Under the pieces are notes generated by a model. That model had not been told where the DNA came from, searched no databases, and was given only the letters and a program-made list of their open reading frames with translations. Below, one piece after another: positions 1 through 64,000 of a DNA stretch of 64,000 nucleotides (positions within the stretch are counted from its first letter, which is position 1; each line of letters opens with the position of its first letter). The position numbers and the translations under genes are program-made. This stretch comes from an uncultured Gemmatimonadales bacterium (GTDB lineage: Bacteria > Gemmatimonadota > Gemmatimonadetes > Gemmatimonadales > Gemmatimonadaceae). The stretch lies in contig CAWBZV010000003.1 in NCBI GenBank assembly GCA_963793305.1, positions 672,001 to 736,000 on the forward strand. The letters are read 5' to 3'.

Positions 1-910
1 TGTCGGCGTCGGCGGCCAGGGCGTGAGCGTCTGGCTCGCCTGGTTCTTGATCGCCACGCAACGCCGGTTCGCCGTGCATTGCGACGCACGGGGCGACAAG
101 GCGGCGGCGGCCGAGCTCCGGGCCAAGGCCGACGCCTACGCCGCGGCGATCGAGAAAGAGTCCTGGGACGGCGCGTGGTACCGTCGCGCGTACTTCGACG
201 ACGGTACGCCACTGGGTAGTCATCAGAACGACGAGTGCCAGATCGACGCCATCGCCCAGAGCTGGTCCGTGATATCAGGCGCGGGCGAACCGGATCGTCA
301 AAAGCGAGCGGCCGAGTCGGTGTACACACATCTCGTCCGCGAGGACGCGCGCCTCATCGAGCTCCTGACGCCGCCGTTCGATCATACGGACCACGATCCG
401 GGCTACATCAAGGGCTATCTCCCCGGTGTCCGCGAGAACGGCGCGCAATACACGCATGCCGCGACGTGGACGGTATTGGCCAGAGCCCTGCTCGGCGACG
501 GCGATACAGCGTATCGCTTGTACGAGATGCTCAACCCGTTCACGCACCCGCTGGAGACGTACAAGGTCGAGCCGTACGTGATCGCCGCCGACGTGTACAC
601 GGCCGAAGGGCACTTAGGCCGCGGCGGTTGGACGTGGTACACCGGCTCAGCCGCCTGGGCGTATCGCGTGGGACTCGAGGGCATACTGGGCTTCAAGAAA
701 CGCGGCGCGACGTTACGCCTCGAACCGGTCATCCCCGCGGCATGGGAAGGGTTCGAGCTGACGTATCGCTACGGCTCGTCCACGTATCACATCACGGTTC
801 GAAAAGGCGACGCGGAAGAGCCGACGGATATTCCGCTCGTGGACGACGGGAAGACCCACGAGGTGACGGTTACGATAGCGGCTCGAGATCTGTCACCGCT
901 GGCCCGTTGA
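1..910 (+). CDS. GH94 glycoside phosphorylase / cyclic beta-1,2-glucan synthase (NdvB-like) C-terminal domain, 5'-truncated by window edge
   Basis: Motifs WDGAWYRRAYFDDG, IDAIAQSWSVISG, GYIKGYLPGVRENGAQYTHAA, YKVEPYVIAADVY, GWTWYTGSA. Confidence 0.9.
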   Translation, partial: VGVGGQGVSVWLAWFLIATQRRFAVHCDARGDKAAAAELRAKADAYAAAIEKESWDGAWYRRAYFDDGTPLGSHQNDECQIDAIAQSWSVISGAGEPDRQKRAAESVYTHLVREDARLIELLTPPFDHTDHDPGYIKGYLPGVRENGAQYTHAATWTVLARALLGDGDTAYRLYEMLNPFTHPLETYKVEPYVIAADVYTAEGHLGRGGWTWYTGSAAWAYRVGLEGILGFKKRGATLRLEPVIPAAWEGFELTYRYGSSTYHITVRKGDAEEPTDIPLVDDGKTHEVTVTIAARDLSPLAR

Positions 911-2336
911 TCACTTTCCCATAGGGGTCGAACCGGGACCCGTGGCACGGGCAGTCCCAGGTCTTTTCGGTCGAGTTCCAGTCGACGATGCAGAACAGAT
1001 GCGGGCACACGGCAGAACACTCGTGCATGCGCCCCTTCTCATCACGAAACGCCGCGATCTTGGTAATGCCCCTTCGAATGACCGCGCCCTCTCCTTTCCC
1101 GATGTGCGCGACCGTGGCCACCTGACCAGGCGTAATCCATCGCGCGTATTGCCCGGCGACATTCAAATTCTCACGGGCATACTCGACGCCTGACCGCAAG
1201 CTCAATCGCGCGGGATCATAGAGTTTCGCCCACGGATTCTCGCGACACATGATGAGATCCGTGAGCAGCATCCCGGCGAGCGTGCCATAGGTCATCCCGT
1301 TTCCCGAATCGCCGGTCGCGACGTAGATGTTCGGCACGACGCCGGGATTCGGCCCGATGAATGCCAGTCCATCCACGGGTTCGAGGATCTGGCCAGACCA
1401 GCGATACTGCACGGGCCCTAGCCCGGCAAACTGGGTTCGGGCCCAGCGCTCTATAGCGGCATAGCGGTCAGTAGTGTTGTCGGCCTGACCGGTCTTGTGA
1501 TCACCGCCGCCCACGATGAGCATGTTGCCGAGCGTGCGCGCGTAGTGATACGGCGACTCGGTGTCCCAGTAGAGCGCCACCTCGATGGGCTCAGTCAGCG
1601 GCATCGCGATGACGTACGTGCGATACGCCGCCTGCTTCGTGTGCATCGTGACGACGTCGTTGACCGGTGAGCCGGTGGCAATGACGACGGCGCCCGCGGT
1701 GATCACGTGGCCTTTGTCGGTGACCACGCGACCCGTCGTGCCGCCCGACATCTCGACCGCGTGCGTCCCCCCGTAGATGCGCCCGCCGTCCCGTACGATC
1801 GCTCGCGCCAGTGCTTCGACGTAGGCAACCGGGTCGAACTGCGCCTGGCGCGGGAAGTGTAGCGTATCGCCGATCCGCTCGACATCCGTGAGACCCGCGC
1901 GATGACATGCGGCGAGCTCGCGGTCGAGCACTTCGGCGTCGCCGAGCAAGTAGCCGGGCACGCGCTCGAACTCGCACGCGATGTCCTCGGAGCCGACGAT
2001 CGCCTCGATGCGATCGATCGCGGCGACCTGGCTCTGGGCGGCGAGCCGCGCGGCGTGGAGGCCGTGCAGGCGCTCGAGCGCGTAATACCGGTCGTCGAGC
2101 ACCGCCGTGATGTGCGCGGTCGTGCGCCCCGTCTCGCCGCCGGCGACGCCGCCATTGTCGATGGCGACCACCGTCTTGCCTTCGCGCGCGAGGAGATAGG
2201 CGGTTGTGACGCCGGCTATGCCTAAGCCCACGACGCACACGTCGGCGTAGGTATCGTCGCCGAGTGGCGGATACCACGGGACGCGTGTGCGCTGGCCATT
2301 CCACCAGATCGGGGTTGTGGCTGTGATCTGAGTCAC
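870..2336 (-). CDS. FAD-dependent oxidoreductase with C-terminal Rieske [2Fe-2S] domain (YhfW-like)
   Basis: GLGIAG dinucleotide fold, GETGRTTAH, Rieske CPHLFC...WDCPCHGSRF; start set at GTG 2336 because the longer ORF overlaps the divergent gene. Confidence 0.88.
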   Translation of the reverse strand: MTQITATTPIWWNGQRTRVPWYPPLGDDTYADVCVVGLGIAGVTTAYLLAREGKTVVAIDNGGVAGGETGRTTAHITAVLDDRYYALERLHGLHAARLAAQSQVAAIDRIEAIVGSEDIACEFERVPGYLLGDAEVLDRELAACHRAGLTDVERIGDTLHFPRQAQFDPVAYVEALARAIVRDGGRIYGGTHAVEMSGGTTGRVVTDKGHVITAGAVVIATGSPVNDVVTMHTKQAAYRTYVIAMPLTEPIEVALYWDTESPYHYARTLGNMLIVGGGDHKTGQADNTTDRYAAIERWARTQFAGLGPVQYRWSGQILEPVDGLAFIGPNPGVVPNIYVATGDSGNGMTYGTLAGMLLTDLIMCRENPWAKLYDPARLSLRSGVEYARENLNVAGQYARWITPGQVATVAHIGKGEGAVIRRGITKIAAFRDEKGRMHECSAVCPHLFCIVDWNSTEKTWDCPCHGSRFDPYGKVINGPAVTDLEPLS

Positions 2337-2366
2337 CAGGTGAGCCCTTGGTTCATCTTCCGTGCC

Positions 2367-2870
2367 ATGAGACACGTTCTTCTTCTTTGTCTGGGGCTGT
2401 CGAGCGCCGCATGCGCGCACCCCAGTGCGTTTATTGTAAGCCCAGTCGCGCTGGCACCCGCCTTGGTGGGTTCGTGGCGTCTCGAAAGCGGTGGCGTACG
2501 AAGCACGGGTTTCTACGATCCGGAGACGCTGGAGTTCGCCGACAGCAAGCCGGGACAATACATCACGCTGACCGCCGATAGGGGGTTCGAGAGCGGCCGC
2601 GTGACGCGCGCTGGTGAGGGTGCGTGTGCCGTGACACGGTATGAATATCACCGTGGGACGGTCGAGGTTCGCGACTCTGTGCTCGTTCTGTACGCGACCG
2701 CGGGGCGCGTACGGAACGTGGCACCGTGCGACCTCACATCAGACTATGAGAAAAACGACACTGGTGTCGAGTCGCTCGCCTTCCGACCCGGCACCAGTGA
2801 TAATTCTCTGATCATTGCCTCGGCCTCGCTCGTGCGCGAGATGCCGAGTGTCGTCGCCGACGCGCGTTAG
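2367..2870 (+). CDS. Hypothetical lipoprotein
   Basis: MRHVLLLCLGLSSAAC signal peptide/lipobox, followed by LVGSW beta-rich domain. Confidence 0.6.
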   Translation: MRHVLLLCLGLSSAACAHPSAFIVSPVALAPALVGSWRLESGGVRSTGFYDPETLEFADSKPGQYITLTADRGFESGRVTRAGEGACAVTRYEYHRGTVEVRDSVLVLYATAGRVRNVAPCDLTSDYEKNDTGVESLAFRPGTSDNSLIIASASLVREMPSVVADAR

Positions 2871-3274
2871 CTACAGCCGGGCGCCCCTTCCAGCGAGTCC
2901 TGCGGGAACGGCGCGGTAGCCGCACCGATCCAGACGGCGCAGGTGTGCGGGCTCGCCGTCGACGGGACGAAGCTATTCACCATCGACGCCGTCCAGCCTG
3001 AATTCAGGATGTTCTTGGCCGAGAACGTATTTCCGGCCGACGTGTGATACGACAGGTTCGCGATCAAGAAGTTGGGGTCCGCGTACGTCGCGTTGTCGAA
3101 GAAGTACGCTTCTTCGGCCGTCTCCAGGTTGCGGAGATCCGCGCGCATGGAGTCCACGTACGCCTTCTCTTTCGACGAGGCGAACTTCGGGATGGCGATC
3201 GCGGCAAGGATGCCGATGATGACCACCACGATCAGCAACTCGATCAGCGTAAATCCATCTCGGCGACTCGACAC
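2867..3274 (-). CDS. Type IV pilin-like protein
   Basis: Class III signal G|FTLIELLIVVVIIGILAAIAIPKF, C-terminal Cys pair. Confidence 0.92.
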   Translation of the reverse strand: MSSRRDGFTLIELLIVVVIIGILAAIAIPKFASSKEKAYVDSMRADLRNLETAEEAYFFDNATYADPNFLIANLSYHTSAGNTFSAKNILNSGWTASMVNSFVPSTASPHTCAVWIGAATAPFPQDSLEGAPGCS

Positions 3275-3310
3275 GATGACCTCTCCGGGCCAATGACTTG
3301 CCTCGAACTA

Positions 3311-3327
3311 AAGCAATCGGTGTTCCG
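3311..3327 (-). promoter_or_regulatory. Putative sigma-54 (-24/-12) promoter of the pilin gene
   Basis: Minus strand CGGAAC-ACCGA-TTGC, GG-N10-GC spacing; pilin genes are often RpoN-dependent. Confidence 0.55.
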
Positions 3328-3428
3328 CCGTTAACAAATTGCGCAACTCGTTGTAAAATAACCACTTATAAAACGTGGTGGCGGGTACCCGGCAAAATCT
3401 CCCGCCTCATTCTGCAACCGGTGCTGCA

Positions 3429-5453
3429 TTATGAAACGCCGAGCAGCGTTAAAGCTGCATCTACGACCCGCGCCGAGGTGAGGCCCAGCTCCTTGTACAC
3501 AATGGGCCCCGGGGACGACGCGCCGAAGCGCTCGAGCCCCACGACCGTGCCGTTGTCGCCGACCCAACGGTACCACGACACGGGGTGCCCGGCCTCCACG
3601 GCGACCCGCGGGATGCCCGGCGGCAGCACGGTGTCCTTGTAACTCGGCGGCTGGGCCGCAAAGATCTCATGGCTCGGCATGCTTACGACCCGCGCCCGGA
3701 CGCCGCGCGCGGCCAGCGCCGTCCTGGCATCGACGGCGAGCGACACTTCCGACCCCGACGACATGAGCACGACCTGCGGCGCACCGCCCTCGGCGTCGGC
3801 CAGCACATACGCGCCCTTCGCCAGTCCCGGGCCGCTGCCCTGCAACAACGGGAGCTTCTGCCGCGTCAGCACGAGCGACACCGGGCCGCCTTCGTGATTG
3901 ATCGCCACGCGCCACGCTTCGGCCACCTCGTTCGCATTGGCCGGCCGGATCAACGTCGCATTCGGGATCGCGCGCATGGTCGACAGTTGCTCGATCGGTT
4001 GGTGCGTTGGGCCGTCTTCGCCGAGGCCGATCGAGTCGTGCGTGAAGACCCAGATCACGTGTTGACGCATGAGCGCCGCGAGTCGGATGGCGGGGCGCAT
4101 GTAGTCGGAGAAAATAAAGAACGTCGATCCAAACGGCAGCAGGCTGCCGTGCAGCGCCATCCCATTCAGCATCGCGCCCATCCCATGCTCGCGAATGCCG
4201 AAATGCACATTGCGCCCCGCATAGCTCGTCGGGTCGAACACCGGGCTGTCTTTGAGATACGTGAGCGTCGACGGATTGAGGTCAGCCGCGCCACCAAATA
4301 ACTCGGGCACCTGGGCGTCGAACGAGTTCAGCACCAACGCCGAAGACGCCCGGGTGGCGACGTTGCCGTTCTCTTTGGTGAACGTGGGAAAGTTTTTGTC
4401 CCACCCTGGCCGCCGCTTCCCGGTCAGTCGGCGATCGTACTCCGCCCCGAGCTCCGGCAGCGCCGCGACATAGGCGACGTGCGCCTTTTCCCAGGCGAGA
4501 CGTGCGGGCCGACCGCGTTGACCAGCGGCCCGCCAGTGGTCGAGCGATTCCGGCGGCACGAAGAATGGCTCGAGCGATGGCCAGCCGAGGTTCTGCTTCG
4601 TGAGCTCGATTTCTTTTGCGCCGAGCGCCTCGCCGTGCGCTTTCTCGGAGTCGACTTTGTTCGGCGAGCCGTACCCGATGTGCGTGCGGGTGATGATCAA
4701 CGATGGCTTATCAGTGACGGCCTTGGCGTTGACGATCGCCGCGTCCACGGCATCGATGTCGTTGACGTCGGCCACGTGCTGCACGTGCCAGCCGTACGCC
4801 TCGAAGCGCATGCCGGCATCGTCCGTGTACGTGAGCTCTGTCTTGCCATCGATGGTGATGTGATTGTCGTCGTAGAACCCGATGAGCTTGCCGAGCTTGA
4901 AATGCCCGGCGAACGACGCGGCCTCGTGGGAGATGCCTTCCATGAGGCATCCGTCACCGGCGATGAAGTACGTGTGGTGATCGACGATAGTCTGTCCCGG
5001 CCGATTGAACTCGGCCGCCAAGTGCGCCTCGGCCACGGCCATACCGACCGCATTGGCGACGCCCTGACCGAGCGGCCCGGTGGTCGTCTCGACGCCGACG
5101 GTGTCGCCGTGCTCCGGGTGGCCCGGGGTCTTGGAGCCCCACTGCCGAAACTGTTTGAGATCATCGAGCGTGAGCCCGTAGCCGGTCAGGTACAGGACGG
5201 CGTACTGCAGCATCGACGCATGCCCATTCGACAGCACGAACCGATCGCGGTCCGGCCAATCCGGGGCGGACGCGTCGTACTTCATGTGTCGAGTCCAGAG
5301 AACATACGCCAGCGGCGCGAGCGCCATCGGCGTGCCTGGGTGCCCGCTGTCGGCCTTCTGGACGGCGTCCATGGCGAGCGTGCGGACGGTGTCGATCGCC
5401 AGCTGCTGGATCGAGGACGTGGCGGGTATTGGGGGGGCGATAGTCGAGGCCAT
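3429..5453 (-). CDS. tkt: Transketolase
   Basis: [50 protein letters not shown]. Confidence 0.98.
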
Positions 5454-5476
5454 AGGCCCCTAATCTATTCGCCTAG

Positions 5477-5908
5477 TTAGGGCGTGATGGTGAATGTTAC
5501 GGTATCAGACTCGAGCGGTTGCAGCAGGGTGACGACGAGGCGTCCGGGGCCGGGTGTGGGGCCCATCGTCAAGACGATGAATGCCTGCCCCGACCCGTTG
5601 GTCGAGTCGACGGCCGAGCACCGGTTGCCGCCCAGGCTGTCGGTCCGCTCGACGAGCACGGTACAGTTGCCCGCTGCGAGCGGATGGTGCACGTAGGTCG
5701 TATCCGCGGTCGGCGCGAAGAGAATGCCGCGATGCGCCGGCTGTCGCGTGCCGGTTAGAAATACGGTGAGCGCGAGCGACAGCGTCGAATCCGCGTGCCC
5801 GGTTTGGCCACCGCCGCTCGTGATCAGGATGCGCGAGCCGGCCGGCCCCGTGCTGCCTTTGCAGGCGGCCACCGCGAGGCACGCGACGAGGGCGATCCGA
5901 CGAGTCAC
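5477..5908 (-). CDS. Small lipoprotein with one Ig-like domain
   Basis: Lipobox VAAC; SGGGQTG...TNGSGQA...MGPTPG pattern shared with the neighbouring paralogs. Confidence 0.65.
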   Translation of the reverse strand: MTRRIALVACLAVAACKGSTGPAGSRILITSGGGQTGHADSTLSLALTVFLTGTRQPAHRGILFAPTADTTYVHHPLAAGNCTVLVERTDSLGGNRCSAVDSTNGSGQAFIVLTMGPTPGPGRLVVTLLQPLESDTVTFTITP

Positions 5909-5921
5909 TCCCCAATCTAGC

Positions 5922-7391
5922 TCAGTGCCACGTCGGAGAATCCATCGCGCCGGTGTATCCCAACGGCAGGATGAGATTCGGGGTCGTGACGCTGATGAGA
6001 TCGATCTTCCTCGTGTTGATGTTCCGCGCGACGATCCAGTTTCCGTCGGGGGACCAGCCGATCTGGTACTCGTACGTTGGCCCGGTCAGGGCCGTCTGTC
6101 CCGTGCCATTGGGGTGGATGGTGCTGATGATCCCGTTCGCGTTGAACGCGATGACGTTCTCGTTCGGCGACCACGCCGTCGAATTGGCCAGGATGCTGCC
6201 CAGTTGAGTCGAGACGCCGTTCGACAGGTTGAGTATCTCGACCGTCGCATATCCCGGCACGACGTACGCGACCGATGTCCCGTCGGGCGAGGGGCTCGGA
6301 AACTCCGATGGATTAGCGCCCGTGGTAGCAGACAGCAGTGAGTCCGCCGTCCCGTCGGGGTGGACCCGCCAGATGTCAAAGCTGTTGGTGATCTTCGTGT
6401 AGTAGATCCACGTTCCATCGTGCGAGTACGCCGGCCACGCATCGATCGGCCCGCCGGAGTTGTCGAGCGCGGTGATCGTTCCGCTGGTCGTGATGCCGTA
6501 CAGCACGCCACCACCGCCGGATGTCCCGCCGCCCGTGGTCTCGTCGAACACGAGGCTCGTGCCGGAGGGGTTCCACACCAGGGTTCCCGCCGGCTGTGTG
6601 GTGATCGTCTTGTAGTTTGACCCATCCAAGTTGAAGACGGCGATGCCGCCGGCGTCGAGCGTGGCGGCCATCGTGCCGGACGGGACGCCCGAGATGTACG
6701 ATGTGTCGGTCACATTGTGGGCCGTGCCAGTCACTGCCACGCGCCCGATCGCGGTGACGGTGACGGTCGATCCCGACAGGTGGGCCGGGCCCGATAGGAC
6801 CGCGTACGACACGGGATCGGTGCGTGGGTTGCCGAAGCGGTCGACGACGGCCGTGTGCAGGTTCACGGTGCCGTTCACGTAGACCGCGGTGTCGGCCGGC
6901 CCCGATCGCAACGTCGCCGCGCTGCCGGCGGTCACGGTGAATTTCGCGGTGTCGACATAGCCGAGCGCCGGCACTTTGATCACGAGGGGCGCCGTGCCCG
7001 CGCGGGTGCCGAAGTAGAGGTCGACGTTCACCTCGCCCTGCGTGTTGGTCGTCTCCGCGACAAACGACGTGGGCTGGTTGGAGCTGAGCGACGCGATGTC
7101 GACCCAGTCCCCGCCATACGGATTGGCGCTGTCGGCCGCGCTGACCGCTTCGAATTGCACGACGGCGTCGGACACCAGACTGCCGTTATGCGTGATCAAC
7201 ACAACGAGCGCCTGCGCGGGGATGCCCTGCACGGTATCGGTCTGCTGATTCCCCGCGACGAAGTAGACGTTCGGGTGCGGGGTCGAGGTGTGCGGAGCGG
7301 TGGAGCTCCCGCAAGCGGCGACGACGAAAAGCGGTGCGAGGCCGAAGACCTGACGAACAGAACGCAATGCCCCTCCAGAGATCAATGCCAT
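5922..7391 (-). CDS. Lipoprotein, Ig-like domains + TolB/PD40 beta-propeller (paralog 3)
   Basis: Lipobox VAAC; VVDRFGNPRTD; repeated WSPDG/PSPDG motifs. Confidence 0.8.
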   Translation of the reverse strand: MALISGGALRSVRQVFGLAPLFVVAACGSSTAPHTSTPHPNVYFVAGNQQTDTVQGIPAQALVVLITHNGSLVSDAVVQFEAVSAADSANPYGGDWVDIASLSSNQPTSFVAETTNTQGEVNVDLYFGTRAGTAPLVIKVPALGYVDTAKFTVTAGSAATLRSGPADTAVYVNGTVNLHTAVVDRFGNPRTDPVSYAVLSGPAHLSGSTVTVTAIGRVAVTGTAHNVTDTSYISGVPSGTMAATLDAGGIAVFNLDGSNYKTITTQPAGTLVWNPSGTSLVFDETTGGGTSGGGGVLYGITTSGTITALDNSGGPIDAWPAYSHDGTWIYYTKITNSFDIWRVHPDGTADSLLSATTGANPSEFPSPSPDGTSVAYVVPGYATVEILNLSNGVSTQLGSILANSTAWSPNENVIAFNANGIISTIHPNGTGQTALTGPTYEYQIGWSPDGNWIVARNINTRKIDLISVTTPNLILPLGYTGAMDSPTWH

Positions 7392-8836
7392 GTGGGAGAC
7401 CCGACCGTGCCCGTATAGCCGAGCGGGATGACGAGCTGTGTCGCTACGTTGATCACCTCCAGTCGAGTGGTCGCCGTGTTGCGGGCGATGATCCATTGCC
7501 CGTCTGGTGACCAATCGAACTGTGGTCCATACGGTCCAGGCGCGATCATGCTCTGGCCCGAGCCATCGCTGTTAATGAGCGCCATCGCGTTATTGAGCGT
7601 GACGTAGGCGATGACGTTCCGGGTTGGAGACCATACATCGGCGATGCCGTTCACGCCGAGATCGACGGCGGCGCCCGACGCCAGCGTGAGGACCTTCAGA
7701 TCGCCGGCGCCGCTCAGAATGTAGGAGACTTTGGTCCCGTCGAAGGACGGACTCGGGAACTGCAGGCTCTCGGGCGAGAGCATGTTCACCGTCGCGTCGC
7801 CGGTGCCGTCGGGGTGTACGCGCCACATCGGCAGCGTGGCGCTGTACTCGTCATAGTAGATCCACGTCCCATCGCGCGAGTACTGCGGATAGGCGAGGGC
7901 CACGGCGCCGGAGTTGGCGATCGTCGTGACCAGGCCGCTCGTGGTAACGCTCTGCAGCTGATCGATCGCGCCGTACAAGCCGTTCACCGTCTGATCGAAC
8001 ACCAGGCTCGATCCGTTCGGCGCCCACTTGAGGGTACCGGCGGAGACCGGTGAGATCTGCGTGAAGTCCGATCCGTCGAGGTTGAACCGCCAGATGTAGC
8101 TGATATCACCGGCCGCGGCGATCGTGCCCTTTGGCACGCCGTATACGATCGTCGTGTCGACGAGTCCATTGGCAGTCCCGGCGACCAGGATGGGACCGTA
8201 GCCGTTCGCAGTGAGCGTGGAGCCGTTGATCGATCCTGATCCGCCGACAACAGCGAACGTCACGGGATCAGTGCGGGTGTTGCCGAAGCGATCGACGACG
8301 GCCGTTCGGAGGCCGACGGTGCCGCCGAGGTAGGCGTCGGTGTCGTGCGGCATCGCCTGCATCGCGTACGGGTTTCCGGGGAGGACCGTGTAGCGGGCGG
8401 TGTCGAGGTATCCGAGCGCGGGGACGTTGACGACGAGCTGTCCGGGGCCCTCATCGTTGCCGAACGCGATCACGACGGATGCTTTGCCGGACGCATTGGT
8501 CGTTTCGGCGACGAACGGGCTGGGCGACCCGCCCGCGAGCGGCTCGACCAGCACTCGATAGGTGCCGCTGTCCAGGACCGATTGGAATCGCACGACCTGA
8601 TGCGCGCCGGACCCGGCCGGACCCGACCCCACCCGGACGATCAGGGCTTGGGTAAGGACCGACTGGATGGTGTCGGTCTGCGAGTTGCCCAGGGGGAAGG
8701 CGATCGGTACCCGCGAAAAGGTCGGGCCGGTCGCCTTGCTGCTGCCACACGCGATCGCCGTCAGTATTGCCGCCGTCAGACCGCATGCGCGCAAAAGCAA
8801 AGAGTGCCTCCCGAGAGAGGCACCCAAATTACCCAT
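7382..8836 (-). CDS. Lipoprotein, Ig-like domains + TolB/PD40 beta-propeller (paralog 2)
   Basis: Lipobox AIAC; VVDRFGNTRTD; WSPDG repeats; C-terminus LPLGYTG..SPTWH-like shared with paralog 3. Confidence 0.8.
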   Translation of the reverse strand: MGNLGASLGRHSLLLRACGLTAAILTAIACGSSKATGPTFSRVPIAFPLGNSQTDTIQSVLTQALIVRVGSGPAGSGAHQVVRFQSVLDSGTYRVLVEPLAGGSPSPFVAETTNASGKASVVIAFGNDEGPGQLVVNVPALGYLDTARYTVLPGNPYAMQAMPHDTDAYLGGTVGLRTAVVDRFGNTRTDPVTFAVVGGSGSINGSTLTANGYGPILVAGTANGLVDTTIVYGVPKGTIAAAGDISYIWRFNLDGSDFTQISPVSAGTLKWAPNGSSLVFDQTVNGLYGAIDQLQSVTTSGLVTTIANSGAVALAYPQYSRDGTWIYYDEYSATLPMWRVHPDGTGDATVNMLSPESLQFPSPSFDGTKVSYILSGAGDLKVLTLASGAAVDLGVNGIADVWSPTRNVIAYVTLNNAMALINSDGSGQSMIAPGPYGPQFDWSPDGQWIIARNTATTRLEVINVATQLVIPLGYTGTVGSPTWH

Positions 8837-8843
8837 TGCCAAG

Positions 8844-10365
8844 TCACTTATGGCCGAGCTTGTTACGTACCCGATTCGTGCTGGGGGATGAGCCGGGCTG
8901 CCACGCAGGCGACGCCAACCCCGTGCTGTACGAGAGCGGGATCGTTTGCCCGGTCGTGGCGTTGATGAGATCGAAGAGACCCGTCGTCGTGTTTGTGGCG
9001 ACGATCCACTGCCCATCGGGCGACCAATCGAAACCGGCGTGATACACGGCGCTCGTGAGCACGCGATTGCCGCTCCCGTCGGGAGCAATGAGCGCGATCT
9101 GTCCCGTGCATCCGAACGGAGTCAGATACGCGATCGCTTTCCCGGTTGGCGACCATTCCGGTGACCACACGCTAGACTGAAGGCTGTCGCTCGTGCCGGT
9201 GCTCAGGTTCAGGATGAAGAGACTTGTTGTGACGTTTCCCGCGTTGACGTACGCAACCCGGCTGTTGTCGGGGGACGGCGCGGGATAGTAGTCGAGCGGT
9301 CCCGCTCCCCCCGCGATCAACGTGTCGCCGGTTCCGTCGATGTGGACGCGTCGCACCTCGCCGATGCCGATCCCCGCCTCCTCGTTCAGCTGGTAATAGA
9401 TCCACGTCCCATCGCCCGAATACGTGGGGTATGCATCGACGTAGTCACCGCCCTCGAAACCGCTCCCGTTCGCGATCACCTTCGTTGCGCCGTGCAGATC
9501 GGTCGTCGCGAGGATCTCCGTACCGCCCCGACATTGCGCGGACCCATCGAACGCGAGATGGGTTCCGGTCGGATCCCACTTGAACGTCTCCGGCCATCGT
9601 CCCCTGCAGAATCGTCTGCATCCCGGTGCCGTCGAGCTGGAACATCACGATCCCATTCCCCGTCGACGCGGCCAATGCTCCGTGCGGGACGACGCCGATT
9701 GATGCGTTGGCGGCGACGCCGGCCTTCGGTGCAGCAATGTTCAGGGTGGCGTAACCCGGAGCGCCTGCTGTCGCCTTCGCACCGGACATCATCACGGGCC
9801 CAGAGTCGACGGTATAAATGAGCGAATCGCTCCGTGGATTCCCGAACCGGTCGACGGTGTACGAGCGGTACGTGAACGATGCGCCGGTGAAGACGGTCGT
9901 GTCGGCTGGCGAGGCGACGAGCTGGAACGCGCCGCCGGGCAGCACCGTGAAGGTCGCGGTGTCGACGTACCCGAAGTCAGGCACGGTGATGACAACCAGC
10001 GCTGTTCCGGCCTGCGCGCCCATCGTGACGATGACGGACGCTGCCGTCGATGCATTTGTCGAATCCACCCACACCGAAGAACTTGGCGGGAGGAAGCCCC
10101 CGATCGGTGGGCCGAAATAGATCTGATACCCGAGCCGCTGGTTCGTGTCAGGAAGGGACGCGAAACGCACCTGGTGCCCCGACGGCGACTGGCCCCTGGG
10201 GATTTTGACAGCGATCACGAGGGGCTGGGACAGCGTCCCGAGAATCGTGTCCGATTGGCGATTGCCGGATACGAAAAGGATGTCGGTTGTCGCCTGCGGC
10301 CCCGTCGATCCGCTGCAGGCTGCCACCGTCAGCGCTGCCGCGACACCGTATCTGCGTAAACGCAA
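8844..10365 (-). CDS. Lipoprotein, Ig-like domains + TolB/PD40 beta-propeller (paralog 1), one frameshift near 9589, start uncertain
   Basis: ORFs 9445-10710 and 8844-9479 join if one base is removed (TMAG|TFKWDPTGTHLAFDG), restoring colinearity with the paralogs. Confidence 0.75.
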
Positions 10366-10412
10366 GGAGGCCCCCTGAAGAGGCCTCCAAAATACGGTTG
10401 TGTACGCTGCGT

Positions 10413-11162
10413 TTACAACTCGTCGCAGGCCACTTGGTCGCGGTCGACGGTGCGGCCGAGGCCCGAGGCATCGAGCTCGCCGCGCCACATGACGCAGGCT
10501 TTGCCGGGGAAGAGGACGAACGACGCTTTCGCGGCCCAGCCGCCATCGGTGGCCGCGACGATCGCGACCGACACGCCTGGGTCCCAGGTGAACGGCTCGA
10601 GCTTCGACGCGTCTATCGTGTAGTGGCCGTTCAAGGCGGCGTACTTCTCTTCGCTCTTGGCGAGCTTCCGGAGCGCGAACGCCATGTAGCTCTGCGCGGC
10701 CGCCGCCCACTCGGCGCGCTGGCTCAAGCCATCGCCGTCGCAGGCGACTTCGGCTTCCGGAAATGTCTTGCGCTCGGACTCGGTCGACGGGCGATCGCTC
10801 CTGTCAATCGATCCGATCCAGATCACGCACGAGCGTCCCACACCGGCGCCAACGGGCATCGTCTCGATCGCGGCCCAGCCGTTCGATTGCGAGGATACGA
10901 TATCGACGTGCGCGCCGATCATGGGGTGGAACGTGGGGAGCAGCTGGATGTCGTTGGCGAACGTCTTATTGCCCGTTTCGTAGAGCTCTTGCGCCGTGAT
11001 CAGGTTGCGGAGGTCGCTCCGCATCTGGCCCATCGACGCGAGGTAGGCAGCGTCGGCCGCGGACTTGGCCTTGGGGACGACGGCGTTCGCACTGAGATGC
11101 GTGGACTGGGCGTGCGCCACGGCGGCGCACGCAACGAGGCAGCACAAAATCGAGCGGGTCAT
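10413..11162 (-). CDS. Secreted protein with two tandem pilin-like globular domains
   Basis: Sec-type signal ending AHA; MRSDLRNLITAQELY...GWAA...CVIWIG...C repeated twice and alignable by eye to the pilin at 2867-3274. Confidence 0.7.
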   Translation of the reverse strand: MTRSILCCLVACAAVAHAQSTHLSANAVVPKAKSAADAAYLASMGQMRSDLRNLITAQELYETGNKTFANDIQLLPTFHPMIGAHVDIVSSQSNGWAAIETMPVGAGVGRSCVIWIGSIDRSDRPSTESERKTFPEAEVACDGDGLSQRAEWAAAAQSYMAFALRKLAKSEEKYAALNGHYTIDASKLEPFTWDPGVSVAIVAATDGGWAAKASFVLFPGKACVMWRGELDASGLGRTVDRDQVACDEL

Positions 11163-11199
11163 GCACTATAGATGGCCCGCTCGGGCCCCGGGTAACCAG

Positions 11200-11589
11200 T
11201 TACCCGACCGACGCGACCTTGAGGCGCTCGTTCAGGACTCGACGCATGCGCTGCAGCGTCGCCGGGTCATCGAGCTCGTCTTCGACGACGTGCGTGAGCA
11301 TCATCGCCGCCGAGCCGCGAAACAGTTTCTGCTTGAGATAGCGAATGCTCAACGTCGCGGCTGCGCGGCGGCTGACCGTTGGGGCGAACCGATGGGCCTT
11401 GCCTTCAACGGTGTGCGTCACATGGCGCTTGGCTTCGAGCACACGGAGCACCGTGAGAACAGTCGTATATGCGAGCCGGTCGGAGAGGCGTATCTGCACC
11501 TCGGCCGCTGTGGAAGGGCCATGCTCCCAGAGCACGTTCATCAGGTCCAACTCGCGATCGGTAAACACTACTTCCGAGAAGTCCACCAT
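11200..11589 (-). CDS. BlaI/MecI/CopY family transcriptional repressor
   Basis: TDRELDLMNVLW...LAYTTVLTVLRVLEAK...LFRGS. Confidence 0.92.
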   Translation of the reverse strand: MVDFSEVVFTDRELDLMNVLWEHGPSTAAEVQIRLSDRLAYTTVLTVLRVLEAKRHVTHTVEGKAHRFAPTVSRRAAATLSIRYLKQKLFRGSAAMMLTHVVEDELDDPATLQRMRRVLNERLKVASVG

Positions 11590-11823
11590 AACACCTCTTA
11601 CGCGGTGCTCGAAATTCGAGTTTCAGTACTCTAGTTAGACGCGCAAAGCGGCGATTTCGTTTGCATCGAGTGCAAATCCCTGCGGGATTTCCCCTCGGTG
11701 CGAGCTGGGCCTGTGCGTGGCACAGTCCCAGGTTGCACCGATGCGCGCGGTTTGATCGCACCGATGCGCCGAGTTTGGGACGAAACTGTCCCACTATCGA
11801 ACACTCAACGAAATACGTGCAGC

Positions 11824-12441
11824 TCACCTGACGTTCGCAAGCGCCGTTCCCTGCCTGATGCCATGACTCGTAGAGTCATCATATGCGATCTGTGCAGCCC
11901 TCGTCGCGGCCGCCTCATCGCGCGACGCATACTCTGCCGCCGTATGCAGCTGATCACACGACCGCCCATGAATTCGCTCCAACGCCTGCGCGAGCTGCTC
12001 GGCTCCCCCGAGCGCAATCGCCCGGTGACCAAGCTCATGCCGCTCGAGCGCGCCGAGAAACCTTTCCCACTCGGCCCTCAACGCGGCCGAAGCATCACGT
12101 GGGATGTCCCATACCGGGAGGATTATCGTCACGTCGAGCGCGACTGTGACGTCACTGATACGACATGACCGCCCGTCACTCCGGTATTCGAGCGACGCCT
12201 TCCTGTCAGATCTGGTCAGCGCTGGCGCGATCTCGTCCGCATCATGCGGCCCAAGCGCCTGCATCTGCGCGGCGAGCGCTTCAGTCGATGCACCGTGAAT
12301 GACATATCGCTCATATCGGCGCGTCTCGTGTACGCCCACAGGCGACGGGACGAGCGCGACGAGCGCCGCGCGCGGGATATCAGAAGGCTCCTGGGCCGAG
12401 AGAGCCCGGGAGAGGCAGAGTAGGAAGATCAGCGTTCGCAT
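11824..12441 (-). CDS. DUF922-like secreted protein (putative Zn peptidase)
   Basis: Signal peptide; Y.IHG.S, LP.W, LERHELGH (HExxH), QIAYD..T.HG..QG. Confidence 0.75.
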   Translation of the reverse strand: MRTLIFLLCLSRALSAQEPSDIPRAALVALVPSPVGVHETRRYERYVIHGASTEALAAQMQALGPHDADEIAPALTRSDRKASLEYRSDGRSCRISDVTVALDVTIILPVWDIPRDASAALRAEWERFLGALERHELGHRAIALGGAEQLAQALERIHGRSCDQLHTAAEYASRDEAAATRAAQIAYDDSTSHGIRQGTALANVR

Positions 12442-12517
12442 CGGGACGTCCACCGAACTCGTAGGTTTGCTCCGCAACCTGCAAGTTCGATCGGTTGCAC
12501 GAGCTCGCTGCGCTCGC

Positions 12518-13486
12518 TTACGCCACGCGATCCCTCGGCGCCTTCCCGGCGAAGAACTGCACGAGGTTATCGATGGCCCGCTCACCCATGGCGACACGGG
12601 TGTCGGTGGTCGCGCTGCCGAGGTGCGGCAGCAACACGACGTTATCGAGTCCGAGCAGCGCGGGGGTCACGGTCGGCTCCTTCTCGAACACGTCGAGCCC
12701 CGCCCCGGCAATTCGCTTGGCCTTCAACGCCTCGGCCAGCGCCAACTCGTCGACCACGTCCCCTCGCGCGGTATTGATCAAGATCGCGTGCGGCGGCATA
12801 AGCGCGAGCGTCTGGGCGTTGATCATGTGCCGCGTCTCGGGCGTCGCGGGCGCATGCAGCGACACAAAATCGCTCTCGCGTAGCACGTCCTCGATCGAGG
12901 CCCGCGGCTCTGCTCCGAGCGCCTTGGCTTCCCCAATGGGTACCGGTGGGTCGAAGTAGAGCACGCGCATATTGAATCCGTCATGCGCGCGTTTCGCCAC
13001 CGCCCTGCCAATCCGCCCCAACCCCAGGATGCCGAGCGTCTTGCCGCTGACCCGTGTGCCGAGATGATGCGTCGGCCGCCACCCGGTCCACGCCCCAGAG
13101 CGCACCTCGCGCTCACCTTCGCCCAGCCGCCGCGCGGCCATGAGCATCAGCGCGATGGCCAGATCGGCGGTGTCGTCCGTGAGCACATTCGGCGTGTTCG
13201 TCACGACGACATTGTTCTTCTGCGCGGCAGCAATGTCGATATTGTTGTACCCGACACCGAAATTGGCGACGATTCTGACCCGTCGTCCCGGAGTACCGAG
13301 AACAGCGGCCGTGATCTTGTCGGTCACCGTCGGCATGAGCCCATCAGCGCATTGCATCGCTTCGACTAGCTGCGTCGCACTCATGGGCGTGTCTGATGGA
13401 TTGAGCCGCACATCAAACAACTCCCCGGCGTGCTTCTCGACGGCAACGGGTACGCGCCGGGTGATGACCACGATTGGTTTGCTCAC
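12518..13486 (-). CDS. D-glycerate dehydrogenase / hydroxypyruvate-glyoxylate reductase
   Basis: [37 protein letters not shown]; last gene of the sgaA operon. Confidence 0.9.
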
Positions 13487-14364
13487 GCCAACACCCTCGC
13501 CATAGTCGTGCCGAGCTCGGACGGACTCGGCGCCACCTGCAGTCCCGATGCCCGCATAATCTCGGCCTTCTCGGCCGCGCTATCGCCAAACGCCGAGATG
13601 ATGGCCCCCGCATGCCCCATGCGCCGACCGGCGGGCGCCGAGAGACCCGCGACATAGCCGACGACGGGTTTCGTCATGTTGCCCTTGACCCACTGCGCCG
13701 CCTCGGCCTCCTGCGGGCCGCCGATCTCGCCGATCATGAGCACGGCGTCGGTATCGGGGTCGTTCTCGAACAGCTGCAAAATGTCCAGAAACGACGACCC
13801 GTTGATCGGATCGCCGCCGATGCCGACGCTCGTCGAGACGCCAATGCCGACGGCCGCCATCTGCGACGCGGCTTCGTAGCCGAGGGTACCGGAGCGCGAG
13901 ACGATGCCGACGCGGCCGGGGCGATAAATGTGGGGCGGCATGATGCCGATGAACGCCTTGCCCGGGCTGATGATTCCGGCGCAGTTCGGGCCGATCAGCG
14001 TCGAGCGCTTCTCTTTCGGATAGCGCCTGAGATAGCGCTTGACGCGCATCATGTCTTGCGCCGGGATGCCGTCGGTGATCGCGACGATCAACCGGAGTCC
14101 CGCGTCCGCGGCTTCCATGATGGCGTCGGCCGTGAATGGGCCGGGGACGAAGATGCCACTGGCCGTCGCACCGGTCGCCGCGACGGCGGCCTTCACCGTG
14201 TTGAACACGGGCAACCCTAAGTGCGTCGTCCCGCCTTTGCCCGGCGTCACGCCACCCACGAGACGTGTCCCGTAGCTAATAGTCTCTTTCGCGTGAAACG
14301 TCGCCTTGTCGCCGGTATACCCCTGAAAAATTACCGGCGTGGATTGATCAATGAGTATGCTCAT
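13483..14364 (-). CDS. mtkB: Malate-CoA ligase alpha subunit (SucD family)
   Basis: [42 protein letters not shown]; next to mcl and sgaA. Confidence 0.82.
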
Positions 14365-15556
14365 GGACGCGAGGTGATGCCCCATTAAGAGAGACGCGGT
14401 GCAGCGCATCGACCGCCTTGGCCGCGGCATCGGCCAGCGTGTCGGCATTCGTGATCGCGAGGCCGCTCTGTTTAAGAATCCGGCGCCCTTCGTCGACGTT
14501 GGTCCCGGCCAGCCGCGCAATGATCGGAACGGTGAGTGACAGTTCTCTCGCGGCCTGCACTACACCCTGCGCGACCCAGTCACACCGGTTGATACCGGCA
14601 AAGATGTTCACGAGCACGACTTTGACGTGAGGGTCTGATAGCACGAGCCTGAACGCGGCCGCGACACGCTCTGGTGAGGCACCCCCACCCACGTCCAGAA
14701 AATTGGCTGGCTCGGCCCCGGCGAGCTTGATCATATCCATAGTAGCCATGGCCAGCCCCGCACCATTGACAATGCAGCCGATCTCCCCAGTGAGCCCCAC
14801 GTAATTGAGGCCATACTTCGATGCCTCGGCCTCCCGGGGATCCTCTTCGGTGTAGTCGCGGAGCTCCCGGACCGTAGGCCGCCGAAACAGCGCATTATCG
14901 TCGAACTGCATCTTCGCGTCGAGCGCCAACACGTGCCCGTCTTGCGTGACGGCCAACGGGTTGATCTCGACCATCGTCGCGTCGAGATCCCGGAACGCCC
15001 GATAGGCGCCGAGGATCGCGCGTGTAGCGTCCGGGACTTGAGTCGCCTCCAGCCCGAGCCCGAAACACAGCTCGCGCGCTTGGAAGGCCTGCATGCCGAC
15101 CGCCGGCTCGATGACCTCGCGCACGAGCGTCTCCGGCCGCTGCGCCGCGATGTCCTCGATCTCCATGCCGCCCTCGGCCGTCGCCAGCACGCACACCCGC
15201 TCGGCGCGGCGATCGAGCACGAACCCGACATAAAGCTCTCGCGCGATCGGGACCGCGGCCTCGATATAGAGTCGCTGAACGAGCTTCCCCTTGGGGCCTG
15301 TTTGCTTGGTGACGAGCACGCGGCCCAAGAGATCGGCGGCCGCCGCATGCACTTCGTGCTCGGTCGAGCAGATGCGCACGCCGCCCGCTTGCCCGCGCCC
15401 GCCCGAGTGGATCTGCGCCTTGATCACCCAGCGATTGCCGCCGATCTCGCGCGCGCAGTACACGGCCTGGTCGGCCGTATACGCGACGTTGCCGCGGGGG
15501 ATCGGCACGCCAAAGTTGGCCAGCAGCTCTTTCGCCTGGTACTCGTGAATGTCCAT
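14348..15556 (-). CDS. mtkA: Malate-CoA ligase beta subunit (SucC family)
   Basis: [47 protein letters not shown] (MtkA-type rather than SucC NIFGGI); operon context. Confidence 0.85.
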
Positions 15557-15558
15557 GA

Positions 15559-16455
15559 TCAGCTCCCTGCTATCTGGACCACATTCTGAGCCATCCGCGC
15601 CGAGGCGGCGTCGATCATTTTGCCATCGAGCTGTGCGGCGCCTTTGCCGTCCCGTTGCGCCTCTTCGACCGCGATCAAGATTCTCCTGGCCCGGTCGACC
15701 TCGGCCGGTGTCGGCGTGAACACCTCGTTGGCCAGCGCGACCTGGGTCGGGTGGATCGCCCACTTGCCCTCGGCCCCCAACGCCGCCGCGCGCCGGGCAG
15801 CCGCTACGAATCCATTGGGATCCTTGAAGTCCCCGAATGGTCCATTGATCGGCCGCAACCCATAGGCTCGGCATGCAGTGATCATGCGAGCGAGGCCGAA
15901 ATGCCACTGGTCGCCGGGGTAATCGGGATTGAGCCCGCCAATACTGACCGTTCTCGCCCGAAGACTCGCGGCCAGGTCGGCTACACCGAAATGCATAGCT
16001 TCGAGCCGCCGACTCGATTGCGCGATGGTCTCGACGTTGGCGAGCCCTAACGCCGTCTCGATCAGCACCTCGATGCCGATGCGCTTCGCGAACCCCTTGG
16101 CGTCTTCGATCTGCGTGAGCATGGTCTCGACCATGTACACGTCACCAGTCGTCCCGACTTTGGGGATCAGCACCGTGTCGAGCCGGTCCCCAGCGGCCTC
16201 AATGACCTCGACGACGTTGCGATACATGTAATGCGTATCAAGGCCATTGATCCGGAGCGACACGGTCTTTCCGCGTCCACGCCAGTCGTGCTCTTTGAGC
16301 CCCGCGACGGCCAGCGCGCGCGCACCAACCTTCTCGGCCGGCGCCACGGCGTCCTCGAGATCGAGGAACACGTAATCGGCATCGGAGGCGAGGGCCTTGG
16401 CGAACAGCTCCGGCCGCGAGGCCGGCACGGCCAACTCGCTCCGCTGGCGCCTCAT
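15559..16455 (-). CDS. mcl: L-malyl-CoA/beta-methylmalyl-CoA lyase (CitE family)
   Basis: [48 protein letters not shown]. Confidence 0.88.
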
Positions 16456-17660
16456 GCCGCGGCCTTGACCGCGTTCGCGTCAACCTTCGCGTGCGTCACG
16501 CCATGACGCCAGAACTCTCCCGCGGCGGCGACGCCCGACCCCGGAGTGACGTCGATACCGACGTCGCGCATGGCCATCTCGGAGCCCGCGATCGCGCTCA
16601 TCAGCATGAGCTCGTTCAGATCGCCGAGGTGCCCGATGCGAAACAGCTTTCCCGCGACCTCGCTCAGTCCCGCACCAATCGCGAGGTTGTACTTCTTGAA
16701 GGCCACGTCGATGACGTCGGCCGCGTTGTATCCAACGGGTGTCATGATGGCGCTCACGGTATCCGAGTACCATTTCGGATCCTTCGCGCAAAGCTTTAGT
16801 CCCCACGCGCTCACCGCACGCCGTGTCCCCTCGGCCAACCGGTGGTGTCGCGCATACACATTCTCCAGTCCCTCCTCAAACAGAATGTCGAGAGACTCCC
16901 GTAGCCCATACAGGAGAGGGATGGACGGTGTATAGGGGAAGTAGCCGGTTGCATTGGCCTTGATCTGATCGGCAAAATCAAAAAACACACGGGCGCACTT
17001 GGCAGTCGACAGTTGCGCCAATGCTTTCTGACTCATGGCCACGAGGCCGAGTCCAGCGGGTAGCATGAACCCTTTTTGCGACCCAGTAATGGCCGCATCA
17101 ACCCCCCATTCATCCATGAAGAAGGGCAAGCTGCCAATCGCGCTCACGCCGTCGACGTACAGCAGCGCCGGATGCTTGGCGGCATCGATCGCCCGGCGAA
17201 CCGCTGCTATGTCACTGGTGACACCAGTGGCGGTTTCGTTGTGCACGACGAGCACGCCCTTGATCTCGTGCGCGGAGTCCGCGCGGAGAGCTTCTTCGAT
17301 ACGCTCGGCCGGTGCTCCTTCACCCCACGGCGTCTGCATGACGTCGACCTTGAGCCCGAGCCGCTGCGCACAGTCGATGAAGAGATGGCTGAACTGCCCA
17401 TAGCGCGGCGCCAGGAGCCGATCGCCCGGCGAGCGCGTATTGACGAGCGCAGCCTCCCACATGCCAGTACCGGTGGCCGGAAACGCGAACGCCTGCCCGC
17501 TCTCGGTGCGAAAGACCTTCTTGAGGTCTTCAAAGATCCCTTTTGGCAGCGCGGGGAACGCCGAAGACCGATGGTCCTCCATCGCCCGATGCATTGTTCG
17601 CAGGATGCGATCGGGAACGTTCGTGGGACCGGGGACAAAGAGATGGTTTCTGCCGGGCAT
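16452..17660 (-). CDS. sgaA: Serine-glyoxylate aminotransferase (class V)
   Basis: GRNHLFVPGPTNVPDRI, HNETATGVTS, TGSQKGFMLP, GYFPYTP, FRIGHLGDLNE. Confidence 0.93.
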   Translation of the reverse strand: MPGRNHLFVPGPTNVPDRILRTMHRAMEDHRSSAFPALPKGIFEDLKKVFRTESGQAFAFPATGTGMWEAALVNTRSPGDRLLAPRYGQFSHLFIDCAQRLGLKVDVMQTPWGEGAPAERIEEALRADSAHEIKGVLVVHNETATGVTSDIAAVRRAIDAAKHPALLYVDGVSAIGSLPFFMDEWGVDAAITGSQKGFMLPAGLGLVAMSQKALAQLSTAKCARVFFDFADQIKANATGYFPYTPSIPLLYGLRESLDILFEEGLENVYARHHRLAEGTRRAVSAWGLKLCAKDPKWYSDTVSAIMTPVGYNAADVIDVAFKKYNLAIGAGLSEVAGKLFRIGHLGDLNELMLMSAIAGSEMAMRDVGIDVTPGSGVAAAGEFWRHGVTHAKVDANAVKAAA

Positions 17661-17673
17661 TGTCGCCTCTAAG

Positions 17674-17715
17674 GTGAGAGAGGGCCCCCCCGCGCGTGCG
17701 GGGGGACCCTCTCAC
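17674..17715 (-). promoter_or_regulatory. Strong GC stem-loop directly upstream of the sgaA ribosome-binding site
   Basis: GTGAGAG-AGGG-CCCCCCCGC / GCGGGGGG-ACCC-TCTCAC inverted repeat, no U-tract. Confidence 0.55.
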
Positions 17716-17732
17716 ATAAGTATTCGCGGCTT

Positions 17733-17921
17733 CTATCGAACCAGCTGTTCGACCTCCGCGGCCTTGCAATGGTCTTCGTGGTCCGGATACGCTCTGCTGC
17801 AGTGCACGCACACTTCGCCAAATCCGGTGCGTTTCCAGACGAGATAGTACACGGCACGCTGCAGCGATTTGATGCGCTCGTTCAGCTGCTTCAGGTCGGT
17901 GTCGCTGTCCGGGGGAGTCAT
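17733..17921 (-). CDS. 62-aa protein, coiled coil + CxxC...H..HC putative metal site
   Basis: Protein-like composition, fills the gap between DUF393 gene and sgaA. Confidence 0.6.
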   Translation of the reverse strand: MTPPDSDTDLKQLNERIKSLQRAVYYLVWKRTGFGEVCVHCSRAYPDHEDHCKAAEVEQLVR

Positions 17922-17968
17922 GTCCTAGAGTATCACCATGGTGAAAGTGGCGGTAGTACCCGAACGTG

Positions 17969-18361
17969 TCATAAGAAGCGCGCTCGTAGCTCAGGCGTAG
18001 GAATCATGCACGACGAGCGCCGGCCAAACCAGCGGTAACGGTTCCGTGCAATAAGCCGATAGACGGCGTCACGCAAAACCCTCGGCACGACGAGGAACGC
18101 CGACGCCAGCGACCAGGCACCGCTCAATCGCCTCGCAATACGCAATGCAGCCGTCGATTGGTCATAGATGGCGTCTTTCTCGACCAGAATGATGCTGTCA
18201 CTGGTGGCCGTGGCCCGCCGCTCCCGCAACAGCTCGTTCGCGGCGTCACTGCCCAATGGCGCGAACGCAAAGCGGGCGTGCGGGTCCCGTTGAATGACAA
18301 ACCGCACCGACGCGTTGCACAGATTGCAGACGCCATCGAACAAAATTACCGATTCGGCCAC
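17969..18361 (-). CDS. DCC1/DUF393 (YuxK-like) thiol-disulfide oxidoreductase
   Basis: ILFDGVCNLC, RDAVYRLIARNRYRWFG...C. Confidence 0.92.
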   Translation of the reverse strand: MAESVILFDGVCNLCNASVRFVIQRDPHARFAFAPLGSDAANELLRERRATATSDSIILVEKDAIYDQSTAALRIARRLSGAWSLASAFLVVPRVLRDAVYRLIARNRYRWFGRRSSCMIPTPELRARFL

Positions 18362-20784
18362 GTCAGATCTAACATAGACGCGCGTCGCGGTCGGGGCTCG
18401 GGGACGTTCGGGCCCTTGACCGCGCGCCACAGCACCGTATTGAACAAGGCCTCGTCGTTCTGATCTTCTTTCTCTAACCGCAGTCTCCGCGAGAGCGCCG
18501 CCAACGGACCCTTTGGCGGATTGATCTCGTCGAGCGACGTTGTCGGCTGGATGGCCGTATAGGGCGTCGTATCGGCCACCGATGTGAACGCCTCCATCAT
18601 CGGCCGGCCATAGTGGTCGAACTGGGACAGCGATCCCAGGTGCAACAACCCTTCCATAGTTGCGATCGCATCCGTCGTATTCGCGAACCGGTGCTGCACG
18701 CCGGCGTGCGAGTAGGGCGAGATCACCAGGACCGGCGCACGGTGCGAGTCGACGTGATCCGCGCCAGCTTGCGCGTCGTCCTCGAGCACGAAGATCACCG
18801 AGGTCTTCCAGAAGGGCGTCTTCGACAGTGCCTCCACCATGCGACCGAGGGCGTAGTCGTTGTCGGCCACCATCGCGCGCGGCGTGTGCATGCCCGGCAT
18901 CCCGCCTGCCGTGTGATCATTGCCCAGGTGCATGATCTCGAACGCGGGCATCGAGCCCTGCTGCACGTATTTCTGAAGCTCGGCGATCCAGATATCGGCG
19001 CGCTTCTGGTCCTGGATCGTCAGGTCGAACGCGGGGAAATCCGGATTCGTGTTCTTGGCCAGCGCCGGCTTATCGCCCTGCGCCGGGCCATGCCACTGGC
19101 CTTCCTCGGCCGTCCGCCCGTTCTCGACGACATACTCGCCGTAATCACGCAGAGCCAGATGCTTCGCGGCGACGAGATCCCAGATATATCCTGCGGCGGG
19201 CGCCGAGACGTTGTCGCCGTCCTTCGGCACGACGTCCTTGTTGGCGCCCTCGTAGTCGTACGTGCGACCGCGGCCCGAGTAGTTCGACTCGACCGTCTTT
19301 TCGACGTAGTCCGGGGCATACGCGCCCGTCGACCAGATATGGCCGTCGGCGCTGACCTCGGCGTTCACGAAAAATCGATCCCAGATCCCATATCGCTCGG
19401 CCAGAGCGTGATTGTTCGGCGTGACTGACTTGCCAAAAAACACGATCGACGTGTCGCCATCCGCCTCGGCTAGATCTCCGAACACCTGGTCGTAAGTCCT
19501 GTTCTCTCTGATCACGTACAGGACATGCTCGATCGGCGGATAGGTCGGCGCCGCTGTTTGGGTGTTCCAGCCGTTGGCCTTCGCCACTCGCGCCGAGTAA
19601 TCGCCGAGCGCCGCGGGCGCGGCGAATATGCTCAGCGTCCCGGAGAGCTGCCCGAGCGTATAGCCATACGGGTTGCCATTTTTCGCATGCGGCGACGGAC
19701 GGTTGGGCCCCGGCCCACTCGTGGGATTCGGCGCGGTACCGTGCCCCTTCCCATTCACCACATAGAGCGTGTCACCCGGCAGCGCGCTCACAATCGTCGG
19801 ATACCAGTCGACGGGAATCCGTCCGATGACGGAGTCGGTCTTCAGGTCAACCACAGCGACCGCATTGTTGTCGGCCTCGGCAACGAACAACCGCTGGCCA
19901 GAAATGGCGACCGCGTTCGGCGTGCTGCCCTCGGTGACACCAGGCGCGGGGTCATCGATGTGCTTGGTGACCGTGAGCGTCTTGGTGTCAACTACGTCGA
20001 TGCGGTCAGTGCTGGCCGAGACGACGTAGAGCTTATCGCCGTCGAGTAGCATCGAAGAAGGGTGCCGCGAGACGGTGATCTGCTTGTTCTGCGGGAAGAC
20101 CGACACGGTGTGGCCGCCCCAGGCGGAGACGAACACTGTGCCGTTCTTGGCGACGGCGACCGCGTATGGGTACTTGTCGGTCGGGAAGCGATGCCGTACG
20201 CGGTGTGTGGCGAGATCCACGACCGCGAGGGAGTCGCCCAGGTTCTCGGCCACATACAGCGTCTTGCCGTCGGGCGAGACGCCGATCCCCGCCGGGTAGC
20301 GGCTGCCACCGGGGTCCGCCCACCGCTTCCCAGCCTTCACGGCCGCCGCACGGAGCTTCGTCGTATCGGGCTTGGGCTGCAGCACGATGCTATCACTGAG
20401 CGTCGCGGTGTCTCCGCGCCATGCGTAGACGTAGATCTTGTCCTCGTTCCCGCCCGACGCGTAGAGCGTCGAGCCGTCCGGAGAGAACGCGAGACCCAGG
20501 AACGCCGCCGGCTGGACCAGCGTCTGGACGATTTCGCCGGTGTGCCGGTCGACGACCTGGACGCCCTGTTGTCGCCACCCGTCGAGCGAGAGGATGAGCC
20601 GCGTCGTATCTGGCGACCAGATCGCGGCGAGCGGCAGCGGACCCAGGTCGTGGCCCGCGACAATGGGATCGAGCGTTGCGCCGGTCGGGAGCCGCACGCT
20701 CTCTTGTTCTTCAGTAGACGGCGTCGCGCTGCTGGCCGTGCAGCCGGCGAGCGCCAGGAGGACGAGGGCGGAGGGGAGGCGCAT
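18346..20784 (-). CDS. YVTN/YncE beta-propeller + phosphoesterase lipoprotein
   Basis: Lipobox LAGC; propeller repeats; IEHVLYVIRENRTYDQVFGD, EDDAQAGADHVDSHR. Confidence 0.88.
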   Translation of the reverse strand: MRLPSALVLLALAGCTASSATPSTEEQESVRLPTGATLDPIVAGHDLGPLPLAAIWSPDTTRLILSLDGWRQQGVQVVDRHTGEIVQTLVQPAAFLGLAFSPDGSTLYASGGNEDKIYVYAWRGDTATLSDSIVLQPKPDTTKLRAAAVKAGKRWADPGGSRYPAGIGVSPDGKTLYVAENLGDSLAVVDLATHRVRHRFPTDKYPYAVAVAKNGTVFVSAWGGHTVSVFPQNKQITVSRHPSSMLLDGDKLYVVSASTDRIDVVDTKTLTVTKHIDDPAPGVTEGSTPNAVAISGQRLFVAEADNNAVAVVDLKTDSVIGRIPVDWYPTIVSALPGDTLYVVNGKGHGTAPNPTSGPGPNRPSPHAKNGNPYGYTLGQLSGTLSIFAAPAALGDYSARVAKANGWNTQTAAPTYPPIEHVLYVIRENRTYDQVFGDLAEADGDTSIVFFGKSVTPNNHALAERYGIWDRFFVNAEVSADGHIWSTGAYAPDYVEKTVESNYSGRGRTYDYEGANKDVVPKDGDNVSAPAAGYIWDLVAAKHLALRDYGEYVVENGRTAEEGQWHGPAQGDKPALAKNTNPDFPAFDLTIQDQKRADIWIAELQKYVQQGSMPAFEIMHLGNDHTAGGMPGMHTPRAMVADNDYALGRMVEALSKTPFWKTSVIFVLEDDAQAGADHVDSHRAPVLVISPYSHAGVQHRFANTTDAIATMEGLLHLGSLSQFDHYGRPMMEAFTSVADTTPYTAIQPTTSLDEINPPKGPLAALSRRLRLEKEDQNDEALFNTVLWRAVKGPNVPEPRPRRASMLDLTWPNR

Positions 20785-20799
20785 AATGGGTTCTAGAGT

Positions 20800-20967
20800 T
20801 TAGTCCGGAATGGCGTCGTCCGGATCCTCTACAGGCGGTTCGTGCAGGTCCTGATCGCGGAAATCCGATCCGCGCTTCGCGCGCCCTGGGGTCTGGGGAA
20901 CAGACGGGTACGGCTGGTTGGGGCGCTGGGGCTTGGGGGTTGGGCTCGTCTTTTTGGGCTCTGGCAT
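20800..20967 (-). CDS. 55-aa Pro-rich hypothetical protein
   Basis: GGAGG Shine-Dalgarno upstream of ATG; MPEPKKTSPTPK...EPPVEDPDDAIPD. Confidence 0.55.
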   Translation of the reverse strand: MPEPKKTSPTPKPQRPNQPYPSVPQTPGRAKRGSDFRDQDLHEPPVEDPDDAIPD

Positions 20968-21118
20968 GGGCCTGGTCCTCCGGTGTGCAAGCCGACAGGT
21001 CGCTGGCGTCTCCCAGGCAGACGCCGCTCCGCGGCACGTCAATGCAGGCTGCGCCTGCTCGACTGGTCTGTCCGACAGAGCTCGGCTGCGCCGAGCTCAA
21101 TCGCTCTGGGGGAACGTT

Positions 21119-23287
21119 ATGCGTGGGAAGTCCGCTAGGCCAATCGCCGCTGTTCTTCGTTTCATCGTCGTTGCGTGTCTACCGTCCGCAGCGCTTGCCC
21201 AAGGGTGGGTCACGCCCCGGTGCGATCCGGCGGCTTGCCGGCCGCTACCGCCGTTCAGCCGGCCACAAGTCGTGCGCACGTCCAGCGACGTGCACGCCGA
21301 GCTTGCGGATCGCGTCGTCCGGTGGGAGGTCAAAGAGACCTTCCGCAACACGGGCGGCCCGCTCGGCGAAGCCGACTATCTCTTCCCTCTGCCACAGGGC
21401 GCGGCGTTCGAGAACCTCCAGCTCTCGATCAACGGCGAGCTCGTCTCCGGCGAGACCTTGGGCGCCGACGAAGCCCGTCGCGTCTACGAGGACATAGTCC
21501 GCCGCAAACGCGATCCGGCCCTCGTCGAGTGGATGGGCTTTGGGTTACTCCGCGCTCGCATCTTCCCGCTGGCTGCCGGCGAAGAGAAGACCGTCGTCGT
21601 CAAGTTTCAGAGCGTCGCCCAGCGCGAGGGCGATGCCCTGCGTCTGGACTATCTCCGCAGCGACGCCAAGAGTGACAGCGCTTCGGACGCCGAGCGGTGG
21701 AATTTCACGCTCACGTATCCGCTGCATCATGGCTACGGGACTCCCTACTCGCCGACGCACAACGTCGCCCGTGTGCACGATGGCACAGTTGCCGTGACCG
21801 GGCCCGAGCGCGCGCTGACAATACTGGTGCCCGTCGCTCGCCAAACTGGTGGCGCGTCAATCACCGTGCTGCCATATCGCGCCAGTAGCGAGGACGGTTT
21901 CGCGATGATTACGCTGACGCCGCCCGAGGGGCGTGCGTCGAAGACCCCGCGAGATGTGACGTTCGTGCTCGATGTCTCGGGTTCGATGAACGGCAAGAAA
22001 ATCGAGCAAGCGAAGGCTGCCGGCCGGCAACTGGTGGAGTCGCTCCGACCGGACGACAGATTCCGGCTCATCGATTTCTCGACCAACGTCCGAACGTTCC
22101 GCGACGGCTGGGCGCAAGCGACCCCGGAGAACGTTGCATTGGCCGAGAAGTACTTCAGCCAGCTGGAAGCCGAGGGCTCGACGAACATCGAGGCAGCGCT
22201 CGCCGAAGCGTTGAACAACCAGAGCGACGACGCCGAGCGGTTGCCGATCGTGCTGTTCATTACCGATGGAGAACCCACGGTAGGCGAGCGGAACACGGAC
22301 AAACTGGTTGCCGGCATGGTCGCCAAGCGCGGCCGCACGCGCCTCTTTACGTTCGGCTTGGGCACCAACGTCAACACGTCACTGCTAGAGCAACTGTCGC
22401 TCGAAGGCCGCGGCACCGCACAGTTCGTGCGCCCGGATGAGTCGGTCGAGCGCGCCGTGTCACTCGTAGCCGGCCGTCTGAGCGGCCCGGTGGCGACGGA
22501 TCTCGTGGTACATACCGACGACAACGTGCAGCTCAAGAGCCAACTCCCGTCGGGCGCGATCGATCTCTTCGAAGGGCAGGACGCGATCGTGCTCGCGCGC
22601 TACACGGGCACTGGCAGCACGCACCTCACGTTCCGCGGCCATACCGCGTCCGGCCCAGTCGAATGGTCGGAGACGGTGACGTTCCCGGACCGCGAGCGCG
22701 CCAATCCGTTCGTCGCTCGCCTCTGGGCGACCCAGCGCATTGGCTATTTGAGCGCCGATCGCCACAAGCACGGCGCGAACCCGGAGGTCGACGACGAGAT
22801 CCGGCAGCTCGGCATGCGGTTCGGCATCCCAACCGAGCTCACGTCGTATCTCGTGCAGGAGCCACAACACGACTTCGCCCTCACAGGGGTTGCGGGCGGG
22901 GTGGCAAGAGCCCCGGCGCCGGCGATGCAGGCGTTCGCCGCGGCGAAGGAAGCGTCGGTCGCGCGAGTAGCCACATCGTTGGCGGTGATGGATTCGGTCG
23001 CGGCGCCTTCCCGCAAAAAAGTTATGCAGTCGGGCGGCCGGACGTTCTGGCGCCAGGATTCCGTGTGGGTCGACTCGCGCTGGCGCGATGGCATGCGCAT
23101 CGTCCGCGTCAAGCCGTACTCCACGGCGTACTTCGCGCTGCTCGACGCGGTGCCCGAGCTCAAGTTCGGGTTCGCGGTTGGCGACGCCGTGCGGGTGGCT
23201 GGACGCGCGGTCGCGATCGAGGTCGCTGGCGACGGTGTCGAGAAGCTGTCGGACGCCGAGGTCGCGTCCGTCCGCTCGGACTGGTAG
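21119..23287 (+). CDS. Secreted VIT + vWA domain protein
   Basis: Signal peptide; VIT motif YEDIVRRKRDPALVE; MIDAS DVSGSM...T...ITDG; LWA..RI. Confidence 0.9.
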   Translation: MRGKSARPIAAVLRFIVVACLPSAALAQGWVTPRCDPAACRPLPPFSRPQVVRTSSDVHAELADRVVRWEVKETFRNTGGPLGEADYLFPLPQGAAFENLQLSINGELVSGETLGADEARRVYEDIVRRKRDPALVEWMGFGLLRARIFPLAAGEEKTVVVKFQSVAQREGDALRLDYLRSDAKSDSASDAERWNFTLTYPLHHGYGTPYSPTHNVARVHDGTVAVTGPERALTILVPVARQTGGASITVLPYRASSEDGFAMITLTPPEGRASKTPRDVTFVLDVSGSMNGKKIEQAKAAGRQLVESLRPDDRFRLIDFSTNVRTFRDGWAQATPENVALAEKYFSQLEAEGSTNIEAALAEALNNQSDDAERLPIVLFITDGEPTVGERNTDKLVAGMVAKRGRTRLFTFGLGTNVNTSLLEQLSLEGRGTAQFVRPDESVERAVSLVAGRLSGPVATDLVVHTDDNVQLKSQLPSGAIDLFEGQDAIVLARYTGTGSTHLTFRGHTASGPVEWSETVTFPDRERANPFVARLWATQRIGYLSADRHKHGANPEVDDEIRQLGMRFGIPTELTSYLVQEPQHDFALTGVAGGVARAPAPAMQAFAAAKEASVARVATSLAVMDSVAAPSRKKVMQSGGRTFWRQDSVWVDSRWRDGMRIVRVKPYSTAYFALLDAVPELKFGFAVGDAVRVAGRAVAIEVAGDGVEKLSDAEVASVRSDW

Positions 23288-23297
23288 CGTTGGGATC

Positions 23298-23828
23298 ATG
23301 GACGACGCCGACCGCCTATTCCGCGCGTATCACGACCCGCTCGTGCGCTATCTGACGCGGCGGCTCGGCGATCGCGATTGGGCCGAGGAGGTCGCGCAGG
23401 AGACGTTCGTCCGCGCGCTGCGGCAGCCCACGCTCACGAACGAGCGGGCGTGGCTGTTCGCGGTCGCGACGAACCTCGTGCGCGACGAGGCGCGGCGGGA
23501 TATCCGTCGGCGGAAGCGTCTGACGTTGCTCGCAGCCGAGGCGCGAGAAATGGAGCGGGTCGAGCCGGAGTCGCCGCTCGAGCGGGCGCAGGAGGCGGCG
23601 CTGGCGCGCCGGGTGGTCGACGCGCTGGCTGAACGGGACCGGTTGGCTTTGCTGATGCGAGAGGAAGGGTTGAATTACGAGGAGATCGCCGAAGCGCTCG
23701 GTCTGTCGATCGGGTCGATCGGCACGACACTCGCCAGAGCGCGTAAGCGGCTGGTGACTGCGTACGAGGCGCTGCAGGCGACAGGCACGCGTGGGGCGCG
23801 AGGAGCAGGAGGGACCCATGGAGCGTAA
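23298..23828 (+). CDS. ECF RNA polymerase sigma factor
   Basis: AEEVAQETF, WLFAVATN, region 4 EGLNYEEIAEALG..IGTTLARAR. Confidence 0.93.
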   Translation: MDDADRLFRAYHDPLVRYLTRRLGDRDWAEEVAQETFVRALRQPTLTNERAWLFAVATNLVRDEARRDIRRRKRLTLLAAEAREMERVEPESPLERAQEAALARRVVDALAERDRLALLMREEGLNYEEIAEALGLSIGSIGTTLARARKRLVTAYEALQATGTRGARGAGGTHGA

Positions 23829-25056
23829 CAAGGGGCACATCGACGAGGGCACGCTGCACGCATGGCTCGACGGCGCGCTCTCGCCCGACGAGTCCGCGCG
23901 CGTGGAGGCGCACGTCGTCTCGTGCGCGGCGTGCAGTGCCGCGGCGGCCGAGGCCCGCGGGCTGGTCGCGGCCGCGTCGCGGATTTTGACGGCGCTCGAC
24001 GACGTGCCGGGAGGTGTTGCTCCGGCTCGCACGTTGTCCGACCGCCGGCACCGCCTGTGGACCGGATGGCCGCTCCGCGCCGCCGCGGGTGTGCTCTTCG
24101 TCGTGGCTGGCTCCCTCGCTGTGCTTCAGCAGATGGGAACGGAGCATCGGGCTGTCGCCCCGCCACCGAGCGCGAGTCCCGTGCAGGTCGCGCCTCCAGC
24201 TTCGCCTCCGGTCGTCGAGATGAAGAAGGCGCCAGCGCGGAAACAGCGGCCAGTCGCTCCGCCTGCGGCGCCACAACCGGCGCCAGCCGCCGCGGCTCAG
24301 GCGGCCGACGAGGCTCGAGTGGTTCCGGAGAGCGACAGCATCGCCAAGGCCGTCGACAGGCCCGTCACCATTGCTGGCCGCGTCGTCGAGGCCAAGACTG
24401 GCCAGCCGGTGCCGCAGGCTGTCGTTCATCTCTCGAGCCCGCAGGTCTCGGCGGTGACCGACTCCACGGGTGGCTACGCCATGGCAATCCCGGCCAGCCA
24501 GGCAGCCAGCCAACCCGCGCGACTCGACGTGAGGCGGATCGGCTACGATCGGGCGACCGATTCGGTCACCGTCGCGCGGGAAAAGTCGTCGGGAGATACC
24601 GTGCGACGCGATTTCGCGTTGCAGCAGGCGACGACGACGTTGAGCCAGGTGATGGTCACCGGCGCCGCGCGAAAGGAGGTACCCGCTGCGGCGCCGGCGG
24701 CCGCGGCAGGGGTAGCAGGGGGCGTCGCTAAGGGTGCCGTGACCGGGCTCGCTCATCGCATGCGAACTCCGCGCGCTCCCGACGGCTGCTACGCGATCGA
24801 CGCGGCGGGGTTGCCGGAGCAGATCGACTTGCCGAGCCTGCGCACGCCGCCGGCCGACAGCGCGAGGTTCCGGACGACGTCTTGGGGGTTGGTCGCGCCC
24901 GATTCGATGCAGATCATGCTCATCGACACGTCGGGAGTGACGCAGAAGATCACCTTCCAGCTGGGCGACTCGGTCCTCCGCGGTCAGGTGACGCGATCCG
25001 ACTCGAGCGGAGCTAAGCCGTTCGTCGCGACGCGGACCGGGGCGCGGTGTCCGTGA
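23818..25056 (+). CDS. zf-HC2 anti-sigma factor with TM helix and carboxypeptidase-regulatory-like domain
   Basis: HxxxCxxC (HVVSCAAC), TM segment, IAGRVVEAKTGQPVPQA...TDSTGGY...RRIGY. Confidence 0.85.
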   Translation: MERNKGHIDEGTLHAWLDGALSPDESARVEAHVVSCAACSAAAAEARGLVAAASRILTALDDVPGGVAPARTLSDRRHRLWTGWPLRAAAGVLFVVAGSLAVLQQMGTEHRAVAPPPSASPVQVAPPASPPVVEMKKAPARKQRPVAPPAAPQPAPAAAAQAADEARVVPESDSIAKAVDRPVTIAGRVVEAKTGQPVPQAVVHLSSPQVSAVTDSTGGYAMAIPASQAASQPARLDVRRIGYDRATDSVTVAREKSSGDTVRRDFALQQATTTLSQVMVTGAARKEVPAAAPAAAAGVAGGVAKGAVTGLAHRMRTPRAPDGCYAIDAAGLPEQIDLPSLRTPPADSARFRTTSWGLVAPDSMQIMLIDTSGVTQKITFQLGDSVLRGQVTRSDSSGAKPFVATRTGARCP

Positions 25057-26305
25057 GCAGTCCTTCAATCGCGTCGCACGCGGTCTCCGCACCCCGCTCG
25101 GCGCGCACGCTGGCGCCCACCGCGGCAGCGCGAGTCGCGTAGGCGGAGTCACCGAGCAGCTCCCGTATCGCCGCTCCGGCCGTGCGCCGGTTGTACCGCC
25201 CTCGTGGAATGACCTTGGCGACGCCCAAGCGCGCGCAGCGCGCGGCGTTGTCGGGTTGATCGTGACTGAACGGCACGATGACCGCGGGCTTGCCGGATCG
25301 CAGGGCCTGCCCCGTGGTACCAACGCCACCTTGGTGGACGATCACCGACGCCAGCGGCATGACGACGTGATGCGGGAGATAAGGAACCGCCAGCACGTGC
25401 TGCATGCCGCGATACCGCTCGACGGCTCGCGGCTCCGGCCCAACGAGCGCAATGGTCCGTCTCCCCACCGCGACCGTCTCGGCGAACACGCCGTCGTCAA
25501 TGAGCACCGCCGAGGAGCCCAGGGTGACAACGATCGGCGGCTCGCCCTCGGCCGCGAACGCGCGGGCTTGCTCGGCCGACGCTTCGAGTCCAGGCGGCGT
25601 CTCGTCGTGAAACAAAAATCCTGTAATCAGCGCTTGCGGCGGAAAGTCGGGTTGCGGCGCGGCGAGCGCGGCCGAGTAGAGCCCGAGCACGAGATCGGGC
25701 GCGTGCTGTCCTTCGAACAGCGGGTGTGCGTCGAGCGTGAGCCCCTGGTCGCGTGCGAGCTCGTGCAGAGGCCCGAGCCACCCGGCGGTGATCCGCTTCA
25801 TGGCCCCATTCGCCTTGCGCGCCACCCGTGGTCCCAGGCGACGGAGCAGGCTAGAGACCCATGGCGCGGCCGGCATGAGCGGGGGGTCGAAGACCGAGAA
25901 GAACGAGAGCGGTGCGAGAACGGACGAAGCCCAGCGGAGCGAGGGGCGCTTTTTTACGATGAGCGGCCCAGCGAACGTCAGCGGGTGTGTGAGCAGCAAG
26001 TCCGCGCCTGTGACTGCATCGTCCAGATCCGCGTAATTCTCGCGCGTCATCTCCAGCACCATCTTGACGACCCGCTCGCTCCCCCGCATCTGACCCATGA
26101 GCGACTGCATGAGCGCGCGGTCGGACACGTTGACGTTGGGCCTCAAGGGATGGAACGCGAGCCCGGCCGACGTGACGATCGGCTCGTGCGATGGGCTGGT
26201 CGCGATGACCGGCGTGTGGCCGCGTGCGGCGAGCGCGCGGCCTAAGGTGAGATATGGAAACAGGTCGCCGTACGAGCCAAGAGTGGCGAGTACGACGCGG
26301 GCCAT
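25013..26305 (-). CDS. GT1 family glycosyltransferase
   Basis: GSYGDLFP...RGH, TLGS, HQGGVGTT, PFSHDQPDNA. Confidence 0.92.
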   Translation of the reverse strand: MARVVLATLGSYGDLFPYLTLGRALAARGHTPVIATSPSHEPIVTSAGLAFHPLRPNVNVSDRALMQSLMGQMRGSERVVKMVLEMTRENYADLDDAVTGADLLLTHPLTFAGPLIVKKRPSLRWASSVLAPLSFFSVFDPPLMPAAPWVSSLLRRLGPRVARKANGAMKRITAGWLGPLHELARDQGLTLDAHPLFEGQHAPDLVLGLYSAALAAPQPDFPPQALITGFLFHDETPPGLEASAEQARAFAAEGEPPIVVTLGSSAVLIDDGVFAETVAVGRRTIALVGPEPRAVERYRGMQHVLAVPYLPHHVVMPLASVIVHQGGVGTTGQALRSGKPAVIVPFSHDQPDNAARCARLGVAKVIPRGRYNRRTAGAAIRELLGDSAYATRAAAVGASVRAERGAETACDAIEGLLTDTAPRSASRRTA

Positions 26306-26306
26306 G

Positions 26307-27011
26307 TTATGTCCGAGGGTTGGTGGCCCAGATGGTCAGATCGGTCGTGAACCCCCGGTCGTCCATGGTGAGCATCCCGAGGATCGCGTGCGCGACGTCC
26401 TGGGGTCGGAGCTTGTCTTCGCTCACGGTCTGCGACCGGCCGGCCGCGCGCGCGAAGTCGGTGAGCACTTCGCTCGGATTCACCTCCATCACGCGCACGT
26501 TCGACGTTCTGAGCTCGGCGCGCCAGCACTCGTTCATACCGCGGAGCGCGAACTTGGACGCCACGTAGGCCGAGCCACCGATATACCCACGCGATCCGGA
26601 GGTCGAGCCGACGTTGACGATGTTCCCGTACTGTCGGTCGACGAAGTGCTTGGCCGACTCCCGGGTGACGAACATCGTGCCCGTGATATTCGTGGCCAGC
26701 AGTCGCGTGAATTTGTTGGTGTCGATGTCGAGGAGCGGCGACGAGTAGCCGAACGCCGCGTTGTTGATCAACACGTTGTAGTCACCCAGCTCGGCGATGA
26801 CCCGGCGGACGAGGCTTTTGACCGACGCCTCCTCGCTGATGTCGCACGGGATGCCGAGCACACCGAGATCCAAGGCGGCCTGCTTGAGGCGATCGGCCCG
26901 CCGGCCGCAGATGGCGACTTTCGCGCCGGCCGCCGCGAGCTCTCTCGCGGTCTCGTAGCCGATGCCGGAGCTGCCCCCGGTGACGAGGGCGTACGCGTTC
27001 TTGAGGTTCAT
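26307..27011 (-). CDS. Short-chain dehydrogenase/reductase
   Basis: TGGSSGIG, NNA, YVASK. Confidence 0.95.
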   Translation of the reverse strand: MNLKNAYALVTGGSSGIGYETARELAAAGAKVAICGRRADRLKQAALDLGVLGIPCDISEEASVKSLVRRVIAELGDYNVLINNAAFGYSSPLLDIDTNKFTRLLATNITGTMFVTRESAKHFVDRQYGNIVNVGSTSGSRGYIGGSAYVASKFALRGMNECWRAELRTSNVRVMEVNPSEVLTDFARAAGRSQTVSEDKLRPQDVAHAILGMLTMDDRGFTTDLTIWATNPRT

Positions 27012-27014
27012 GTT

Positions 27015-27716
27015 TTACGGTTTGAAGTCAGGATCCAGAATATACCCGCGCCCCGGGATCGTATGCAGGAGACGACGCGGGCCGCCGGGGACGGACGGGT
27101 CGTCGCCTTCGATCTTGCGCCTGAGTGCGGCGAGCGAGTTCTGGTACGTGCGGCTGTGGTCCGTGAAGGTCTGCTCCCATACGGCGGCCGCGATCATCTT
27201 GATGGTGACGATGCGCCCCGCGTTCCGCATGAGATAGCGCAGCAGCCGAAACTCGATGCGCGTGAGCTCGATCGCGCGTCCGCCGCGGTGGACGGTGTGC
27301 GAGGTTTCGTCGAGCTCCAGGTTGTCGATGCGCATGACGAGCGCGCCGGTCGCGGTCACCGTGCGGCGCACGAGTGCCCGGATGCGGGCGAGCAGCTCGG
27401 GCCAGGCGAAGGGCTTGGCGATGTAGTCGTCGGCGCCCGCCTCGAGGCCCCGGACGCGGTCTTTCACCTGATCGTGTCCCGTGAGGATGATCACGGGAAT
27501 ATCGATGCCGGTCTGCCGCATCTCGGCCAGCACGTCCATGCCGTTCTTCTTTGGCAGCTCGATGTTGAGGCAGACGAGGTCCGGCGGCGTGCGGCGCACG
27601 GAGTCGAGGGCCGCGTCGCCGTCCTCGGCGAACCGCACGTCGAAGTGCTCGCCGCGGAGGAGGCGGCCGAGCAGCGCACGAATCGACTCCTGGTCCTCGA
27701 CAACGAGGACCGACAC
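27015..27716 (-). CDS. OmpR-family response regulator (Asn at the phosphoacceptor position as sequenced)
   Basis: VLVVED, PDLVCLNIELP, GADDYIAKPF, LTRIEFRLL, LHTIPGRGY; start uncertain. Confidence 0.88.
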   Translation of the reverse strand: MSVLVVEDQESIRALLGRLLRGEHFDVRFAEDGDAALDSVRRTPPDLVCLNIELPKKNGMDVLAEMRQTGIDIPVIILTGHDQVKDRVRGLEAGADDYIAKPFAWPELLARIRALVRRTVTATGALVMRIDNLELDETSHTVHRGGRAIELTRIEFRLLRYLMRNAGRIVTIKMIAAAVWEQTFTDHSRTYQNSLAALRRKIEGDDPSVPGGPRRLLHTIPGRGYILDPDFKP

Positions 27717-28249
27717 TGTCCGCACAGATTCGGGCGTGACAGGGAGGGGGAGGCGAAGTGACACCTCGGGTGGTCGACCGGGTCTCATGAGTTGTTGCCA
27801 ATGTCGGCACACACGCGTACTGAGCGCAACGGTTGATTATCGGCGAGCGGGTGCCCAGGGCGTAGCGGTCGGTCAGGGGTCGGTGTCTATGAGGGAGAGA
27901 GCGGAGACGGGAGGCGAACGGCGCGCGGCAGCTTCTGATGAGCAAACGACTTACGTCAAGAACGCCCGCCAAGGATCATGAGAAAAATCTTGCACGGTTG
28001 AGGATTGCTCTTCGTTCGCTTAATACGTACCTCTCCCTTACAAAACGGGTGTGTGGTCACCGGCATTGCGTCCGACCGCGGCGGACTGGATTCTGGTGAC
28101 CCGACACTGTTCGGTGACAGCGTGCGCAGCCGTAGCCCAATGACTGCGCGTCGGGATTCGTGGGCAGAACAGCCAGGACATCGCTGGCAGGTCGCGCCAG
28201 CGGGAGCGTCAAGTTGCAACTGTCGAACGAAGGACCTAGCACGAACACC

Positions 28250-29161
28250 GTGAGTGCCGTGGGCACTACCACGAGTACTACTCCGGTGGACAACACGGCC
28301 GTGGCGGCGGTAAATGGAGCGACCGCAGTGAGCGCGACTCCCTCGCCAGTCTCGGGGCTACGCCGCGCGACGGGACCAGCGCATGTGGCCGCGCTCCTTC
28401 TACGGAAACCCGAGCGGGCGCACTTGGAGCGCTCCCTCAAATCTCGGGCGACGATCGCGTTCTGTGACCGTGTGGACTCGCTCATCCAGTTCGCGGAGGC
28501 CGGCCCGTTGTCGGCGGTCGTGACCGAGCTTCGTGACATCGATGGCGAGGTGACCGGCCAGACGATCGCGCAGATTCGGGAGCGGTTCCCGACGTTGCCG
28601 ATCGTGATCTTCGTGTCGCTCGAGGCTTCGGATGTCCACGAGCTGGCGCACGTGCCCGAGCTTCGGGCCACGGCGGTGGTGATCCGGGCGTACGACGACC
28701 TCGCGGCCGAGGTGCTGGCCGCGATTCGGACGGTGCCGGAGCACCCAGCCGAGGTGAAGATCCTGGATACGGTGCACCGGCATGCGCCGCGGGGGCTGGT
28801 CAACCTGTTCGACTTTCTTGCGCACGCGGCGGTCCATCCGATCACGGTCGAGCAAGCGTCGAAGGGAGTGAGGGTTCCCCGGCGGACCTTGGGTGATCAG
28901 CTCAAGCGGGCGAATCTCCCGCCGATGGAGCGGCTGATCGGGTGGATGCGGCTTCTCCACGCCGCGTGGAAGATGGACGGCCATGGCCGCACGGTGGACT
29001 CGGTCGCCAACGAGCTCCAGTTCAAGTCCGGGTCGGCGCTCCGGCACATGGTCAAGCGCTACACCGGTCGGACGCCATCCGAGATCTGGTCGCTGGGCGG
29101 GTTTGCCTACCTGCTCACCCAGTTCGAGCACTCGTTGTGGGGTCCCGCAAACGTGCAGTGA
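28250..29161 (+). CDS. AraC-like HTH regulator with degenerate receiver-like N-terminal domain
   Basis: C-terminal MRLLHAA...TVDSVANELQF.SGSALRHMVKRYTGRTP; start uncertain. Confidence 0.75.
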   Translation: MSAVGTTTSTTPVDNTAVAAVNGATAVSATPSPVSGLRRATGPAHVAALLLRKPERAHLERSLKSRATIAFCDRVDSLIQFAEAGPLSAVVTELRDIDGEVTGQTIAQIRERFPTLPIVIFVSLEASDVHELAHVPELRATAVVIRAYDDLAAEVLAAIRTVPEHPAEVKILDTVHRHAPRGLVNLFDFLAHAAVHPITVEQASKGVRVPRRTLGDQLKRANLPPMERLIGWMRLLHAAWKMDGHGRTVDSVANELQFKSGSALRHMVKRYTGRTPSEIWSLGGFAYLLTQFEHSLWGPANVQ

Positions 29162-29368
29162 GTGTGACACAGATGTAAATCGCGGTAACAGTATTCAACG
29201 TGACATGGGCGGCGGACGTTTGCTCTCCTTTATTTGGGGGCAACGAACGCCGCTCAGACGTTTCTATGCATCTTCGTACTTGCGGCGTTGCAACGTTCGC
29301 CTATGATGTCCCCGGTCCGCTCGTGGCGTCCGCCATGAAGCCGGCCGAGTCGCCTTGCGGGGGCCACG

Positions 29369-30113
29369 ATGACGAGCGTCCAGCCAGCCCTGAATTGGAC
29401 CGGCGAGTGGTGGGTGCCAGCTGCTCCGGCTACGCCGAAGCCCGAACCATCCCAGCCGGAGTCTCCGCCACTGGCGGCTCAGACACATGACGACGCGTCG
29501 TTCGCGCCGCCGACGCCATGGCGGGCCGCGACGTACGAGGAGCGCAACGAGTGGGCGGGGAAGGTCGACTCGCTCGACATGATGGCGGCCCTCCGCGAGG
29601 GCGACGAAGACGCCTATGAGGCGCTCTTCCGCGAGTACTATCAGCAGCTCTGTCAGTTCGCGTACCGCTACGTGCGCTCGCCCGAAGCGTCCGAGGAAGT
29701 CGTGCAGGAGGTCTTGGGCGCGTTGTGGCTTCGTCGGGAAGAGATCGCGGTACGCGTGAGCATCAAGAGCTACCTGTACGGCGCGGTGCGATATCGCGCG
29801 TTGAATCTGGTCGCGCGCAACAAGGTCGAGGCCACGTGGCTCGCGCAGGCGTTGCAGAATGGCGCGCCGGCGCTGGCGACCGAGCGGGCCGCGGACGATC
29901 AGATCGTCCTCGACGAGCAGGTGTCGGCGCTCAAAGCCGCGGTGGGTGAGCTTCCGCCGAAGCGCCGCTCGGTGTTTGTATTGCGGTCGACGACGCAGAT
30001 GAGCTACGCGGAGATCGCCGAAGTACTTCAGAACGTTGGTCAAGAATGTCGAGGTACAGTTACGGCGTGCGACGCACTCTTTGCGAGCCGCACTCCCACA
30101 GCACGCGGACTAA
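29369..30113 (+). CDS. FecI-like ECF sigma factor, frameshift near 30022
   Basis: AYEALFREYY, EEVVQEV, YLYGAVRYRALN; removing one base restores EIAEVLQTLVKNVEVQLRRA ending at TAA 30111-30113. Confidence 0.88.
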
Positions 30114-30209
30114 TTGCTCAGTCGCTCATCCTGTAGGGTTCGCACGGGGTGGCCGGTCCGGGTTACGATTCGAGGGTTGCCCGACTGTGATCATCACCCC
30201 GGATAGTGA

Positions 30210-31286
30210 ATGGAGATTCCCAACGACATAGACTGGTCTCTGATCGCGAAATATCTGGCGGGTGAGGCGAGCCCCGCTGAGACCGAGCTCGTTCTTCGGT
30301 GGGCGGCGTCCGATCCCACGCATGCGAGCGAGCTCGAGGCGCTGAGGGGCGGCCGGCGCCAGCCTGATACGAGCGCCCAGAAACCACCACAGTTCGATGT
30401 TGATGCCGCGTGGGCGAAGACTCCGGTCGCTCGCGCACGCGCGTCGCGCGCCCGTCGCGCCCGTGTCCCGCGCCTGAGCGTTGAGACCCCGCGCCGGAAG
30501 CGTCCACGCGTTATCGCCGCGCTGTCGCTGCTCGCGGCCGCGGCGGTGCTGGTGATGGTCGCACCTCGCGCCTGGCGGACGTTCCAAGAACGTCAGTCGC
30601 GCCTGGCGCAGCGGCCGACCGATGATGACAAGATCTACGAAACACACAAGGGCGAACGTAGCAAGATCGAGCTCGCCGACGGCACGTCGATCGCGATGGC
30701 GGCCGACACGCGGCTCCGCGTGTCCTCACACTACGGTGAGTCACGCCGTGACGTGTTCCTGACAGGCGAAGCGCTCTTCAACGTCGTGCACGACGGCAAC
30801 AAGCCGTTCGCCGTTCACGTCGGTGATCTCGTCGCCCAAGACTTGGGCACCGAGTTCGGCGTGCGCGCCTACGCCGGCAAGAAGCTCCAGATTGTCGTCG
30901 CCAAGGGCGCCGTCTCACTCGGCGTCGACAAGAGCAAGCCGCGCTCTTCGTCGATCCCCGATGTCACGCCCGTCAAACTCTCCCCGGGCGACTTGGGCCA
31001 ACTCGACTCCACCGGCCAGATCCAACTCGAGCACGGCGTCAACGTCACGCGCTACCTGGGCTGGAGCGAGGGCCGCTTGCAGTACCAGCTCGCGCCGCTC
31101 GACGAGATCATCGCCGATCTCGACCGCTGGTACGATGTCGACATCCGCCTCGCGGACTCCTCGCTCAACACGACGCGCGTCACGATGTCGGTCACCGGCA
31201 AGTCGGTGGACGACGTCATGACCGTGCTCGCCGCGGCCCTCGCGCTGCACGTCGAGCGCAAGGGTCGAGTCATCCGGATGTATTAG
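30210..31286 (+). CDS. FecR anti-sigma factor
   Basis: IAKYLAGEAS, TM helix, T.KGERSKIELADG, GEALFNV.H, LGTEF, WSEGRL...LDRWYDV. Confidence 0.92.
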   Translation: MEIPNDIDWSLIAKYLAGEASPAETELVLRWAASDPTHASELEALRGGRRQPDTSAQKPPQFDVDAAWAKTPVARARASRARRARVPRLSVETPRRKRPRVIAALSLLAAAAVLVMVAPRAWRTFQERQSRLAQRPTDDDKIYETHKGERSKIELADGTSIAMAADTRLRVSSHYGESRRDVFLTGEALFNVVHDGNKPFAVHVGDLVAQDLGTEFGVRAYAGKKLQIVVAKGAVSLGVDKSKPRSSSIPDVTPVKLSPGDLGQLDSTGQIQLEHGVNVTRYLGWSEGRLQYQLAPLDEIIADLDRWYDVDIRLADSSLNTTRVTMSVTGKSVDDVMTVLAAALALHVERKGRVIRMY

Positions 31287-32162
31287 CTCCGAGATGAACT
31301 GGCTCACGCCGTCTATCAGCGCGGGAACGACCGGCATGGTGGGATCCGTATAGGCGGGCAGCTGCTTGTCGAGATCGCCCGTGGGCACCGATTTCAGGAC
31401 GTGGTTCATGCCAGTGATGATCAGTCGCTGCGCCCCGGGCGCCGCGCGCGCCAGGATGTCGCCCTCCGCGACGGGCACCTGCACGTCACTCGTGCCGCTC
31501 ACGATCAGGATCGGGACGTTCAGTTGAGCGATTTCCTTCGCCGGGTCGATCGCGAATACCGACAGCAGGTAGTCCTGCACACTCGGCCGAAACAGCGGCA
31601 TGAGCAGCGGCTCGACATGCGCGACGTGATGTCCCGCGGCAAGCGTGTCCAACTCGGCCAGCGCCTCGGGTAAGAGTGTGCCGACGTTGCCCTCATTGAG
31701 TTGACCGCGCAGCACGTCTGCCGCGGGTCGTCCGGCGCCGGCGATCGAGACGAAGGCATTGGCGCCGGGCGGTCGCGCGGCCGCCATCATACCGGCGAGC
31801 GACCCTTCGCTATGCCCGATCACGATGACGCGGGAGAACCGCTGGTCCTTGCGGAGCAACGCGATCCATCCCGCGGCATCGTCCACGAGATCCGTGAACC
31901 GCAACTCTTCCTCGGAGGGCGCGGTCGTTCGGCTCTCGCCGACGCCGCGGCGATCGTAGCGCAGCGACGCGATACCATACAACGCGAGTCCCTCGGCCAG
32001 AAATAAGAGACTGTTGTTCGTGACTGCCGGACCGGTGTTGCCATTCCGATCGGTCGGGCCCGAGCCGGCGATGAGGAGTGCGACGGGACACGGCGTGGGA
32101 ACGCCTTCCGGTACGAGGAGGGTTCCGTAGAGGGGGCCGACCGGCGTCGTGAGCGCCAACAT
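31283..32162 (-). CDS. Alpha/beta hydrolase; real stop probably near 31283
   Basis: AGSGPTDRNGN, RYDRRGVGES, GHSEG nucleophile, MNHVLK; ORF run-on to 30915 overlaps fecR, out-of-frame TAA at the expected end. Confidence 0.85.
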
Positions 32163-32170
32163 AATATTCT

Positions 32171-33328
32171 GTGGTGTCTTCTACGACGCTGACGGTCAGG
32201 CGGTTTCAGGTCGTGCGATATCTCCTGGAGCTTCAGGGGCTTCTTCCCCACGGCCGTACCGACGTGCTCAATGAGATCCGGCGTCTCGAGTGCGTGCAGA
32301 TCGATCCGGTCGCCGCGGTCGAGCGCAACCAGCACCTGGTGCTCTCGGCCCGCATTCCCTCCTATCGCCCGTCGTCACTCGACACCTTACTCGCCGAAGG
32401 CAAGGTCTTCGAGTATTTCTCGCACGCGGCGTGCGTGATGCCGATCGAGGACTACCCGATCTTCGCGGGTGTCCGGCGTCGGTACACCGAGCGCGTGGCG
32501 CGCTACCTGGCGCCACTCGGCGCCGTTCCGAACGACATTCTCTCAGTATTGAGAGACAAGGGACCCCAACCCGCGCGCGCCTTCGAGACCGATCACCGCG
32601 TGCGTGGCTGGTGGGACACGAAGGGCCCCAAGACGAAGGCGACCTCGCACGCGCTCGGCTTGCTCCTCTACTCGGGCGAGGTCATGGTCGTGCGCCGCGA
32701 GGGGACGACGCGGTTCTTCGACGTACCCGAGCACGCGGTGCCGCCCGCGTTGTACGACGCGGCGCGTCGCATGCCGTCCGAGGAAGCGGACCGGTCGCTA
32801 TTCGCGAAGTACTGTCGGGGCATGCGCGTGTTCGACCGCGGCGATCCGCATTTCGGGTGGTGGCGGCCGGCGCCAGCCGAGTTGCGCAAGAACGCCCTCA
32901 AGAATGACGCGCTCGTGAAATTGTCGATCGAGGATGTCCCGCGCCCGTACTGGATGCTCGCGTCCGATGTCGAGGCGCTGGAGAAGACCCGCCGCAAGCC
33001 TTCCGCATCCACGGCGCGATTTCTTCCGCCGCTCGACAACTTGATGTGGAGCCGCCGGCGACTCGAGGACCTGTTCGATTTCGAGTACCGCTGGGAGGTC
33101 TACACGCCGGCCTCGCGTCGCCGCTATGGGTACTATGCGATGCCGATTTTGCTGGGGGACCGTATCATTGGCCGGATCGACCCGCAACTCGATCGCGAGC
33201 GGAACGTGCTTGTCGTGCGCGGCCCGCACCTCGAACGGGGCGTCCGCATGACGAAAGCGCTCCGCGCGACTCTTCGTCGGTCGCTGACCAAGTTCGCGCG
33301 CTGGCACGGCGCCGAGCTGGGGCGATGA
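32171..33328 (+). CDS. ycaQ: YcaQ/AlkZ (HTH_42) interstrand crosslink DNA glycosylase
   Basis: VQIDP catalytic motif, PLDNLMW.R.RL..LFDFEYRWEVYTP...R.YGYY.MPIL. Confidence 0.9.
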   Translation: MVSSTTLTVRRFQVVRYLLELQGLLPHGRTDVLNEIRRLECVQIDPVAAVERNQHLVLSARIPSYRPSSLDTLLAEGKVFEYFSHAACVMPIEDYPIFAGVRRRYTERVARYLAPLGAVPNDILSVLRDKGPQPARAFETDHRVRGWWDTKGPKTKATSHALGLLLYSGEVMVVRREGTTRFFDVPEHAVPPALYDAARRMPSEEADRSLFAKYCRGMRVFDRGDPHFGWWRPAPAELRKNALKNDALVKLSIEDVPRPYWMLASDVEALEKTRRKPSASTARFLPPLDNLMWSRRRLEDLFDFEYRWEVYTPASRRRYGYYAMPILLGDRIIGRIDPQLDRERNVLVVRGPHLERGVRMTKALRATLRRSLTKFARWHGAELGR

Positions 33329-33843
33329 GCGCGAGAGCGACGCGCGTGCTGGGGGCCGTCGTGGGTGCGGCCGTGATCGCTTGCGCGTCGGGTCCGTATA
33401 TGTCGCAGCGCGATGCGGTGGCGGCGGCGGGGTTGTACGTCGAGGGTCCGGGCGCGATCCCGCCCGAGACTCAGGCTCGCGTGCTCGGGGATCCGGACGC
33501 GCTCCAGCTCTACGACGACATGCTCATGGGGCGCCGGCAGTGGATCTGTTGCGCGGATTCAAGCATGATGCTCCGTTGGCTCGCGTTGGCCGAGGACCCC
33601 CGGTTCCTGCCGACGTTCTTGCACTACGCGAACCCCGACCTGCCGGTGGGCCGAGGCAACAACGTCTTCGGGTATGCCTGCGTCGGGCTGGTGCGGCTCG
33701 CCGCGATCCCTGCCGCGCGGCAGCGCCTCATCGAGCTCTTGCAACCGACCACGCGGCCGGAGTTTCGCAAGAACCTCGTGCGGGTCCTCGAGTTCCGTAA
33801 CACGCCGGAGACTCGGGAGATCCTACAGTCTGCGGCGCCGTGA
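33325..33843 (+). CDS. Hypothetical lipoprotein
   Basis: ATGA overlap with ycaQ stop; lipobox VIAC. Confidence 0.6.
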   Translation: MSARATRVLGAVVGAAVIACASGPYMSQRDAVAAAGLYVEGPGAIPPETQARVLGDPDALQLYDDMLMGRRQWICCADSSMMLRWLALAEDPRFLPTFLHYANPDLPVGRGNNVFGYACVGLVRLAAIPAARQRLIELLQPTTRPEFRKNLVRVLEFRNTPETREILQSAAP

Positions 33844-33914
33844 AGAGCCAACGCCCCGAATCGGGAGGCTGTATGAGATTGCAGGACCCTATTACACATG
33901 GAGTTACCAGTCTC

Positions 33915-34271
33915 ATGCGCATAATGCGCCTTGCCGTAGCACTCGCGATCGCCGCCGTCACCCCGGTGATCGCTCACGCCCAACAGGATGGCGGTGGTGG
34001 CGGCCGCGGTGGTGGCGGTGGCCGGATGATGGCCGCGCTGTTTAACGGGATCACGCTGACCGACGCGCAGCAGAAGCAGGTCGACTCGATCCGCACTGCG
34101 TATCGGCCACAGATGCAGTCCGCCGGCCAGGATCGCGGCGCGCGTCGCGACTTGATGCAGAAGGAGACCGCGGATTTTCGGACGGTGCTCACGTCCGATC
34201 AGCAGGGCACGTTCGACAAGAACCTGGCCGACGTGCGCTCGCGGATGGGCGGTGGCGGTCCGCCTCAGTAA
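33915..34271 (+). CDS. Spy/CpxP-like periplasmic protein
   Basis: Signal peptide AHA; two LTxxQ motifs (LTDAQ, LTSDQ). Confidence 0.8.
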   Translation: MRIMRLAVALAIAAVTPVIAHAQQDGGGGGRGGGGGRMMAALFNGITLTDAQQKQVDSIRTAYRPQMQSAGQDRGARRDLMQKETADFRTVLTSDQQGTFDKNLADVRSRMGGGGPPQ

Positions 34272-35860
34272 GCGATCTTGATCCATCCACGCGACAACAG
34301 GGCGGGCGACTTGAGCAGGGATTCTGCCAGGTCGCCCGCTTTGTCGCGGGCGCCGACTTGGGCGTAGATCCGCCACAGGATTTGCTGGTACGCGGGCCCG
34401 AGCCAGGTATTCTCGGGTGGCGGTGCGAGGCGAACCGCGACTTCCCCCTCCCGCATTGCCTCAGCTCCGCGTCCCATATACGCGAGTGCCAGGCCCAGGT
34501 CGGCGTGCAGGGCCGGCGACTCAGGCGCAGCTCGCAACGCTGACTCGAGTATCACCCGCGCGCTATCCGCATATGCCCGAGCGCCACCAACGTCGCCGAG
34601 CAAGGCCAGGCTCTGAGCGAGACCCAACCCCCATGCCGCGCGACTGCCGGCAAAGGCTTTTGGCGTGAGTGTCGAGACGAACCGCCAGGTGGTGGTGTCG
34701 AGCACGCGCAGCGTGCCGAACACCCCGGCCGCATACGCATAGAGCGCCGCCGAGTCGACTTCGCGTGCTCCGGCATGCATGACGGCTCGCGCGGCATCCC
34801 GATCGCCCGCGCAGATCTCGACGAGCGCGCGATCGACGATCGCATCCGCGCTCCCCGGTGCGAGCTTGACGGCCGCATCGAGCTCTTCTCTCGCCTCGGG
34901 ATATCGTCTGAGCCGCAGCAACGTCGTCCCGCGCACCCGCGGCGCCGCGCTCCCGAACGGATCCACGAGCTCGGCCTGCGCCAGCCGATCGAGCGCAATG
35001 TCCCAGCGTCCGACGGCGCGATCCGTCATCGCGGCCGCGACGAGAAGATCGGCATCATTCGGCGCGTACCGCAGGGCGGTCTCGTACTCCCGCTGCGCGG
35101 CCGCGTTGTCGCGCAGGATGACCGCGTCATATCGCGCCATTGCCCCGTGCGCGGCACCGAGCGTCGGTGCGAGCGCCAGCGCGCGGGTGGCGGCATTGTG
35201 CGCGGTGCGGGCAACGGCGGAGTCCGGGTCGACGCGCTCCCACCGGATCGTGGCGGCGTTACTGAGCCGCGCCCAGGCGAGGGCGAACGACGGGTCGAGC
35301 GCCACGGCGCGCGTGTACTGGCCGCGAAGGAACGCGTCGTACGCGCTTAAGTTTGCGGTCGGCCGCGTCTCGTTCGTCGTTGTCCGGAGGCCGATCGCGC
35401 CGGTGACCCGGGTCGCTATCGATGACTGCACCGCGAACACGTCGGCGAGCGGCGCGCTGTAGGGCGCGGACCAGGCTTCGCCGGCGCTGGCCACGTCGTA
35501 CAGCTCGGGATTGATCTCGACGCGCCCGTGGGCTCGCGTGACGGTACCGCGGAGGATGTAGCGCACGTGGAGCGTGTGCCCGATGGCCTCCGGCGTCTCC
35601 GACGTGTGCCGATAGCGCGCGGCGGTGCCCGGCGCGATGACTTCGACGCCGGGCACGGTGGCCAGCGCCGAATGGAGTCCGTCGGTGATTCCCTCGGCGA
35701 AATACGCATCGTCCGAGTCGCCCGCGTTCTCGAACGGCAGCACGACGAGCCGTGCCGGCGGCGCTGGCCGTCCGCGCGACGTCGCGGCCAGCCCGAATGC
35801 CGTGACGGCAATGAGGGCGGCGGCAGTCGCCAGTGCGACCAGAGGGTCTCGGGCGTTCAT
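34265..35860 (-). CDS. TolB-N-like + TPR protein
   Basis: LVVLPFEN...YFAEGITD, DVFAVQ..IA, AYDAFLRG, TPR repeats; no kinase or cyclase domain. Confidence 0.8.
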   Translation of the reverse strand: MNARDPLVALATAAALIAVTAFGLAATSRGRPAPPARLVVLPFENAGDSDDAYFAEGITDGLHSALATVPGVEVIAPGTAARYRHTSETPEAIGHTLHVRYILRGTVTRAHGRVEINPELYDVASAGEAWSAPYSAPLADVFAVQSSIATRVTGAIGLRTTTNETRPTANLSAYDAFLRGQYTRAVALDPSFALAWARLSNAATIRWERVDPDSAVARTAHNAATRALALAPTLGAAHGAMARYDAVILRDNAAAQREYETALRYAPNDADLLVAAAMTDRAVGRWDIALDRLAQAELVDPFGSAAPRVRGTTLLRLRRYPEAREELDAAVKLAPGSADAIVDRALVEICAGDRDAARAVMHAGAREVDSAALYAYAAGVFGTLRVLDTTTWRFVSTLTPKAFAGSRAAWGLGLAQSLALLGDVGGARAYADSARVILESALRAAPESPALHADLGLALAYMGRGAEAMREGEVAVRLAPPPENTWLGPAYQQILWRIYAQVGARDKAGDLAESLLKSPALLSRGWIKIAY

Positions 35861-36009
35861 CGGTCGGGAGAGTGTGTGGTCTCTCCTGGCGAGCGTCAAG
35901 TAACGCTGCAAAGAAAAACGTATGACGCGGGCTCCCAGCGGCGCTCCCGCGCCGCAGAGAGCCAGGTCGGTTGGACAACGCTCGGCTACGCCTCGCTATC
36001 TTCGTTTCC

Positions 36010-36969
36010 GTGCCGAACGTATGGAGGGCGGTGGGGAGGAGCGCCGAGGGCAGTTCGCATCGGCGGGCGAAGCTCCCGAATCAGGATGCGCTCCGACTGT
36101 GGAATCCACACGGCGACGGGCAATCGGTGATCGTCGCCGTCGCCGACGGCCACGGGAGCGCCACGCATTTTCGCAGCGCGACGGGTTCGCGGTTCGCGGT
36201 GGAGGTGGCCGAGCGGGTGTTGCGCGATCTCGATGGCGCGTTGCGCGCGGGCGGCGCGCTGGACGCTGAGCGCGAGCAGTGGATTCGGAAGGAGATCGTC
36301 TCGCGCTGGCGTGCGTGCTGTATCGCGGACGCCGAGGCGAACCCGTTCACGTCGGCCGAGGAGGTACGTCTGAGCGGAGCGGGCGCGCGCGACCAGATCT
36401 TCGATCGCGCGCTGGCCTACGGCTCGACGCTGCTCGCGGGGTTAGCCACCGACGGGCGCCTCGTACTGCTGCAGATCGGCGACGGCGACATCCTCGCGGT
36501 CGATGCGGCGGGATCCCAGTTCCGTCCTTTCCCCCGCGACGCTCGTCACGTCGCGAACCTCACGACGTCACTCTGTCTCCCGGACGCGGTCGACAACGTC
36601 CGCGTGGCGTCGCTCTCGCCGAACACGATCTCCCTCCTTCTCTTCGCGACCGACGGCTACGCCAACTCCTTCGCCTCAAGCGAGGCTTTCGAGCGCGTCG
36701 TCGGCCCGCAGATTCTCTCACAGGTGCGCGAGCGGGGGGTCTCCTGGGTCTCTCAGGTTCTTCCGAGCTCCCTCAAAGCCGCGGCCGAGCGTGGCAGCGG
36801 CGACGACGTGACGCTCGCGATTCTCACATGCGAGGACGCCCCAGCCGGAGCCATTGCCCCGGGGCAAGGTCGCAGCGATGCACCGGTGACGCTCAGCGGG
36901 CTCGTGGTCATGCTGGGCGTGCTGCTCGTGGTCGGGTTGTGTCTCTGGCGAGTACTGCTGCCCCGTTGA
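36010..36969 (+). CDS. PP2C-family Ser/Thr phosphatase with C-terminal TM helix
   Basis: G.SH....PNQDA, VADGHGS, QIGDGD, TTSLC, ATDG, GDDVT. Confidence 0.9.
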   Translation: MPNVWRAVGRSAEGSSHRRAKLPNQDALRLWNPHGDGQSVIVAVADGHGSATHFRSATGSRFAVEVAERVLRDLDGALRAGGALDAEREQWIRKEIVSRWRACCIADAEANPFTSAEEVRLSGAGARDQIFDRALAYGSTLLAGLATDGRLVLLQIGDGDILAVDAAGSQFRPFPRDARHVANLTTSLCLPDAVDNVRVASLSPNTISLLLFATDGYANSFASSEAFERVVGPQILSQVRERGVSWVSQVLPSSLKAAAERGSGDDVTLAILTCEDAPAGAIAPGQGRSDAPVTLSGLVVMLGVLLVVGLCLWRVLLPR

Positions 36970-36973
36970 CGGG

Positions 36974-37030
36974 AAAGACGAAACCCCGGGGAATCCTCCC
37001 CCGGGGTCACGCGGCAGCCCAGGAAGCGAC
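36974..37030 (-). ncRNA. Putative small antisense RNA 1 (anti-anticodon-arm, AGG/GGG variant) with intrinsic terminator
   Basis: Minus strand GCTTCCTGGGCTGCCGCGT + ACCCCGGGGG-AGGATT-CCCCGGGGT-TTCGTCTTT; promoter immediately upstream. Confidence 0.65.
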
Positions 37031-37034
37031 TGAC

Positions 37035-37062
37035 AATCTAGGTCATGCTCCGGCGCAATCAA
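37035..37062 (-). promoter_or_regulatory. Sigma-70-type promoter of sRNA 1
   Basis: TTGATT-16 bp-TAGATT. Confidence 0.6.
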
Positions 37063-37083
37063 CGTGCAACATTCCACGTCCAC

Positions 37084-37142
37084 AAAATGCGAAACCCCGG
37101 GGAATCTTCCCCCCGGGGTGACGCGGCAGCCTCGCAAGCAAC
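37084..37142 (-). ncRNA. Putative small antisense RNA 2 (20/20 complementary to the adjacent tRNA, positions 21-40) with intrinsic terminator
   Basis: Minus strand GCTTGCGAGGCTGCCGCGTC + ACCCCGGGGGG-AAGATT-CCCCGGGGT-TTCGCATTTT. Confidence 0.72.
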
Positions 37143-37145
37143 TAT

Positions 37146-37174
37146 AATTTAGGCCGCTCTCACAGCGTGGTCAA
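37146..37174 (-). promoter_or_regulatory. Sigma-70-type promoter of sRNA 2
   Basis: TTGACC-17 bp-TAAATT. Confidence 0.68.
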
Positions 37175-37201
37175 CGTGTAATCACGCACGGCGAACTAGC
37201 G

Positions 37202-37287
37202 TGCCGAGGACGGGATTTGAACCCGCACGGCCCTTTCGAGCCAGCAGCTTGCGAGGCTGCCGCGTCTACCAGTTCCGCCACCCCGGC
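37202..37287 (-). tRNA. Non-canonical tRNA: tRNA-Leu body with Ala anticodon CGC
   Basis: GCCGGGG acceptor / CCUCGGC-A73; D-arm GCGGAACUGGUAGACGC; anticodon arm GCAGC-CUCGCAA-GCUGC; long variable arm GGCUC-GAAA-GGGCC; T-arm GCGGG-UUCAAAU-CCCGU; CCA not encoded. Confidence 0.93.
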
Positions 37288-37368
37288 ACCTCGCGTGCTG
37301 GGCGAACACTGGGAATACTGCGACACAGTAGCCAAGAAAAGCGCACCACGACTAGTCAGCGGGCGAAG

Positions 37369-37397
37369 AGTATAGCGAGTCTCCGCCACGCCGTCAT
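37369..37397 (-). promoter_or_regulatory. Putative promoter of the tRNA gene
   Basis: ATGACG-17 bp-TATACT about 80 nt upstream of tRNA G1. Confidence 0.45.
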
Positions 37398-37452
37398 CGT
37401 TGAGTTGCGAACCGTATCGTTAAGCACTGAGCGATCTACAACGAGTCGAGCG

Positions 37453-39462
37453 TCAGCGCAATCCTTGGCCTGCGCTTGTCGTTCCAAGCTGCTGCTCGCC
37501 CCAAATGTAATGCCCGAACCAGTCCAGGTTCTCCTGCATGACCGATCGTTGCTGCTTGGGTTTGTCGATTGGGTGCCCGAACCCGGGATACACGACCATG
37601 CGCACCGGCACGCCCTTATCGCGAAGCGCCTGATAGAGCTCGAACCCATTCGGGATGGGCACGCGCTTGTCGCTCCCCCCATGCTGTATCAGCGTAGGAG
37701 TCTTCGCGGTCTTGATGTACGTGATGGGCGACGTCTTCTTGTAGATCTCCGGATCATCCCACGGCGTCGCGTGGAGATACTGTCGCGTAAAGGGATGGAT
37801 GTCGGTATTGACATAGTAGGTCATCCAGTCGGAGATGCCCGCCCCGACCGAGACCGCCCGGAACCGATCGCTGAACGTGGTGATGAACGCCGAGATGTAC
37901 CCACCTTCGCTCCACCCCATGGATGCCACTCGGCTCCGATCGACGAACCCTCGAGCGATGAGATAGTCGACGCCAGAGATGACGTCGGCATAGTCCCCGA
38001 CGCCCAAGTTGCGCACATTGAGCGCCCGGAACTTCTCGCCGTATCCGGCCGAGCCGCGATAGTTCGGCCTCAGGATAACGGCGCCTTTGGAGGCAAAGAG
38101 CTCGACGGGATAGTATCGATCCGCGCCGAGCGTGGTGCGATCGACGCCGGTCGGCCCGCCGTGGATGACGACGAGCAGAGGGTATTTCTTGGTGGAGTCG
38201 AACCCAGGCGGCGTGATGAGCACGCCTTCGACGGCCGCGCCGTCGGTGGATTTCCACTGCACGAGCTGCCGTCGGGCCGACTTGAACGCCGACAGCTGGT
38301 CCCCCATGGTTGTAATCGCTTTCGGCGCGAACGGTTTGATGTCGGAGACGCCGATCTCCGGATACGCATTATCCCCGGCCGCGACGAACGCGCACGGTGC
38401 TCGCGTGCCGCGCGAGCGAGAACTGGCCGGCGATGCGCTTGGGATCGGAGAGCGTCTCGACGGTGCCAGACTTGGGATCGACGCGAGAGAGCACCTGGTA
38501 GGTACGCTCAAGCGGTGAGAAGTAGATGCCGTCCTTGTCCCAAGCGAACGGCGACGCATTCTCGTCGAACGACGTGGTGATCGCACGCGGCGTACCACCG
38601 TTCGCACTCACCACCGCGATGACCGTGTTCGTGTAGTAGAAGTACGGACTCCCATTGGCGGTCGAGAACGCGATCTCGTTCCCGTCCGGCGACCACACGG
38701 GGTTCGTATTGGGGCCGCCGGCCTCGACGATCTTCTTGACGCTCTTGTCGGCGACGGTGACGACGTAGATGGCGGCGGTGTTGGACGAGCCGAGGTCGGG
38801 ATCGCGCTGTGCGGAGAACGCGATGCGGGAGCCGTCGGGCGACCACGCGTATGAGCCGACGGTGAACTGGTCGCCCTCGGTCAGCCGCCGCGGCTCGCCG
38901 CCGGCCGCGTCGACGAGCCACAGGTGGCTCATCGAGTAGTCGCCGCCGATGACCTGGATGTCGCCGTAGGTACTATCGCGATCTTTGCGCGCTTTGGATT
39001 TCGGGTCGCGACTCACGAACGCGATGCTGCGTCCATCGGGCGACCACTCGAGCTCCGAGACGCCGGTCTCGACGCGCGTCAGCTCTCGCGCTTCGCCGCC
39101 GTTCGGCGCGATGACGTAGATCTGCGTCGAGTCCTCGAGCTTCCCGCCGGGCAGCGCGACGGGCCGCGTGGAGAGGAACGCGATCCATTGCCCGTCGGGC
39201 GACCATTTCGCGTCGAAGCTCGACCCTTTGCCGCTGGTGAGCTGCACGCGCTGTGTGCCGGCGGCGTCCGCCAGCCACAGCTCGCGCTCGAACGCATTGG
39301 CCTCCCAGTTCGTGTGGGAGACTTCGTACGCGACCCACTTTCCGTCGGGCGAGATGCGCGGCGCATTCGCGCTTTTCATCTCCAGGGACTGGTCGATCGT
39401 GGGAGCCTGAGCGTGGCGGGGAGTGCCGCACCGAGCACGAGTACAATCGCGAGTTTTCGCAT
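37453..39462 (-). CDS. S9 family peptidase (PD40 propeller + prolyl-oligopeptidase domain), frameshifts near 39410 and 38390
   Basis: Signal MRKLAIVLVLGAALPA; WSPDG repeats; IHGGP, PNYRGS.GYG, GWSEGG, D.RVP, GH. Confidence 0.9.
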
Positions 39463-39569
39463 GGGAAGAATGTAATCACAACCAGGCCAACTCGTTGCTA
39501 TGTGGGCGATTACAGTGGGAAACATGCGACGCCTGGCCGATACGCATCCGTCATCTCAAATTGGAGGCC

Positions 39570-41929
39570 GTGAACGGCTCGATCTCCGACACCAACCGTA
39601 GCGCTGACGCGCTGTGGGCCGCTGTCGCGCGGCTCGTGGGGGCCGAGTACGACTTGGCGGGCGAGTTGAGCGCGACGACGGATGGGCGGAGGACGGCCTA
39701 CATCGCGACGCGTCGCACGCCGGAGCGCGAGCTGGTGCTGCTGGTCGTCGAGCGCGGGCCTGAGCCGGATGCCTACGAGCTGTCGTTGCACGAGGTGCTC
39801 GACGAGAGCGTGCCCGCGCGCGATCTCTATTGCCGGCACTGCGGGAACCGTCTCGAGACGTGGGCGGCCGCGTGTCCGGTGTGCCACCAGAACACGGCGC
39901 TCGCCACCGCGATCCCTCGCGGCCAGGTCTCTGACCTGAGCCTCCGCTCGGCCGTCGCCTCGGCCCTGGGCGCCGACAGTACGCCACTGGGCCAACTGCC
40001 GACTGCGTCGGGCAGCATCGCGGTGTTCGCGCGGGCGGCCCGCACCGGCGAGATCGTCGCGTTGACGCTGGAGCGGATCGGCGGGTCGACGGGGCCAACG
40101 CGCGCGGTGCCGATCGTTCGCCTACAGCGTCACAACACGCCAACGTCTACGGTCTGTCGCGGCAACGTCCGCACCGGTGGCCGAGGCAGCATCGACGGCG
40201 CCGAGCGCGCCCAAGCGGCCGTCGTCGCCGCACAGCGGCGAGATCGGGCCGTTGCCCGAGCGAGACCGCTCGCTCGTAACGACGTCGCCATCGTCCGGCG
40301 AGCCCGGCGTGCTCTCGCTCATGTGCCCGCGCTGCGGCTCGCGGTTCGAAGCCGGCGCGCGATTCTGCCCGGTCGATGGGGCCGAGCTGCGCGCGATCCC
40401 GCTGCAGGATGATCTGGTCGGCCGCGTGGTCGGCGGCAAGTTCCGCGTCGAGAAGCTGCTCGGCCAAGGCGGGATGGGTCGCGTGTACCTGGCGGAACAC
40501 GTCCGGATCGGTCGCCGTTGCGCGCTCAAGGTGTTGGCCCCGAACCTCGTCGGCGATCCCAGCTCGATTCGCCGATTCGACGGGGAAGCGCGGAACGCGA
40601 GCCGGATCGTGCATCCCAGCGTCGCGGTCGTCTACGATTTCGAGGAGACGCCGGACGGCCTCGTGTATCTCGTGCTGGAGTACGTCGACGGCGAGACGCT
40701 CGGCGCGATCCTGGGTCGTTCGGAGAACCAGCGACTCGAACGTCACGCGCTCGATGCAGATCGCGCGCGAAGTCGCCGACGCGTTGCAAGCCGCGCACGA
40801 TCTCGGGATCGTGCACCGCGACCTGAAGCCCGACAACATCATGCTGACACAGCAGGACCGCGTGAAAGTCGTGGATTTCGGGATCGCGAAGGCGATGGAG
40901 ACGGCCGGCCCGGGTCAGCACGGAGTGACGCGCACGGGGTTCGTCGTGGGCACGCCGCGCTACATGAGCCCCGAGCAGCTCGCCGGCACGAACGTCGACG
41001 CGCGCTCCGACATTTACGCGTTGGGCTGTGTGCTCTACGAGATGGTGACGGGCCGCGCCGCGTACGACGCGCCGATCACGACTGAGCGCACGATGCGTTC
41101 CCAGCCGCGGTTCCGCGAAGACGCCCCACGCGCACTCGACGCGATCATCACGAAGGCAATGTCGCGCGCCGCCGAGGGGCGTTTCCAGACGGCGCGCGAG
41201 ATGCGGGATGCATTGGACGCGCTGCTCGCTCGCGGCCGCGCCACTTCGCGCCGCGCGCTATTCACGCGGATCGGGATCGCCGTCGCCGCGGTCGCGGGCG
41301 TCGCCGCCGGGGCTGTCGCGGTCGTGAGTCGGTCGCATCCACAGTCGCCGGCCCCATCGTCGCAGTCGTCGCCGCCCGCTGCGACCGTCGTCGCCTCTAC
41401 GGCGCCGAGTGTCTCGCCACCGCCGACGCCGGTACCTTCAGCGCCGACAACGCCGGCCGCGAACACCAAGCCCGCGCAGTCGCCGCCGGTGCAGCCCAAG
41501 CCCAAGGTGCCGCAACCGACGGTACCGCAGCCGACGGTCAAGGCTCGCACGCCGACTCCGGCGTCGCCGCCTCCCGAGTCGGCCGTCACGTCAGACTACC
41601 TCGGCCGCCCACTCCAGTATTTGGTTCACGTCAAGCGAGTGATTCGTGAGGAGTGGGTCCAAGCGCTCGAGGGCGCTCAGCCGAGGGGCCCTGAGCACGC
41701 CGAGTTCGCGCTGGTGATGGACGAGACGGGGCGGGTCGTTCAGGTGAAGCCGATCTCGGTGTCGGGCCAGGCGGCCTACGACGACCCGCTCGAGTCGTCA
41801 CTGCAACGGATCGTCACATTCGGCCCGCCGCCACCGCGCGTGGGCCGCGAGGTCCACGTTGAGTTCCACGGGTTCGGTCTGACGGTTAAGGCCGGGAACC
41901 TCGAGACGCCTACAGTGCCGGCTCGCTGA
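39570..41929 (+). CDS. Hanks-type Ser/Thr kinase with zinc ribbons, TM, Pro-rich linker and TonB_C-like tail; frameshifts near 40150 and 40740 (may be two genes)
   Basis: GGAGG-GTG start; CRHC/CPVC and CPRC/CPVD ribbons; [34 protein letters not shown] across three frames. Confidence 0.8.
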
Positions 41930-44177
41930 ACTCGTCGGCGTCGTTGGGCTTGAGTGGCACGGGCGCGGCGCCGGGTTTCGTCACAGTGTAGAGCCCAACA
42001 TGCTTCCGCTTCTGTCCTTTCACGGTCTCGGTCGTGACGGTGACGAGCACGAGCCGCTGGCCATCCCTCGACGCCGCGTAATCGACGAGCCCAGGTAGTG
42101 CATCGCTGCCGAGTACGACACTCGGCGCCCCACCACCGGGCGCGACGCGCATGAGCCGCCATCCGGAGCCTTTCCCGGCGGAGTCTGAGAGGTACAGCAA
42201 CGACCCGTCTTTGAGCACGACGGGATGCGCCTGCGCTTCTGGCCCATTGGTTAGAGCGACTTCGTCGACCGAGTGCACGCGCACGACGTGCTTGTCGTCG
42301 CCACGTTCGCCGAGTGCGATGACGGATGCTCCGCCGGAGTCGTAGGTCGCCCAGCGGAGCGACAGCCGATCGCGTCCGAGAGGTTTCGGGAGCTGGGCGG
42401 CGCTCGAGTCGGGGTAAAGGGAGACGAGCTGCATTTTGCGGCCGACGCGCCCCATGCTGACGGCTATGGTGTTGCCATCGGGCGACCAGGTCGGATGCTC
42501 GAACCCATCGCCCAGTGCGGTGAGCGGATGCGCGTGTCCACCGTCGGCGTCGGCGACGTAGAGCGTCCATTTCTCCCCGCGCGTTCCGCCGTCGGAGACG
42601 TACGCGATGCGCAGATGATCGGGCGACCACGCGCCATCGCGGGTATTCTGGTTCGTATCGGCGAGAGCGAGGGGTTTCGGGTTCTCGAGCGCGAACGTCA
42701 CGAGCGCGGATCGTTTCTCGCCGAGTTGTTTGGTGGCGAGCACTTCGCCGGTGACGTAGACGAGCATGGAGTCGCGGACGCCGCCGGGTCCCATGGCGGT
42801 GACGGTCGCGTGCCCAACGCGATGGGGCGCGAACGTGCCGCTCGTGTCGACGGTCAGTACTGCGTCGTTCGACGAGGCCCACCGGTTCGTGATCGGCCGT
42901 CCCAGCGATGCCTGCTGCGCGTCGTGATACAACGTCGTGTTACTCCAGGTGCCGCCGAGGGCCAACGCGATTTTCGGGTCGTGCTTGTCCATCGCGAACG
43001 TGCCATCGACGACATCAATGGTCCACACGGTCGCGGGGAGCGTGGGATACTTGAACTCGAGCTTCGTGTGTCCGGCTTTCCGCCCGACAATGCGTCCGAT
43101 CTTGGCGTCGTAGCTCGCGATGTTGGTATCGGTGACGCTCCACGTGGCGGCCAGTCCAACCACCGGCGATGAGTCAGCCGCAACAGGTTCCGCCGTGACT
43201 TTTATGAACGCGCCGGCAGCGACTTCGATGGGAGTCGCGGCGTCCGGCTCCGCGCGCACGCGCTCGACGTGCTTGTACACGCGCACGGGCAGATGCTTCG
43301 ACATGCCGTAGCCGTCCGCGATGACCTCGGCCAGCCCTGCGCCTTGCGCCCGAACGATGCCGAGCACGGGGTTGAGCACTCGAACAATGTCGCGATTTCC
43401 GGTGCGCCAGTTGAGCCCACGCACGAGCCGGCGGTGTCCTTGCGTCGGCACGTCGACGATGACGGTATCCTCGGCCCCTTCTTCGAGCAGCACGGAGTCG
43501 CGCGTGATTTCGATGGCGACGGGCACGACTTCGATCGGCGCCGAGGCCAATGTCCCGTCGGCCGAGCGGACGCCGAGTACGGCGTCACCGGGTGTGAGTC
43601 CAACGACGTCGCCGGCGACGGAGTCGAACATGGCGGTGGTGCCGAACACGGACCAGTTGGCGCTGGCGAGGACTTCGGTCGAGCCGTCGTCATAAAGCGC
43701 GGTGACGGCCGGCCGCGTGCGCTCCGATGGCAGCAGCAGGATGGGCGTCGGCGCGATCTGGAGCAGGCGCGGGTGCCGCACGGCCTGCACGGGTGTCGGC
43801 GCGACGGCGACGGCGCCGACGGGTGCGACGGTGACGATAACGTCGCGCAGCAGGTCGTTGACCTGGACGGTGAGTTGGGTTTCGCCGGCTTTGAGGCCGG
43901 TGACGAGTCCATGGCCGTCGACTGTAGCGATACTCGAGTCCGCGACGGTGTATTTCGCGCTGTACTTGTCGCCCTCGATGGTGGAGCCTTTGTCGTCGTA
44001 CGCGGTGGTGTATATCGACCCGGTCGCCCCGACGTCGACGCGGAGGGCGAGCGGTGTGACGACGAGTCGTGACGTCGCGACGGTCGCGGCTTGCGGCGCG
44101 TTTTGCGCGGCGAGGGGGACGACGCAGGCTGCCGGTGCAGCCAGCGCGAGGGCGAGCAGTATGTTCTGGTAACGCAC
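41910..44177 (-). CDS. Secreted protein with multiple Big_2 Ig-like domains and PD40 propeller
   Basis: Signal peptide; [34 protein letters not shown] repeats. Confidence 0.82.
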
Positions 44178-44298
44178 GGTGGGAGTCTTGGCCGAGGTCC
44201 AGGTGGCAATGCCAATGTAGGACCGCTCACTCAAGCGGCAAGCCGAGTCCCTGTCGTTCTAACGCAACAGCAGCCGGATTTTTCTCTATTATTTGCCC

Positions 44299-45009
44299 AT
44301 GGCCAAAGACGATGGGACTCAAGCGCTTACGGAAGCGCAGCATGCCCGCTTCGCGCGTGGTTTTCTGGACCGGTATCTGGTGCCAGCCTTCGGCTCGCTC
44401 ACGAAGTCCGAGCTCGACCTCCTGGTGTTCTCGCTCCTCCACGAGGTGGGTTATTTGCGTCCCACCGACTCCCAATACGACATCGCCCGCCGCCTGCGGG
44501 TGACACCAACTCGCGTCCGCTCGCTCACGATGCAGATGGAGTTGCGCGACACGTCCCAGACCGAGGACTCACTGGTGACGCGGATCGTCGAGTGTCTCTC
44601 GACGGCGCGTTTCGTCAAGGACGGCGCGATGATCTCGTTCGGCGTCGAGGACCCACTCTTGTCCGCTGATATAGCGGCGCGCCTCAAGGAGCTGGGTGCG
44701 ATCACGGATTCGTCGTTCAACCGCGAGATCATCAAGGTCCCGCGCAACGCTTTCGCGGACCTCGTCAGCACTCTGTTGCCGCCCGACCGTCGCGAGATGG
44801 TCCGCAAGGCTCTGATCCAAGCCGGCGTGCCCGATGGCAGCTGGAGGGGCGTGCTTCGCGGCGCTCTCGCGAAGGCGGCCGAGAAGATCGCCGGTGCCGC
44901 GGGCGAGGAGGCGACGAAGGAGATTCAGGATCTGGCGGGTCCGGCGATCAAGGATCTGTTCGCGTCGGTCGCCAAGCAGATCACGGTACGGTGGAAAGTG
45001 CTGCTGTAG
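44299..45009 (+). CDS. Hypothetical protein (possible N-terminal winged helix)
   Basis: FGSLTKSELDLLVF...YDIARRLRVTPTRVRSL, D.SFNREII; coding-like codon usage. Confidence 0.7.
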   Translation: MAKDDGTQALTEAQHARFARGFLDRYLVPAFGSLTKSELDLLVFSLLHEVGYLRPTDSQYDIARRLRVTPTRVRSLTMQMELRDTSQTEDSLVTRIVECLSTARFVKDGAMISFGVEDPLLSADIAARLKELGAITDSSFNREIIKVPRNAFADLVSTLLPPDRREMVRKALIQAGVPDGSWRGVLRGALAKAAEKIAGAAGEEATKEIQDLAGPAIKDLFASVAKQITVRWKVLL

Positions 45010-45019
45010 AGCTATTGTA

Positions 45020-45050
45020 TTGCCAATGTACCCCCAATGTGGATACATTG
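45020..45050 (+). promoter_or_regulatory. Toxin-antitoxin promoter with operator palindrome
   Basis: TTGCCA-18 bp-TACATT overlapped by CAATGT-GGAT-ACATTG and an extra CAATGT half-site. Confidence 0.6.
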
Positions 45051-45082
45051 TATGTGCAATCGGTCTACTTCCAGGAGCTCTC

Positions 45083-45427
45083 ATGTCCAAGCCAACCCGT
45101 TCGGCTCGTAAGCGTTCGTCGCCGTCGCGCCCAACCGTGCGTAAGACAGGGACGATCCGCGCGCGCGTCGACCCTGCGCTCAAGAAGCGGGCCGAGGCCA
45201 CATTCGCCGAGGTCGGGCTCTCGGCGAGCGCTGCGATCACATTGTTCTATTCGCAGGTCGTTCGGCACGGCGGTCTGCCATTCGCCGTACGCGCGACGCC
45301 GATCCATGCTGGTGGCGGCAGCGCCTGGAATGTGTTGCGATCGCAGGCCGGCACGGTTCGGGCGCCGAGCGACTGGGCGAGCGAGCACGATCACTACATT
45401 CACGGCACGACGAAGCGGGGCGCCTGA
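45083..45427 (+). CDS. Antitoxin: RelB/DinJ-type N-terminus with VapB-like C-terminal tail
   Basis: AGGAG SD; TIRARVDPALKKRAE...GLSASAAITLFY.QV....GLPF then DWASEHDHYIHG. Confidence 0.85.
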   Translation: MSKPTRSARKRSSPSRPTVRKTGTIRARVDPALKKRAEATFAEVGLSASAAITLFYSQVVRHGGLPFAVRATPIHAGGGSAWNVLRSQAGTVRAPSDWASEHDHYIHGTTKRGA

Positions 45428-45493
45428 CCAACGTCTTTGCCATGATCCCGTCGCGCCGCGCCACCGGCCGGAACGTCTCCGCCGGCCGACCGT

Positions 45494-45898
45494 ATGCTCT
45501 TGGACACGTTCTACGTTCAGGCGATCCTGAACGCCGACGACGCCTACCACGCACGCGCGGTCGCGCTGGCGCCGCGCATCGAGGCCGCGGCCGAGGTCAT
45601 CGTTACTGAAGCAGTCTTGATCGAGGTGGGCAATGCCTTGAGCGACAGGGATCGGTCCGCGGCCGTGGCGTTCATTCGAGGGTGCTACGACACGCCGAAC
45701 ATCACGGTGGTACCCCTGACCGCCGAGCTTCTGGCCCGCGCGCTGGCGCTTTACGATGGTCGGCCTGACAAGGCCTGGGGGCTCACCGACTGTATTTCGT
45801 TTGTGGTGATGGCCGATTTGCACGTGGCCGCCGCGGCGACCGGCGATCGGCACTTTGCTCAGGCTGGGTTTGCGCCGTTGCTCGACCCACCGCAGTAA
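45494..45898 (+). CDS. vapC: VapC PIN-domain toxin
   Basis: LLDT, EVGNAL, WGLTDCISFVVM, TGDRHFAQAGF. Confidence 0.92.
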   Translation: MLLDTFYVQAILNADDAYHARAVALAPRIEAAAEVIVTEAVLIEVGNALSDRDRSAAVAFIRGCYDTPNITVVPLTAELLARALALYDGRPDKAWGLTDCISFVVMADLHVAAAATGDRHFAQAGFAPLLDPPQ

Positions 45899-46158
45899 CT
45901 CGCATACCGCAGCGGGTATTTGGCGGGCGGCCCGGATCCAGAACGACGCTCAGCGCCGAAAGTCCCTGGGGCACCGCGGTTCTCACCGGGCAATTTCGCT
46001 CGGTACTGATTGCAAACCGGTAACATCGTAGTCACGCGCGTCGCGGTTGTTGCCTGGTCGATCACGATCGGGCATACGGTGGTGCGAGATGCTCGCACCC
46101 GCAAATGGGCGCTTGCGGTAGGGTGTGTGATCCCTCTTTCACACCCTCCGAGGCTTCT

Positions 46159-46278
46159 ATGCGCCGACTCGCCCCGCTGGCTCTTCTTGCGCTGCTCGCT
46201 TTGTCCGCGTGCGTATCCCCAACGTCACCATCACGCGATTGCGGCGGTTCACAGGCCGGATCGGATACACACTGCTAG
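46159..46278 (+). CDS. 39-aa lipopeptide precursor (below ORF-track cutoff)
   Basis: GAGG SD; MRRLAPLALLALLALSAC|VSPTSPSRDCGGSQAGSDTHC-stop. Confidence 0.72.
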   Translation: MRRLAPLALLALLALSACVSPTSPSRDCGGSQAGSDTHC

Positions 46279-46280
46279 CA

Positions 46281-47468
46281 TTAACCGCGCGCGGGAACGC
46301 GTTCGCGGATTACTTCGAGAGCCGGTCGACATCGGGGCGGCAGCGGTAACGCTTCTGGCGGTGTCGACCGGCTCACGTCCTCTCCATCGAGCGCGCGTTG
46401 GGCGAGCCGTTCGAATTCGTTGAGCTCATATAGCAGCGCCGTATCCCGAAGCGTCTGATATACCGCGCGTGCGTCGCCTGGGCGCCCGTTCGCGGTCAGT
46501 CCTTCGGCGAGCGTGACGAAGAACTCGCAGCGGCGATATGGCGAGAGGGTCGTCGCTTCTAAGTCGCCTCGTAGGTGATCGAACTCATCCCACTGCCGCC
46601 GATCCGCCGCGACTTGCAGGAGGTTGATCGTCGCGGAACATCGCAAGTCGACTTGTGGGCTTTCCTGACGCACGCAGGTCAGCACGTCACGCGCGATCTC
46701 GAGGAGTCCGAGCTCGCGCAGCGTCCATCCGAGGTCGGAGAGCACTCGGATCTGCGGGATGCGGTCTCGGTGAATCGCGAGTGATTCGCCGAGGTCGAGT
46801 AGCGCATGTTCGAGATCGCCTTCGCGGTTGGCGAGCGTCCCGCGATCGTGCAGCGCAAGTGCGAGCGGATATCGGAGATCCTGTTCTCGCGCGTCTTCAA
46901 TCACCCGGCTCAACTGGCTACGCGCGGCTGGATACTTGTCCTGCGCGATCGCGACTTTGGCGAGGCCGATGCGCGCCAACAGCTCTTCAACGCGATCCCC
47001 GATCTCCTGGGCGACTGCGCCCGCGGCGCGATAGGCTTTGGTCGCTTCTCGGTAGCGGCCGAGCGATCGGAGGCACAGCCCGACGCGAACAAGGGCGGCG
47101 GGCGCGAGCTTGAGTGCTTGCTCCCGGCGACCGAGCTCGGCGGCGAGCTGATAAACGTCAGCCGCCAACTCCCATGCGCCGTCATCTTCGAGCGTCCTGC
47201 CATACTCCATGAGCGCCGGCCCAGCCGGGCTCGGTGGATCCGCATCGATCACGCGCAGCAGCTCGCCGAGCGCGCGCAATGTCGCGCCATGCGGTAGGGT
47301 ATCGACCACCACGCGCGCCATATCAATATCCGACGCGTCGGGCGCGACCTTCGAATCGACGCGCACCGCGATCGCCTGCAGTATCGCGAGCCCCGCAGTT
47401 CGCGGCACGCGCTCCCGCTCTGCCCATTCCGACGATTGGAGCTGCTCGCGAAACCGGCTAAGGAGCAT
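46281..47468 (-). CDS. Cytoplasmic TPR protein
   Basis: Serial TPR-like helical repeats; no signal peptide. Confidence 0.8.
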   Translation of the reverse strand: MLLSRFREQLQSSEWAERERVPRTAGLAILQAIAVRVDSKVAPDASDIDMARVVVDTLPHGATLRALGELLRVIDADPPSPAGPALMEYGRTLEDDGAWELAADVYQLAAELGRREQALKLAPAALVRVGLCLRSLGRYREATKAYRAAGAVAQEIGDRVEELLARIGLAKVAIAQDKYPAARSQLSRVIEDAREQDLRYPLALALHDRGTLANREGDLEHALLDLGESLAIHRDRIPQIRVLSDLGWTLRELGLLEIARDVLTCVRQESPQVDLRCSATINLLQVAADRRQWDEFDHLRGDLEATTLSPYRRCEFFVTLAEGLTANGRPGDARAVYQTLRDTALLYELNEFERLAQRALDGEDVSRSTPPEALPLPPRCRPALEVIRERVPARG

Positions 47469-47814
47469 CGCTGGGTGCAGTCCAGGCCGAGGGTGATCCC
47501 GCCGTCAGAAACGGATATGCGTCAGAAAATATCTGAGTGCGCGAGCGGGGACAGATGATATTGTGACTGGTTTGACCCAGCCATGGCAACTTCTGCACAA
47601 CAATTGTGCACGGATCTGTTTACGACGGTCTGCAGCATTTAAGTAGTGGCTAAATACGTGTCAATGCGGTGGTTATGTGTAGGGGATTCCCCTATGCGCG
47701 TGTCGTAAACGTTTAATCAGTGCAGTCTCAATCGTGTGCCAGCAAGCACAACCATGGGATTGCGCCCACGCTTTGGTGTTGGCAACCGTAGCTCCTTTCC
47801 ACAGGTTAGAGACA

Positions 47815-49008
47815 ATGATCCGAGACGACAGCGACGTATCCGGCCTGCTGCAACTCTCGCGCGCTCTCGCGAGAGGTGACGCCATCGTGGTCGTCGGCCC
47901 GGAGCTCTCCCGACTCGCCGGCGCCCCCGCTCCTATCGATCTTGCAAGCTCCTTGCGCCGGGATCTCAACCCCTCGACGCCGGCGACGCCGCTCGCCGCC
48001 GTCGCGCAAGCATTCCGCGATCAGTTCGGCGACTACGCGCTGTACGCCCGTCTGCGCGCCGCACTCGATGCGGGCGCACAGCAGTCGACGCGTGCGCATC
48101 GCCTGCTCTGCGAGCTCCCGTTCCTCGTGCATATCACGACGAACTCGGATTCGCTCGTCGAGGACACGCTTCGCTCGCTGCAATACCCGGTGCATCTCGT
48201 CGCCGACTCCGGCGCGGTCAAGGATTGGAGCGAGACGCGCGAGGTGCAGGTGGTCAAGATCCACGGCGACATGTCGCGCCCGGACACGATCGCGCTGGCC
48301 GAACGCAATGTCGCCCACGTCCTACGCCGCGGGTCGCCGCTTCGCGAGAAGCTCGCCGATCTCGTGCGCTACCGCACGGTGGTCTACGTCGGATTCGGGA
48401 TCAACGACCCCGAGCTCGCCCCACTATTGGCGGCACGCGAGCAGGACGACCCGAAGCCCACGCGCCCGGCATTTGCGCTCACGTTCGACACCCACCCGGA
48501 TCTGTTGGCCGAGTGGCGCCGGCGCACGATTCGTCCGATCGCGATCGACCCGCGTGGTGAGGGGCGTGAGGAGGTGCTCGCGAAGACGCTCGAGCACCTA
48601 ACGTCGCTCGTGCAGCAACGCGCGACTGGCTGCGACATTCTGATCGTCGACGACGAGCCGACGCTTCGCACCGCGTTCAAGATGATGCTCGAGCGCGGTA
48701 TGCAGGGCGTCACCGTCGAGGCGGCGGAGAACGGCGTCGCCGCATTGCTGCGCATGCCGGGCTTGCGGCCGAAGTTGCTGCTCGTCGATCTCATCATGCC
48801 GGAGATGGACGGCTGGCGTCTCATCGACGCGGTTCGTGCGGATCCGAACTACTCAGGGGTGCAGTTCATCGTGCTGACGGGCATGGAGAACCTCGAGTGG
48901 ATGCAGCGCGCGGAGGCGATGGGGATTCCGTACGTGATGAAGCCGTTTGAGCGCGATGAGTTTTTGAAGATCGTGGCGGATCAGCTGATGCCCAGAGGAA
49001 CGCACTAA
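47815..49008 (+). CDS. SIR2-like domain + C-terminal response-regulator receiver fusion
   Basis: VVVGPELS, ITTNSDSLVE, VVKIHGD, VYVGFGINDP; receiver ILIVDDE...LLVDLIMPEMDG...LTG...KPF. Confidence 0.85.
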   Translation: MIRDDSDVSGLLQLSRALARGDAIVVVGPELSRLAGAPAPIDLASSLRRDLNPSTPATPLAAVAQAFRDQFGDYALYARLRAALDAGAQQSTRAHRLLCELPFLVHITTNSDSLVEDTLRSLQYPVHLVADSGAVKDWSETREVQVVKIHGDMSRPDTIALAERNVAHVLRRGSPLREKLADLVRYRTVVYVGFGINDPELAPLLAAREQDDPKPTRPAFALTFDTHPDLLAEWRRRTIRPIAIDPRGEGREEVLAKTLEHLTSLVQQRATGCDILIVDDEPTLRTAFKMMLERGMQGVTVEAAENGVAALLRMPGLRPKLLLVDLIMPEMDGWRLIDAVRADPNYSGVQFIVLTGMENLEWMQRAEAMGIPYVMKPFERDEFLKIVADQLMPRGTH

Positions 49009-49055
49009 GCGGACGTGGCGCGGGCGGGTTCAGATTATCCCTGCAGCCCTCACAC

Positions 49056-49127
49056 GTTTTGAGCCGCGCTCTTGTTATCAAAACGAAAGCGTCGAACTTT
49101 TGATAACGAATGCCGCTATCAAAAGTT
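49056..49127. repeat. Alternating inverted TATCAAAA / TTTTGATA half-sites (res/hix-like)
   Basis: CGTTTTGA 49056, GTTATCAAAACG 49074, AACTTTTGATAAC 49095, TATCAAAAGTT 49117. Confidence 0.65.
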
Positions 49128-49688
49128 GCCGCGCGCCCAACGACGAGCGATCGCGCGGTCGCTGAATCCGCCAGCAGGCAGGCCCGAACAACTTCGCCGC
49201 GTTCATTCTGGCGCCGTTACCCCCGAACCCACCGCCTGAGTACCTGTGTGAGGTCGCGATATATTGCGTTCCCCATCTTCGCACGTCCCGCCTCAACTTC
49301 CAATTTGCGTCGTTCTTGTGTGACCCGACCTGACGCGCGACCACTTGCCGCCGTACGGCACCGGTGACGCGATGGCCAATGGGTTCCACGCACGTAAGCC
49401 GAGCTTCCCGGAATGCGGGATGTCACGCGCTCGCCATGACGTCGGCCGCCAACAGCCGCAATTATGGACACAAACAGGCACGTTTCTGACATTTTGCCGC
49501 ACCCAACATGCGGTGAGTAATAGGCGGGAGATTTCAGCCTGCGTGTCCCAAGATTCGTAGCCCTGGCGGGCAGACCCACAGTGATGCGACATTAGCGTCT
49601 GGACGGCACATCCTTCTGGGAATGCTGTAGTCGCGCATCGACCCAGGCCACGTCGTGGACCTGTTCACGGCTCGGACTTTCCACTTTA

Positions 49689-52600
49689 GTGCGACCCTCC
49701 GGTTCTGGTCTAGTCCTGTCGGCGACGGATCTTTCGAATTTCTTGAGCTGTCGGCGCCGCACTGCGCTCGAAATGGCCGAGGCTCTCGGGCAACGCCGCC
49801 GTCCGTACAAGAACGACCCCCTTCTCGAGCTGCTCTTCAAACGCGGTCTGGAACACGAAAAGTCGTATGTCACATCGCTCCAGGCGTCAGGCCGCCAGAT
49901 TGTTGATCTGAGCGGCTCGGGAGGCCACGATGAAGCTGTGGACCGCACCCTTGAGGCCATGAGGTCGGGTGCCGATGTGATCGTCCAAGGTGCGCTACGG
50001 AATGCACAATGGTTCGGCCGGCCGGATGTGCTGCAGCGAGTGCAAACCGCCAGCGCGCTTGGAACGTGGTCCTACGAGGTTACCGACACGAAGCTCGCCC
50101 GCGAGACCCGGGCGGGCACGATCCTCCAGCTCGGCCTCTATTCCGAGTTACTCGCCTCCGCACAAGGAAAGTGCCCAGAGCACTTTCACGTCATCACGCC
50201 GGCCACCGTCCCGACGCCCCCATACCGCGTCGATGACTATTCCGCGTACGTTCGGCTGATCCGTACCCAGTTGGAAGAGACGGTCGTTCGCGACTCCGGC
50301 ACGGTGGCAACCGAGAACTACCCTGAGCCGGTCGAGCACTGCGAGATATGCCCGTGGTGTCAAGAATGCGATGCAAAGCGTCACCGCGACGACCACCTCT
50401 CCCTCGTGGCGGGAATCTCGAGGCCCCAGCGCCGGGAGCTCAATGCAAACGGCGTCGCAACGCTCACGGCCCTCGCGCAACTGGCGGTGCCGTTGCCGTT
50501 CAAGCCAAAGCGTGGGGCGGCTGAAACCTTCGTTCGCGTTCACGACCAAGCGAGAGTGCAACTTGAGTCGCGCGGCAAGACTTCTCCAACGTACGAGCTG
50601 CGTGACTTCGAGGACGCCGAAGGCCTGCTGCGATTGCCGGAGCCATCACCCGGGGATCTGTTCCTCGACCTCGAAGGTGATCCCTTCGCCGTTGAAGGCG
50701 GGCGTGAGTACTTGTTCGGCGTCGTGAGCCGCACGGGCGATTGGGGTCCAAGTTACCGCGGGTTTTGGGCAGTCAGTGACGACGAAGAACGCCAAGCGTT
50801 CGAGTCGGTGATCGATCTCATCGTGGCCACGTGTCAAACGCACCCGACGATGCACGTCTATCACTATGCTCCATACGAGCCCTCTGCCTTCAAGCGACTT
50901 ATGGGTCGCTACGCGACGCGGGAATCCGAGCTGGATCGCCTGTTGCGCGCCGAGCGATTTGTTGACCTCTACGCGGTCGTTCGCCAAGGTCTGATCGTGG
51001 GAGTCGAGCAATATTCGATTAAGAACTTGGAGTCGCTATACGGCTTCGCCCGAGCCATTCCGCTCAGAGATGCCAATCGATCCCTCCGCGTAGTGGAACA
51101 CGCCCTCGAGCTCAACGCCCCGGGTGATGTTCCCGAAGAGGTGCGCGCGACCGTCGAAGGCTACAACAAGGATGACTGCCTCTCGACGCTTCATTTGCGC
51201 GATTGGCTCGAGGAAGTGCGAGGCAACGCTATAGCGGCCGGCGCTGACCTACCGCGGCCAACGTCTGGCGCGGCGGAGGCATCGGATAGGGTCGATGAAC
51301 GCGCCCAACGCGTCGACGCGCTGCGCGCCAAGTTGCTAAGCGGCGTTACGTCTACAGCGGTCGAACCCGAACAGCGAGCGCGCTGGTTGCTCGCGTACCT
51401 GCTCGACTGGCACCGACGCGAAGATAAGGCCACGTGGTGGGAATACTTCCGGCTGCGCGATCTCACCGACGACGAACTGACGGAAGAACCCGAGGCGATC
51501 GCCGGAATGGAGTTCGCCGCGCGGGTGAGGTCGGTTACGCACGGGAAAACCGGCAAGCCAACCGGATCGGTTGTCGACCGCTACCGGTTCCCTATCCAGG
51601 AAATGGAAGTTGGCTCACGGGATGAGCTGAAGCTGACCGGTGGGACGGCATTCGGGCGGGTCATAGACGTTCGATCGCGCTGCCCGAACGATCGATATCC
51701 AGAAGGGCGCCACTCAAGCCGGCATTCATCCTGCCGCGGTCTTCGCGCACACGTACGTGCGTACTGACGTGCTAGAGGATGCGATCTATTCTATAGGCGA
51801 GAGGGTTGTCGCGGACGGCGGACTCGCCGTCGGCCCGAAGGACTCAGATCGGGCGGCCAGAGACCTTCTTCTCGCGCATGCTCCGCGCCTTGCCTCCGGA
51901 GCCTTCAGATCCGAAGAACCAGAAGTCGAATTCGCAATTCGGACCATTGGGGACCTCGACGACACGGTGCTCGCGATTCAGGGTCCACCGGGCTCGGGAA
52001 AGACGTATTGTGCGGCCAGGATGATCCTCGAGCTCGTGTCGAAAAGCAAGAAGGTCGGCGTTACAGCAACAAGCCACAAAGTGATTCGCAATCTTCTTGA
52101 TGCTGTTGGGCGGGAGGCCGGGAAGATCGGATCTTCCGTGCGCCTCGCGCATAAGTGCGACGACGATGGCATCGGGGCAGGCGCATTAGCCATACCACTA
52201 GTCGCCGACAACGAGAAGGCGCTTCGACTCTTGAAGGCAAATGAGGCCGACGTCATGGGTGGCACCACTTGGCTTTGGGCGCGGGATGAGTTCGTGAACG
52301 CTGTTGACGTTCTATTCGTCGATGAGGCTGGGCAAATCGCGCTCGCAAACGTCCTAGCGGTCACAAGGGCTGCAAAGAGCGTCGTTCTCCTGGGCGATCC
52401 ACAGCAGCTCGAACAGCCGCACAAGGGGAGTCACCCGGAAGGTGTCAGCGTATCTGCGCTTGAGCACATCATCGGCGACAATCTTACCATTGCGCCGGAT
52501 CGCGGCGTCTTCCTTCCGATCACATGGCGACTCGCACCCAACATATGCTCATTCACATCGGAGCTGTTCTACGAAGGTCGACTGCGGGCAAAGCCAGACC

Positions 52601-53163
52601 TCGATCGTCAACGCTTGCGCGGCACCGGCGAATTTGACGGCAGCGGGCTGTGGCTCGTGGAGGTGGAGCATGACGCAAACCGCAACTTCGCGCCGGAGGA
52701 GGTGGATGTAGTCGCGGAGCTCGTCACTCGACTGACAGCTTCCGGCACGCAATGGACCAATCAGGCAGGCGAGTCGCGGCAGATGACCGGTCAGGACATT
52801 CTTGTGGTCTCGCCCTACAACGCCCAGGTCAGTCGATTGGCGGAACGGCTAACCACCGCAGGTGTGCGTGTCGGCACAGTAGACAAATTCCAAGGTCAAG
52901 AGGCGCCGGTGGTGATCTACTCGATGGCTACTTCTCGCCCCGAAGACGCGCCGCGTGGAATGGAGTTCCTCTACAGCTTGAATCGTCTCAACGTTGCGAC
53001 ATCTCGTGCACGTTGCGCCGCAATTCTTGTGGCGAGTCCCAAGTTGTTCGAACCCGAGTGCCGCACTCCGAGGCAGATTCGGCTGGCAAACGCGTTGTGT
53101 CGGTTTCGGGAATTGGCGCAGCTGCGAACATTCGCGAGAGTCGAACTCGGCGGCCAACCATGA
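49689..53163 (+). CDS. TM0106-family RecB-like nuclease + RNaseH-like + SF1 (DNA2/NAM7) helicase, frameshift near 51670
   Basis: SATDL..FL.C, GRPDVL, D.KLA, QL.LY, FLDLEGDP, YHYAPYE, YNKDD; IQGPPGSGKT, VDEAGQ, GDPQQL, TVDKFQGQE, NRLNVATSRA. Confidence 0.9.
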
Positions 53164-53580
53164 CAACCCGAATCTCTGGCAGTCCTTCCTTCCTCCTATA
53201 TAGTAGCGAACGCATTGACGGCGTTCTGCAGACGAACAACGGCAACAGCCCGAGCAGCTTCGCCTCGGCAGTGGCCTCATTCAGGATCCAACAATCAGCT
53301 CCTCGGTGAATCGGCTCTTCCGCATCTGAGCTTCCAGGTCGCGCATCGGCGATCAGTGTGATCATAAACTGGCTCACATTGGGGGAACGTCGGTTCCGCA
53401 CTGAGCCGAAACGAGGTCTCCTTGCTGAGTCACCCGGCCATAGGTAAATACAGTCGCCACAATGTTTTGCACGCCAATGCCGCGAACGATTCGGCGGCGG
53501 ATAGTATTTACATTTCGGGCGTCTCACTTCGCGACGCTGTCAGGGGCATGTTGCAGATTCCATTTCGGACTCCAAGTCAG

Positions 53581-54198
53581 GTGACTGAAAAGCCGTACAG
53601 CCTCAGCTTCACCGCCGCCTCACTTAGGCCAGAACTGGCGCGCGTTGTGGCCGAGCATTTCCTCAACCTGGGTGACTGGGAGGCGGTCAGAAGGGAGATT
53701 CTCGCTGTCAACGCGCTCCAGACGCGCACTCCGGCTAGCGGCGTCCGGCTTGAACGTGAGCTTCGGCAGCGCCTGATGACACTCACACCCGAACAGCTTC
53801 GACTTCTCTCCAACGGCTCGACCGATGAACGGGCTGCCATGTCGTGGCTCGCAATGCTCAAGTACAACGCGTTCGTCTTCGAATTCGCCGCCGAGTCCCT
53901 GAGGGAGAAGCTCGCAGCGCGAGATGCGACCCTCAGACCGTCCGACTACGAAACATTCATTGATTCAACGGCTATCGCTCATCCCGAACTCCCCGGACTC
54001 AAGGAATCGTCGAGAAAGAAGGTTCGCGCGGTGCTTCGGCGCATGCTGACCGAAGCTGGATTGCTTGTCCCTGGCGATGCCCTGGGCACACTTCAACGCG
54101 CGGTTCCAAGCCCGTCAACGCTCGCTGTCATCCTGAACGATAGCCCTGCATGGCTGGCTGGCTTCCTGTTCCCCGATGCGGACATCGCCCGTCTGTGA
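53581..54198 (+). CDS. brxA: BREX BrxA (DUF1819)
   Basis: YSLSFTAASL...NALQ.RT..S..R..REL..RL; position at head of BREX operon. Confidence 0.85.
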   Translation: MTEKPYSLSFTAASLRPELARVVAEHFLNLGDWEAVRREILAVNALQTRTPASGVRLERELRQRLMTLTPEQLRLLSNGSTDERAAMSWLAMLKYNAFVFEFAAESLREKLAARDATLRPSDYETFIDSTAIAHPELPGLKESSRKKVRAVLRRMLTEAGLLVPGDALGTLQRAVPSPSTLAVILNDSPAWLAGFLFPDADIARL

Positions 54199-54815
54199 GC
54201 GCTCAGGATCTTCACGCCCTCGCAGAGCGCCTCTACAAGATCCTCAGCAGCCCGGACTTCCTGGCGATGAAGGGCCTCGGTAATGAGGTCCCGATCTTCA
54301 TCCAAGCGTACGATCCGGCGCAGGAAGTCGGTGTGCGTCAGATGGCTGATGGCCTGACGGGTCGCATGCGGAGCAGGGGCTTGGTGGTAAAGACGCTGGA
54401 CCTCTTCACGCTAGTTCTTGAAGAGCTCGAAGCGCACGATCTCCTGAACGACATCATGGAGAGCGAAGCGAGCTGGGAGAAGGTCGAGCTGTTCGAGACG
54501 CTCAGGAACTACTCTGATCCAAAAAAGCATCTGATTCCTCGTCTGATGCGTGCGATCGGCGACGACACGCAGATCACGCTCCTCACTGGCGTCGGACGCG
54601 TCTACCCGTTCCTGCGTACGCATACGATCCTCGAATCATTGCAGCCCGCGATGCTGCCGCACCCGGTTGTGATGTTCTTTCCTGGCGAATACACCCAAGA
54701 GGTGGGTGGTGGCTCGCACCTCAGACTCTTCGGCAGACACCCAAGCCCGCGCATTCACAATCCGTACTATCGGGCGCTGAACCTCGATAACTACCGTCTA
54801 GCGGACACACGATGA
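54195..54815 (+). CDS. brxB: BREX BrxB (DUF1788)
   Basis: GLGNEVPIFI..YDP..E, LTGVGRVYPFLRTH.IL, MFFPGEY, LRLFG, YYRA.N. Confidence 0.93.
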   Translation: MSAQDLHALAERLYKILSSPDFLAMKGLGNEVPIFIQAYDPAQEVGVRQMADGLTGRMRSRGLVVKTLDLFTLVLEELEAHDLLNDIMESEASWEKVELFETLRNYSDPKKHLIPRLMRAIGDDTQITLLTGVGRVYPFLRTHTILESLQPAMLPHPVVMFFPGEYTQEVGGGSHLRLFGRHPSPRIHNPYYRALNLDNYRLADTR

Positions 54816-57800
54816 AAATCAAGGACCTCTTCCTGAAGCCGGTCGAACGCCCGATCGACGGCGTGATCAAGGCGGACGACGACCGCAATCTCCAGACAGA
54901 ACTTGAGGAGTACGTCATCACGCGAGACGTGGCAAGGGGTCTCAGCAAGCTCACCGAGCGCTACCTCGATGACCGCACGGCAAACGGCGTGTGGATCTCC
55001 GGCTTCTTTGGCTCCGGGAAGTCACACTTGCTCAAGATGCTGTCGCTCGTTCTCGACGGCCGCCCACTTGCGAACGGAACGCGAGGGGCGGACATCCTCC
55101 TTCCTGAAGATTGAGGACGAGATCGTCCAGGCTGCTTTGCGCAAGGCCGCAGGAGTGCCATCTCGCAGCATTCTTTTCAACATTGACCAAAAGTTCGACG
55201 GCATTGGCGGCGACCACTCGGCGCCCATTCTCGAAGTGTTCGTGAAGGTCATGAACGAGATGCAGGGCTACTACGGCAACCAGGGCTACATCGCGCAGTT
55301 CGAGCACGATCTCGACAAGCGCGGGGAATTTCAACCATTCCGAGTCACGTACGAAAAGGTCAATGGCCGCACATGGGAGGCGGACCGTGAAGCCATTACC
55401 ACGGTGCGTGCTCCGGCATTCGACAAGGCGTACGCTGAACACTTCAGCATTCCCATCACAGACGCGCGCGGGGTGATCAAACGGGTTCGCGAGGACTACA
55501 AGGTCTCCATTGAGAGCTTCGCGCATCGCGTACGTGATTACATTGACAAACAACCGGCGGGGTTCCGCCTCAACTTCTTCATTGATGAGGTGGGCCAGTT
55601 CATTGGCCAGGATTCCAAACGCATGCTCAACCTCCAGACGGTGGCCGAGACGCTCGGCACTGTCTGTGGAGGCCGCGCCTGGGTGTTCGTCACCTCCCAG
55701 GCGGATCTCGAAGGCGTGCTTGGTGATTTCAGGAACCTCCAGGCTCAGGACATTCTCGAAGATCCAGGGGCGCTTCAAGACGCGCATCACTCTGGCGAGC
55801 GCCGACGTCCGCGAGGTTATTCAAAAACGTTTGCTTGCCAAGAAGGAGACCGAACCCGCGGAGCTGACGGTGATTTGGGACAGGGAGAAAGACAACCTTC
55901 AGACGCTATTCCGATTCGGCGATCAGTCTCGATCGTACAATGGCTGGCGCGGAAGCGATGAGTTCTGCGGTCTGTACCCGTTCCATCCGTACCAGTTCGA
56001 GCTGTTTCAGGAAGCCATCGCGCAGCTCTCGAAGCATGGTGCCTTTACCGGCCGACACCAGTCAGTCGGTGAGCGATCCATGCTTGCGGTATTTCAGGAA
56101 GTCGCGAAGTCGGTCCGCGACGATCAGGTAGGCCGGCTCGCGACGTTCGACCACATGTATGATGGAATCGCCGCGTCGTTGCGCGGCGACATGCAGACGT
56201 CGATCAAGTTGGCCGAGCGGCAACTCGGCGAACTGCAGCTCCGCATCCTCAAGTCGCTCTTCTTGCTCAAGTGGGTACGCGAGTTCAAGGCGACGCCGCG
56301 CAATGTCGCCATCCTCCTCATCGACCGTCCCGACCTCGACATACGAGCCCACGAGCTGGCGGTGAAGGAAGCACTCGCCCTACTGGAAAGCCAGTCCTAC
56401 TTCCAGCGGAATGGCGATGAATACGAATTCCTGACCGATGCGGAAAAGGACATCGAAGTCGAGATCAAGAATACCGAAGTTGACGATTCAGCCGTCGCCA
56501 AGCTGTTGGTCGATACGCTGTTCAGCGACGTGTTGCGCGACCAGAAGGTCCGCTACGACGCCAACCAGCAGGACTACTCGTATGCACGGAAGCTCGACGA
56601 CGCAATCATGGGACGTGATGCGGAAATCGGCCTGAACGTCGTCACGACAGAGCATCCCAACTACGGACAGTTGGCGACGCTCGCCGCGCAGAACATGGGT
56701 CGTCCGGAGCTACTTGCCGTGTTGCCCGCGGACACGCGGCTGACCGACCTCGCTAGGTTGTACCTGAAGGCGGACAAGTACATCCGGCAGAACTCGGGCG
56801 GCAATGACGCGAATCGGCGGACGATTCTCGAACAGCGCGGTCAACAGAACGCCGCGCGCCGCGCCGAGATGATCACGCTGGCGAACGACTTCCTGAGTCG
56901 CGCGACGCTCTTTGTCAATGGCGCCCGATCGGAGACCGCAGGCCACGGTGAGCCCCGGGCCCGATTCGGCAAGGCGCTTCAGGAACTGATCGCCTTTGCC
57001 TATCCGAGCCTCAAGATGTTGAAGGGGAGCTACGACGAGCGGGCGCTCTCGAAGACACTCCTCGACCCGGACGATCTGATCGAAGGCACCGAGCGTCCGC
57101 TCACCGAAGCGGAGGCCGAGATTCTCACGTATGTTCGGCGCAATCAGGACGACGGGCAGCGCACATCCATAGAAGAGATGGTGCGGGAGTTCGGGCGCAG
57201 GCCGTACGGTTGGTACCCGATGGCAGTTCTCACGGTGGTGGCTCGGCTGTTCCGGATGGGCAAAGTTGAGTTGCGCGGTCCCGACCTCCTCGACGCGCAG
57301 GGCGCACTGGACAAGCTGCGCAGCTCACGGCAGCACGGAAGTGTTCGAGTGCGGCTTCAGGAACTGATCGCGCCGGGACAGGTAAGTGCGCTCAAGAACT
57401 TCCACCACGATTTCTTCGATAGTGCCAATGATGGCACCGACGCACGCTCGGTCGCGCAGCGAACCTCCGATGCGTTCCGAGCGAGGGCGCGAGTGGTCCT
57501 GGTACTGCTTGATCAGGCGTCACGCTATGCATTCCTCGCTCCGCTGCGCCCCGTGGCGACACGCCTCGAGCAGCTCGCAGGGCGAGATCACACGTGGCTT
57601 CTCAAGAACGTGACGGAGTTCTCGAACGAGCTACTCGATGCAAAGGAGAACCTGCTCGGCCCCATCGAGGCGTTCATGCATGGCCAGCAACGGGTGGCGT
57701 ACGATGAGGCAATCGCATTCCTGCGCGAAGAGGGCGCGAACCTTCCGGAGCTCCCGGCCGTCGACGTACAGCCACTTCGGGATCTCGAGGCGTCACTCGC

Positions 57801-58317
57801 CCCATATCGCGGAAATCTCGTACCGAATGCGAAGTCTGCTGTCGGCCGGTTGCGCAGCATGCTTGCCGACCTGTTGACCGCGGAGCGTGATCGTGGCGTG
57901 GGCGTGGTGGACGAGCACGAGTCTCGACTGAAGGCCGACGTTGAGTTCACCGAGCTAACAGAGCCTGCTCGGAGCAAGGTGCTCGCGTCCTCGGTGGCCG
58001 CGCGCACCGATCTCCGGGCGGCGCGCTTTGTCTCAGGCGTGCGGGATCGGCTCAACCGGTACACAGATCGCGAGTATCCGGCGCAGCTCACGCTGCTGGC
58101 ACGTCTCGCCGCGCAGGAGGCCGCGTCACGTCAGATGGATGACGGTGAAGAAGTGTCACCACCGCCGGCGCCAATTCAGTACACCCCGGCCGCTTCTCTC
58201 CGTCCGGCATGCTCGTTCTCCTACGTTGCCAACGCCGAGCAGTTAAACCAATGGCTCGCAGCTCTGCGCGTGCTGGCACAGGTTGAATTGGCAAAAGGCA
58301 ACCGTATCAGCCTCTGA
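54812..58317 (+). CDS. brxC: BREX BrxC P-loop ATPase, frameshifts near 55105 and 55755
   Basis: PIDGVIKAD, EEYVIT, GVWISGFFGSGKSH, DEVGQFIG...LNLQT, VTSQ, KIQGRF, YPFHPYQF, GERSML. Confidence 0.93.
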
Positions 58318-58330
58318 TCGAGACGCATTC

Positions 58331-61300
58331 TTGAATACTTCTGCTCTCAAGTCATTCGCTCCAGCCGTCCGCCGCGAACTGATCGAGGCGGTTGGACGGA
58401 AGCTCGACGTTGTCCTCGCGACGCAGACGCCCGACTATCGGACGACGTTCGCGGCGCAAGTCGCCACGCTTCGCAAGTTGGAGCGTGCGGATCGGACTGG
58501 GCTTGTCGAAAAGGTGGCGTACACCTGGTTCAACCGCCTCACGGCGCTCCGCTACCTAGACGCGCGAGGGTGGCATCCATTCCGGGCGCGCGTGTTGACG
58601 TTGTCCGATGAGGGTTCTACGCAGCCCGAGCTACTTAAGTTGGCCCGTGACGGCGCGCTGCCGGATGAGCTCAAGCGACATACCGATTCAGCCAGGCTTG
58701 ATGGCCTTCTTGACGGCAAACTCCCGTCATCCAACCCGCAGGGTGAAGTCTACCGCCATCTCGTGTTAGCAAGCTGTCGGTTCTATCACACGCTGCTTCC
58801 CGATGTGTTCGAGCGTCTGGACGACGCGACCGAGTTGCTGCTGCCGGACGATTTGCTCACCGAGCAGTCGGTGGTGCAGGGGTTCCGCACGGAGATTACC
58901 GACGAGGACTGCGCCGACGTCGAGATCATCGGCTGGCTCTACCAGTTCTACCTCGCTGAGCGCAAAGACGAGATCATGGCGCGCAAGAGCTCTGTGCCAA
59001 CTGAGGACATTCCCGCGGTAACGCAGCTCTTCACACCGCACTGGATCGTCCGCTACCTCGTCGAAAACTCCCTTGGCCGGCTCTGGCTACTGAATCACCC
59101 GGACTCGCGGCTGCGCGAGCACATGCCCTACTACATCGAGAGTGAACCCGAGACCGACTTCCTCAAGATCACGAAGCCTGAGGACATTCGCGTGTGCGAT
59201 CCCGCCGTCGGCAGCGGGCACATGCTCACCTACGCCTTCGACCTGCTCACCCTCATTTACGAGGAGGAAGGTTACGCTCCCACCGAGGTTCCCGCCCTCA
59301 TCCTGCGCCACAATCTCTTTGGCATAGACATCGATGCTCGGGCGGCGCAGCTCGCCGAGCTAGCCCTCGTCTTCAAGGCCCGAGAAAAGTCCCGTCGCTT
59401 CTTCCAGCCAGACCATCTTGTCCGGCCCAACATCGTTGAACTGCGCGACGTGCGCTTCGCGGACAATGAGCTGCGAGAGTACATCCGCGCGCTAGATCTG
59501 GGGGCTCTCTTCGATGCGTCACTGATCGAACTGCTTCACCAATTCGAGGAGGCGAGGAATTTCGGCTCGCTCATCCAGCCGTGCCTCGACGAACGTGCCA
59601 TCGCCTTCGCCCGCCGAGCCATCGAGGCGAAGGACCTCGGCGGCCAGCTTTTCCTGAGCGAAACGCACCTCAAAGTCCTGCGCGTGCTCGAACAAGCCCA
59701 GGCGCTCACCCAGCGGTATTATGTCGTCGTGGTCAATCCGCCGTATATGGGCGGCAAAGGAATGAATCCGCGTGTAAAGCAGTTCTTACAAGAACATTTT
59801 GCCGACTTCAAGGCCGACATGTTCGCCGGTTTTATTGTGCGCTCGCTTGGTTTGGCTGTTCCGAGCGGTCAGCTCGGATTCATGACACCGTTCGTTTGGA
59901 TGTTCATTTCTACCTATGAAAAACTCAGGCAGCATATTCTGGGAAAGGCGACCATCACTTCTCTTGTACAGCTTGAATACTCCGGCTTTGACGGTGCAAC
60001 TGTTCCAATTTGCACCTTCACATTGGAAAATCGGCGTCGCGCGACCGGCACTGGATATTATGTTCGATTGACGAGCTTTCGCGGAACAGACAACCAAGGG
60101 CCAAAGACGATCGAAGCAGTGAAGAATCGCAGTTGTGGCTGGTTCTACGAGGCCAATTCAGATGACTTCATGGCGATCCCAGGTAGCCCGATTGCCTACT
60201 GGGCCAGCAAAGCCGTCTTTCGGTCTTTCAAGAGTGCGACGCGGTCGGTCGCCAACTTTGTCGAATCAGAAGGAAAGAACGTCACCACCGACAATGCGCG
60301 TTTCACTCGTTGCTGGTGGGAGATTGATGTCGGTGAATTAGGTGAATCACCCAAACGATGGTTTCCGTTTGCCACAGGTGGAGGTTTTCGAAAGTGGTTC
60401 GGAAACATGACGGACGTTGTAGATTGGTCTCCCAAGGCTCTACAGCACTACAGGCAATCGCTTGCCGGCCGTTTAATTCGCGAGGAATTTTGGTTTCTTC
60501 GCGGTATTACGTGGAGCAAAATTACGTCAAGTAGAGCGAGCTTTAGGATTCTACCGCGCGAGCAGACATACCAAGAAGTAGCCATTCTTGTTCGCCCCCG
60601 AGAATGAAAGACTGCTTATACCTCTGCTCGGATTTCTAAACTCTGTCGTATCTGAAAGGTTGCTGCAGATTCTTGCACCTACACTCAACTATCAGTTGGA
60701 CGATATCTGCAGGCTGCCTTGGCATGATCCCTCAGATCAACACCATTGCAACAAACTCGTTGAAGCACTGCTGAGCGATTCTCGCGCCGACTGGGACAGC
60801 TTTGAGACCTCGTGGAACTTCCGCGATCTGCCGTTGCTGCGGCCGGGGTTGAAGGGCGCGACACTTGAGGCGGGGTGGCGGAGTTGGGAGGCGCAGAGCA
60901 CCGCCGCCATCCGCCGCATGCAGGAGTTGGAGACAGAGAACAACCGGCTCTTTATCGCCGCCTACGGTCTCGACGGCGAGTTGCAGCCCGAAGTGCCCGA
61001 GGCGCAAATCACCCTCGCTCGCGCTGATGTGCGCCGCGACGTAGCTGCCTTCCTCTCGTACGCCGTCGGCTGCATGATGGGCCGCTATTCCCCCGACCAC
61101 CCCGGCCTCATCCTCGCGAACGCCGGCGACACACTGCGCGAGTTTCTGGCAAAGGTGAACCGGCCGCAGGATCAGCTCGCGTTCGCCCCCGACGAGGACG
61201 GCATCATCCCTGTACTCGATGGCGAGTGGTTCGAGGACGACATTGTCGCTCGCACCCGCGATTTCCTTCGCGCCACCTTCGGAGAAGCAACCCTACGGGA

Positions 61301-61778
61301 GAATCTCCGCTTCATAGAAGACTCTCTCGGGAAGGACCTACGGAAGTATTTCCTCACCGACTTCTACAAGGACCATCTCCAGACCTACAAAAAACGCCCC
61401 ATTTACTGGCTGGTGCAAAGCCCCAAGAAGGGGTTCGGTGCACTCGTCTATCTCCACCGCTACACGCGAGACACTCTGAACATCGTCCTCAATCGCTATC
61501 TACGAGAGTACGTCGTACGGCTGAGGAGTCGCGATGCACAATTGGCGCAGTCGCTCGCTGGCGAGTCACTGACCGCTCCCGAGCGCAGCACCACTCGCAA
61601 GGAATCAGATAGAATGGCGAAGGTTCTCCATGAGTGTGAAGAATGGGAGCGCGAGTCGCTCCTTCCGCTCGCCCAGCAGCGCATTGAACTGGATCTGGAT
61701 GATGGAGTGAAAGTGAACTACCTCAAGCTCGCTGACGTCCTGGCTCCGATCCCGGGCCTCGCGGCTGTCGAGGAATGA
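58331..61778 (+). CDS. pglX: BREX PglX (BrxX) adenine methyltransferase, frameshift near 60590
   Basis: AYTWFNRL, EIIGWLYQFY, TQLFTPHWIVRYLVENSLG, DPAVGSGH, NPPY, KKRPIYW, LDLDDGVKVNY. Confidence 0.95.
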
Positions 61779-61791
61779 GAGTCGATCCGAG

Positions 61792-64000
61792 GTGAAACGC
61801 ATCTACGATGGATTGGCGCGTGCGTTCGACCGCAACCGGCTCGTTTTCTGGTATGACGGCGCCGGTGAGTGGAACGACACGTTCAAGGGCTACGCCCAGG
61901 AGGGCGTCGTCAAGCTGCGCGTCGCCAATGACGAGTTCGCGACCAAAGTCCGAGTCGTTCGGCAGCTGGACACGCGCTTTCTATTGTATGTGCCGGGTCC
62001 AAGGCCGAACGACGCCGACAACTGGCTGCTCGATTTGCTGCTCCAAGGGCATGAGTTCCACGCCGATAAGGCTGCTCTCGGCGCTGAGGAAGCCGGCCTT
62101 CCGCAGGAGTTCTGGCACCTCGCCGCCGACCACTCGGCGTTCTTCAACAGCACTAAACGCATCACTTTGTTGCGGGAGATTGTCACCGCAGAGGATCAAG
62201 TACGCGACATCCGCCTCAAGATGATGTCCGTGCTCGCCGGGACGCAGCCCGAGCTGGATACGCTGGTGCGCCATTTTCTCGCGCAACGCATCGACGGCGA
62301 GCCGGCTGATCCTGTTAGGGAGACACTTGCAGGAGCGGCTCTTGCGGAGCCGTTCTGGCGCGCTGTGGCTCAGCGCTTCGGATACGATGCGGCGTTGCCT
62401 TCGATCCGGGATTTTGCCGTCACACTGTTCCGCGCCGCGAATCCGCTGGACAGGAAGGTCACGCTCCTCCCGCATGCGACTGTATTCCTTCGAAACTGGA
62501 AGGACAGTCTTACCCACAAGGCAGCATACGAGCACTGGGCCAACGCGCTGGAGGAAGACCTTCAGATCGGCGTCGCACTCGCCGCCCTCGACGAACGCAC
62601 GTCGCTTGGTGAAAACGATACCTTCGAGTTGTTTGAGCGGTTCACGCTACACAAGGTGGTCGACGCCTTTCAGCAGGATAGCCCTTCGGGAGAACTCCGC
62701 TCCGTCATTCAGCAGCGACGGGGTTCTTTCTGGCGTGAGAAGCACGCGGATGGCTACGACGCGCTGGAGCACGCGGTTGCGCTGCGCGAGCTGATCGACG
62801 CGGCCGACCTGGAGCTGGAGTCAATGGAGATTGCCGCGCGTCGGTATGCAACGACGTGGTGGCAGATCGACATGGAGTATCGGCGTTGCACGTACCACCT
62901 GCGGCGGTACAGCCAGGCACAGGTCATGGAACCCGTGCGTGAATGGATCGAGAAGCACTACGTCAACAACTTTCTGCTTCCCGTCGCTGAGCGATGGGGC
63001 GACCAGGTGGCGCGTCTCGATCGCTGGGGATGCGAAGGTATTCCTGCGCAACGGCGATTCTTCGAAACGTATGTGCAGCCCTTCCTGTCAAAAGGGCAAA
63101 AGATCTTCGTCATCATTTCCGACGCCTTCCGCTACGAGGCCGCTGCGAATTTTGCCCGGCGGTTGGGGGAGACGAATCGGTGGTCCGCCGAGATTGAGCC
63201 CATGTTGAGCGCACTGCCTTCCTATACCCAGCTTGGCATGGCGTCTCTGCTTCCGGGCAGGGAGTGTTCGATCGACGCCGTTACAGGGAGCGCGAGCGTC
63301 GACGGTCGAAGCGCCGCCGGCACGCCGAATCGAAACGAGATCCTGTCGCTCGCCTGCAAGGGTCGCGGCACCGCCATACAGGCCGAAGACTTTCTTATCA
63401 TGAACGCGAGGACAGAAGGTCGCGACCTCATGCGCGACAACGACGTCGTGTACATCTATCACAACAAGATCGACCACATCGGAGACAAGACGACCACCGA
63501 GGTGCAAACGACCGAGGCAGTTGCGCAGGCGTTTGAGGAGCTCGAATCGATCATCAAGAAGGTCGCGAACATCAATGGCACGAACATGCTGCTGACGGCG
63601 GACCACGGATTTCTCTTCCAGCAAACGGCCATCGAGGATGGAGACATGGCCTATCTCCCACAGGCGACAAAGTGGGGTAGCCAAGGCCGTCGCTACGCGC
63701 TGGGCTGGGGCATTGCTCCATCTGCGGGCGTCAAGCAATTCAGCGCTGCCGCGCTCGGCGTGGGTGGTGATTGGACCGCGGCCTTTCCCTTGGCTCTCGG
63801 ACGATTTCTCGTGCGGGGTTCAGGCAACCGCTATGTACATGGCGGCATTAGCCTCCAAGAGGTGATCGTGCCGGTGGTAAAGATCCGCAAGACGCGCACG
63901 GATGATGTTGTTCAGGTGGATGTCGATATCCTGCGGGTGCCGGCAAAGATCACGACAGGTCAGCTCGCGGTTGCGGTTTACCAAGAGCAAGCCGTGGCTG
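61792..64000 (+). CDS. pglZ: BREX PglZ phosphatase-family protein, 3'-truncated by window edge
   Basis: Not in ORF track (no stop in window); read by hand: RLVFWYD, IFVIISDAFRYE, LPSYTQLGMA, TADHGF, YVHGGISLQE. Confidence 0.93.
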   Translation, partial: MKRIYDGLARAFDRNRLVFWYDGAGEWNDTFKGYAQEGVVKLRVANDEFATKVRVVRQLDTRFLLYVPGPRPNDADNWLLDLLLQGHEFHADKAALGAEEAGLPQEFWHLAADHSAFFNSTKRITLLREIVTAEDQVRDIRLKMMSVLAGTQPELDTLVRHFLAQRIDGEPADPVRETLAGAALAEPFWRAVAQRFGYDAALPSIRDFAVTLFRAANPLDRKVTLLPHATVFLRNWKDSLTHKAAYEHWANALEEDLQIGVALAALDERTSLGENDTFELFERFTLHKVVDAFQQDSPSGELRSVIQQRRGSFWREKHADGYDALEHAVALRELIDAADLELESMEIAARRYATTWWQIDMEYRRCTYHLRRYSQAQVMEPVREWIEKHYVNNFLLPVAERWGDQVARLDRWGCEGIPAQRRFFETYVQPFLSKGQKIFVIISDAFRYEAAANFARRLGETNRWSAEIEPMLSALPSYTQLGMASLLPGRECSIDAVTGSASVDGRSAAGTPNRNEILSLACKGRGTAIQAEDFLIMNARTEGRDLMRDNDVVYIYHNKIDHIGDKTTTEVQTTEAVAQAFEELESIIKKVANINGTNMLLTADHGFLFQQTAIEDGDMAYLPQATKWGSQGRRYALGWGIAPSAGVKQFSAAALGVGGDWTAAFPLALGRFLVRGSGNRYVHGGISLQEVIVPVVKIRKTRTDDVVQVDVDILRVPAKITTGQLAVAVYQEQAVA

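Follow-up and report, generated by a model that had tools for sequence, protein, structure and literature searches.

The window, i.e., the whole stretch of 64,000 nucleotides under analysis, harbors on its minus strand a module of about 250 bp, needing no protein of its own, in which a tRNA gene is followed by two units partly antisense to it. The features of the module and of its two neighbors are the following:

37369..37397 (-), candidate tRNA promoter ATGACG-17-TATACT (promoter scan), ~80-105 nt upstream of the tRNA, putative in function
37320..37326 (-), leader motif GTGTCGC, identical in the aligned leaders of related loci
37201..37287 (-), class II leucine-type tRNA, anticodon CGC (codon GCG, Ala), CCA not encoded (ARAGORN, Rfam)
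37146..37174 (-), unit 2 promoter TTGACC-17-TAAATT (promoter scan)
37120..37141 (-), unit 2 antisense segment, the predicted 5' end of the sRNA (inverted repeat I2)
37082..37119 (-), unit 2 hairpin ACCCCGGGG-loop-CCCCGGGGT plus tail TTTCGCATTTTG (inverted repeats I4 and I6; RNAfold)
37035..37062 (-), unit 1 promoter-like site TTGATT-16-TAGATT (read from the sequence)
37009..37032 (-), unit 1 antisense segment (inverted repeat I3)
36972..37008 (-), unit 1 terminator hairpin and T-rich tail (terminator scan)
35971..36969 (+), PP2C-type protein phosphatase gene, convergent, outside the module (Pfam PF13672, E = 2.9e-39)
37453..38607 (-), S9 prolyl-oligopeptidase-type hydrolase gene, upstream on the same strand, outside the module (Pfam PF00326, E = 2.5e-54)

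The tRNA gene was called by ARAGORN at 37201-37287 of the minus strand (87 nt, anticodon CGC), and its bit score against the Rfam model RF00005 is 55.1, the gathering score being 29; seven relatives score 45-55.5 bits. Its body is of the leucine type, with a leucine D-arm, a long variable arm and A73, and its anticodon is that of alanine. In an alignment of all the class II tRNAs of the genome, the D-arm and A73 group it with the five tRNA-Leu and not with the Ser, Tyr or Sec tRNAs, the Ser tRNAs having G73 and a different D-arm. ARAGORN, the Rfam score and this alignment agree with the initial annotation, which had described an isotype-mismatched leucine-type tRNA. The acceptor stem of 7 bp and the T stem of 5 bp form a canonical 7/5 cloverleaf, and conservation in the family of related tRNAs presented below includes the T-loop and an anticodon loop of the canonical 7 nt, with U33 and A37. 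None of these tRNAs has a leucine anticodon (NAG or YAA): that of the window is CGC, those of the relatives are GGC, GCG, CUC, CAC, GAC and UGG. The features of a tRNA-Ala were not found either, since in the window tRNA the 3-70 pair is C-G and the variable arm is long; G3:U70 is never seen in the family (pair 3-84: CG 20, GC 12, UA 2), and ordinary tRNA-Ala(CGC) genes of 74 nt and 76 nt are located elsewhere in the genome.

Pairing in the cloverleaf amounts to 98.3% over 34 sequences of the family, with double changes at 18 of the 24 pairs, and A73 is invariant (34/34). The observed share paired, number of double-change cells and covariation score were reached by none of 500 shuffles, and the count of pairs with double changes by one of 500. 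The sequence comparison indicates that the window tRNA is under structural selection. It is known that bacterial LeuRS does not read the anticodon; a search at the family cut-off disclosed one LeuRS gene in the genome and no second one. Since the enzyme ignores the anticodon and is single, the housekeeping LeuRS would be expected to charge this tRNA with leucine.

Downstream of the tRNA and on the same strand, a tandem array of units, each made up of a promoter, an antisense segment and a terminator hairpin, had been proposed, and the anatomy is indeed as described; the array consists of just two direct-repeat units (36981-37031 and 37093-37143, offset 112 nt, identity 75%). In unit 2, the segment 37120-37139 is complementary at 20/20 positions to 37247-37266 of the tRNA; this perfect complementarity to the anticodon arm had been noticed before, whereas the numbering given for it (21-40) has to be corrected, by plain counting, to tRNA nt 22-41. 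The complement covers the D-stem 3' strand, nt 26, the anticodon-stem 5' strand, the whole anticodon loop and the first 2 nt of the 3' strand. The 5' arm of the unit 2 hairpin (37113-37123) matches tRNA nt 2-12 (37276-37286) at 10 of 11 positions, in line with the complementarity to nt 2-9 claimed earlier. Unit 1 is less regular: its inverted repeat (37009-37032 with 37242-37265, 24 nt) is 79% complementary, pairing with tRNA nt 22-31, forming G.U wobbles to nt 32-35 and being mismatched at position 36, in the anticodon, and at 37. The predicted energies follow the same order, the RNAduplex of unit 2 with the window tRNA being -59.8 kcal/mol (the next best of 62 tRNAs gives -40.7) and its cofold gain -21.5 kcal/mol; for unit 1, the window tRNA is again the best of 62 (-46.2 kcal/mol), but the cofold gain is just -6.5 kcal/mol.

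Two sigma-70-like promoters and two hairpins with U-rich tails had also been proposed, and in each pair one element was called by the scans. The promoter scan found TTGACC-17-TAAATT of unit 2 at 37174-37146 on the minus strand (2 sites versus 0.2 +/- 0.5 in shuffles), whereas TTGATT-16-TAGATT of unit 1, with 8/12 by hand count, falls below the scan threshold of 9 and is absent from its list. The terminator scan called the unit 1 hairpin (37008-36982, 12 pairs, 8 of them G-C) but not that of unit 2, because the T residues of the tail TTTCGCATTTTG are too sparse within the span that the scan inspects. In Rfam 15, the units reach no gathering score of any family, the chance-level matches (E up to 1) being F6 (20.1 bits versus 46), sX4 (17.1 versus 70) and sot2652 (14.4 versus 61). 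A small toxic peptide was considered as well; the locus contains no convincing ORF of this kind, and no hydrophobic peptide gene was found among the ORFs of at least 20 aa in 36970-37450.

The best downstream antisense score of the 59 remaining tRNA genes in this genome has a mean of 19.4 (sd 4.4), and that of the window tRNA is 42. One canonical tRNA-Arg scores 43, an inverted copy of its anticodon arm lying nearby. A chance origin of the complementarity between the tRNA and the units is excluded.

The same arrangement recurs within and among genomes. The genome holds three such leucine-type tRNA(CGC) genes, each with its own downstream antisense unit (in paralogue T1 the unit complements the variable and D arms and not the anticodon), and dozens more are present in Gemmatimonadota genomes, with the anticodons CGC, GGC, GCG, CUC, CAC and GAC. 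Every carrier genome recognized is that of an uncultured organism. A same-strand downstream unit antisense to its own tRNA, including the anticodon, accompanies 41 of the 44 assessable non-redundant leucine-type tRNAs with non-leucine anticodons. In three such loci, i.e., L051 and L064 (UGG) and the Paracoccaceae locus L019 (CGC), the antisense is absent within 1.4-1.9 kb on either strand; since three such tRNAs do without it, the putative antidote would not be obligatory.

In order to refute or sustain its proposal, the initial annotation had pointed to co-variation between antisense segment and anticodon in homologous loci. This co-variation is present: in 34 aligned loci with five anticodon types, the antisense tracks both the anticodon stem and the anticodon. 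The intermolecular helix (16 pairs) is 88.6% paired, versus 67.2% in shuffles and 29-49% when slid, with double changes at 12 of 16 pairs and 113 double-change cells versus 36.9 in shuffles. None of 500 shuffles equalled the double-change cells, the share paired or the covariation score, and 33 had as many pairs with double changes. Co-variation extends to the three anticodon columns (CG 25/GC 6; GC 26/CG 3/UA 1; CG 28/GC 3). Nine sRNAs were tested in genomes with paralogues, and in every case the duplex of lowest energy was the one with the cognate tRNA, by a margin below 3 kcal/mol in two of them.

The signals around the antisense segment are conserved too. In 33 of 37 loci, spread over two classes of the phylum, the antisense starts 2-8 nt after a promoter and is followed by a hairpin and T tail, and the units always have the orientation of the tRNA. 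At the -35 box the TTG, and at the -10 box the A/T positions, are at least 90% conserved in alignment A1, and the surrounding spacers are not; the pattern of the sRNA promoter is TTGACT-17-TAnnnT. The module as a whole has been kept while all the flanking spacer DNA diverged.

These data bear on the simplest alternative, according to which the units have no RNA function and are decaying inverted duplicates of tRNA fragments, left as scars of recombination or integration, their complementarity deriving from common descent or quasi-palindrome correction. The units do look like the 5' half of the tRNA copied in inverted orientation and shortened by an internal deletion that removes the D-loop, and the canonical tRNA-Arg mentioned above has a comparable copy nearby. 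Moreover, pairing is of the Watson-Crick type in 431 of 462 core cells, and among the other cells G.U is not in significant excess over A.C (14 versus 9, p = 0.40), so that the data do not prove on which strand the RNA that pairs is made; template switching between the arms at the DNA level could maintain the complementarity without RNA selection. Decay, however, does not account for the promoter and the terminator that bracket the antisense, the former at a fixed distance and both in the tRNA orientation throughout, in loci of two classes, nor for the persistence of the module amid diverged spacers, nor for an antisense that tracks at least five anticodon types, nor for the fact that the internal deletions always spare the complement of the anticodon arm. 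We therefore regard this alternative as extremely improbable.

As regards the upstream region, ATGACG, 17 nt and TAT... can also be read by eye in front of the related loci L008, L001, L007 and L003. The motif GTGTCGC is identical in 8/8 aligned leaders, the other subgroup carries the related GCGTCGCAGCA, and a GGC(A/G) is conserved ~17-18 nt upstream of either motif. No conserved RNA fold was found in the aligned leaders. The possibility that TTGYGA / GTCGCAG in the leader are anti-anticodon or anticodon mimics was dropped, because the sense of the motif relative to the anticodon is opposite in CGC-type and GCG-type loci; sigma-54 and ECF-type readings of the leader motif seem less likely, the spacings not fitting the consensus.

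The distribution of the module is patchy. In a genome of the same genus (G005), a gap of ~65 nt separates the two flanking genes and the module is missing from it, and the most widely shared neighbor protein was found at 4 of 37 loci, no conserved protein partner being recognized. The module thus behaves like a small selfish or accessory element, being absent at a syntenic site in a relative, without a widely shared neighbor and present in several copies per genome. In two loci (L047 and L077), the tRNA has been destroyed and the antisense unit is intact, which is the order of decay expected of a toxin/antidote pair. On the other hand, three chromosomal copies occupy syntenic sites across several species of the genus, which could equally indicate a housekeeping regulatory role. 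The neighbors are ordinary genes, no mobile or defence genes being found among them, and viral contigs gave 0 matches to the tRNA(CGC) pattern.

Metagenomes were searched with the anticodon-free pattern CGAATC-N15-45-TTGACTCGGC, which was badly chosen and returned at least 120 stretches that do not represent a census. Among the 80 metagenome loci listed, five have a tRNA adjoining the motif: three are family members (CUC, CGC and GGC), each with a matching antisense, and two are canonical tRNAs without antisense. One metatranscriptome held 0.04 of the sampled words, with four contigs, 85-93% alike, over 37165-37362; these derive from relatives, none of them extends over the units, and they are uninformative on the sRNAs.

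As regards codon usage, GCG (Ala) is the commonest codon of the genome, and those anticodons that come with an sRNA are directed at codons of rank 1, 3, 5, 9, 10 and 13 among the 61 in this genome.

On the whole, the reading that we favor, and to which we assign a little better than an even chance, is that a cognate antisense sRNA silences a missense tRNA charged with leucine, the two working as an RNA-only toxin/antidote pair or as a gated mistranslation switch. The first gene would be the structurally complete leucine-type tRNA, whose CGC anticodon would read GCG and which, once charged by LeuRS, would insert leucine at alanine codons. The second gene, i.e., unit 2 and in a weaker form unit 1, would give rise, from a sigma-70-type promoter of its own, to an RNA of ~57 nt that ends in a terminator hairpin and whose free 5' end would be antisense to the anticodon loop, the anticodon-stem 5' strand and the D-stem 3' strand. 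Pairing probably begins at the pre-formed anticodon loop and proceeds by invasion of the stem; alternatively, the sRNA might catch the nascent pre-tRNA made ~100 nt away. Pairing would hide the anticodon and unfold the L-shape, and the resulting duplex of ~20 bp would suit RNase III. The sRNA might then be the antidote of, or a brake on, a potentially toxic missense tRNA, and its drop relative to the stable tRNA would lead to proteome-wide Ala-to-Leu errors, which could serve as a toxin of the addiction or abortive-infection type or as a gated stress response.

A toxic mistranslating tRNA with an sRNA antitoxin fits the evidence from sequence, and a regulated-mistranslation switch is equally compatible with it. 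A purely physiological version of the latter, which we consider unlikely, is that a constitutive sRNA sets a threshold and a stress-induced tRNA, transcribed from a special promoter, allows limited Ala-to-Leu replacement that diversifies or remodels the proteome, with no role in addiction or defence. The three paralogues at syntenic sites and the ordinary neighborhood are in its favor, and the invariant leader motif could, as a guess, be the promoter of an alternative sigma factor, distinct from that of the sRNA; moreover, tRNAProX of Streptomyces, for which such a role has been proposed, represents a precedent (PMC11415595). However, aiming at the most frequent codons maximizes damage instead of tuning it, and both the empty syntenic site in the relative and the two loci with a destroyed tRNA and an intact antisense fit a selfish pair better.

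Two further possibilities dispense with decoding. The sRNA might be the effector, acting on mRNA targets through its 5' seed, with the stable tRNA-shaped RNA as a sponge or decoy. A seed at the 5' end with a terminator hairpin behind it is typical of sRNAs, and tRNA-linked sponges are known; the 3' external transcribed spacer of the E. coli leuZ tRNA precursor reportedly titrates RyhB/RybB. For a sponge, though, the intact acceptor stem, the invariant A73, the T-loop and the 7-nt anticodon loop with U33 and A37 would be needless, and yet they are conserved; the choice of a scaffold whose synthetase ignores the anticodon would also be left unexplained. Furthermore, because the seed changes with the anticodon (CGC, GCG, GGC, CUC, CAC, GAC) and with the fast-evolving stem, no stable set of mRNA targets is possible. 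This role is in our view very unlikely. We judge just as improbable a non-ribosomal use of the tRNA, which might donate aminoacyl groups or, uncharged at abundant codons, trigger the stringent response, the sRNA keeping it off the ribosome or setting its level. Non-translating tRNAs exist in bacteria, and decoding by the window tRNA is itself deduced; nevertheless, no conserved enzyme gene lies nearby (as said, the top shared neighbor is at 4/37 loci), and a diversity of anticodons directed toward abundant codons makes sense only if the anticodon meets codons.

Going back to the missense tRNA with its antisense partner, it is possible, although we consider it doubtful, that such pairs form an RNA-only toxin-antitoxin or abortive-infection class in Gemmatimonadota, in which a fully functional, leucine-charged missense tRNA is aimed at the most frequent codons of the host, a short-lived antisense antitoxin invades the anticodon arm, and paralogous pairs stay orthogonal through a rapid three-way co-evolution of the sRNA with both strands of the anticodon stem; modules of this kind may also exist in other soil phyla, built on different scaffolds that are anticodon-blind.

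A literature search returned no published description of a leucine-type missense tRNA paired with an antisense unit, and no precedent for the antisense control of decoding capacity was found in the literature searched. If the proposed reading is true, bacteria maintain complete tRNAs whose decoding violates the genetic code at the codons they use most, a small RNA has a tRNA as its target, and a tRNA becomes a toxin, acting by mistranslation. The pairs of anticodon stem and sRNA look like natural orthogonal, programmable off-switches of tRNAs, which would be directly useful in controlling suppressor or missense tRNAs in synthetic biology.

Among the known systems, type I toxin-antitoxin pairs (hok/sok, ibs/sib), in which an antisense RNA blocks the mRNA of a small hydrophobic protein toxin, share with the module a short, strongly promoted antisense beside the toxin transcript, multiple chromosomal paralogues, pair-specific recognition and a patchy presence; they differ in that the target here is a tRNA, no hydrophobic toxin ORF having been found in 36970-37450. 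In type VIII systems (CreTA, SdsR/RyeA), both toxin and antitoxin are RNAs, but CreT sequesters a tRNA, CreA acts via Cascade on a promoter and SdsR is an mRNA-targeting sRNA, neither system being known to have a decoding-tRNA toxin or an RNA antitoxin against the anticodon arm. The nev-tRNAs of nematodes (PMC3333845, PMC4300185) are closer as far as the tRNA is concerned, since their abstracts describe a class II body with anticodons (Gly CCC, Ile UAU) that are neither Leu nor Ser and charging with leucine in vitro; they are, however, eukaryotic, with other anticodons, and no antisense partner is described in the abstracts. The allo-tRNAs of soil bacteria (Mukai et al. 2017, PMC5389517; review PMC7609411) carry many non-cognate sense anticodons, and their authors suspected a connection with toxin-antitoxin systems or mobile elements, the linkage in those texts being with protein toxin-antitoxin genes; the word "antisense" occurs 0 times in PMC5389517 and PMC7609411, and "complementary" is absent from PMC5389517. 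The likeness lies in a bacterial scaffold whose synthetase ignores the anticodon and in the non-cognate sense anticodons, whereas the identity of the allo-tRNAs is Ser (G73) and their 12-bp acceptor domain has an acceptor/T geometry of 8/4 or 9/3, instead of Leu (A73) and 7/5, and the phyla differ. Finally, tRNAProX has a proline identity and a dedicated synthetase paralogue, where the present module has a single LeuRS and an RNA partner. In the tRNAProX / ProRSx system of Streptomyces and Kitasatospora, as reviewed in PMC11415595, the tRNAs combine one identity with the anticodons of other amino acids for deliberate mistranslation, so that both are natural bacterial tRNAs mixing an identity with foreign anticodons; if our reading is true, the module would add a leucine counterpart to the allo-tRNAs and tRNAProX.

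The only tRNA that ARAGORN finds in the 64 kb of the window is an 87-nt gene with the anticodon CGC (T3), which scores 55.1 bits against the Rfam tRNA model (gathering score 29) and is the sole above-gathering Rfam match in the window. Its body, with a long variable arm, is unlike that of an alanine tRNA; in an alignment, its D-arm GTGGCGGAACTGGTAGACGC and discriminator A match column for column those of the genome's five tRNA-Leu genes, whereas the Ser tRNAs of this genome differ from it (G73 and another D-arm). AlaRS requires a G-U pair at 3-70, which in T3 is C-G; separate, ordinary tRNA-Ala(CGC) genes of 74 and 76 nt are located elsewhere in the genome. The anticodon loop (CUCGCAA) is a canonical 7-nt loop with U33 and A37. 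Two predicted sRNA genes, units 1 and 2, lie downstream of T3 on the same strand, with a spacing of 112 nt.

Features of the T3 locus
37320-37326, minus strand: leader motif GTGTCGC, about 35-40 nt 5' of the tRNA
37201-37287, minus strand: T3
37174-37146, minus strand: unit 2 promoter (TTGACC-17-TAAATT), called by the promoter scan
37139-37120, minus strand: unit 2 antisense segment, 20 nt, starting six nt past the promoter, 20/20 complementary to tRNA nt 22-41

The association of a Leu-type tRNA with adjoining same-strand antisense units, described in the initial annotation, is confirmed and goes far beyond chance. The D stem's 3' strand, nt 26, the anticodon stem's 5' strand with the entire anticodon loop, and two further nucleotides lie opposite the segment of unit 2; the 20/20 complementarity over the whole loop claimed in that annotation holds, at nt 22-41. 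This segment is followed by the hairpin CCCCGGGG, whose 5' arm is indeed also complementary to the tRNA (nt 2-12), and by the tail TTTCGCATTTTG. Sigma-70-like promoters had been assigned to both units; the scan calls that of unit 2, while the unit 1 site (TTGATT-16-TAGATT) is weaker (8/12 by hand count) and missing from its list. The unit 1 hairpin is called by the terminator scan, and the 24-nt antisense segment of unit 1 is 79% complementary, having lost the complement to positions 36-37. The RNAduplex energy of unit 2 with T3 is -59.8 kcal/mol, the runner-up among 62 tRNAs reaching -40.7; in cofolds with T3, unit 2 shows a gain of -21.5 kcal/mol and unit 1 one of -6.5. Since the interval between T3 and unit 2 is without a terminator, a read-through RNA holding both the tRNA and its own antisense is possible. 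No small hydrophobic ORF was found at the window locus.

The T3 module lies between ordinary genes, one for a PP2C phosphatase (convergent) and one for an S9 peptidase. The latter (37453-39379, minus strand) is split into two overlapping ORFs, one for the beta-propeller (38369-39379) and one for the catalytic domain (37453-38607), which may reflect a frameshift or be an artifact of start-codon choice. At the same intergenic site of G005, a member of the genus, the module is absent, and a gap of about 65 nt separates the flanking genes, versus about 480. The leader motif is invariant in 8/8 aligned leaders, reads GCGTCGCAGCA in another subgroup of loci, and is preceded, about 17-18 nt upstream, by a conserved GGC(A/G); no conserved fold was found in the aligned leaders. 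The motif may be an alternative-sigma-factor promoter or a protein-binding site.

The window's genome (5.7 Mb, 65% G+C, 92% complete) harbors three 87-nt Leu-type tRNA(CGC) genes, T1, T2, and T3, all on contig C3. Compensatory changes distinguish their anticodon stems, and downstream of each gene comes a promoter-antisense-hairpin unit matching that gene's own sequence: that of T2 is complementary to the anticodon arm (nt 24-39), that of T1 to the variable and D arms rather than to the anticodon. The T1 orthologue L002 (G001:C90) has two units, antisense to nt 16-43 (unit 1) and nt 8-26 (unit 2).

The prevalence figures that follow are lower bounds, since the GGTAGAC search patterns miss the variant D-loop AAACTGGTAAAC carried by family members on two metagenome contigs (L087 and L094). 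Among 61 relatives, a D-loop plus CGC-loop pattern retrieved real members in 4/6 genomes from the genus, counting that of the window, and its single match outside the genus is coding DNA. Searching one genome per species (GTDB) with the CGC pattern yielded 32 loci: 21 genes for a Leu-type tRNA(CGC) that have an antisense unit downstream, one truncated tRNA with an intact unit, one Paracoccaceae tRNA without a unit (L019), one tRNA fragment next to a normal tRNA-Leu, and eight chance matches. Assemblies of Gemmatimonadota account for 19 of the 21, one being a 1.2-Mb Longimicrobiales contig; the other two sit on short contigs that were assigned to Planctomycetales and Chloroflexota, perhaps by mis-binning. 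Anticodon-free scans of 151 and 401 Gemmatimonadota genomes disclosed Leu-type tRNAs with further non-Leu anticodons. In the larger scan, 15 genomes hold a real Leu-type mismatch tRNA, accompanied by an antisense unit in 14, and the remaining 10 matching genomes are chance matches in coding DNA. Overall, a same-strand downstream antisense unit is present in 41/44 assessable non-redundant loci (L074, which stops at a contig edge, is outside the 44). The three with no antisense on either strand out to 1.4-1.9 kb are L051 (G272) and L064 (G044), both with anticodon UGG, and L019, a CGC-type tRNA on a Paracoccaceae chromosome with encoded CCA and a flanking G+C of 0.48 on one side versus 0.62 on the other. 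About 150 nt 3' of one CUC-type module, a skipping-rope RNA (RF02924) was detected (L073:1340-1423, plus strand; 45.1 bits, gathering score 36.7).

The units are laid out like genes on the strand of the tRNA. In 33/37 loci the antisense is preceded, at a distance of 2-8 nt, by a -35/-10 pair (typically TTGACT-17-TAnnnT), the four misses being scan artifacts (unit 2 of the window was called by the promoter tool), and in MFE folds of the 37 loci a GC-rich hairpin is followed by a T-rich tail. In A1, a 34-locus alignment running from the start of the tRNA to the antisense segment, the -35 TTG and the -10 A and T are at least 90% conserved, with the surrounding spacer free. No Rfam match to the units was found.

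The antisense tracks the anticodon: it reads TTCGCAG in the GCG-type, CTGCCA/G in the GGC-type, CTTGAGAGG in the CUC-type, GTGTGAG in the CAC-type, and GTGTCAG in the GAC-type. Such co-variation at homologous loci, proposed as a test in the initial annotation, was scored on A1 over the 16 pairs formed between tRNA columns 24-39 and sRNA columns 189-204. A1 leaves out duplicates, L074, the three antisense-less loci, three metagenome loci, T1 and L061 (antisense aimed elsewhere on the tRNA), and L077 and L047 (broken tRNA); five rows visibly misaligned in the antisense block were counted nonetheless.

Intermolecular pairing in A1
Cells paired: 88.6% (shuffles, 67.2%; slid by 1-3 columns, 29-49%)
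Pairs with changes on both sides: 12/16 (shuffles, 10.1)
Cells with changes on both sides: 113 (shuffles, 36.9)
Covariation score: 0.558 (shuffles, 0.176)

The co-variation is thus borne out: the share paired, the double-change cells, and the covariation score were reached by 0/500 shuffles and the count of double-change pairs by 33/500, figures that overstate independence because the A1 sequences are related. Up to five pair types occur in single intermolecular columns, and the co-variation extends to the three anticodon columns. In an ungapped test of 22 CGC loci, cognate partners paired at 13.1 of 15 variable positions, versus 9.0 (sd 2.3) for 462 non-cognate combinations; in three paralogue-holding genomes, each of the 9 sRNAs tested had its lowest duplex energy with its own tRNA, two by small margins. 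The tRNA part of A1 is 98.3% paired, with double changes in 18/24 pairs, so the family tRNAs are real and constrained; A73 is invariant. The units resemble inverted tRNA 5' halves minus the D-loop, a likeness that suggests an origin by such copying. DNA-level template switching may therefore help to keep the arms complementary, and part of the complementarity may be due to such a contribution; the wobble bias expected from RNA-level selection (G.U 14, A.C 9) is not significant. Outside the window but in its own genome (G000), the canonical tRNA-Arg(ACG) at C10:53911-53986 (minus strand), which closes an Ala-Val-Arg tRNA cluster, has about 166-193 nt downstream a 28-nt same-strand antisense to its own anticodon arm (two mismatches, one opposite G36), with an AT-rich hairpin 3' of it and no clear promoter visible; this stretch could be a further anti-tRNA RNA or an integration-site remnant.

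The anticodon is not read by LeuRS, SerRS, or AlaRS. This blindness is also stated in PMC11028032. A Leu scaffold is therefore among the few that tolerate free anticodon change without loss of charging, and the anticodon variety observed on Leu bodies is exactly the pattern expected of it. Since the window's genome has a single LeuRS gene, T3 would be charged with leucine and decode by missense. According to codon use estimated solely from this genome (810 long ORFs), the codons targeted by sRNA-partnered anticodons are GCG (rank 1 of 61, 63.5 per 1000), GCC (rank 3), GUC (rank 5), CGC (rank 9), GAG (rank 10), and GUG (rank 13); CCA, the codon of the two sRNA-less UGG-type tRNAs, ranks 41.

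The harm of a missense tRNA should scale with its level, and the antisense RNA would be placed to neutralize it, given that the anticodon is covered, that neither the D stem nor the anticodon stem is compatible with full pairing, and that the resulting duplex, about 20 bp long, would be suited to RNase III. On balance, we lean towards an antisense-silenced, potentially toxic missense tRNA, with the caveat of the three mismatched Leu-type tRNAs lacking a partner; the tRNA is probably toxic. Within this mechanism, the module may serve regulated mistranslation, as a physiological switch: copies stay at syntenic chromosomal sites, neighbor genes are ordinary, and the GTGTCGC motif could be a separate, regulated promoter. 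A role in addiction or defense is somewhat more likely than such a switch. A toxin/antidote or accessory element is favored by two loci in which the tRNA is destroyed and the antisense unit and terminator are intact (L047, G136:C82, CGC-type, tRNA gone 3' of the anticodon arm; L077, G114:C100, GAC-type, T-loop enlarged by an insert of about 55 nt), by the absence of the module from the G005 site, by the lack of any conserved protein neighbor found across module loci, and by several copies per genome with pair-specific recognition.

In the literature searched, which had most subscription journals outside its scope, neither a bacterial Leu-type missense tRNA family nor an sRNA antisense to a tRNA anticodon arm is described. 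Known natural mis-decoding tRNAs include allo-tRNAs (PMC5389517, PMC7609411), tRNAProX (PMC11415595), nev-tRNAs (PMC3333845, PMC4300185), and yeast CUG-clade tRNAs; the word "antisense" occurs in neither the allo-tRNA paper (PMC5389517) nor the review (PMC7609411). RNA-RNA toxin-antitoxin pairs (CreTA, SdsR/RyeA) and tRNA-linked sRNA sponges are likewise reported; the phrase "antisense to tRNA" does not occur in the 20 papers searched for it. By every comparison made, the module is new in kind: the regulated, and probably toxic, species would be a tRNA, and the sRNA would target it.

Follow-up and report, generated by a model that had tools for sequence, protein, structure and literature searches.

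A Leu-type tRNA gene with a CGC anticodon and its two antisense units suggest a variable RNA poison-and-antidote locus in Gemmatimonadales

Why would a bacterium keep, beside a tRNA gene, an antisense unit directed at an anticodon that this tRNA does not have? The locus that raises this question lies in a window, by which we mean the whole stretch of 64,000 nucleotides analysed here, from an uncultured Gemmatimonadales bacterium (assembly GCA_963793305.1, contig CAWBZV010000003.1, positions 672,001 to 736,000). It comprises a class II tRNA gene and two short units further downstream, of which the proximal one, U2, is cognate to the resident tRNA and the distal one, U1, is not. The features are given below in window coordinates.

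35971..36969, plus strand: convergent flanking gene, PP2C-type phosphatase (PF13672, E 2.9e-39; context only)
36972-37062, minus strand: unit U1, with promoter-like site, guide and terminator
36972..37008, minus strand: U1 terminator, a 12-pair hairpin (8 G-C pairs; 37008-36982) and a T-run (fold -29.1 kcal/mol)
37009..37028, minus strand: U1 guide, GCTTCCTGGGCTGCCGCGTG on the minus strand, complementary to the stem GCAGC plus the loop C(C/U)(A/G)GGAA
37035..37062, minus strand: U1 promoter-like site, TTGATT, 16 nt, TAGATT (8/12, below the scan threshold)
37084-37174, minus strand: unit U2, with promoter-like site, 20-nt guide and terminator
37084..37119, minus strand: U2 terminator hairpin (CCCCGGGG arms) and U-rich tail (fold -29.6 kcal/mol, z -2.9)
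37120..37139, minus strand: U2 guide, 20/20 complementary to resident tRNA positions 21-40 (inverted repeat, 100%)
37146..37174, minus strand: U2 promoter-like site, TTGACC, 17 nt, TAAATT (9/12 matches)
37202..37287, minus strand: tRNA, class II, Leu-type body, anticodon CGC (ARAGORN and Rfam)
37288..37397, minus strand: conserved leader and putative tRNA promoter, with a sigma-70-like site (ATGACG, 17 nt, TATACT) and, some 40 nt upstream, the motif TGTGTCGCAG
37453..38607, minus strand: upstream flanking gene, S9 prolyl-oligopeptidase-family protein (PF00326, E 2.5e-54; context only)

What kind of tRNA is this? The gene is 86 nt long, scores 55.1 bits with the Rfam tRNA model (RF00005; gathering score 29) and is also called by ARAGORN, with its anticodon at 37251-37253 of the plus strand. 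Three features mark it as a leucine-type tRNA: its discriminator is A73, its variable arm is long, and its D arm is of the Leu type in stem length (3 bp) and GG placement. Both its first 26 nt and its acceptor stem are near-identical to those of the Leu tRNAs of the same genome, among whose cellular tRNAs the nearest is Leu(CAG) at 74% identity, with Ser(GGA) at 73%. The anticodon is CGC and not a Leu anticodon (NAG or YAA), and it would decode the Ala codon GCG. As read from the sequence, an Ala identity is not expected because the acceptor stem (G1-C72, C2-G71, C3-G70, with G5-U68 as the sole wobble pair) has no G3:U70 pair, and the body is class II and not the class I body of a tRNA-Ala. 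Ordinary tRNA-Ala(CGC) genes are present in the genome as well, together with the full normal set of five Leu isoacceptors. Since the anticodon plays no part in recognition by bacterial LeuRS, the CGC tRNA would be leucylated.

The surroundings are unremarkable. The module lies among ordinary chromosomal genes encoding the PP2C phosphatase, the S9 peptidase, a TPR protein and a kinase; among the neighbouring genes examined there were neither mobile or defence genes nor a synthetase gene, and 36800-37500 contains no CRISPR-like repeats. When the flanks of the window were compared by tblastx with 19 related loci, no shared flanking genes were found except for weak matches to one locus (L002). 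At gathering scores Rfam recognises the tRNA alone and has no family for either unit, and at E values up to 1 it returns just chance-level small-RNA matches of 14-20 bits. The runs X2, X3, X5 and X12 consist of assembled contigs and not raw reads, with U1 (36948-37071) outside their coverage; X12, the sole RNA run to share any of the stretch, gave a single contig (37394-37567), which lies on the neighbouring gene, and no contig of that run covers the tRNA, U1 or U2.

The proximal unit, U2, starts 61 nt downstream of the tRNA on the same strand, which accords with the rule of the family described below (40-76 nt downstream, complementarity to the anticodon loop and 5′ stem strand of the module's own tRNA). 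Its guide spans the tRNA from the 3′ side of the D stem through the 5′ strand of the anticodon stem and the loop to positions 39-40, and forms 19 Watson-Crick pairs over tRNA positions 22-41; RNAduplex gives -47.8/-49.2 kcal/mol for guide and resident tRNA against -36.1 for the next best tRNA. A promoter scan of the region returned two sites against 0.2 expected. The U2 hairpin was unreported by the terminator scan because its tail falls short of the T-run that the scan requires, and only 2/34 of its columns vary among four orthologues, in which the tRNA leader varies in 10/83 columns.

U1 is another matter. The initial annotation had singled out 37009-37027 as matching tRNA positions 22-40 at 16/19, had placed all three differences at positions 33, 34 and 36, and had noted that with G·U pairs allowed the RNA fits an AGG or GGG anticodon on the stem GCAGC; all of this was confirmed. 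The segment reads ACGCGGCAGCCCAGGAAGC on the plus strand, and its changes are U>C at tRNA position 33, C>A at 34 and C>G at 36; the match was recovered also as an inverted repeat of 24 nt at 79%. Over the 20 nt of tRNA positions 22-41, U1 forms 16 Watson-Crick pairs and one G·U pair with the resident tRNA, and the anticodon that it implies is AGG. Because it is mismatched to the resident anticodon (positions 34 and 36 unpaired, G·U at 33), U1 is a non-cognate, orphan unit, although 13 nt of its guide still match the D stem and anticodon stem of the resident tRNA.

Is the resemblance of U1 to the tRNA more than coincidence? The match alone is not rare, since 109 sites of the genome pair with the U1 guide at two mismatches or fewer when G·U is allowed. 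U1 and U2 are, however, paralogous, forming a 51-nt direct repeat of 75% identity with a period of 112 nt, and three syntenic loci from metagenomes have kept U1 along with its promoter and terminator; for these two reasons we consider it more than chance. Its terminator sits 13 nt past the stop codon of the convergent PP2C gene. A search of its own genome for a target in trans returned no perfectly pairing site except its own template, and the tRNAs scored at background.

To what does this locus belong? Three Leu-body tRNAs of this kind, each with CGC in place of a Leu anticodon, lie on a single contig of the genome itself, and each is accompanied by a downstream unit antisense to itself; one of these units tracks the diverged stem of its tRNA, and another is directed instead at the variable and D arms. 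When the locus was compared by BLAST with 41 relatives and ARAGORN was then applied, Leu-body tRNAs with many non-Leu anticodons appeared. A strict pattern was matched in 18/401 genomes of the order, with 0 matches for a reversed-pattern control, and a pattern specific to the tRNA body was matched in the bacterium's own genome only, one of six of the genus. Further loci were taken from 18 regions, from species-representative genomes (at least 121 loci) and from a metagenome scan, and among the matches listed the module family is found mainly in Gemmatimonadaceae and Gemmatimonadales. After removal of identical tRNAs, the pooled matches listed comprised 152 class II tRNAs with a Leu D arm, 141 of them with non-Leu anticodons and 11 normal Leu tRNAs.

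For each tRNA the best 20-nt match to positions 22-41 was sought within 420 nt, and at least 15/20 Watson-Crick pairs defined a module. Guide complementarity proved to be bimodal: among the matches listed, 62/141 tRNAs with a non-Leu anticodon reach 15-20 pairs, whereas none of the 11 normal Leu tRNAs exceeds 14. In 59/62 modules the guide is on the tRNA strand, at +40 to +76 downstream; in the other three it is about 200 nt upstream. Because the 62 modules were picked by complementarity, their per-position figures are conditional on that choice: each tRNA position from 27 to 40 is paired in 92-100% of them and shows 2-6 kinds of pair, and the anticodon triplet is paired in 62/62, a pairing that U1 does not make. 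Cognate combinations average 18.2 pairs of 20 and non-cognate ones 12.4, and for 56/62 module tRNAs no unit pairs better than their own. Independent support for the family comes from the bimodality, from the fixed position and strand, and from a scan combining promoter, loop signature and hairpin, which gave 83 matches on the tRNA strand against 4 on the opposite strand; these counts overstate independence in that many family members are interrelated. An earlier, stricter unit detector recorded 12 units only. The 77 deviant tRNAs that have no unit are mostly from other phyla and carry other anticodons (UUA, ACC, UGA), and we take them to be other things. The motif TGTGTCGCAG is seen again upstream of many family members. 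Several members have C33, and at one locus (L162) the tRNA has a second unit, directed at its D arm.

The initial annotation had inferred that there would be anticodon-diversified toxin variants. The diversification is there: among the matches listed, Leu-body tRNAs with matching units occur for CGC (26 modules), GGC (12), GCG (6), GUC (4), GGU (4), CUC, GGA, CAC and GAC (2 each), and UGG and AGC (1 each), and borderline units stand at the expected place for AGG (L008) and GCC (L277); the name toxin is a putative one. In three genomes of the same genus, near-orthologous bodies carry CGC, CUC and CAC and the guides change accordingly, and one tandemly duplicated module carries both CGC and CAC. 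The codons addressed are common ones. In the genome studied here GCG ranks 1, GCC 3, GUC 5, CGC 7, GAC 9 and GAG 10, so that CGC reads the codon of rank 1, GGC that of rank 3 and GCG that of rank 7. AGG would decode CCU (rank 53, 2.8 per 1000), and since this codon is rare, an AGG specificity sits poorly with a toxin aimed at abundant codons. U1 is not the only orphan: at the independent locus L187, a unit implying CAC stands beside nothing but a tRNA 3′ remnant, so orphan units arise elsewhere too.

How has the locus itself varied? A metagenome scan anchored on the junction of hairpin and guide returned nine loci, six of which are chance matches in coding DNA and three of which (L306, L308 and L301) are syntenic with the window: they share its leader and the end of its PP2C gene, and each has two units. 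The four alleles, given as stem/anticodon (for a guide, those that it implies), are as follows.

Window allele: tRNA GCAGC/CGC; proximal guide GCAGC/CGC; distal guide GCAGC/AGG (C33)
L306: tRNA GCUGC/CGC; proximal guide GCUGC/CGC; distal guide GCAGC/AGG (U33; loop CUAGGAA)
L308: tRNA GGAGU/CGC; proximal guide GGAGU/CGC; distal guide GCAGC/AGG (C33)
L301: tRNA GCCGU/UGG; proximal guide GCCGC/UGG; distal guide GCUGC/CGC

The flanks of the alleles are 90-93% identical, and variation within the tRNA is concentrated in the anticodon arm (9/18 columns against 4/68 elsewhere; Fisher p = 4.8e-5). Across these four alleles, which are the only ones known, the proximal guide follows the tRNA: 97.5% of cells are paired, there are six compensatory pairs, and in 500 shuffles neither the share of paired cells nor the covariation score was reached once. 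A contig of run X5 carries an L306-type allele in which the tRNA change A29>U is mirrored in U2. We conclude from this covariation that the pairing between guide and tRNA is under selection. The copies are not perfect, in that the unit has no counterpart to U32 in L306 or to position 26 in L308. The distal guide, in contrast, does not follow the resident tRNA (83.8% of cells paired, no compensatory pairs, 435/500 shuffles as good); position 36 is unpaired in 4/4 alleles and position 34 in 3/4. Computed duplex energies agree, lying between -40 and -48 kcal/mol for proximal guides on their own tRNA and at -32, -28 and -22 kcal/mol for the AGG distal guides on the resident tRNA.

The distal guide is nevertheless conserved. 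Among the three loci with an AGG guide it varies in 2/20 columns, against 20/39 for the promoter and 11/19 for the spacer, and one of its two variable sites is a G/A opposite position 33, either base of which pairs with U. Both promoter hexamers and the terminator persist in these loci; the hexamers of U1 are kept in L306 and L301, and L308 has TTGATC/CAGATT. In L308 the distal guide stays GCAGC while the tRNA and the proximal guide have moved to GGAGU. In L301 the distal guide has the very sequence of L306's proximal guide and is computed to bind the L306 tRNA at -45.3 kcal/mol, which bears out the idea that an orphan unit can match the resident allele of another strain.

Where, then, is the tRNA that U1 would match? 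The suggestion that U1 is an orphan antitoxin against a sister allele has stood in so far as the distal guide shows no covariation with the resident tRNA and is kept in sister strains; the sister allele itself, a tRNA with the stem GCAGC and the anticodon AGG or GGG, was found neither in the 92%-complete assembly of the bacterium nor in five genomes of the same genus, nor by a metagenome scan able to catch its cognate unit. A Leu-body tRNA with the predicted loop CUAGGAA does occur in a genome of the same family (L008/L243), but on the stem CGUGU and with a guide of its own. The initial annotation had also pointed to an invading element as a possible home of the allele. In IMG/VR viral contigs the exact pattern of AGG or GGG on GCAGC had 0 matches. 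A viral origin was rejected on further patterns as well: a loose D-arm pattern yielded mostly ordinary phage tRNAs (His, Gln, Asn); a class II-specific pattern yielded 45 viral loci and no cognate guide, the best reaching 13/20; and two more patterns yielded 135 loci, of which just one (L361, CGC) is a Leu-type class II tRNA, and it has no guide.

How might such an arrangement work? Because LeuRS ignores the anticodon and the anticodons of the family are directed at the most frequent non-Leu codons, the most economical mechanism would be a Leu-tRNA that miscodes and is restrained by an anti-anticodon sRNA. Charged with leucine, the CGC tRNA would place Leu at GCG, which no other codon of the genome exceeds in frequency. 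The first 20 nt at the 5′ end of the U2 sRNA, if transcribed, could pair with the loop and the 5′ stem strand of the anticodon arm as well as with the 3′ side of the D stem, and this pairing might unfold the tRNA, mask it or mark it for cleavage. The tRNA and U2 might then act as an RNA toxin and an RNA antitoxin, or as a tightly gated miscoding device, with the 17-nt anticodon arm serving as a fast-evolving address. U1 would carry the address of another allele, with the stem GCAGC and the anticodon AGG or GGG, and could have been kept from an allele that preceded the CGC state or against one that still circulates, the two readings being compatible. A parsimonious history would begin with an ancestral GCAGC/AGG tRNA, whose unit was duplicated; the tRNA and the proximal copy would then have changed to CGC and later to other stems, and the distal copy would have retained the old address. 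Post-segregational logic might compel its retention, or continued circulation of the old allele might favour it. That U1 is a second sRNA gene, a paralogue of U2 that acts as an orphan antidote in a putative RNA toxin-antitoxin or gated-miscoding module, is a reading to which we would give an even chance.

Could U1 instead be a decaying leftover, either of a tandem duplication of U2 or of the unit of a former allele, whose guide has drifted and has no present function? The two paralogues are 75% identical and only 112 nt apart, no target for U1 exists in its own genome, its promoter-like site is weak (8/12), and orphans can come from tRNA loss, as in L187. Against this, the guide varies at two sites, one of them neutral for pairing with U33, between strains whose flanks diverge by 7-10% and whose promoter and spacer together vary in 31/58 columns, and the hexamers and terminator have persisted with it. 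The L308 guide, too, has stayed at GCAGC beside a tRNA and a proximal unit that read GGAGU, and the distal scaffold of L301 holds a different guide, intact and equal to the cognate guide of a sister strain, which is not a pattern of decay. A leftover therefore appears unlikely, if less so than the two readings that follow. The units might belong not to a toxin-antitoxin pair but to a device for regulated miscoding or to a non-ribosomal use of Leu-tRNA, such as stress-induced diversification of the proteome or an off-ribosome Leu donor, in which case U1 would be a weaker second regulator acting through the shared 13-nt match to the stem and D stem. Bacterial tRNAs for deliberate mistranslation have been described (tRNAProX; accessible part of PMC11415595), the module stands among housekeeping-type genes, the second unit of L162 targets the D arm of the same tRNA, and U1 still binds the resident tRNA at a duplex energy of -32 to -33 kcal/mol. 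That energy, however, is no better than for unrelated tRNAs (-33.2 for the resident against -32.8), the distal guide of L308 binds its resident tRNA at only -22.1 kcal/mol, and the distal guide does not covary with the tRNA. Given also the sporadic spread of the strict pattern over the order and the rapid turnover of alleles, a selfish or conflict element fits better than a core regulator, and we think it quite improbable that the module is such a device.

The initial annotation had offered a further alternative, that the units are silent donor cassettes for anticodon switching by gene conversion. In a fuller form of this reading, the units would be donor or archive cassettes from which short-patch conversion or template switching swaps the anticodon arm, U1 being an alternative AGG state. 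The guides are indeed inverted copies of the tRNA arm, the alleles of the locus differ almost only in that arm, and in L301 the distal guide has been replaced while the distal-type promoter stayed, which suggests patch-wise exchange between units. A silent cassette, though, would have no need of the promoter-like site and terminator that each unit possesses; the tRNA matches the proximal unit in 4/4 alleles and the distal unit in none, the copies are imperfect at the two positions noted above, and the homology extends over about 20 nt only. Of all the readings weighed here, we hold this one to be very improbable.

If the reading of U1 as an orphan antidote is followed to its general form, Gemmatimonadales would carry a polymorphic, all-RNA toxin-immunity system, in which a missense Leu-tRNA is turned against the commonest codons, its hypervariable arm is the address for a cognate sRNA, and orphans such as U1 protect against other alleles, past or circulating; base pairing alone would then govern the replacement of alleles, addiction and perhaps also competition between strains or defence against phages. 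We put this forward tentatively, as a possibility that is less probable than the more limited reading. What the locus and its relatives expose is a widespread and previously undescribed RNA-RNA module, together with a testable logic of allele immunity, and through the orphan U1 what began as one odd tRNA becomes evidence that alleles have diversified. Were the proposal true, a complete tRNA would be a programmable poison with a 20-nt RNA guide as its antidote; deliberate, codon-specific miscoding would be a new toxin mechanism in the biology of RNA-only toxin-antitoxin systems; natural sRNAs would be switching off single tRNA species by pairing with the anticodon arm; and the logic of polymorphic toxins and immunity would be written in base pairing, with a specificity readable from sequence. 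The system bears on how anticodon switches may evolve without being lethal, and it may provide parts for controlled mistranslation in synthetic biology.

How does the module compare with known systems? A literature search, with most subscription journals outside its scope, returned no Leu-body missense tRNA with an antisense partner and no tRNA acting as a toxin, and our results suggest that the locus is a variable RNA poison-and-antidote of a kind not described before. T-box leaders read a tRNA through its anticodon loop, in order to sense charging and control a downstream gene, but they pair over 3-4 nt and with the acceptor end, whereas the guides considered here would invade the anticodon and D stems over about 20 nt. 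Polymorphic toxin loci of the CDI, Rhs and colicin types combine a hypervariable specificity segment with an adjacent cognate antidote and with extra antidotes for the alleles of other strains; their toxins and immunity factors are proteins delivered between cells, whereas everything here would be RNA, with no delivery route known. Type I toxin-antitoxin systems are resembled in the short cis-encoded antisense RNA with its own promoter and terminator and with a specificity set by base pairing, and the seed of the guide is, as there, single-stranded or presented in a loop. Unlike in type I systems, there is no toxin ORF, the sole strong partner of the guide is a tRNA, and the antisense gene is an inverted partial copy that lies downstream on the same strand instead of giving an overlapping transcript.

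In the tRNAProX/ProRSx pairs of Streptomyces and Kitasatospora, as described in the accessible part of PMC11415595, body identity and anticodon likewise disagree, and position 33 is unusual in some. The missense combination of body and anticodon and the C33 of several family members are points of likeness; the body here, however, is of the Leu-type class II and not of the Pro type, no synthetase gene is adjacent, and the module has a dedicated anti-anticodon sRNA gene, the words "antisense" and "toxin" having no occurrence in the accessible part of that paper. CreT toxins sequester tRNAs, according to the accessible part of another report (PMC8501985). The CreTA (type VIII) systems and the present module are alike in that both partners are RNA (putatively so here), the toxin acts on translation and the antidote is encoded beside the toxin. 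They differ in that the presumed toxin of the present locus is a complete, foldable, miscoding tRNA and not an mRNA-like sponge, and in that its putative antidote pairs directly with the anticodon arm, whereas the CreTA antitoxin guides Cas proteins to repress transcription; no CRISPR-like repeats flank the guides of U1 and U2, and their immediate neighbours are the PP2C, S9 peptidase, TPR and kinase genes. Judged by its sequence, the architecture and covariation of the module fit an RNA/RNA pair of the type VIII kind.

How are the antisense units built? In the proximal cognate unit of the window, the 5′ arm of the terminator hairpin (window 37112-37119 (+); CACCCCGG on the minus strand) also complements positions 2-9 of the tRNA, and several other guides run on into the antisense of the 5′ side of the D arm (GTTCCACC/GTTCCGCC in loci L002, L010 and L011). 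The units look as if they were inverted 5′ halves of a tRNA from which the D loop had been deleted. One two-unit module (L162, G001:C90) carries its second unit approximately 200-260 nt downstream of the tRNA, and the guide of this unit is antisense to the entire D arm (positions 8-26). Because this target is nearly identical in normal tRNA-Leu, the second guide might also contact the ordinary Leu tRNAs of the cell.

We observed two further Leu-body tRNA(CGC) genes outside the window in the same genome:

C3:451773-451859, plus strand, Leu-body tRNA(CGC) gene
C3:636248-636334, plus strand, Leu-body tRNA(CGC) gene

One of the two is accompanied by a standard cognate guide against the anticodon arm; the unit of the other is antisense to the variable arm and partly to the D arm, skipping the anticodon arm. 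ARAGORN also reported long, odd 'tRNAs' of 79-100 nt in this genome (C3:412684, C3:616291, C12:141242, C12:205543, C14:171327 and C5:831649). Since their sequences resemble GC-rich coding DNA and the D or T loops of a tRNA are absent, these calls are probably false positives.

A motif, (T/C)GTGTCGCAG or GCGTCGCAG, was repeatedly found 30-45 nt 5′ of the deviant tRNAs, with one copy in the window:

37320-37345, minus strand, upstream motif, also present 5′ of many tRNAs of the family

Ahead of the window copy stands TTGGC, with a -24/-12-like spacing between the two. Judging from this spacing and from the recurrence of the motif, the deviant tRNA may be transcribed from a promoter of a specialised type, different from those of the guides, which are sigma-70-like. 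Within the tRNAs themselves, C33 replaces the near-universal U33 in several cases (L004, L169 and L174-L176), a substitution that could weaken decoding.

The modules also occur in multiplied or rearranged form. A 959-b contig of a Gemmatimonadales MAG (L187) carries a tandem array:

Module 1, tRNA(CGA) with its T arm interrupted by approximately 40 nt, with its own unit
Module 2, tRNA(CGC), with its own unit
Module 3, 3′ remnant of a tRNA, with a unit whose guide implies the anticodon CAC

In one family of the order (L151 in G099, and L158), the guide unit lies approximately 200 nt upstream of its tRNA, and the entire module, including the 3′ end of a flanking gene, is duplicated in tandem, with anticodons CGC and CAC. 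On a Gemmatimonadetes MAG contig (L189), a tRNA(GCG) module is joined by an additional upstream unit implying GAC; because inverted repeats of approximately 60 nt bracket this module on both sides, the arrangement may point to an element that is mobile or that forms a hairpin.

Leu-type class-II tRNAs were also found in other phyla among the matches listed from the species-representative genomes (L179-L299), namely in Alphaproteobacteria, Saccharibacteria, Bacteroidota, Acidobacteriota and two archaeal MAGs. None of the listed tRNAs from these other phyla has an antisense unit, and their anticodons are UUA, UCA and CUA (stop-codon readers), UGA, AGA, ACC and CCA. Among the matches in the viral collection, a single one is a Leu-type class-II tRNA with the anticodon CGC; it is carried on a 35-kb IMG/VR contig of 70% GC (L361), has an odd acceptor end and lacks a cognate guide in its vicinity.

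Follow-up and report, generated by a model that had tools for sequence, protein, structure and literature searches.

We propose that an intergenic region of the window, the whole 64,000-nucleotide stretch of DNA that was analysed, encodes a two-RNA module, made up of a mis-sense tRNA and an antisense RNA that keeps it in check. Judged from the sequence, we give this reading a probability of roughly 55%. The first half of the module is a leucine-bodied tRNA, the anticodon of which appears to have been switched to a non-leucine codon, here CGC, which would read GCG. The second half would consist of one or two short RNAs of about 50–70 nt, encoded immediately downstream on the same strand, each with its own putative sigma-70-type promoter and intrinsic terminator and with a 5′ end antisense to the tRNA. 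The small RNA may nucleate on the exposed anticodon loop of the tRNA and zip into the stems, and a read-through transcript could pair likewise in cis. Such pairing would unfold the tRNA, which would hence become unusable or be degraded. If the small RNA fell below the level of the tRNA, leucyl-tRNA synthetase (LeuRS) would leucylate the tRNA, and leucine would be inserted at GCG. Both RNAs are presumably transcribed and pair in vivo, and the role of the module may be regulated mistranslation, or that of a toxin–antitoxin-like or defence module. It could serve controlled mistranslation under stress, the addiction of a selfish cassette or abortive infection.

The cassette is located between two convergent genes, which encode a PP2C phosphatase (35971–36969, plus strand) and an S9 peptidase (37453–38607, minus strand; both identified by Pfam). 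Its features, in the order in which the minus strand is read, are the following:

36970–37455, minus strand: whole cassette, with leader, tRNA and two small-RNA units
37369–37397, minus strand: candidate tRNA promoter (ATGACG, 17 nt, TATACT), about 75 nt before the tRNA, from the scan tool
37318–37326, minus strand: leader motif GTGTCGCAG, 35–39 nt before the 5′ end of the tRNA
37202–37287, minus strand: class-II tRNA with a leucine-type body and anticodon CGC, from ARAGORN, Rfam, the sequence and covariation
37146–37174, minus strand: sigma-70-like promoter of unit 1 (TTGACC, 17 nt, TAAATT), from the scan tool
37120–37139, minus strand: seed of unit 1, antisense to the tRNA, complementary at 20 of 20 positions to tRNA nucleotides 22–41
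37089–37118, minus strand: terminator-like GC hairpin with a U-rich tail, unit 1, from the fold of 37142 to 37088 (hairpin of 10 pairs)
37035–37062, minus strand: promoter-like site of unit 2 (TTGATT, 16 nt, TAGATT), found by eye, with the layout of unit 1
37008–37027, minus strand: seed of unit 2, a diverged copy of that of unit 1, complementary to the tRNA at 16 of 20 positions
36972–37008, minus strand: predicted intrinsic terminator of unit 2, from the scan (12-pair stem with a T-rich tail, 37008 to 36982) and the fold

The leucine-bodied tRNA with anticodon CGC at 37202–37287 is real and not an error. ARAGORN made a single tRNA call in the 64-kb window, at 37201–37287 on the minus strand, with the anticodon cgc at position 35, and the Rfam tRNA model RF00005 scored 55.1 bits on 37287 to 37202, against a gathering score of 29. 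In the minus-strand reading, the tRNA contains U8 and a 7-bp acceptor stem, in which pair 3:70 is C:G. The D arm is of leucine type, with a 3-bp stem, A14, A15, G18G19 and the A15:U48 pair, and is identical in type to that of the tRNA-Leu genes of the source genome. The anticodon stem-loop reads GCAGC/CUCGCAA/GCUGC, and its anticodon occupies plus-strand coordinates 37253–37251. The variable arm is formed by 5 bp and a GAAA loop and is followed by GU, the T arm is normal, the discriminator base is A73, and CCA is not encoded. An initial annotation of this DNA had given the position and several of these features of the tRNA, and every checkable detail of it proved right when compared with ARAGORN, Rfam and the minus-strand reading. 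The strand of the gene, which it had left unstated, is minus.

Three diverged leucine-bodied CGC paralogs, each 86–87 nt long, are present on contig C3 of the source assembly (a at 451773, b at 636248, and c, the copy in the window, at 709201). They differ by compensated stem changes and keep the loop YUCGCAA. A 2197-nt contig from run X1, possibly the source sample, spans positions 36400–37953 with seven differences, none of which is in the tRNA or the antisense stretches. A 97-nt contig from run X2 differs from the window at 37255 and 37258, both in the anticodon arm, and retains CGC. The shared CGC of the paralogs, its retention in the contigs of both runs and the cloverleaf conserved across the family exclude chance and a read error, the latter of which had been called unlikely initially on other grounds.

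The body of the tRNA and its anticodon point to different amino acids. Of the features of tRNA-Ala, the G3:U70 pair is replaced by C3:G70, and the short variable loop by the 5-bp arm with its tetraloop; the normal tRNA-Ala genes of the source genome are 73–76 nt long. The body features of tRNA-Leu are all present, namely A73, the leucine-type D arm, U48 and the long variable arm, and the anticodon is CGC instead of NAG or YAA. The combination of A73 with D-arm and variable-arm features was found sufficient for LeuRS in work on E. coli, the LeuRS of which ignores the anticodon. According to the accessible text of PMC11028032, LeuRS is among the synthetases that do not read the anticodon in other organisms as well. 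Among the 34 distinct family members used for the covariation alignment, pair 3:70 is CG in 23, GC in nine and UA in two. It is never G:U, as had been noted for the window tRNA alone, and recognition of the tRNA family by alanyl-tRNA synthetase is therefore not expected. We infer that the window tRNA would be leucylated by LeuRS and would decode GCG as leucine.

The source assembly that was searched with ARAGORN comprises 5.72 Mb in 26 contigs and is 92% complete, with the window at C3:672001–736000. It contains the complete normal tRNA-Ala set, with CGC present twice (74 and 76 nt) beside UGC and GGC, and all five tRNA-Leu (GAG, UAG, CAG, UAA and CAA). A normal tRNA-Ala that reads GCG, for which the initial annotation had suggested a search, is thus found in two copies. 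GCG, said there to be very common, is the commonest codon of all, with 64.7 occurrences per 1000 in 685 confident ORFs. A single RNA run (X20) covers only positions 37394–37567 with a 174-nt contig, outside the tRNA and the small RNAs, and contigs of this kind cannot show small RNAs.

The loop sequence CTCGCAA recurs on the plus strand at 37131–37137. The recurrence had been noticed before and is indeed present, but its use as mere proof against an error was a misreading, since it is the core of a putative antisense RNA gene. The seed of unit 1, the opposite reading of which holds this second CTCGCAA, begins 62 nt 3′ of the tRNA on the same strand. It is directed against the 3′ strand of the D stem, position 26, the 5′ strand of the anticodon stem, the anticodon loop and the first two bases of the 3′ strand. 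When the genome was searched with BLAST, the seed matched, beyond itself, only the tRNA and unit 2, and the predicted net gain from its duplex with the tRNA is −23.9 kcal/mol. The −10 box of the unit 1 promoter ends 6 nt before the antisense stretch, and the sigma-70-like scan found two sites in 900 nt, compared with 0.1 expected. The promoter-like site of unit 2 is below the threshold of the scan tool. The seed of unit 2 fits the stems of the tRNA, has its mismatches in the part facing the anticodon loop and carries the anti-anticodon CCU; a search of the 92%-complete assembly turned up no tRNA with a better fit. Each of the other two paralogs is also accompanied by a unit: that of b matches the stem of b, which is different, and that of a is antisense to the variable arm and D arm of a. 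Because the second CTCGCAA forms the core of a dedicated antisense RNA gene, the window tRNA is most likely kept inactive, without constitutive mistranslation of GCG. The interpretation offered in the initial annotation, that alanine is replaced by leucine at GCG, is as a whole partly supported.

In an Rfam search over positions 36900–37480, nothing but the tRNA passed its gathering score. The models F6, sX4 and sot2652 were considered for the small RNA and rejected with 14–20 bits against thresholds of 46–70, and BjrC68 was far under its threshold.

The association between the tRNA and its antisense partner was followed through the phylum Gemmatimonadota, with loci found via the tRNA alone. 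They were collected by BLAST against 61 relatives and by a D-arm-plus-loop pattern with a base other than A at position 35, which was scanned over the named genomes and over 401 genomes of the phylum; further matches from the same genus were added. One unpublished genome (G012) is counted in the denominators of 61 and 401 and supplies no locus. Scan loci that represented group I intron tRNA-Leu genes or sequences without a T loop (57, 57 and 44) were set aside before counting. The removal of duplicates left 55 loci, 12 with a leucine anticodon and 43 without. The tRNA pattern occurs in 19 of the 401 genomes of the phylum sample, and pattern matches in the named collection place family members in Gemmatimonadaceae and Gemmatimonadales MAGs.

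A seed on the same strand with the exact anti-anticodon accompanies 36 of the 43 non-leucine loci, whereas such a seed is absent from all 12 genuine tRNA-Leu loci. The further loci from the same genus all have a partner (7/7, six identified by script and L304 by eye), which brings the total to 43 of 50 leucine-bodied loci with non-leucine anticodons; the loci are related, so these counts overstate the number of independent events. The 43 cassettes represent 11 anticodons: CGC (19), GCG (7), GGC (6), CUC (3), AGC (2), and GUC, GGA, AGG, ACC, GAC and CAC once each. The seeds start 40–74 nt past the tRNA, and later in two members with T-loop insertions. Pairing is of the Watson–Crick type at all three anticodon positions in 36/36, and most seeds span tRNA nucleotides 24–41. 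The alignment score of a tRNA with its own partner is 32.2, compared with 12.9 for the partners of others. Heterodimer formation is predicted to yield a net −20.0 kcal/mol for a tRNA and its own partner (n = 40) and −3.5 kcal/mol for a tRNA and the partners of others (n = 120), and RNAduplex gives −29 to −50 kcal/mol in the family against −9 to −27 for genuine tRNA-Leu; these calculations leave aside that a mature tRNA is modified and has a tertiary structure, both of which make it resistant to invasion.

The initial annotation had treated the tRNA as free-running and mistranslating; on this view, the complementarity nearby would be irrelevant. The features of the tRNA alone would fit such a molecule, but in 43 loci the partner varies in step with the anticodon and stems, and the 12 genuine tRNA-Leu loci lack it, which makes this explanation highly improbable. 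Among the seven non-leucine loci without the matching seed, four contain intact-looking tRNAs with no partner within 170 nt (L014, L153, L156 and L168). The partner of paralog a (L158) is directed against the D and variable arms only, L152 has retained the small RNA beside a tRNA without its 3′ half, and L169 is not a tRNA.

Four homologous cassettes from the same genus (those of G001, G004 and G005, and paralog a of the source genome) can be aligned along the leader, tRNA, spacer and terminator. Their tRNA bodies are near-identical, and their anticodons are CGC, CUC, CAC and CGC, respectively. The partners in the first three read GCG, GAG and GUG, and paralog a is without that part. A tree built from 62 tRNA rows is poorly resolved, with 25 open branches among its 59 inner ones, and is compatible with either a single origin or multiple origins of the odd tRNAs. 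Neighbours in the tree often differ in anticodon, with GGC, AGC and GAC each found beside CGC. Therefore, the anticodons have been switched repeatedly, each time with a matched change in the partner.

The partner might not be a separate RNA. The antisense stretch could be the 3′ trailer of the tRNA transcript, the alternative fold of which gates maturation. There is no terminator between the tRNA and the seed, and in the predicted fold of the read-through transcript the tRNA arm pairs with the seed and no cloverleaf is formed (−143.2 kcal/mol, z = −6.0). A degenerate copy of the D arm in antisense orientation is likewise present in the 5′ leader: the motif GTGTCGCAG is the start of this interrupted copy, 24 of 36 family loci have a motif of the G[CT]GTC type between −34 and −45, a place where none of 12 genuine tRNA-Leu loci has it, and the antisense score of the leader against the D arm is 17.3, with controls at 13.5 and 12.6. 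A purely cis-acting lock does not explain, however, why 30 of 42 loci have a promoter-like site (TTGAC.-(16–18)-TA...T, at least 8 of 12 positions) 3–10 nt ahead of the seed, as opposed to 1.6% of 830 control positions, nor why tandem second units, such as unit 2 of the window and that of L305, have their own promoter-like and terminator-like sites. We consider it unlikely that the antisense stretch acts in this way alone. A terminator-like site follows the seed in 40 of 42 loci, compared with 14 of 42 when the same stretches are read backwards. Paralog b has a box similar to the candidate tRNA promoter, as judged by eye. The leader motif G[CT]GTCGCAG was also inspected by eye as a possible sigma-54 or ECF promoter and rejected for its inconsistent spacings. 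RNAduplex comparisons of the leader with the tRNA (60 nt versus 50 nt) were discarded as evidence, since GC-rich sequences pair everywhere.

The tRNA half of the cassette appears to be under selection as a tRNA. In the alignment of 34 members, the cloverleaf comprises 816 pair cells, of which 98.4% are paired, and both sides have changed in 20 of its 24 pairs. None of 500 shuffles reached the family values, and slid controls were 34–44% paired. All members have kept a 7-bp acceptor stem (100% of cells paired) and a 5-bp T stem (98.8%). The anticodon loop has 7 nt throughout, and G1, U8, G9, G10, A14, A15, G18, G19, U33, the U before the T stem, C56, A58, C61 and A73 are invariant; A14, A15, G18, G19, the U before the T stem and A73 bear out the leucine-type body that had been assigned to the window tRNA from its own sequence. 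The compensation in the cloverleaf together with these invariants fits a molecule that is still processed, charged and used as a tRNA, and argues against a mere decoy or relic.

This conservation bears on the possibility that the roles are reversed, so that the small RNA is the effector, acting on the loops of normal tRNAs or on mRNAs, and the tRNA is its decoy or sponge. The 7 nt of the seed that face the anticodon loop would match the loop of a normal tRNA-Ala(CGC) as well, and RNA toxins that sequester tRNAs are known, as in the case of CreT in the accessible part of PMC8501985. However, a decoy needs no A73, U33, T loop or perfect cloverleaf, and yet all of them are conserved. There would also be no reason for a constant leucine body, the synthetase of which ignores the anticodon, and the seeds reach into locus-specific stem sequence, so that each tRNA best fits its own partner. 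We regard the reversed arrangement as quite improbable.

Non-proteinogenic tRNAs exist, and the cassette tRNA could likewise act off the ribosome, as an aminoacyl donor or regulatory RNA whose level is set by the antisense RNA, with no mistranslation. Such a function would be compatible with the replacement of U33 by C33 in L304 and L308, where decoding should weaken, and with the large T-loop insertions of L095 and L128. Against it stand the invariance of U33 and of the 7-nt loop in 34 members and the variety of anticodons, which are mostly directed at common codons and are relevant only on the ribosome. Furthermore, no tRNA-dependent transferase or other recurrent protein gene was found beside the cassettes among 48 ORFs at 22 loci. 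A function away from translation is therefore very unlikely.

The cassette is present as an indel. In the genome G005 from the same genus, the PP2C and S9 genes are in the same convergent order with about 50–90 nt between them and no cassette, whereas the distance in the source genome is about 485 nt. Together with the decayed copies L152, L095 and L128, this could indicate a relic under neutral evolution, consisting of a tRNA pseudogene and its inverted partial duplicate, which a mobile element or recombination had left behind. Relics are not expected to show the strong compensatory evolution of the cloverleaf, a pairing between tRNA and partner that evolves compensatorily across families and two phyla, or conserved promoter-like and terminator-like sites, and no integrase, transposase or flanking repeat was seen in the window or at the 22 loci surveyed. 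We find this the least credible of the explanations considered here.

The genomes of the source genus contain at least two to three cassettes each, with differing anticodons. The flanking genes vary by locus and are ordinary, unrelated housekeeping genes. No synthetase, integrase or transposase gene was found in the 48 ORFs at 22 loci or among the neighbours in the window, which extends to the family the earlier remark that no dedicated synthetase is nearby. Flanking repeats and defence or mobile genes were likewise not seen at the cassettes. With such neighbours, a defence role has no support from the genomic context.

Cassettes of this type extend beyond Gemmatimonadota. In Planctomycetota, three loci (L085, L123 and L132, with anticodons GUC, UUC and GUC) have the same layout of tRNA, TTGAC(A/T) promoter-like site, seed and terminator-like site, and their seeds are complementary to the 3′ side of the anticodon stem and to the variable arm. 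An independent metagenome sample provided 118 loci, 70 of them evaluable, and 19 have a partner with the exact anti-anticodon. The loci of these partners add GUG, GCC and GGG, and their scores are at least 23, compared with at most 18 for the rest. A viral sample of 117 loci included 60 tRNA-like ones, none of which has a partner (0/60). The viral long-arm tRNAs, mostly with G73, Asn or Asp anticodons and no partner, were rejected as family members. Two Terriglobia loci (L035 and L048) have a 10–12-nt match with the anti-anticodon 50–60 nt upstream of a leucine-bodied tRNA(UGG); they were left out of the count, because the −35 box of the tRNA promoter probably lies at the same place as the match and the loci are orthologues of each other. 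Leucine-bodied tRNA(CGC) genes with very long variable arms at proteobacterial MAG loci (L078, L092, L114 and L115) have no antisense stretch within 260 nt.

The codons that the family would read are mostly common in the source genome, where GCG ranks first, GCC fourth, GUC fifth, CGC eighth, GAC ninth, GAG tenth and GUG eleventh. The anticodons AGG, AGC, ACC and GGA read uncommon codons, and GAC and CAC would cause the replacement of valine by leucine, which does not fit maximal harm. In yeast, tRNA-Leu variants with G or C at positions 35–36, which place leucine at proline, arginine, alanine and glycine codons, dramatically reduced growth, as reported in the accessible text of PMC11028032. 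The spectrum of growth-reducing anticodons given there resembles that of the cassette family. A cell could hardly keep such tRNA genes unrestrained, and the antisense RNA is the obvious check.

We speculate, with considerably less confidence than for the module itself, that the cassettes form a new all-RNA class of toxin–antitoxin or abortive-infection systems, in which the leucine-charged mis-sense tRNA would be the toxin and the short-lived antisense RNA the antitoxin. The tRNA would poison protein synthesis at the commonest codons, and the antitoxin would unfold its anticodon arm. The matched switches, diverged copies, orphan units and occurrence in at least two phyla may record an ongoing diversification of specificity. 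Features reminiscent of toxin–antitoxin systems include the patchy occurrence of the cassettes, with several diverged copies per genome, the consensus promoter of the antisense RNA compared with the non-consensus region upstream of the tRNA, and antisense units with a broken or missing tRNA (L152 and unit 2 of the window).

SdsR/RyeA is an RNA–RNA (type VIII) toxin–antitoxin system, and type I toxins are peptides translated from mRNA. The cassette differs from type I systems in that the target of the antisense RNA is a tRNA and no conserved ORF is present, and we know of no toxin that is a tRNA. With its two putative adjacent non-coding RNA genes and their extended complementarity, the cassette resembles type VIII systems. 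Type VIII and type I systems and CreTA (accessible part of PMC8501985) place a potentially harmful RNA beside a small RNA that neutralises it by base-pairing, as may the cassette, and a patchy distribution, several diverged copies and orphan antitoxin-like units add to the likeness. CreA acts through Cascade, unlike the small RNA as proposed here.

What the tRNA half might do is best illustrated by the nev-tRNAs of nematodes, which are class-II, tRNA-Leu-derived molecules with non-leucine anticodons (Hamashima et al. 2012, PMC3333845). As described in the available text of that paper, they are charged only with leucine and decode GGG as leucine in vitro. They are eukaryotic, tend towards rare codons and have no antisense partner described in that text, whereas the cassette tRNAs are found in bacterial hosts, would mostly read common codons and have a dedicated antisense RNA. 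The tRNA-ProX and ProRSx of Streptomyces and Kitasatospora are likewise a bacterial mis-sense system with disagreement between body and anticodon, but the available text of PMC10404621 describes a proline-type class-I body and a dedicated synthetase paralog. The cassette tRNA is of leucine type and class II, has no synthetase near and seems to be controlled by RNA. The allo-tRNAs share long variable arms, many anticodons and an origin in soil bacteria with the cassette tRNAs (Mukai et al. 2017, PMC5389517). In the accessible text of that study, they have 8/4 or 9/3 acceptor/T stems and mostly serine identity, and a role in mis-sense suppression or as regulatory RNAs is proposed for them, with some located near toxin–antitoxin genes. 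The cassette family, in contrast, has canonical 7/5 stems, A73 and a leucine-type D arm and does not belong to them. The words "antisense" and "complementary" are absent from the text of the allo-tRNA paper in the form available, as is "antisense" from that of a 2024 review of mistranslating tRNAs (PMC11415595). In the literature searched, we found no description of a tRNA gene paired with its own antisense RNA gene.

Mistranslating tRNAs encoded in genomes are known, and a dedicated antisense RNA for each is a suggested answer to the question of how one that reads the commonest codon could be maintained safely. If the pairing works as proposed, this would be the first case in which a tRNA is controlled, or put out of action, by an antisense small RNA of its own, and the cassette would constitute a natural on/off switch for the proteome-wide substitution of alanine by leucine. 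In the relatives, the same switch would apply to the substitution of arginine, glutamate, aspartate, glycine, proline, serine, valine or histidine by leucine. The cassette may then represent a new kind of RNA-only toxin–antitoxin or defence module, and it would offer a compact, programmable tool for the control of suppressor or mis-sense tRNAs.

The tRNA with a leucine body and a CGC anticodon is flanked on both sides by stretches that may pair with it. A second predicted small-RNA unit lies 3' of the tRNA, and the 5' leader of the tRNA contains a conserved motif followed by short sequence blocks.

36972-37062, minus strand: small-RNA unit 2, whose seed is complementary to the stems of the tRNA
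37318-37326, minus strand: leader motif G[CT]GTCGCAG, which recurs at the corresponding position in 24 of 36 loci of the family
about 37290-37330, minus strand: leader region with the motif and, 3' of it, CCAGT or CCAATT and CCACC-like blocks

The seed of unit 2, read on the minus strand, contains the anti-anticodon CCU and a G opposite position 33. Judged from these bases, the partner of the seed would have the anticodon loop CCAGGAA, with anticodon AGG and C33. No tRNA with this loop is present in the 92%-complete assembly (G000). Two family tRNAs of the same genus, L304 and L308, which have the anticodon GGC, carry C33 in place of the otherwise invariant U33. A G33 is reported, in a review (PMC11415595), to curtail decoding by a mistranslating yeast tRNA-Ser.

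The leader motif and blocks together read as an interrupted antisense copy of the D arm of the same tRNA. The type of D arm co-varies with the leader sequence (21 of 24 concordant), and the antisense score of leader against D arm is 17.3 vs 13.5 and 12.6 for the controls, a modest statistical support. In a cassette from a genome of the same genus (L305, 700-830), a second unit follows the first antisense unit and has the promoter-like sequence TTGACG-17-TATAGT. Its 20-nt seed is antisense to the D arm (nucleotides 8-27), a sequence common to many leucine-type tRNAs of that genome (G001).

The gap between Ro60 and RtcB genes is the usual site of bacterial Y RNAs. At L008 (G005, 1378-1584), a GGA cassette is located in the opposite orientation between an RtcB gene and a Ro60 gene encoding TROVE and vWA domains, and no Rfam match to a Y RNA was found there. 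Three loci from Planctomycetota MAGs (L085, L123 and L132) share the family layout of tRNA, consensus promoter, seed and terminator; their anticodons are those of Asp or Glu, and their seeds are directed against the variable arm and, in the anticodon stem, the 3' strand.

A strain variant of the window tRNA on a contig from run X2 differs at 37255 and 37258 (C32 to U and an anticodon-stem A to U) and keeps the anticodon CGC. In L095 and L128 (anticodons GGC and ACC), the T loop is replaced by a 55-60-nt insertion, and the antisense unit matching the tRNA is present further downstream. The tRNA of the L152 cassette (G136:C82) ends after the anticodon loop and lacks its 3' half; this cassette keeps an intact promoter, seed of the antisense RNA and terminator.

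ARAGORN also called a tRNA-Sec at C11:60848 of G000 and six "tRNAs" of 79-100 nt in GC-rich sequence (C3:412684, C3:616291, C12:141242, C14:171327, C5:831649 and C12:205543), which lack tRNA hallmarks and are probably false positives. The program missed leucine-type CGC tRNAs with very long variable arms of about 25 nt in MAGs of Alphaproteobacteria and Pseudomonadales (L078, with two in tandem, L092, L114 and L115), which have no antisense within 260 nt. Among viral loci L187-L303, many phage contigs encode tRNAs that combine a long variable arm with an anticodon for Asn, Asp, His or Ile and with G73, so that the discriminator is the one belonging to the new amino acid. No antisense unit accompanies any of these tRNAs. 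Searches near two leucine-bodied tRNAs with the proline anticodons CGG (L014, G007) and UGG (L156, G272) found no antisense unit within 170 nt. Both are directly followed on their 3' side by a small Lys/Pro-rich ORF, and these two loci possibly represent a different system.
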